Shown: positions 1 to 22,260 of the stretch, in pieces
How positions within the stretch are numbered: position 1 is the stretch's first letter
Layout of the letters: the number at the start of each line of letters is the position of its first letter
Assembly: GCA_039715015.1 (NCBI GenBank)
Contig: JBDLIE010000042.1
Coordinates: forward strand, 1 to 22,260
Length of the DNA stretch: 22,260 bases
Source of the DNA: Thermodesulfobacteriota bacterium
Lineage (GTDB): Bacteria; Desulfobacterota; Desulfobulbia; Desulfobulbales; SURF-16
Direction of reading: 5' to 3'
Position numbers and translations under genes: made by a program
The notes under the pieces: generated by a model
What the model was told of the DNA's origin: nothing
What the model saw: only the letters and a program-made list of their open reading frames with translations
Database searches by the model: none

Positions 1-203
1 TACAAGAGCCAATGCACCCACGTCATTTTTGGTGCGGCAGGATCAGGGGCGTCCGGATCATCAACAATAAGCACCAGGCTCTTTGTTGACTCCGGCAAGC
101 CGGACCAGGTGAGAGGCGGTGAGATATCCTCACCATCACTGGTATAGATTGAAGGGATCATTTCCTGGGAAGCAAATGCTGAAGAGGAGATTGTCAGCGC
201 CAT
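1..203 (-). CDS. YbhB/YbcL family Raf kinase inhibitor-like (PEBP) protein, 5' part only (runs off window)
   Basis: Not in the ORF track. Manual translation from ATG at 203 gives MALTISSSAFASQEMIPSIYTSDGEDISPPLTWSGLPESTKSLVLIVDDPDAPDPAAPKMTWVHWLL, with the family's SPPLxW, DPDAP and WVHW motifs. AAAGGA SD-like sequence upstream. Confidence 0.92.
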   Translation of the reverse strand, partial: MALTISSSAFASQEMIPSIYTSDGEDISPPLTWSGLPESTKSLVLIVDDPDAPDPAAPKMTWVHWLL

Positions 204-288
204 GGCATCTTTCCTTTTGGGTTTTAGCGAACTGTTTTTAACCGTGAAAGTCACGAACTACACGAAAAGTAAGATAGGCAATATCCCT

Positions 289-1956
289 CTAACCTACGGC
301 CCACTGTTGTTCCAGGTGCTTTTTTCTTTTTTCAGCATACATGGCGCTGTCGGCCTGGGAAAGGGTTAAATCCAAGGTCTCTGGCCCCTCAGGTATGATG
401 TACGAGACACCCACGCTGCAGGAAATGGCATAGGGTTTTTCTTTTTTGCTATTAAAGTTGCGGATGCCTTCGGCCAGCCGCCATCTCAAAACTGAATGAC
501 TCCCAGTCTCCGGTGCAAAGCTGCCAAAAACTGCGAACTCGTCACCTCCGATTCGGGCGATGATGTCGGCTGCCCGGAAGGTTTCTTTCAGGATCTCGGC
601 GGTGTCTTGGATCGCCTGGTCCCCTGCATTATGACCGTGTCTGTCATTGATCTGTTTGAGACCATCCAAATCAATATAAAACACCGCCATTGTTTCATGC
701 TGGCGTTCGGCAAGATCGAGCTCCTGCTGAGCAAGAGTTCGAAAGCCGCGTCGATTGAAGAGGCCGGTTAACTCATCGGTGATGGAGATATTGCAGAGCT
801 TTTCTTCCAGCTGTTTACGCTCAATGATACCGGCGATGAGATTGGCTGCGGCAAGTAAGATCTTCTCCGTCCTGTCGCTTTGATCTCCCCCGCCCTTGGG
901 ATAGAGGGTGAAAACGCCAAGAAGGCCGCCCTGTGAAGAGTGGATGGGAATACAATAATGGCCATGGGGCGCCAGAGCAGCCGGCTGGATATGGTGCTCC
1001 TCGGCAGAGGATTGCCCAAAAAAACAGTCGCCTTCATCTGCAGACCCCCCGCACACGCAGGTTCCGAAAAGCTCCCTGCTGCTGGTGGAGAGCAGTTCCG
1101 GATCTAGGCCCCACAGGGCTGCAAGTTTCAGGGGCTTGGAGCTCTCCTCCACCAGAAAGACAGCTCCCTTTGGCTCAAGGGCAATGCCGGGGAAGGTGGT
1201 CAGGTGGCAGATAAAAATCTCCAGAATTTCCTCCAGCGAGGCCTTGACCAGGGAGAGCTGGAAGAGCTTGTTGAAGATCACCTCGGTCTGGAAATTTTTA
1301 TCCTTTTCGTCGTCCAGGAGTTTTTTTTCCGCTATTGCCTTGTTGGCCTTGCAGAAGCTGAAACAGACCAGCAGGATCATGACGCCGGCGATCACGGTGA
1401 GCACCGAATAGACCTTGGCCATCAATGTATCGAAACGAGCCTTAACAGGGGTGATGTCAGAATAAATCCCAAAGGCGCCGGCAAAACTACCATCCTCCAT
1501 GATGGGCACGTAGGTGTGCACCACTGAAACAGAGACCACCTTGCCCCCCAAGGTTCTGCTGCCCTCCTCCACTAACTTCGAGTAACTGTTTCCCTGGCCA
1601 ACTATTTCTGTGAAATAGCTGGTGCTGTTCATATTGCCGATTTCAGCAGGATCAGAGGAGTAGAGAGTCTGGCCGGTGTTGGAAAAAAACTTGAATTCCT
1701 TGAGCTGGAAATCATGTTTAATTCTTGTTTCGTTACTGGCAAGGCGTTGATAAATTGCCCCATCGGCCAGATTTTTGCTGTCCTGGATAAAGCTGGAGAT
1801 GAGATGACTGCAAACCCTTTCCGCCTCTTTTTCTCTGTTGTCGACCAGCAGTTGACAAAAATGGGGCGACAGAAAGAAATAGACATAGGACGGCAGAATC
1901 AATGCCGCCGTGAGTGACAAACCAACAAAAAACTTGAGGCAGTTAGAGCTAAGCAT
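289..1956 (-). CDS. Membrane-anchored sensor diguanylate cyclase (TM - periplasmic domain - TM - GAF - GGDEF)
   Basis: 555 aa ORF with two hydrophobic segments and a GAF-like region. DELTGLFNRR, INDRHGHNAGD, RAAD I-site and an intact GGDEF (535-549) are present. GAGGGGAG SD upstream of ATG 1956. Confidence 0.93.
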   Translation of the reverse strand: MLSSNCLKFFVGLSLTAALILPSYVYFFLSPHFCQLLVDNREKEAERVCSHLISSFIQDSKNLADGAIYQRLASNETRIKHDFQLKEFKFFSNTGQTLYSSDPAEIGNMNSTSYFTEIVGQGNSYSKLVEEGSRTLGGKVVSVSVVHTYVPIMEDGSFAGAFGIYSDITPVKARFDTLMAKVYSVLTVIAGVMILLVCFSFCKANKAIAEKKLLDDEKDKNFQTEVIFNKLFQLSLVKASLEEILEIFICHLTTFPGIALEPKGAVFLVEESSKPLKLAALWGLDPELLSTSSRELFGTCVCGGSADEGDCFFGQSSAEEHHIQPAALAPHGHYCIPIHSSQGGLLGVFTLYPKGGGDQSDRTEKILLAAANLIAGIIERKQLEEKLCNISITDELTGLFNRRGFRTLAQQELDLAERQHETMAVFYIDLDGLKQINDRHGHNAGDQAIQDTAEILKETFRAADIIARIGGDEFAVFGSFAPETGSHSVLRWRLAEGIRNFNSKKEKPYAISCSVGVSYIIPEGPETLDLTLSQADSAMYAEKRKKHLEQQWAVG

Positions 1957-2176
1957 GGTCTGATACTCCCCTCTAAGTGAATGTGGCCAATGCAGGTACC
2001 GTCCTGCCCGGAAGACAGGTCATGACTTTTGGCCTGCCGCCCATCTTTCAGCGATGATACGGTTGATTTGCCCTTGACCGTCAGCAGAGCCGAACGTCTC
2101 TTCCCTTTGCTACAGGGTCGAAGAGTAAATCTGCCTTAAGCCTGAGGGCCTGAAGAGCTGGGCGCGGCCCCAAACT

Positions 2177-3073
2177 CTAACGGAAAATCTGCACCCTGTT
2201 GTTGTTTCTGTCGGCCACAAAGGCAAGGCCGTTGCCGTTGAGGCAGATGCCCACCGGGTAGTTGAGAAGGCCCTCAGCCCGGCCCTTGCCGGCCTTTTGG
2301 CCGCGGAAGGAGCCATCTACACCGACAAGAATGATTTTGCCGCCATTCTGGTCGGTGACATAGAGATTGCCGCCATTGTCCGTGGTGATGTAGGTTGGGA
2401 AATTCATCCGGTCCTTCAGGCTTTTGGAAAGAGGGCTGAAGTTCTGGGCATCCGGGCCTGCTGAATGGATGCGGGCATGGATACTGTCAACGGTATAGAT
2501 CGTGCCGCTGCTGGCAACCACGAAATCGGCAAAGGAGCCAAACTCCTTGGGCAGATCAATCTGGCGGAGAAACTCCCCTGCGGCGCTGAACACCAGGAGA
2601 CGGTTGCCATGGATATCGAGGATATATACCTTATCGTCCCGATCTATCCTGAAGCTTCGCGGCACAATTTCTTCTTGATCAGGGACGCTTTTTAGCTCAA
2701 AATTCCCCAGAAATTGGCCGTCAGGGCCGACCCGGACAATACGCCGGTTTTTGCTGCTTAAGGCCCAGATCTCACCCTTAGAGGTAATTTGGACACGAAT
2801 GGGGCTCCTTAACTGCGAAAAATGGACCTGCGAGATGAATTTTACCTCGTTGTCCTGCAGGCCATACTGGACAAGACGGTTGTTGCCTGTGTCGGCAATG
2901 ACGATACTGTCAGCCCTACAGGCCACATCCTCCGGGTGGAGGAGCCCTTTGCCGTCGCTATCGCTATAAATGGATACCAGCGGCTGGAATATGAGTGCCT
3001 GCTCGCTGACTGCCTTTTCGGCCGAGCAGAGGACTATTGCCAGAATAAGAATATGTGTCAAAACTGTCCGCAT
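2177..3073 (-). CDS. Secreted NHL-repeat (6-bladed beta-propeller) protein, last gene of the osc-like cluster
   Basis: NHL motifs (IADTGNNRL, YPVGI...FVADRNNNRVQIF) and a signal peptide. Start moved from 3133 to ATG 3073 because GGAGGT lies 6 nt upstream and it follows the cytochrome stop at 3078. Confidence 0.85.
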   Translation of the reverse strand: MRTVLTHILILAIVLCSAEKAVSEQALIFQPLVSIYSDSDGKGLLHPEDVACRADSIVIADTGNNRLVQYGLQDNEVKFISQVHFSQLRSPIRVQITSKGEIWALSSKNRRIVRVGPDGQFLGNFELKSVPDQEEIVPRSFRIDRDDKVYILDIHGNRLLVFSAAGEFLRQIDLPKEFGSFADFVVASSGTIYTVDSIHARIHSAGPDAQNFSPLSKSLKDRMNFPTYITTDNGGNLYVTDQNGGKIILVGVDGSFRGQKAGKGRAEGLLNYPVGICLNGNGLAFVADRNNNRVQIFR

Positions 3074-3077
3074 GCGC

Positions 3078-4355
3078 TTACCTCCTGAATGCACTGTGGC
3101 AGGTAGTGCACATCTCTGTCTGCGACGGAGCATGCATCATTTTTCCATAGGGCGTTCCATGGGAACGGTGGCAACTCAGACAGTCCACCGCGAGGTTGCC
3201 GTTGCGCGGATCCTTGTGGTCGTCACCGATGGGATGGGTGGAATGCTTCTGCCAATCATGGCAGCTGGCGCATACCTCAATAACCGAGGGGTCATTAAGG
3301 AGCAGCACCTGATTTGCCGCATGGGGTGAATGGCAGGAGGTGCACATTCCCTCGCTTACCGGAGAATGTTTGGTCTCAACCGTCTGCAACCATTGCACTG
3401 TGTCGGCATGGCACTGGCTGCAGACCTCGGTCATCGGCTTTTTCAGCAGGCCGTCCTGGGCCGAGGCATGGGGCGTATGACAGTTCAGGCAGCCGACCCC
3501 GTCCAGCATCGGCCAATGCACCCGGCTCCGGGCCAGATTTTCATTGATCATATTGCTATGGCAGCCCAAACAGAGTTTATAGCCCTCAGCCTTGGTCTTG
3601 AACGGTTCGCTGGCCGAGGAGTCGTCATGGCATCGTTTACACATCTTCTTGCCAAAGGGCACATGGACCTGGTCGTAGAGGAGGCCCTTTTTGCTTGAGC
3701 CGTGGGGGTCATGGCAGGAGGTGCAGCGCGCTCCTTCCACCTGAAAGCCGCCATGCTGTTTTTTAAAGACCAGCTTGCCGCTGTCGTGACACTTCAGGCA
3801 GAGGCCGGGAACATTCTTTTTAAGCAGGGTAGGGCCGCCAGTCGAGGCGTGGGGATCATGACAGCTGACACAGCCCTTTCCCACGGGCATGTGTTTGTAT
3901 TTTGCCGCAGCCACCTTGCTGCCCAGCTCCTTGTGGCACTCAAAACATAAGGTCTTGCCGCTCTTGTGCAGGTTGAACTTGTACTTGGCCGCATGTGGAT
4001 CATGGCACCTCACGCAGGTGCCTTCTCTGGCAACTTTATGGGTGCTCACGGCTTTCTCCGGCAAGACCTTGGTATGGCAGCTGACACAGATCTGCGCCGC
4101 ATCGGCGTCGAGAAATTTACCGTGTCTGGAGGCATGCGGATTATGGCAGCCCGTGCAATCCCAGTTTTTTAACGGCGTGTGGATGAAGGGCTTCTTGAGC
4201 ATCTCTTCAAACCTGTCATGACAGTTCAGGCAGTTTTTCCCTTTGGCCCCTTTTTTCAGATTGAACTTGTTGCCGGCAGCATGGGCGGCAGACAACAGGC
4301 CAAAACAGATGAGAAAGGCCAGGAAGGGGATGATGAAATCAGATCGTAGGCGCAT
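3078..4355 (-). CDS. Periplasmic 16-heme c-type cytochrome (paired-CxxCH repeat family)
   Basis: 16 CxxCH motifs counted by hand, CxxCHxPH repeats, Sec signal ending AHA, SD AAAGGA. Confidence 0.95.
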   Translation of the reverse strand: MRLRSDFIIPFLAFLICFGLLSAAHAAGNKFNLKKGAKGKNCLNCHDRFEEMLKKPFIHTPLKNWDCTGCHNPHASRHGKFLDADAAQICVSCHTKVLPEKAVSTHKVAREGTCVRCHDPHAAKYKFNLHKSGKTLCFECHKELGSKVAAAKYKHMPVGKGCVSCHDPHASTGGPTLLKKNVPGLCLKCHDSGKLVFKKQHGGFQVEGARCTSCHDPHGSSKKGLLYDQVHVPFGKKMCKRCHDDSSASEPFKTKAEGYKLCLGCHSNMINENLARSRVHWPMLDGVGCLNCHTPHASAQDGLLKKPMTEVCSQCHADTVQWLQTVETKHSPVSEGMCTSCHSPHAANQVLLLNDPSVIEVCASCHDWQKHSTHPIGDDHKDPRNGNLAVDCLSCHRSHGTPYGKMMHAPSQTEMCTTCHSAFRR

Positions 4356-4367
4356 GATTCGTCCTTT

Positions 4368-6350
4368 TTAGTTTTTCTGTACGATATGACACCCCTCGCA
4401 ATCTCTCTCTGCGAAAGGAGGGTGAACATTTTCTTTAAAAAATTTCGGGTCCTTGGAGGCATGCGGATTATGACAGGCTGCGCAGTTGATCACCGCCGCC
4501 TCAATATTGGCGTGCGCCCCGGCAAAGCCTTTGTCCATTAAATCATGGCACTCGCCGCACAGGCCTGGTACCGGCATACTGAGCAGGGTCTTGGCCGCTG
4601 ACGAGTGGGGGAGATGGCAGCTGGCACAGTCGCTCTTGGCCGGGGAATGAACCTGCTCAACATCCATCTTGTCCTTCAACTCCTTGTGGCAGGCCAGACA
4701 GAGGTCCGGGCTCTCCGCTTTCAGGAGCTTGTCAAGCTTGGCCTGGTGGGGGTTATGGCAGGAGGAGCACTGATCTGAAAGCACCGGTGCATGCCTGCTC
4801 TTGTCTTGTTCCACGCTCTCCATGAGGTCCCCATGGCACATGGCGCAGAGGCTGCCCTGTTTGGCGCCGGTCATTCCTGTGAAGTTGCTGCCATGGGGAT
4901 TGTGGCAGGTCAGGCATTCCCCATCACTGAAGGGCACATGGGCGTTGTCTTCGCCCATCTTTTTAATAAGAGCGCCATGGCAGCCAACGCAGAGTCTTGC
5001 CCCGCTTTTCTTGAGGAGCTTCTCTTTTTGAGCGCCGTGCGGATTATGGCAGGCCTGACATTGGCCGTTGCTCACCGGGCTGTGGGTGTGGCTTTTGCTG
5101 AATTCCTGGCGTTTTTCCATATGGCAGGTGTAGCAGACCACATCCATCCTCTCGTTGAACATCTTGGCAAAGTTGGAGCCGTGGGGGTTATGACAGGTTG
5201 AACACGTTTCTTCCAGAAAGGGATAATGCTCAACCTTGGCCTTTTCCGCCTCCTTTGTTTTCCCATGGCACTGAAAACAGAGGTCGCGGTCCTGGGCCAG
5301 GAGAAGTTTCTTCTCCTTTGCTGCATGGGGTCTATGGCAGGCCAGGCAGCCCCTTTCATCGTTCATGGGAGCGTGGGCCACACTGACATGCCCCTGTTTG
5401 TCGATATGACATTGGAAGCAGACCTTATTGCCGGCCTGGCTGAGGAGGACCTTGTTTTCTGAGGCATGGGGGGTATGGCAGGAGAGGCAGGCACCTGCCT
5501 TGAAAGGCTCATGCTCCACCGTGCCCCCCTCCTTCATGGTGTCGGCATCATGGCATTGGCCGCACAACTCATCCTCGGCCATGGCCACCTTGAAAGGCTG
5601 CTCTGAGTCGGCATCCCCATGGCAGGAGTCGCACTCTCCTTCACTAACCGGAGAGTGGACGCTGGCCTTCAGGAGCTTGTCCTGGCTCGAGGAGTGGGGA
5701 TTATGACAGCGAACACAGCTTTGCCTTTGCACCGGATAATTGCCATGCGCCTCTTTGAAGGCTGAATCTTCCGCCCCATGACAGGAAAGGCAAAGCGCCA
5801 TTTCCTGCTCAAGGAGAAGATTTTTCTCATTGGAGCCGTGGGCCGAATGGCAAACCTGGCAGCCTTCACTTTTTAAGGGCTCATGGACAAAATCTTTTTC
5901 AAATCTCTCCTGGCTATGGCACTGGAAGCAGAGCTCGCTTGCCTCCTTGGCCAGGAGAAATTTGGCCTGGCTGGCATGCGGGTTGTGACAGGTCGCACAG
6001 CTTCCTTTCTTTAAGATCGTGTGCACATAGTCCTTGTCCATGCCGATCTTCTTTTTGCTGTGGCATTCATAGCAGACCTGATTTCCCTGCTTTTTCAGGA
6101 TAAGCTTTGGCACCACCCCATGCTTGAGATGGCAATCCTGGCATTTTTCCTTTTTGACCACCGGGTGGACATTTTTCATGGCAAGATATTTGTCGGCAAA
6201 CTTCGTGTGACAATCCAGGCAATCCTTTTTGGCAAAGCCCATCCGGCCGATTGCTGCGGCCGGTTGCACGTCAAAGATGAGTCCGCCGCAGCAGAGAACC
6301 GTAAACAGTGAGACAACCATTCTTATTGCGTTTGTGTGTACCATTCGCAT
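4368..6350 (-). CDS. Periplasmic 26-heme c-type cytochrome (paired-CxxCH repeat family)
   Basis: 26 CxxCH motifs counted by hand in HxP..CxxCHxPHxS..LL..CxxCH modules, with an N-terminal hydrophobic signal. Start uncertain: ATG 6350 preferred over the ORF-track start 6401. Confidence 0.93.
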   Translation of the reverse strand: MRMVHTNAIRMVVSLFTVLCCGGLIFDVQPAAAIGRMGFAKKDCLDCHTKFADKYLAMKNVHPVVKKEKCQDCHLKHGVVPKLILKKQGNQVCYECHSKKKIGMDKDYVHTILKKGSCATCHNPHASQAKFLLAKEASELCFQCHSQERFEKDFVHEPLKSEGCQVCHSAHGSNEKNLLLEQEMALCLSCHGAEDSAFKEAHGNYPVQRQSCVRCHNPHSSSQDKLLKASVHSPVSEGECDSCHGDADSEQPFKVAMAEDELCGQCHDADTMKEGGTVEHEPFKAGACLSCHTPHASENKVLLSQAGNKVCFQCHIDKQGHVSVAHAPMNDERGCLACHRPHAAKEKKLLLAQDRDLCFQCHGKTKEAEKAKVEHYPFLEETCSTCHNPHGSNFAKMFNERMDVVCYTCHMEKRQEFSKSHTHSPVSNGQCQACHNPHGAQKEKLLKKSGARLCVGCHGALIKKMGEDNAHVPFSDGECLTCHNPHGSNFTGMTGAKQGSLCAMCHGDLMESVEQDKSRHAPVLSDQCSSCHNPHQAKLDKLLKAESPDLCLACHKELKDKMDVEQVHSPAKSDCASCHLPHSSAAKTLLSMPVPGLCGECHDLMDKGFAGAHANIEAAVINCAACHNPHASKDPKFFKENVHPPFAERDCEGCHIVQKN

Positions 6351-6387
6351 CGTTAACCCCAAGGTCCAGTTGTGGATGGTGAATCGG

Positions 6388-8067
6388 TTATTGTACGGCA
6401 CTCATGTCAATGAGCTGGTCTACATAGCTCTTTACCGGATAAAACTCTCGCAGCTTATCGGTCATTTCATCAAAGGCCTGCCGGAGTTTAATCTTGAACA
6501 CCTTTTCCTTTATCGTCTCGTGTACCTCGGCAAGCTCCTGAGGCATTGGTTCCACAACGTCCTCAACCAGGATGCTGTAGAAATAACCATTGTCATCTGC
6601 ATAGGTTGTCGTATCGCCCTTGCGGACATCAGTGAGCTGCTTTTGTAAATTCCCAGGCAGGGTGGTCAGCATCAACAAGCTGCCGTCAAAGTGCAGCAGC
6701 CCTTCGCTCTTTGCTTCAACCTGACCTTGGGCATGGGCGGTGAGCCAGCTTAAATCTGTGCCGCTCCGCAGCTTTGCCAGGGCCTTTTCGGCATTTTCTT
6801 TTTTGCTGAATACCAGGCTCTTGAGGCGAACCATGGGCGGGCTGGAGAAATCCTGAAGATGCTCTTGATAATATTGCTCAATGTCTTTTTCCCCCATCTG
6901 TAAATTGGGGATGATGACCTTGGTCATCACGGCGCCAAAGAGCATGGAGCTGCGGAAGTCGTCGACAATAGCTTGAAAAGACTTGTCCTTGTCGATTCCC
7001 TGGGCAAAGGCCTCCTTGGCAATGACCCTGCGGGTCAGGATCTTGTCGAGCACGCCTTTTTTCTCCTTGTTGAGTTTGCCGGTGCCGAACATCTTTTCGA
7101 TGCCATGGAAGAATTTTTTCTTAATCTCTGTGGCAAGCTCGCCGACAGTGACCGGCTCTTCCCCCTCTATGGAAGCCACAACCCTTTTGTCCTCCAGTAG
7201 GGTGGCAAAGCCCGGACCTTTGGCCTCTAGATCGAGGTCCTTCAAAAAATCTTCGTCAATTTTTGTATATTTTTCCTGGAGCTTAATGATGTATTCGGCC
7301 TGGGCTCCGCTCTTTTGGGTGTTGAGGACCCTTTGCTCGACCTGTTCCTTTACAGCAGGGTCTTCAGGATAGAGGATATCATTAAGTTTAATGAGCACGA
7401 AGCCGTCCTGGATCGGGATTATGGGGCTGAGCGAGTCCTTTTTCATCCCGGCCAGGGCAGCGCCGATCTGAGGCAGCATCTCCTTCTCGCTATGCTTTTT
7501 GGTTTCCAAAGTGCCCTCGGCAATGCCGTCAGCAATGGCTTTGGCGGCCACCACGCTATAATCGCTGCCTGCCCCGATCTCGGCGACGATCTTTTGCGCT
7601 TCTTCTGCCGTGCTGATCTTCAGCGATTGCAGAGCATACTTTTTGACCTCCTGTTTGTAGAGGGGGTCAACCATGGCGGCATCAGGTGTAAGGTCCATGG
7701 TCGCTTTATCGAGGAGGAATTTGCGCATGGACTGCTTTGAAAAAGCAGCTACCTGGTCCTGGATATCGGGTAGATCGCCCAGGCCGATATTTTCTGCCTC
7801 CAGCAGGACCAAACGGATATCGACCAGGCGTTTCAAGGGCGCCTTATAATTGATTTCCCCAGCCTTTTGGGCTGAAGCCCCCTGACCATGGCCATGCATG
7901 GAAGAAAGGGCCTTGTTGAACTCATCCAGATAGATGGGGTCTCCGTTGAGTGTGGCAATGACCTCCTTGCCGTTAACCATAGGCAATCCGCCGCCTGTCT
8001 TGGCAGCGCATGCATTGCCTGTCCCAAACATCATCAGTATCCCGATCAACGCAATAATTTTTTTCAT
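6388..8067 (-). CDS. oscH: SurA/PpiC-type peptidyl-prolyl isomerase chaperone with two repeated modules (OscH-like)
   Basis: SurA-N-like (VIATLNGDPI; VVASIEGEEPVT) and parvulin-like (SPIIPIQDGFVLIKL) segments occur twice. Signal peptide MKKIIALIG from ATG 8067 with GGAG upstream. Symbol assigned from synteny with omcS as recalled for the osc cluster. Confidence 0.8.
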   Translation of the reverse strand: MKKIIALIGILMMFGTGNACAAKTGGGLPMVNGKEVIATLNGDPIYLDEFNKALSSMHGHGQGASAQKAGEINYKAPLKRLVDIRLVLLEAENIGLGDLPDIQDQVAAFSKQSMRKFLLDKATMDLTPDAAMVDPLYKQEVKKYALQSLKISTAEEAQKIVAEIGAGSDYSVVAAKAIADGIAEGTLETKKHSEKEMLPQIGAALAGMKKDSLSPIIPIQDGFVLIKLNDILYPEDPAVKEQVEQRVLNTQKSGAQAEYIIKLQEKYTKIDEDFLKDLDLEAKGPGFATLLEDKRVVASIEGEEPVTVGELATEIKKKFFHGIEKMFGTGKLNKEKKGVLDKILTRRVIAKEAFAQGIDKDKSFQAIVDDFRSSMLFGAVMTKVIIPNLQMGEKDIEQYYQEHLQDFSSPPMVRLKSLVFSKKENAEKALAKLRSGTDLSWLTAHAQGQVEAKSEGLLHFDGSLLMLTTLPGNLQKQLTDVRKGDTTTYADDNGYFYSILVEDVVEPMPQELAEVHETIKEKVFKIKLRQAFDEMTDKLREFYPVKSYVDQLIDMSAVQ

Positions 8068-8219
8068 AGGAATCTTCTCCGGAAATTTTCCCCTGTTATT
8101 GATAAAATCGTACGTAACAAGCTTGGCTTGAGCTATCGAGCGCTCCATCCATTTCAACGGCAGTTACCTGTAACCCATATCAATCTCCTCTTTTTTTGCA
8201 CCCCATACACTTCCAGCTG

Positions 8220-9584
8220 TTATTGGCTAAGAAGCCTGCTGATGGCCCTGGTCATCTGGGCTGCCATGGCGCTAGCCGTTGTAAACCGGCCCCAGTCGAA
8301 GAAAAAAACCCCATCGGAACCAGCATTGTAACTTTTTGACGTCCAGACCAGCCGGCGGTTCTGGTTGTCGAACAGCTCTGCTGAGAAATCCACCACCGGC
8401 CCTCCCCAGTGCCCCTTGGTATCCTGGTAGTCAAAGACCTTGCCTGATAAAACAAAATCCGCATCAAAACTACTGACCATGGCTTCAGCCTGGGGAATGG
8501 AAATGCCGTCATCCATAATAATCCTGAAACGGAGCAGCTCGTCATGGACAACACCTGGCTCAATCACGGTGAATCTTTCGCTTTCCTGCAACGCCTTCAG
8601 GAAATGCAAGGCCATAATCTCCCCGCCATACTTGCGGTCGCTGACGTTGTAAAAAGGGGGCACCGCAACCTTGGCTTTCCCCTCCCAGGCCCTATCCAGG
8701 GCGGCGCGGGCCATCTTTGGCTGGAACTTCCCCGCCAAGGCCGCTGCCTTTTTGTTGCTGGCCAGGCTCTGGGCCAGAGATCCGACCAGTATTTCCAGGG
8801 CCTCGCTCCGCATCGCTTCCGGCTCCTCAATGAGCCCCAGGCCGAGAAGCCCAGCTGAATCATCACCGGCCAGGCCGACGTTGTCCACCCAGAGGATTTC
8901 CGGGGACCGGGCCAGGGAAACCAAGCGGCAGTGCAGGGCGATCTTAAGGGGAGGCTGCTCATCATAAAGCTCCAGGGTGGTGATGAGCAGCGCTTCAGCC
9001 CCGGTTGCCTCCTTGAGCTTCTCGGCAAGGCTGCCATTAATGCCGCCCACCTTGCGCATGCGGTGTTTTGCCATAAAGCCCTGTAAGTCAGGATCGCTGA
9101 CCACATCAAACCCCTTACCCTGTAACAGGGAAAGAATCTCTGTGCGGATCATCGCCAGTGGTGCCGCGGCTCTGCTCAAATTCTGAAGGGGCAGCACTGC
9201 AACCAGGGGCCGGCTTATCTCAAATTCGGCTGACCAAGGGCTGTGTGCCGCCCTGTCAAGCTGATCACGAACAACCACCTTGACCCGGTAGGTCCCGGCC
9301 CGGGCAGGCCACCATTCCCCGGACGGCGATAATCCTTGCTGCTTCAAGACCTGACCGTTGCTGTCTGCGTACAGGAACTCATAGGAGAGGGGCGCCATCC
9401 CTCCTGTGGTTTCGGCGCTCCAGACAACGGGAACCTTTAGACTGCTCTGGGGCGAATTTTTATCTGCCCTCAGAGTCTGCACCGTTAATGGAGGCGTCTC
9501 CTGCAGTGCGGCACAGCCCGTCAGGAGGAGGGCCGCAAGGAGCGCTGTTCCCCTAGCCCTTGAAGAGCATTTTAATAAGTTCAC
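8220..9584 (-). CDS. oscG: Lipoprotein with N-terminal Ig-like domain and two CsgG/GNA1162-like domains (OscG-like)
   Basis: Lipobox LTGC. Two repeats begin VAVLPLQNLS and VAVPPFYNVS. GTG start overlaps the end of the upstream gene. Symbol from synteny. Confidence 0.75.
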   Translation of the reverse strand: MNLLKCSSRARGTALLAALLLTGCAALQETPPLTVQTLRADKNSPQSSLKVPVVWSAETTGGMAPLSYEFLYADSNGQVLKQQGLSPSGEWWPARAGTYRVKVVVRDQLDRAAHSPWSAEFEISRPLVAVLPLQNLSRAAAPLAMIRTEILSLLQGKGFDVVSDPDLQGFMAKHRMRKVGGINGSLAEKLKEATGAEALLITTLELYDEQPPLKIALHCRLVSLARSPEILWVDNVGLAGDDSAGLLGLGLIEEPEAMRSEALEILVGSLAQSLASNKKAAALAGKFQPKMARAALDRAWEGKAKVAVPPFYNVSDRKYGGEIMALHFLKALQESERFTVIEPGVVHDELLRFRIIMDDGISIPQAEAMVSSFDADFVLSGKVFDYQDTKGHWGGPVVDFSAELFDNQNRRLVWTSKSYNAGSDGVFFFDWGRFTTASAMAAQMTRAISRLLSQ

Positions 9585-10122
9585 TCACCGCCTCTTCAGT
9601 AATTGTGTTCATGGGCTGGCCGCCGCCGCCCAGAAGGCGGTCCTTGGTGGAGATGCCGCCCTTGGTGCTGGCCCCCACCCAGACGACCTTGCCGGTCTCT
9701 ACCTCAATGAGTTGCAGGCTCAAAGAAACAACATTTGCCGCCGCAGTACCGGAGCGCACCTCGCCATACTCCTTTAAAACCCCGGTGATTACGGCATCAG
9801 TGCCCAGCACAGCACCGAGCTTCTGGATTTCTTTCACCGATGGCGCACTGCCGTCGGAAAGCATGCTCCTGGAAATGCCTCTGGCCACCTCGCCCGCCGG
9901 CAGCACATAAACACCGCCGGTGGAAAGAAGCATGTTCATGAAGACATCCCGCACCCGATCTTCCGCATTTTTATGGTTGGTAAGATTGGCAAAGGGCAGG
10001 ACAGCCACGGTCTGGATGATACTGAAATCCATGTTCTGATCGTGGTAGGTCCGTGGCGACAGGCTGCAGCCTGAAACAAGGGCCAGAATAACAGAGAGAA
10101 CAATCAGTTTAGCGAAACGCAT
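9553..10122 (-). CDS. oscF: CsgG/GNA1162-like lipoprotein (OscF-like)
   Basis: Lipobox VSGC. VAVLPFANLT...LGTDAVITG...LIEVETGKVVW pattern. SD GGGGAG. Symbol from synteny. Confidence 0.78.
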   Translation of the reverse strand: MRFAKLIVLSVILALVSGCSLSPRTYHDQNMDFSIIQTVAVLPFANLTNHKNAEDRVRDVFMNMLLSTGGVYVLPAGEVARGISRSMLSDGSAPSVKEIQKLGAVLGTDAVITGVLKEYGEVRSGTAAANVVSLSLQLIEVETGKVVWVGASTKGGISTKDRLLGGGGQPMNTITEEAVSELIKMLFKG

Positions 10123-10202
10123 GTCTATTCTCCCTGATGGATATTGGTATCATCAGGCCCTGGGCTCGGCCCTGCCTTGCCCATTGCCTGACAAGAAAAG
10201 CA

Positions 10203-12452
10203 TCAGTACCTGATTTTGATATTTGCATTTAATGACTCCATATCAATGGTCTGGAAAACCGAATCGCTCTCGGTCTTGTAAAAGGATACTGTCAGGTCGA
10301 TGCGCGGGGTAATCTCCCAACGGATGCTTGGCCTGAAGGTCGTCAGCTTGGACAGGTCCTGGGTACGCAGCTCTTCGCTGTAATCAATACGCAGCTGCAG
10401 GGTGCCGTATGGAAAGGGTGACCAGTTCAGGGAGTAATTCTTCAGGGTATCGTTTCTGTTTTCCTGCTCGACCCGGCCATAGGAGGCGACAATGTAAACG
10501 GTCTGGAAAGGCCGCCAGGTGATCCCTACATCTGTTCTGTTTGTTCTTTTTGTCGAATCCGCTAAGCCACCGCCGGAAGAATCGCTGTTGGTTTCCATAT
10601 AATTGGCGGTGATGGTCATGGACCGGTGCGGCACGACATCAGTGCCGACATTCAAGGTCAGGGTCTCCTGGTCTTGGCCGTCGGCATTATTCTGCCAGCT
10701 CACGCCGCCATCTACAAAGACGTCAATGCCTTTGTAGATGGCGGCCCGATTCTGGAGAAAGAGGGAATTTCTGGTGGTGTCATCGTCGCCAACCTTTTCC
10801 TGCCGGCCATTGAAGACCAGGGTGTTGTTGAGGGTTTTTAAGGGATCGGCCCGTAATGAGGCGCTATAGCCATGGGCATAGCCGGAGGCGTGGATCTCCT
10901 TGATCTCCTCGCGCAGGACCCGGACATTGCCGCGCAATTTCTCGTTAAAGCGGTGGCTGGCCGACAGGATATTACTCAGGGTGCTTCTTTCTCCCTCCCC
11001 CGGGGTCGTTTTAGTCATAAAAAACGAGATGTTGTGGAACAGGTCGAACTGCTCCATCAGTTTGGTGCGGGCATCCAAATTGAGCATATGGGTGGTGGAG
11101 GATCTTTTTGTTTCCTTGTCCGGTAATGGTTCACGGATAAAGGCCTGCAGCTCGGTGACATTGATATCTGGATATAGAATTGATTCCGCTGGCGGCGACC
11201 CACTGCTCAAGGGGCGGACCACCACCTTGATAAACTGGGTCGTCACTTTAGTGAAATCAATCTGGAAGTAATATTGCAGGCCATTATTCGTTTGGGCGGC
11301 AAGGAAGGGTGCTTGGGTGATTGTCTGCTCCAACTGCCAAGAATTGTTATCGTCACTGCTGGTATAAATCTCCCACTCAAACCAGTCGGCAACCGTTGGA
11401 TCGAGAGAGAGATCCTGGTCAACCCAGACCCGCAGGGTATTCACCTCGGTAGGACTGACAAACTCAAGTCCCAGGTGCTTCCGTTTCGTTCCTGAGGTGG
11501 TGCCGAGATTGATAGCGGTGATATCAGTAAACTGGCCATCAATCAGTTCGGGAATAATGGAGGGAGGAGGCAGAGGCAATAAAATAAATGGCGCAGTTTG
11601 CGTGTCGTTTTCAAGAAAAAGACCGCTTGTAATTCCTAAAATCTGCTCAACAAGCTCTCCTGTGCCATGGGCAATAATCTTTTGATGGCGGTCCGTTATA
11701 TTATAGGTGACGCCGAAATTGGTGCGTCTGTTGAAAAAGGTGTCGGCATAGCCTATGCGGCCGTGGTGGGTGGTGGTCTTTAGTTCAAAATTGTCAATGT
11801 GGTCGGTGTACTCCTGAAGAATAGGATTATAGCGGATGTCAAACTTGTCAGTGCGATAGCGGCTGTTCAAGGAGGATATGGTGGTGGTGGAGTCCTGGAA
11901 TTGGCGGTCCTTGTCGTAGAGATCATTCTTGTCCACCCGCAGGTCAAAGGTGGGCAAGCCATCCGGGCGCCAGTCCAGGACGGCGCTGTACAGCTCATTG
12001 ATGTTGCTGATCGTCCTGGTGCCGCTGCTCTTTTGCTCGTCCTCTCGCTTGCTGTAGCTGACCCCGGCCCTGTAAAGCCTGTTGTCCAAGGTCAGATCGA
12101 CATAGGGCCTGGTATTGTTCCAGGTCAAGGTGCGCTCGGTGCCATTGAGGTCGGAGTCTATGGCGTTCTTCTCGAAAATGCCGCCGGCTGTGAGTCGCAG
12201 GTTGGGGAAAAAGCTCTTCTTCAGGTCTACATTATACTTCTGGCCCCAGGAGGAGGAGTCGGTCTGCGTTTTTTGGCCTGATCTTTTGTCCATAGTTTCA
12301 GTGTCCACGCTCGTGTAATCAAACTCCAGAAGGGCGTTGATGCTGTCGGCCAGGGCCACTTGAGCCAGGACAACAGCTTCAAAAAAATAAAGGCAAAACG
12401 CCCCTGCGCCAAGCAAGACGAGCCTTTTGAATACGCCTGTCTTGCCGCGCAA
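10203..12452 (-). CDS. oscE: Large outer-membrane beta-barrel protein with inserted soluble domain (OscE-like)
   Basis: 749 aa with signal peptide, alternating amphipathic strands in the N- and C-terminal parts, and a C-terminal aromatic beta-signal (ANIKIRY). TTG start 4 nt after the upstream stop. Symbol from synteny. Confidence 0.78.
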   Translation of the reverse strand: MRGKTGVFKRLVLLGAGAFCLYFFEAVVLAQVALADSINALLEFDYTSVDTETMDKRSGQKTQTDSSSWGQKYNVDLKKSFFPNLRLTAGGIFEKNAIDSDLNGTERTLTWNNTRPYVDLTLDNRLYRAGVSYSKREDEQKSSGTRTISNINELYSAVLDWRPDGLPTFDLRVDKNDLYDKDRQFQDSTTTISSLNSRYRTDKFDIRYNPILQEYTDHIDNFELKTTTHHGRIGYADTFFNRRTNFGVTYNITDRHQKIIAHGTGELVEQILGITSGLFLENDTQTAPFILLPLPPPSIIPELIDGQFTDITAINLGTTSGTKRKHLGLEFVSPTEVNTLRVWVDQDLSLDPTVADWFEWEIYTSSDDNNSWQLEQTITQAPFLAAQTNNGLQYYFQIDFTKVTTQFIKVVVRPLSSGSPPAESILYPDINVTELQAFIREPLPDKETKRSSTTHMLNLDARTKLMEQFDLFHNISFFMTKTTPGEGERSTLSNILSASHRFNEKLRGNVRVLREEIKEIHASGYAHGYSASLRADPLKTLNNTLVFNGRQEKVGDDDTTRNSLFLQNRAAIYKGIDVFVDGGVSWQNNADGQDQETLTLNVGTDVVPHRSMTITANYMETNSDSSGGGLADSTKRTNRTDVGITWRPFQTVYIVASYGRVEQENRNDTLKNYSLNWSPFPYGTLQLRIDYSEELRTQDLSKLTTFRPSIRWEITPRIDLTVSFYKTESDSVFQTIDMESLNANIKIRY

Positions 12453-12456
12453 ATCG

Positions 12457-13878
12457 TTACCTGCCGCCCATCAGGGTTATAGCGCCCGGCCCCTTGCCCA
12501 CCTCGATGAGGGCAACCCTTTTTCTGCTGAGCAGGTCGTAAACGGCAACCCTTCCTGTGTCAGGGAGGGCGAGGTAGAGGTTGCCTTCCTCATCATCAAT
12601 GGCCAGATCGCCCACCGCCTCGCCCACCCGGATGGCATCCACCGGAAAGAGGGTGAAGGGGTCAAATATTTCAACCGCCCCCTCTGATTTCTTGGCGAAG
12701 TAGAGCATTTCCGTGCGTGGGTCCATGACCACGTCACTCAGGCCGCTGCCAACATAGACCCGCTCCAGAACAGCAAGGGAGCGGGTGTCGATCACTTCAA
12801 GATGGGGGGACATGCTATGGACGATAAAGAGCCGGTCGCCGCTGGGGCTGAAGGCGCCGGCAATGGGCTCCGGCCCCACCGCCAGGGTGGCGGCCACAAG
12901 ATGGTTGGCAAGATCAATAACCGAAATCGTACCGGACCAGAGGTTAAGCACATAGCCCCTTCTGCCGTTCTGGTCCACCAGCACCGCACAGGGCCCGTCC
13001 CCCACTGTAATTCGGGCTCTTTCCATCAGGGAGGCGGGGTCAGTAAGTGTGATGGTGTCGGAGCCGAAGTTTGAGGTGACCAGCAGAGTGCCATCAGGGC
13101 TAAGCGTGCTTTCACAGGGTTCATCGCTGATGCCCAGGCGGGCCTTGTCGATAATGGCCTGGCCGCTTACATCAATAAGTGCCAGGGAATCCTCGCCACT
13201 AAGCGGGACGTAAGCCCGGTGGCGGACGCGGTCCACGGCGATGTCTTTGGGCCCGGCTCCGGTGGCAATCACCCCAACGACTTGAAGGTGGCCCTTGTCA
13301 AAGATGGTGATGCTGTTTGATTTCTCATTGGCAACATATCCCAAGACCTTGGGGGCCAGACGTTCGGGCAGGAAGATGGAAAAAGCAGGGCTAAAAACGA
13401 CGCCGCCTGCGTTCAGTGAACGGCCGTAATTAAATTTCAGGAGGAGAAGCTGGGCCTTGTTCTTGCTAATCTGGAAGGGAAACTCGACCAGATAGGGCCC
13501 GTGGCCCACTGCCAGGGAGATCTCGCCCTCTTCTGATTTGCGGTAGGCGTTGCCAACAAGAAAGGAAAGGCCCTGGTACTCCCCGGGGGCAAGGGGGCCC
13601 ACGGCAAGGAGCCTTTGTCGCTGGATCCCGCTCTCCTTAAAGTCGGAAAAGGCAAGGGGGAGAGGGACCAGGCTGCCGTCAGCCTTGACAGCGGCAAGCG
13701 CCTGCAGGTTGAAACGGAGCCGTTGTGCTTCCTGCGGGAAAGGCTGGACATAGAGATGCACCTCCCCATCGCCGTCCATAATCGAGCGGGAAGTGTGCAG
13801 CATGGGCTGGCAGCCGGCAAGAAGCGCTACGGCCAGGCCTGCGAAGAGGGTCAATATAAAGACTTTCCGCACCATCAC
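12457..13878 (-). CDS. oscD: Lipoprotein with C-terminal YVTN-type beta-propeller (OscD-like)
   Basis: Lipobox LAGC. YVANEKSNSITIFD, YVLNLWSGTISVID and VGxGP repeats. First gene after omcS. Symbol from synteny. Confidence 0.82.
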   Translation of the reverse strand: MMVRKVFILTLFAGLAVALLAGCQPMLHTSRSIMDGDGEVHLYVQPFPQEAQRLRFNLQALAAVKADGSLVPLPLAFSDFKESGIQRQRLLAVGPLAPGEYQGLSFLVGNAYRKSEEGEISLAVGHGPYLVEFPFQISKNKAQLLLLKFNYGRSLNAGGVVFSPAFSIFLPERLAPKVLGYVANEKSNSITIFDKGHLQVVGVIATGAGPKDIAVDRVRHRAYVPLSGEDSLALIDVSGQAIIDKARLGISDEPCESTLSPDGTLLVTSNFGSDTITLTDPASLMERARITVGDGPCAVLVDQNGRRGYVLNLWSGTISVIDLANHLVAATLAVGPEPIAGAFSPSGDRLFIVHSMSPHLEVIDTRSLAVLERVYVGSGLSDVVMDPRTEMLYFAKKSEGAVEIFDPFTLFPVDAIRVGEAVGDLAIDDEEGNLYLALPDTGRVAVYDLLSRKRVALIEVGKGPGAITLMGGR

Positions 13879-13990
13879 TGCCCCGCGGCCACAATGCTTT
13901 TTAAAAACAAAATCATCTTGCAGATAAACTCCAAGGCTACTTCGGGCATCATCACCAAATCAAAAAAAGTACGATGGGCACCACAAATGT

Positions 13991-14019
13991 ATTACATACT
14001 AAAAAACGAGCATGCTCAA
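13991..14019 (-). promoter_or_regulatory. Candidate sigma70-type internal promoter for the oscD-onward genes
   Basis: TTGAGC (14019-14014), 17-nt spacer, TGTAAT (13996-13991). It lies just downstream of the post-omcS hairpins in an AT-rich gap. Confidence 0.45.
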
Positions 14020-14046
14020 GGAGTTAATCAGGGAAAAGGCAAGGAG

Positions 14047-14106
14047 GAGGGCTGGCCGGATGCCAGCCCTCTCTTAGGTTGCTACGCCGGCATAATAGGT
14101 GCCGGC
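14047..14106 (-). terminator. Tandem stem-loops after omcS (terminator/attenuator or mRNA stabiliser)
   Basis: 7-bp inverted repeat (14086-14092/14100-14106) and 10-bp inverted repeat GAGGGCTGGC/GCCAGCCCTC (14047-14056/14062-14071). On the minus strand these are followed by a pyrimidine-rich but imperfect U tract (CTCCTTGCCTTTTCCC). Confidence 0.6.
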
Positions 14107-14118
14107 ATATTCAGCTGA

Positions 14119-15387
14119 TTAATCTTTAGCATGACATTTGTTACAAAGCCCCCTCTGATAGGTGGCAAACTCGGTTGCCGGCCTGTCATAATAGGCGTCT
14201 TCCAGCTCTGCCGAGGTCCGGCCCCGGGCATAGTTCACCTCAGCAGGAGTACCGGCATCTGGATAATGGCTGTCGTAGACGATGAAGTCCGATTCATTAT
14301 TCCAGCGCAGCATGCTGTTAAAGCCGGAGGCATGGGCCCGATGGCAGGAGAGACACATGACCTCATCACCAGTGCCAGGGCCGGCCAGCACTGTATCGTC
14401 ATTCTTGGCATTTGTGGCCAGGCTGGTGAAATCTCCAGCGGCCTGGGCAAAGGGTGCCAGGGAGAGATATGCTGTTGTGGCGATACCGGTCATATCACCG
14501 GAGGCCACATAGGCGTTGTACAGGGCGGCAATGGTGGCGCCCAGGGGTTGGTCAACAGGATGGACATAGGCGCCTGAACTATGCATGTCGCCATGACAGG
14601 TGCCGCACCACTGGCCCCACTGGTTGTTGCCGCCAGTGGTCTGCACCCCGTAGGCGACGCGGGTCTGGGTCACTGCCTCAGAGCGGTTGTAGGTGGCAGG
14701 GGCCACGGCCGCGGGGACGCCGGTGTAGGTAACACCGAGGGAGGCCGTGCTCGCATAGCCGCTACCGGCCAACAGGCGGTAGACGCCAACCGCCTCGCCA
14801 AGGCCGGGAACTTTACTGGTATCGTAAGAGCCGGAGCCGATAATAGGGGCGCCGGTGGTGGCCACCGTGCCGTCAGACATTCTTCTATACTTGCCATGGG
14901 GATCATGGCAGCTGTTACACTGCAGGCTGGAAGCAGGGAAGGTGCCACCCGGTGCTATGGTATTGGTGGCATCCGCCACATAGCCCTGGTCAGCGGCAAC
15001 GATATTATGACCGTGCCGATCACCGTCTTCACTTCCAGGAGCGCCATAAGAAAATGTCCAGGCATAGTCCTTCTTCAGCCAGCCGAAGTCGCCGCCCGGG
15101 CTTCTCTGGATCGGCGCGATGCCGGGGCCCATATCCGTATCAGCGGTACTGATGTGATAGCTGCGCGGCGCAGTGTCGCCGGGACTCTCATGACAGGCCA
15201 GACAGGTGGAGCTCTGATCGCTTCCCTTTAACAGAAAGCCGCTTGCCATATTGGGGGAATGCATGCTGTGACAGCCGCCACACTCTGCAACGCCACCACT
15301 ATGGAATGCCAGGGCGGAACCAGCCACACCGGCGGTTAAAAGACCGGCACTGGCTAATACCAGATTCATTTTGTAGAACTTCTTCAT
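14119..15387 (-). CDS. omcS: OmcS-family hexaheme c-type cytochrome (nanowire subunit)
   Basis: Six CxxCH motifs. Hallmark OmcS segments: mature N-terminus FHSGGVAECxGCHxMH, PGGDFGWxKK, GHNIVA, CxSCHDPHGKYRR, CLSCHRAHASGF and C-terminal LCNKCHAKD. ATG 15387 with SD GGAGGG (15401-15396). Confidence 0.95.
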   Translation of the reverse strand: MKKFYKMNLVLASAGLLTAGVAGSALAFHSGGVAECGGCHSMHSPNMASGFLLKGSDQSSTCLACHESPGDTAPRSYHISTADTDMGPGIAPIQRSPGGDFGWLKKDYAWTFSYGAPGSEDGDRHGHNIVAADQGYVADATNTIAPGGTFPASSLQCNSCHDPHGKYRRMSDGTVATTGAPIIGSGSYDTSKVPGLGEAVGVYRLLAGSGYASTASLGVTYTGVPAAVAPATYNRSEAVTQTRVAYGVQTTGGNNQWGQWCGTCHGDMHSSGAYVHPVDQPLGATIAALYNAYVASGDMTGIATTAYLSLAPFAQAAGDFTSLATNAKNDDTVLAGPGTGDEVMCLSCHRAHASGFNSMLRWNNESDFIVYDSHYPDAGTPAEVNYARGRTSAELEDAYYDRPATEFATYQRGLCNKCHAKD

Positions 15388-15413
15388 TGTAATCACCCTC
15401 CAAAAATATTGGT

Positions 15414-15493
15414 CTCCGGTAGTCCAGCCGTCCCTTCTCTAGGACCTGTAGACTTTGTGTCCCCACCTTACGATGGGTTTACCTTTTTCGAAG
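15414..15493 (-). promoter_or_regulatory. GEMM-I (c-di-GMP-I / cGAMP class) riboswitch aptamer in the omcS leader
   Basis: Minus strand reads CUUCG-AAAAA-GGU-AAA-CCCAUC-GUAA-GGUGGG-GAC-AC-AAAG-UCUACAG-GUCCU-AGAGAA-GGGAC-GGC-UGGACU-AC-CGGAG. This gives P1 CUUCG/CGGAG, P2 with a GNRA loop, the conserved AAA and CAAAG junctions, P3 and terminal UACCG. Confidence 0.9.
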
Positions 15494-15580
15494 GATGGTT
15501 TGCCGGCGGACCGGCGCTTGTTTTTCCTCTCGTACAATGTGTCTTTGTCTTCTTCTCTGGTACTTCCCTCTGTACTTCAA

Positions 15581-16600
15581 TTAACCGCTATTCATTCCTC
15601 CTTTATTCTGCGACAGCTTTCCCAACGATTCACCATGTGCGGTTGAGTCGCCATAATCCAGTCTGAAAACGCTGACTCCTCTTCTGCGTCCTTGCGAAAC
15701 ATAGATTCTGTCTTTTTTGTCAATGGCAAGATCGCTTGGTACGATCATGTTTCCTGGTTTTGGCCCTCTATAGCCAAACTCTTTTATGAAGTTAAGGTCC
15801 TTATCAAAAACGATGATGGCGCATTTGAGTTTGTCAGCCACCAGATAATTGCCGTGGCTGTCGGCGACCATGCCGGCCAGGATATTGAACCGGCCTGGGG
15901 CGCCCCCTGACTTGCCAAACGACCTGATCATGCCGTCCATGGCCAGGATGTTGGCCTTGAACAGGACGGGGATGGTGAAGAGGATGTTGCCGCCTTTATC
16001 CAGGCTGAAGCCGGCAAACTCGATGCTTCCCCGCTTGTCCTCTTCAAGGCTGAGCACTTCAAAAAGATCAAAGCCCTTCACAAAGCTGCCGTCACCAGCA
16101 CAGATAACGATCTGCATCTGATTTTGACTGGCCAGATAGATTTGGCCGTCTTTGTATATGATACGGTTGGGTGTAAACTGAGAAAATTGGGCAGGAAGGC
16201 CCTTGATGCTAATCTCTTCAATGGGCTGTCCCCGGTAATCGCAGCGTAACACCACTGACCTGCCGGCCTTGTAGGTGAGAAGCAGGATGTCATCACCCTG
16301 ACCGGCATCCGCCCCAAGGACATGGCCAAGGTCCATGCCGTCGCCAAAGCGGTACACCTCCATGCCCGTATCATTGAAGATCACCACCTCGTTTTGATAG
16401 ATAACAAAGGTCTCATGGCGCTCTTCATCGATGGCGAGTGTCGGCCAGTTATAAGGAAGGAGGCCGGAAAAATCAGAAAGAGAGTAGAGGTAGCTCTCTT
16501 TGACTTGCTCTTCCCCGGCGACAGGACTTATGAAGCAGAGCAGGGCGGCCAGAGTCAGCAGAATAACAGCGCTGTATTTTTTGCCATTTAGTGTTGCCAT
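15581..16600 (-). CDS. Secreted NHL-repeat/beta-propeller protein, first gene of the omcS operon
   Basis: Signal peptide. NHL motifs FGKSGGAPGRFN, FGYRGPKPGNMIVPSDLAID and IYVSQ. Same position as the NHL gene recalled upstream of Geobacter omcS. Confidence 0.85.
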   Translation of the reverse strand: MATLNGKKYSAVILLTLAALLCFISPVAGEEQVKESYLYSLSDFSGLLPYNWPTLAIDEERHETFVIYQNEVVIFNDTGMEVYRFGDGMDLGHVLGADAGQGDDILLLTYKAGRSVVLRCDYRGQPIEEISIKGLPAQFSQFTPNRIIYKDGQIYLASQNQMQIVICAGDGSFVKGFDLFEVLSLEEDKRGSIEFAGFSLDKGGNILFTIPVLFKANILAMDGMIRSFGKSGGAPGRFNILAGMVADSHGNYLVADKLKCAIIVFDKDLNFIKEFGYRGPKPGNMIVPSDLAIDKKDRIYVSQGRRRGVSVFRLDYGDSTAHGESLGKLSQNKGGMNSG

Positions 16601-16612
16601 TCCTAGTCATTT

Positions 16613-16628
16613 AGCAAGCGCTGTGCCA
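16613..16628 (-). promoter_or_regulatory. Sigma54 (-24/-12) promoter of the NHL-omcS operon
   Basis: Minus strand TGGCAC-AGCGC-TTGCT is an exact match to TGGCAC-N5-TTGCW. A sigma54 activator is encoded nearby. Confidence 0.88.
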
Positions 16629-16711
16629 CTGGCAATAGAACTGGAAAAGACGAATAATGTCGTATGGATAGAGATTTGTTGTTTTCTGGAAAGGTCTTTC
16701 GCCAACAAAAG

Positions 16712-16819
16712 GTGGGGATTTGACCAAGTGGGGTTGGGTATTTTGCCAAGATCCTGCAGGACAAGCCATTGAGGTAAGGTCTGGGAATTTGCCCGAGCTA
16801 TTGTTGGTGATATTCCCAA
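16712..16819. promoter_or_regulatory. Four imperfect palindromes, candidate upstream activating sequences for the sigma54 enhancer-binding protein
   Basis: GTGGGGATTTGACCAA (16712), TTGGGTATTTTGCCAA (16734), CTGGGAATTTGCCCGA (16781) and TTGGTGATATTCCCAA (16804). Each is TGG-N8-CC; they form two pairs spaced 22 and 23 bp. Confidence 0.65.
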
Positions 16820-16898
16820 CGGCGAGGGAGGCAAGGAGGATAAAGGTGATTAGCAAGCAGTGGGAAAAGAAAAAACCGGCCCTCAGGAACTGATTCTG

Positions 16899-16925
16899 GC
16901 AGGACGATAAAGGTTTTCGTCCTGC
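16899..16925. repeat. Perfect 9-bp inverted repeat in the divergent promoter region
   Basis: GCAGGACGA-N9-TCGTCCTGC. Confidence 0.7.
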
Positions 16926-17046
16926 GATTTTGTGCCATTAATGAGTCATGATGGCTACGGTTATCTACTTTCCACTGGCAAAGAGATTGTGCCGCCGTAT
17001 ATAAATGTCAGGAAATGGCCTGTTATTGTATGGGGCCGGCCACGGC

Positions 17047-17062
17047 TGGCACACGAATTGCT
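17047..17062 (+). promoter_or_regulatory. Sigma54 (-24/-12) promoter of the REC-PilZ gene
   Basis: TGGCAC-ACGAA-TTGCT is an exact consensus match, about 50 nt upstream of the GTG start at 17114. Confidence 0.85.
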
Positions 17063-17113
17063 CTTCCCGTCAGGCAGTGCCGCAGCTCTCTCCTCATACC
17101 TTAAGGTGAATCC

Positions 17114-17803
17114 GTGGGAAAAAAAATCTTGATCATCGATGATGACCTCCTGGTCTTGTACGGCCTCCAGAAAGCCCTGCGCCGGGAAGCCGTGGATGTG
17201 GCAACCGCTTCATCGGCCGGGCTTGCCATGGACGAACTCAGCGTCTGCCCCTATGATCTCTGCCTGCTCGACATCCATCTCCCTGATTATAATGGCCTGG
17301 AGCTGATGAAAATCATCAAGCAGACCTGCCCGAAGACCAAGGTGATCGTCATGACCGCAAGCTACACAGGGGATGATGAGTTGAGCAGCAACATCAAACA
17401 GGCGGCTGAAAACGGGGCCTGCCATTTCCTAACCAAGCCTTTTGATCTGAACGAGGTTAAAGACATTATCAAAAAGGCGTTGTCTGAGAAGGATTTTCAT
17501 ACCGGCGTCCGCTTCACGGACAATGCCTTTGTCAAAAAAACCAGAAAATTTAGGCGGAGGTTGAACTCCCAGGAGATGGATATAGCCATGACCATCATCG
17601 GCGAAGGGGAAATCAAGCGGCGGCACGCCGAGGCGGAATCCGTAGATATTTCAGAGGGAGGAGTGGGGGTAGTAACCAGTTACCCCCTGCGGGTATCGCA
17701 AGTGCTCTGCCTCAAGTCAGCGGTGACGGATAAAACCGGGATTGTGGTCTGGAGCAGGATGGATGAGGACAACACCTGCCGGGCCGGGGTGCGCTTCGCC
17801 TGA
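17114..17803 (+). CDS. Response regulator receiver fused to a PilZ domain
   Basis: REC motifs DDD, LLD, MT and KPF. C-terminal RKFRR (RxxxR) and DISEGG (DxSxxG) c-di-GMP-binding motifs, ending VVW...RAGVRF. GTG start with AAGGTG SD. Confidence 0.88.
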   Translation: MGKKILIIDDDLLVLYGLQKALRREAVDVATASSAGLAMDELSVCPYDLCLLDIHLPDYNGLELMKIIKQTCPKTKVIVMTASYTGDDELSSNIKQAAENGACHFLTKPFDLNEVKDIIKKALSEKDFHTGVRFTDNAFVKKTRKFRRRLNSQEMDIAMTIIGEGEIKRRHAEAESVDISEGGVGVVTSYPLRVSQVLCLKSAVTDKTGIVVWSRMDEDNTCRAGVRFA

Positions 17804-17827
17804 GCCTTGCGTGCTGGTTAAAAGTTG

Positions 17828-19225
17828 TCAGCGGCCAAGGTCATACTTCTTTACCTGATACCTGAGCGTATCATAGGTTATGTTCAGCAGTTTGGCAGCC
17901 TTGGTCTTATTGTACTTTGCCAACACCATGGCCTGATGAACCAGGTCCTTCTCTATCTCTTCAAGTGAGATGCCGCTTTCCGGCAGAATAATCTGCAGCG
18001 ATTTCCGCCTTTCCACCATAAGCTTTCCGGTCATCTCAGTGGGCAGGTGCTCGGTGGAAATGAGATCCCCGCTTTCCAAAACAACGCAGCGCTCTATGGC
18101 ATTACGCAGCTCCCTGATATTTCCTGGCCAGCTGGCGGCGGCAATGTTCTGTGATGCTGCGGCGGAAAACCCCGTAATGTTTTTCTTAAGATATTTATTG
18201 GCAAAGAAGTTGAGAAAATACTGGGCCAGATAGGGGATATCCTCGGCCCGCTCACGCAAGGGGGGGAGGTGGACCGCAAAGGTGTTGAGCCGGTAAAACA
18301 GGTCCTCGCGGAACTCACCTGCCGCCACCGCCTTAGGAAGGTCCTTGTTGGTGGCGGCAATGACCGCGGCATCAAAGGAGAGATCTATTTTGCCGCCCAG
18401 CCTGCGCACCTTTCTGGTTTCCAGGACCCGCAGGAACTTGCTTTGCATATCAAGGCGCATATCTCCAAACTCATCCAGGAGCAGGGTGCCGCCGTCGGCC
18501 AACTCAAATACCCCCTTTTTATCCGTCTTGGCATCGGTGAAAGATCCCCGCGTATGGCCGAACAACTCATTCTCAATGAGGTTTTCAGGCAGAGCCATAC
18601 AGTTGATGGCTATAAAAGGGGTATACTCGGCGGCGAGGTTTGGGCCGCCATGGTACAGGGCATGGAAATAACGGGCCAGCACCTCCTTGCCGGTGCCCGA
18701 CTCACCGGTAATAAGAAGGCTGCCGGTCCTGGCCTTGGCGAACATCTCCACCTTTTGCAGGATGTCCTTCATGGTCGCAGATTTGCCGATAATTTGACTG
18801 TCGACACAGGCCGATTCGGTTTTCCGCAGGTAATCAACCTCATCCTTGAGCCGGGAGTTCTCCAGGATATTGGCCACAACGATGTGGACCTCTTCTATGT
18901 TAAAAGGCTTGGTTAGGTAATCTGCGGCGCCTAGCTTCATCGCCCTGATTGCCGATTCTGCGGAATCGTCGCTGGTGAGCATTACCACCGGGGTCGCCAG
19001 TTTCTCCTTTTTGATATCTGCCAGGATATCAAGACCGCTGCGATTTTCATCCAGGTGGATATCAAGGAGGATCAGGTCAGGATGCCAGGCCACGATCTTA
19101 TTGAAAATGTCCTTAGCGGTTGTCTGCACCTGGGTTTCATAGCCTTTCTTCTTCAGCGAACGAGCAAGCATCGTGACAATCAGCCCATCATCGTCCACCA
19201 GAAAAATCCTGCCACCGGTCTTCAT
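17828..19225 (-). CDS. Sigma54-dependent NtrC-family response regulator (REC - AAA+ - Fis HTH)
   Basis: Walker A GESGTGKE, GAFTGA-like loop ELFGHTRGSFTDA, Walker B LLLDE, FREDLFYRL, WPGNIRELRN and HTH AAKLLNITYDTLRY. ATGA overlap with the kinase stop codon. Confidence 0.96.
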   Translation of the reverse strand: MKTGGRIFLVDDDGLIVTMLARSLKKKGYETQVQTTAKDIFNKIVAWHPDLILLDIHLDENRSGLDILADIKKEKLATPVVMLTSDDSAESAIRAMKLGAADYLTKPFNIEEVHIVVANILENSRLKDEVDYLRKTESACVDSQIIGKSATMKDILQKVEMFAKARTGSLLITGESGTGKEVLARYFHALYHGGPNLAAEYTPFIAINCMALPENLIENELFGHTRGSFTDAKTDKKGVFELADGGTLLLDEFGDMRLDMQSKFLRVLETRKVRRLGGKIDLSFDAAVIAATNKDLPKAVAAGEFREDLFYRLNTFAVHLPPLRERAEDIPYLAQYFLNFFANKYLKKNITGFSAAASQNIAAASWPGNIRELRNAIERCVVLESGDLISTEHLPTEMTGKLMVERRKSLQIILPESGISLEEIEKDLVHQAMVLAKYNKTKAAKLLNITYDTLRYQVKKYDLGR

Positions 19226-21075
19226 GGTATGGAAACCTCATTATCTTGTTTAAGGGGAAGGGTGATCGTAAAAACGGAGCCCTCGCCCTTTGTGCTGGTC
19301 AGGTCGATAGATCCATCATGCTGCTCGACGAGCCGTTTGGTGATAGCCAGACCCAGGCCGGTACCTTTTGATTTCGTGGTGTAAAAGGGCTGAAATGCCC
19401 TCTGGAGCCCCTCTTCGTCAAAGCCCTTGCCGTTATCCGCAATATTAACCTGGATGTTCCCAGCTTGGTCCAGGCCCGAATTCACGTTAATCGTGCCGGA
19501 TTCGATAATTGCCTCAAGGCCGTTCAAAAAAAGGTTGAGAAATATTTGCTGAAGCTGGGAGGCGTCCGCAGGAATGGACAGCCGCTCCGGGGTCAGTTCA
19601 ACAAAAAAATGGATATCCTTTTTTATCTCGGAAAAATAATTGGGACTTTTCAGAATCATCTGGGCACTCTTCACAGAGTTCGCCAGGATAAGGTTGAGAT
19701 CAACGAATTCGAAATGGGGCTTGGGGGGGCGCGCATAGTTGAGAAGATTTTTCAGCAAGGTTTCTAACCGGTTCACCTCTTGGATGACCAGGAGAAACAC
19801 CTCCTTGTCTTCCTGTGCAAGGATAAGCTCCCCGGCGAGGATCTCAATGGAGACCTTGATGCCTGCCAGAGGGTTTTTGATCTCGTGGGCTAGGCCGGCC
19901 GCCATCTCCCCGACAATGGCCAGCTGCCTGGCCCGTTGCAACGCCTCATTGGCCTTGACCCGGCCGGTGATATCGCGATCAAAGGCAAGGATGTACTTGT
20001 GGCCATCATATTTCAGCAGGCCGGCGCTGACCTCCACGGGAAAAACCGTGCCGTCCTGTTTGCGGTGATTGATCACCTCTTTGATCCATTCCCCGTCCAG
20101 AATACGGCGGACACGTCCCGAGATCCCGGCTGCAGCTCCGGGATCGGCAAGATCACGGATGTGCATTCTCTGCAGCTCATCAACCGAATAGCCATGTGTA
20201 TCTGCGGCAGCCTTATTGGCGGAGATGATCCTGCCTGGCTCCTCCCCTTCGGCCTCCATAATAAAAATGGAGTCAGCAGCGCTTTCAAACAACATCCGGT
20301 AACGCTGCTGAATGGACTCAACCCGCCGGCATTGCACCTGGAGGGACCGCCCCATATTGTTAAAGGCATCGGCCAGATGACGAAACTCATCGTCCATTTT
20401 TGCAGCGATGCGGTATTCCAGGTCGCCTTCCTCTATTTTGCTAAAGGCTTTCGAGAGGATCTTGACCCTATTGGTGAAATGACCGAAAAAATAGCCGGAC
20501 ACCAAGAGGACGATGAGCGGGCCGATGGTCACCAGCACAATAAAAAGCGTCCTGGTGGCGGAAATTTCCTGCTGGGCCTGAGTGGTTCTCTCGGCAATTT
20601 TCAAATCGGCGCCAACGAAAATCTGGTCGATGGCGAGCTGCAGAGCTTCCCCTGCCTCATAGGCCTTCTTTTTTGCAGCGCTAAGCCGCTCGACATTGGC
20701 CCTGAGGGTATAGACCCTGCTCAACTTGCCCTGATAGGATTCAAGGATAAGCCGCAGGTCGCCTATTTTGGGGGCAAGGGGGTCAAGAGGATAACCATGG
20801 CAGCTAAAGCAGCTGTTCAGCGTCGCAGCCATCTCCTCTCCATGCAGAACAAAGGTGTCGAGATTTACAGCGTGGGGGGAATCCTTGAGCAGCAGATCAG
20901 TTTGCACTACCTTGACCTTTCCCATCAACGCCTTGCGTTGAGAGTTCATCTGCTGGAGAGTAATAATATTCTGAAGTTTCCTGACAACCAGATTCATTCC
21001 AGCCGTAATATACAGACCTCCCAATATGAAGCAGAGGGAGAGAATGATAAGGCCAATGAATGCTTTTCGTTTCAT
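19222..21075 (-). CDS. Sensor histidine kinase with periplasmic heme c motif, HAMP, PAS, HisKA and HATPase domains
   Basis: Two TM segments flank a periplasmic region containing CFSCH (20797-20811). HAMP (GDL..RI...DEF..LA.AFN.M), PAS (HRKQDGTVFPVEVS), H-box LAHEIKNPL, and N, G1, F and G2 boxes are present. Confidence 0.95.
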   Translation of the reverse strand: MKRKAFIGLIILSLCFILGGLYITAGMNLVVRKLQNIITLQQMNSQRKALMGKVKVVQTDLLLKDSPHAVNLDTFVLHGEEMAATLNSCFSCHGYPLDPLAPKIGDLRLILESYQGKLSRVYTLRANVERLSAAKKKAYEAGEALQLAIDQIFVGADLKIAERTTQAQQEISATRTLFIVLVTIGPLIVLLVSGYFFGHFTNRVKILSKAFSKIEEGDLEYRIAAKMDDEFRHLADAFNNMGRSLQVQCRRVESIQQRYRMLFESAADSIFIMEAEGEEPGRIISANKAAADTHGYSVDELQRMHIRDLADPGAAAGISGRVRRILDGEWIKEVINHRKQDGTVFPVEVSAGLLKYDGHKYILAFDRDITGRVKANEALQRARQLAIVGEMAAGLAHEIKNPLAGIKVSIEILAGELILAQEDKEVFLLVIQEVNRLETLLKNLLNYARPPKPHFEFVDLNLILANSVKSAQMILKSPNYFSEIKKDIHFFVELTPERLSIPADASQLQQIFLNLFLNGLEAIIESGTINVNSGLDQAGNIQVNIADNGKGFDEEGLQRAFQPFYTTKSKGTGLGLAITKRLVEQHDGSIDLTSTKGEGSVFTITLPLKQDNEVSIP

Positions 21076-21169
21076 AGCAGTAAAAAAAGAGAGCGGATGT
21101 TATGCAGATGAGCCCCTTGTTGGTGGAGAATTTCGCCAAATCCCGGCGCGGGCGGCAGACGGTCCCGGC

Positions 21170-22093
21170 TCAGTTGTTGACATAGTGGTAGTTGCCCAAG
21201 TCCAGGCCGATATGGTCGGCGAAATCCAGCACAACCTTATAATCCGCTGCCGTTGTTTCTATGAAACGGGCAGCCCCGAACTGAGCAAGCACCCCTTTTC
21301 CTTCCGGATCCTGATCCATGGTGAGGAGGGTTTTTTTCATCCCGGCCACAAGGCCTTCATCAAGGCCGGGCCGGACAGCAAGACCGTTTTCCGGCACCGG
21401 CATTGAGGTGCTGATAATTTCCAGCTCGTCGAGGATTCTGCTGTCCTGGGCGGCCAACCTGTCAAAGACCGTATTTTTAGCGGCGCCAATGTCCGCATTT
21501 CCATTCAGCACATCGTAAATTGCATCATCATGGGTACCGGTAAAATAGGTTTCGCCAAACCAGCTCTGATAATCCTCGATGCCCAGCTCTCCAAAAAAAT
21601 GGAGCGGCAGCAACCATCCTGCTGTGGTCGCCTTATCGACAAAGGCAAAACGCTTGCCTTTCATATCGGCGGCGTTGTTGATGTGCGAGTCTTTCCTGGC
21701 AAACACCATGCCGAAATAGGTCGAGATGCCGTCGTCGCCTTCCGGCCTGGCCAGCGGAGTGACTCCAAGTTTCTTCAAGGCCAGGGCGCCGGTAAAGCTG
21801 CCAAAAAAAGCAGCGTCCAGGTCTTTCGAAACAAAATTATCAATGATATTGCCGTATCGGGAAAGAATCTTCAGGTCAATGACAACACCCTGTTTGCCTT
21901 CCAGATATTTCACCAGGGGCTCATACCGTTTTTTTTGGGAAAATATGTCGATCTCAGGGATAAGGGCGATGCGCAAGGTTTTTGGGCCAACATTGGCTGC
22001 GCTCGGCGCATCCTCAGGTTGCTCGCTGCAACCAGTCATGAAGAGAAGGATGAGCAAACAACAGACAGACTTCAGGGTGTTTTTTTTCAACAT
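21170..22093 (-). CDS. PhnD/phosphonate-type periplasmic substrate-binding lipoprotein without transporter genes in view
   Basis: Lipobox MTGC. DMKGKRFAFVDKATTAGWLLP and FTGTHDDAIYDVLNGNADIGA are PhnD-like motifs. ATG 22093 preferred over 22153 because it gives a normal-length signal peptide. Confidence 0.85.
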   Translation of the reverse strand: MLKKNTLKSVCCLLILLFMTGCSEQPEDAPSAANVGPKTLRIALIPEIDIFSQKKRYEPLVKYLEGKQGVVIDLKILSRYGNIIDNFVSKDLDAAFFGSFTGALALKKLGVTPLARPEGDDGISTYFGMVFARKDSHINNAADMKGKRFAFVDKATTAGWLLPLHFFGELGIEDYQSWFGETYFTGTHDDAIYDVLNGNADIGAAKNTVFDRLAAQDSRILDELEIISTSMPVPENGLAVRPGLDEGLVAGMKKTLLTMDQDPEGKGVLAQFGAARFIETTAADYKVVLDFADHIGLDLGNYHYVNN

Positions 22094-22260
22094 TGTTGTC
22101 TTCAAAAAGGGTAATCCCATGATATTATTTAAAAATCTTGGACAACACCGCATTCATCAGATCACATAGGTGCGACATATCGTACCATTACCAATATCGA
22201 AACACCAACACCGAACCCTTTTTTTTGTTTGCCAGCAGCTAAAAGGCATATTATTTCTTG

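Follow-up and report, generated by a model that had tools for sequence, protein, structure and literature searches.

The RNA encoded just upstream of omcS in this Desulfobulbales genome (positions 15414 to 15493 of the window, i.e., the whole 22,260-nt stretch of DNA that was analyzed) is, by its sequence, an ordinary canonical G/A/C-type GEMM-I aptamer, and its G20 is no exception but what is commonly found in a widespread family of omcS leaders. Its ligand is predicted to be c-di-GMP, which we regard as likely, and we predict with good confidence that this G20 aptamer binds c-di-GMP and thereby switches on the translation of omcS. All features of the window described below lie on the (−) strand unless the (+) strand is indicated.

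The initial annotation had proposed an omcS riboswitch at this place, with the Rfam c-di-GMP-I covariance model as a check, and both Rfam matches obtained confirm it. Specifically, RF01051 matched positions 15415 to 15493 with 59.5 bits against a gathering score of 35 (none of 14 control genomes matched), and RF03167 matched positions 15414 to 15492 with 60.9 bits (E-value 2.3e-12; threshold 59). Although RF03167 gave the highest bit score for this RNA, its consensus has G at position 47 (which is presumably what "GGC" denotes in the variant's name) and the aptamer has A47, so that score reflects scaffold likeness only, and identity with the c-di-GMP-I-GGC variant was rejected. The aptamer consists of P1 (15493–15489 with 15418–15414), P2 with a GUAA (GYRA) loop (15477–15462), and a short P3 (15454–15421). 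In Vc2 numbering, the ligand-specificity base G20 (15483; A in the G. sulfurreducens-type leader) stands immediately 5′ of the G21-U22-AAA opener, with the G21-C46 pair at 15482/15457, the canonical stacking base A47 at 15456, and C92 at 15419, the predicted Watson-Crick partner of the ligand's second guanine (a role described in the excerpted text of PMC6140456). Both the G at the specificity position and the retained C92 had been read correctly at the outset. The helices are 93% paired across 28 aligned homologues (slid controls: 35 to 51%), with two-sided changes in 9 of 23 pairs and a covariation score reached by none of 500 shuffles, a shuffle without control for relatedness. A score above the gathering threshold, the G20/A47/C92 pocket, and covariation across P1-P2-P3 place the RNA in RF01051, while GEMM-Ib, the cGAMP riboswitches, does not fit a G instead of A at 15483 in a host whose 25 GGDEF regions all carry Asp and lack the Ser348 of Hypr enzymes.

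The gene controlled by this leader encodes a 422-aa OmcS-family hexaheme cytochrome (14119–15387) that starts at ATG 15387, in preference to a GTG at 15396, which was rejected. It shares 52.6% identity with OmcS of G084, a genome whose OmcS matches the G. sulfurreducens sequence of PDB 6ef8; homology to 6ef8 spans the full length (E-value 8.9e-123) with six CxxCH motifs, and by analogy the homolog presumably forms filaments as in Geobacter. The 3′ end of the aptamer lies 12 nt upstream of the Shine-Dalgarno (SD) motif GGAGG (15397–15401) and 27 nt upstream of the ATG. Nine genes flanking omcS correspond, in the same order, to the G084 omcS cluster (31 to 51% identity). Upstream of the leader is a β-propeller gene (15581–16600) with 42.6% identity to its G084 counterpart, which likewise lies upstream of omcS, and eight accessory genes in G084 order (2177–13878; 31 to 51% identity) encode a β-propeller, a large putative β-barrel, two small envelope proteins (one lipoprotein-like), a PPIase, two multiheme cytochromes, and an NHL protein; we take this to be the "osc cluster". 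Among named relatives, Desulfurivibrionaceae MAGs are the closest, with 83 to 84% protein identity.

Directly behind the cluster lies a gene for a GAF-GGDEF cyclase with the canonical Asp348 (289–1956), with conserved synteny in 2 of the 5 relatives tested. A divergent REC-PilZ protein with RxxxR and DxSxxG motifs (17114–17803, (+) strand; motif definitions from the excerpted text of PMC7288161) adjoins the omcS cluster in all 5 relatives tested. With its c-di-GMP motifs intact, this protein could form a local c-di-GMP circuit with the cyclase. A GC-rich hairpin just upstream of the leader (15501–15516) is terminator-like on the (+) strand only, and no promoter above chance was located.

The cyclase inventory of the host genome (99.99% complete, 100 contigs) points to the same messenger as the aptamer pocket. 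The 27 matches to PF00990 correspond to 25 regions, every one of which has Asp, not the Hypr Ser, at position 348 (23 by alignment and 2 frameshifted ones by translation), and since the host genome thus has no Hypr-type GGDEF, the ligand is likely to be c-di-GMP. Searches of this genome with three Hypr-type queries gave no match above 42% identity, and the in-frame Hypr pattern was absent from all 6 same-genus genomes tested. No SMODS cyclase was found in the host genome with a search whose control matched in 3 of 14; for the DncV-family search of the host genome, the control gave no match. Frameshifted GGDEF genes occur at four places (C10:9850–10400, C52:200–600, C60:1550–2150, and C98:2550–3000). 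RF01051 matched the host genome four times, with G20 and a GYRA loop in all four aptamers. The other three (C63:13797–13871, C40:6197–6273, and C54:15077–15151) have, by eye, terminator-like hairpin-plus-U-run tails and precede genes that we labeled, also by eye, as a small helical protein, a DEAD-box helicase-like protein, and a radical-SAM-like protein.

How c-di-GMP would act on omcS is suggested by the strand that overlaps the 5′ side of P1. In the ligand-free RNA, this strand (15497–15485) would pair with the ribosome-binding site; bound c-di-GMP would lock P1, which is completed 8 nt ahead of the competing strand, and thereby free the ribosome-binding site, so that OmcS would be made at high c-di-GMP. 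Folding and conservation mark 15485 to 15497 as an anti-SD strand with 15406–15394 as its predicted ligand-free partner, and the minimum-energy fold buries the SD in exactly this pairing. The two-dimensional model puts the OFF fold at −38.7 kcal/mol and the ON fold at −27.6 kcal/mol, an advantage of 11 kcal/mol for the OFF fold that the ligand, tertiary contacts, or co-transcriptional folding and kinetics must offset. When P1 alone was forced, most SD bases were still paired, in an alternative local hairpin, which counts against the switch model. Pairing of the SD with the 5′ strand has a probability above 0.5 in 55 of 61 leaders, a set partly selected on the anti-SD motif; 3 of the 6 leaders that failed were mis-picked SDs, and 1 further leader was without an SD call. 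Among loci found via the protein, where the anti-SD motif was not required, aptamers close to omcS have it in 39 of 40 cases, compared with 1 of 6 for the others. Covariation in the anti-SD helix was not above that of shuffles, its paired fraction was reached by 102 of 500, and the complementarity owes partly to P1 resembling an SD. Two published results also run against the proposal, as far as their excerpted texts go: in G. sulfurreducens, omcS expression reportedly rises when c-di-GMP is low (PMC12285248), contrary to the ON reading, and changing the G20-equivalent base of the Cd1 switch is reported to have barely affected binding (PMC9262584), contrary to the base-20 reading.

The leader pattern was surveyed across 301 genomes each of Desulfobulbales, the Nitrospirota phylum, and Desulfuromonadia, the class of G084. 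In Desulfobulbales, 24 genomes carried 28 matches (25 G20 and 3 A20); in Nitrospirota, 15 genomes carried 18 matches (10 G20 and 8 A20), and an omcS-like gene lies downstream of 43 of these 46 matches combined, three of the 43 weakly. In Desulfuromonadia, 24 genomes carried 29 matches, and the omcS-linked remainder, after exclusion of 7 of the 29 that have no link to omcS (six on checking and one because it resembles its twin; one A match unchecked), comprises 15 A, 5 G, and 2 C. G20 in an omcS leader is no oddity in this survey: it is the majority state outside Desulfuromonadia (25 of 28 in Desulfobulbales) and also occurs inside that class, together with a Hypr-type enzyme. On a quick OmcS tree of 46 proteins (the 55 leader-bearing ones minus 9 that were short or distant), the G/A label changes 10 times, and well-supported branches force at least 8 of these changes; label shuffling gave a mean of 12.9 changes, with 24 of 500 shuffles as low as 10.

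Several individual leaders deserve mention. C20 occurs in two omcS leaders, in G073 (L123) and G173:C9 (L252), and A20 and G20 leaders occur together in the Nitrospirota genomes G165 (L206 and L211, 3.5 kb apart) and G577 (L209 and L212). In the host's own genus, G004 (84% complete) has two omcS-like paralogs with A20 leaders (G004:C64:42517–44534; L175 and L193); of its seven GEMM-I aptamers, one is unparsed and the four besides these two carry G20, and it has no Hypr match. The same leader type also stands before unrelated small tetraheme cytochromes, not omcS, in G237 (L169) and G308 (L170).

The base at position 20 was compared with the presence of Hypr-type cyclases, defined as an in-frame match, judged by length and reading frame, to a Ser/Thr348 pattern wide enough to admit GGEEF; a still looser Ser/Thr348 pattern returned only noise. 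Of the two Ser348 enzymes that G. sulfurreducens is reported to have (excerpted text of PMC8835794), the pattern recovers one, and because it misses the other, an absent match in other genomes is weak evidence. G929, G308, and G237 (no omcS downstream) and G073 (C20) were dropped from the count, in which G163 and G351 may be one genome. A Ser/Thr348 match was present in 20 of 21 genomes with any A20 omcS leader versus 17 of 44 G20-only genomes; conversely, A20 occurs in 1 of 28 genomes without a match versus 20 of 37 with one. The Fisher P value of 9e-6 for this association ignores kinship and was not counted as evidence. Broken down by clade, Ser/Thr348 matches accompany A20 and G20 in 12 of 12 and 5 of 5 Desulfuromonadia genomes, 7 of 7 and 7 of 9 Nitrospirota genomes, 0 of 1 and 1 of 22 Desulfobulbales genomes, and 1 of 1 and 4 of 8 genomes of other clades, respectively. 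The link between position 20 and Hypr-type cyclases that the initial annotation had suggested looking for therefore lies between clades and is absent within them, and a strict rule of A20 with Hypr and G20 without it was rejected on the Desulfuromonadia and Nitrospirota counts. The association runs in one direction only: genomes lacking a candidate cGAMP source rarely have A20, and G20 persists whether or not such a source is present. With 17 of 44 G20-only genomes having a Ser/Thr348 cyclase, G20 is not confined to cGAMP-free cells.

The Nitrospirota matches are of one kind. An in-frame Ser348/GGEEF-type match, i.e., a candidate cyclase, is present in 14 of the 15 leader-bearing Nitrospirota genomes, and L152, L156, L157, L159, and L163 (in G176, G178, G165, and G170) are GAF-GGDEF-family proteins with Ser348, GGEEF, and a two-residue insertion between them. 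According to the excerpted text of PMC6456294, the Ser348/GGEEF combination has no activity, and GGDE[F/Y] is the only form of the motif in natural Ser/Thr348 enzymes. The sole Desulfobulbales Ser348 enzyme seen (G033:C10; L219) is a 521-aa ORF with a terminal GGDEF-type domain and an AGDEF motif that is unlike GacA in its front part; the omcS leader of the same genome is G20.

Taken together, these data allow a broader reading, which we put forward tentatively and at clearly less than even confidence: the omcS leader may be a single mobile switch acting at the level of translation, carried along with the nanowire cluster in several phyla, in which the exchange of one base changes the tuning, with G20 coupling the wires to c-di-GMP (attached state) and A20 adding cGAMP sensing and being kept almost only alongside a Ser/Thr348 cyclase. 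A competing explanation, which we consider somewhat unlikely, is that the omcS-leader scaffold is bispecific with either purine at position 20, so that the base tunes affinity, flips are near-neutral, nothing is rewired, and the ligand here is c-di-GMP by default. Near-neutral flips would suit a number of changes on the tree close to the shuffled mean, the absence of a within-clade link to Ser/Thr348 cyclases, the two A20 leaders of G004 without a Hypr match, and the two C20 leaders, and Geobacter omcST is indeed reported to be sensitive to both ligands (PMC6456294, excerpt). They are harder to reconcile with the near-restriction of A20 to genomes with a Ser/Thr348 match (1 of 28 versus 20 of 37), with the two Nitrospirota genomes that retain both an A20 copy and a G20 copy, and with wild-type Vc2, whose G20 strongly discriminates against cGAMP (PMC6140456, excerpt).

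Two further alternatives concern this leader itself. It is improbable, in our estimate, that the leader acts mainly through transcript stability or termination instead of translation initiation. The 2- to 3-fold lower omcST RNA reported for G. sulfurreducens without GacA (excerpted text of PMC6456294) and the lack of covariation support for the anti-SD helix would agree with such a mode, but no terminator (hairpin with U-run) was found between the aptamer and the omcS start codon, the aptamer-SD gap is only 12 nt, the anti-SD motif distinguishes omcS leaders from others, and the host's other three GEMM-I RNAs do have hairpin-plus-U-run tails (by eye). Less probable still is that the G20 aptamer senses 3′,3′-cGAMP in vivo, supplied by an enzyme that was missed. 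The uniform Asp348, the Hypr-type queries, and the 6 same-genus genomes all speak against this, even though the genome is split over 100 contigs, the DncV-family control was silent, and the scaffold is nearly identical to that of Geobacter.

If c-di-GMP does switch omcS on, Desulfobulbales without cGAMP have coupled the OmcS module to the biofilm signal, which predicts when the wires are made. If the leader is a mobile switch, the near-identical G/A pairs and the dual-copy genomes are repeated natural experiments in the origin of cGAMP specificity. In any case, the leader family offers closely matched G20 and A20 aptamers for testing GEMM-I versus GEMM-Ib specificity. The Dp17 biosensor may be of Desulfobulbales origin. 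In the open-licence literature, we found no publication on G20 omcS leaders outside Geobacter or on position-20 flips. The RNA class and the link between omcS and a riboswitch in Geobacter are already known, so these results extend known biology and do not describe a new system.

The closest known system is the G. sulfurreducens omcS-omcT leader (GEMM-Ib), which occupies the same site before omcS in the same gene cluster. The G. sulfurreducens-type leader of G084 matches the present one almost base for base, with near-identical P1, P2, GU/AC opener, and anti-SD motif, yet it has A20 where the present leader has G20, so the contrast drawn with Geobacter holds for the sequence. The hosts also differ, as the present one is without a GacA-type cyclase and has a single omcS copy, whereas the G. 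sulfurreducens cluster has three paralogs. The Geobacter-like architecture noted in the initial annotation holds insofar as the GUAA (GYRA) loop and short P3 are present, but the GYRA loop is not a cGAMP hallmark and was rejected as a marker, being found in 26 of 30 G20 and 10 of 15 A20 aptamers in addition to all four host G20 aptamers. Similarly, the suggestion that omcS is wired to a different messenger than in Geobacter is upheld in part: A20 in the G084 leader and the lack of a Hypr GGDEF here favor it, but the omcST switch, reported to be dual-sensitive and to have the smallest response among the riboswitch operons (PMC6456294, excerpt), blurs the distinction. The weak RNA-level response of omcST to GacA loss could also reflect translational control, beyond ligand promiscuity alone. 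In G. sulfurreducens, cGAMP and c-di-GMP are reported to promote electron transfer to different kinds of surface (same excerpt).

The second comparison is with Vc2 of Vibrio cholerae (RF01051 type), with which the present RNA shares G20, A47, C92, a 6-nt J1/2, and the three-stem fold. According to the excerpted text of PMC6140456, Vc2 binds c-di-GMP at picomolar levels and cGAMP only at 10 µM, its G20A mutant binds both ligands (53 and 120 nM), and bispecificity is frequent among natural A20 aptamers; A20 therefore tends to confer cGAMP binding in addition to that of c-di-GMP, not in its place. Unlike Vc2, the present RNA has a GUAA loop, a short P3, an omcS-specific anti-SD platform, and a nanowire cytochrome as its target.
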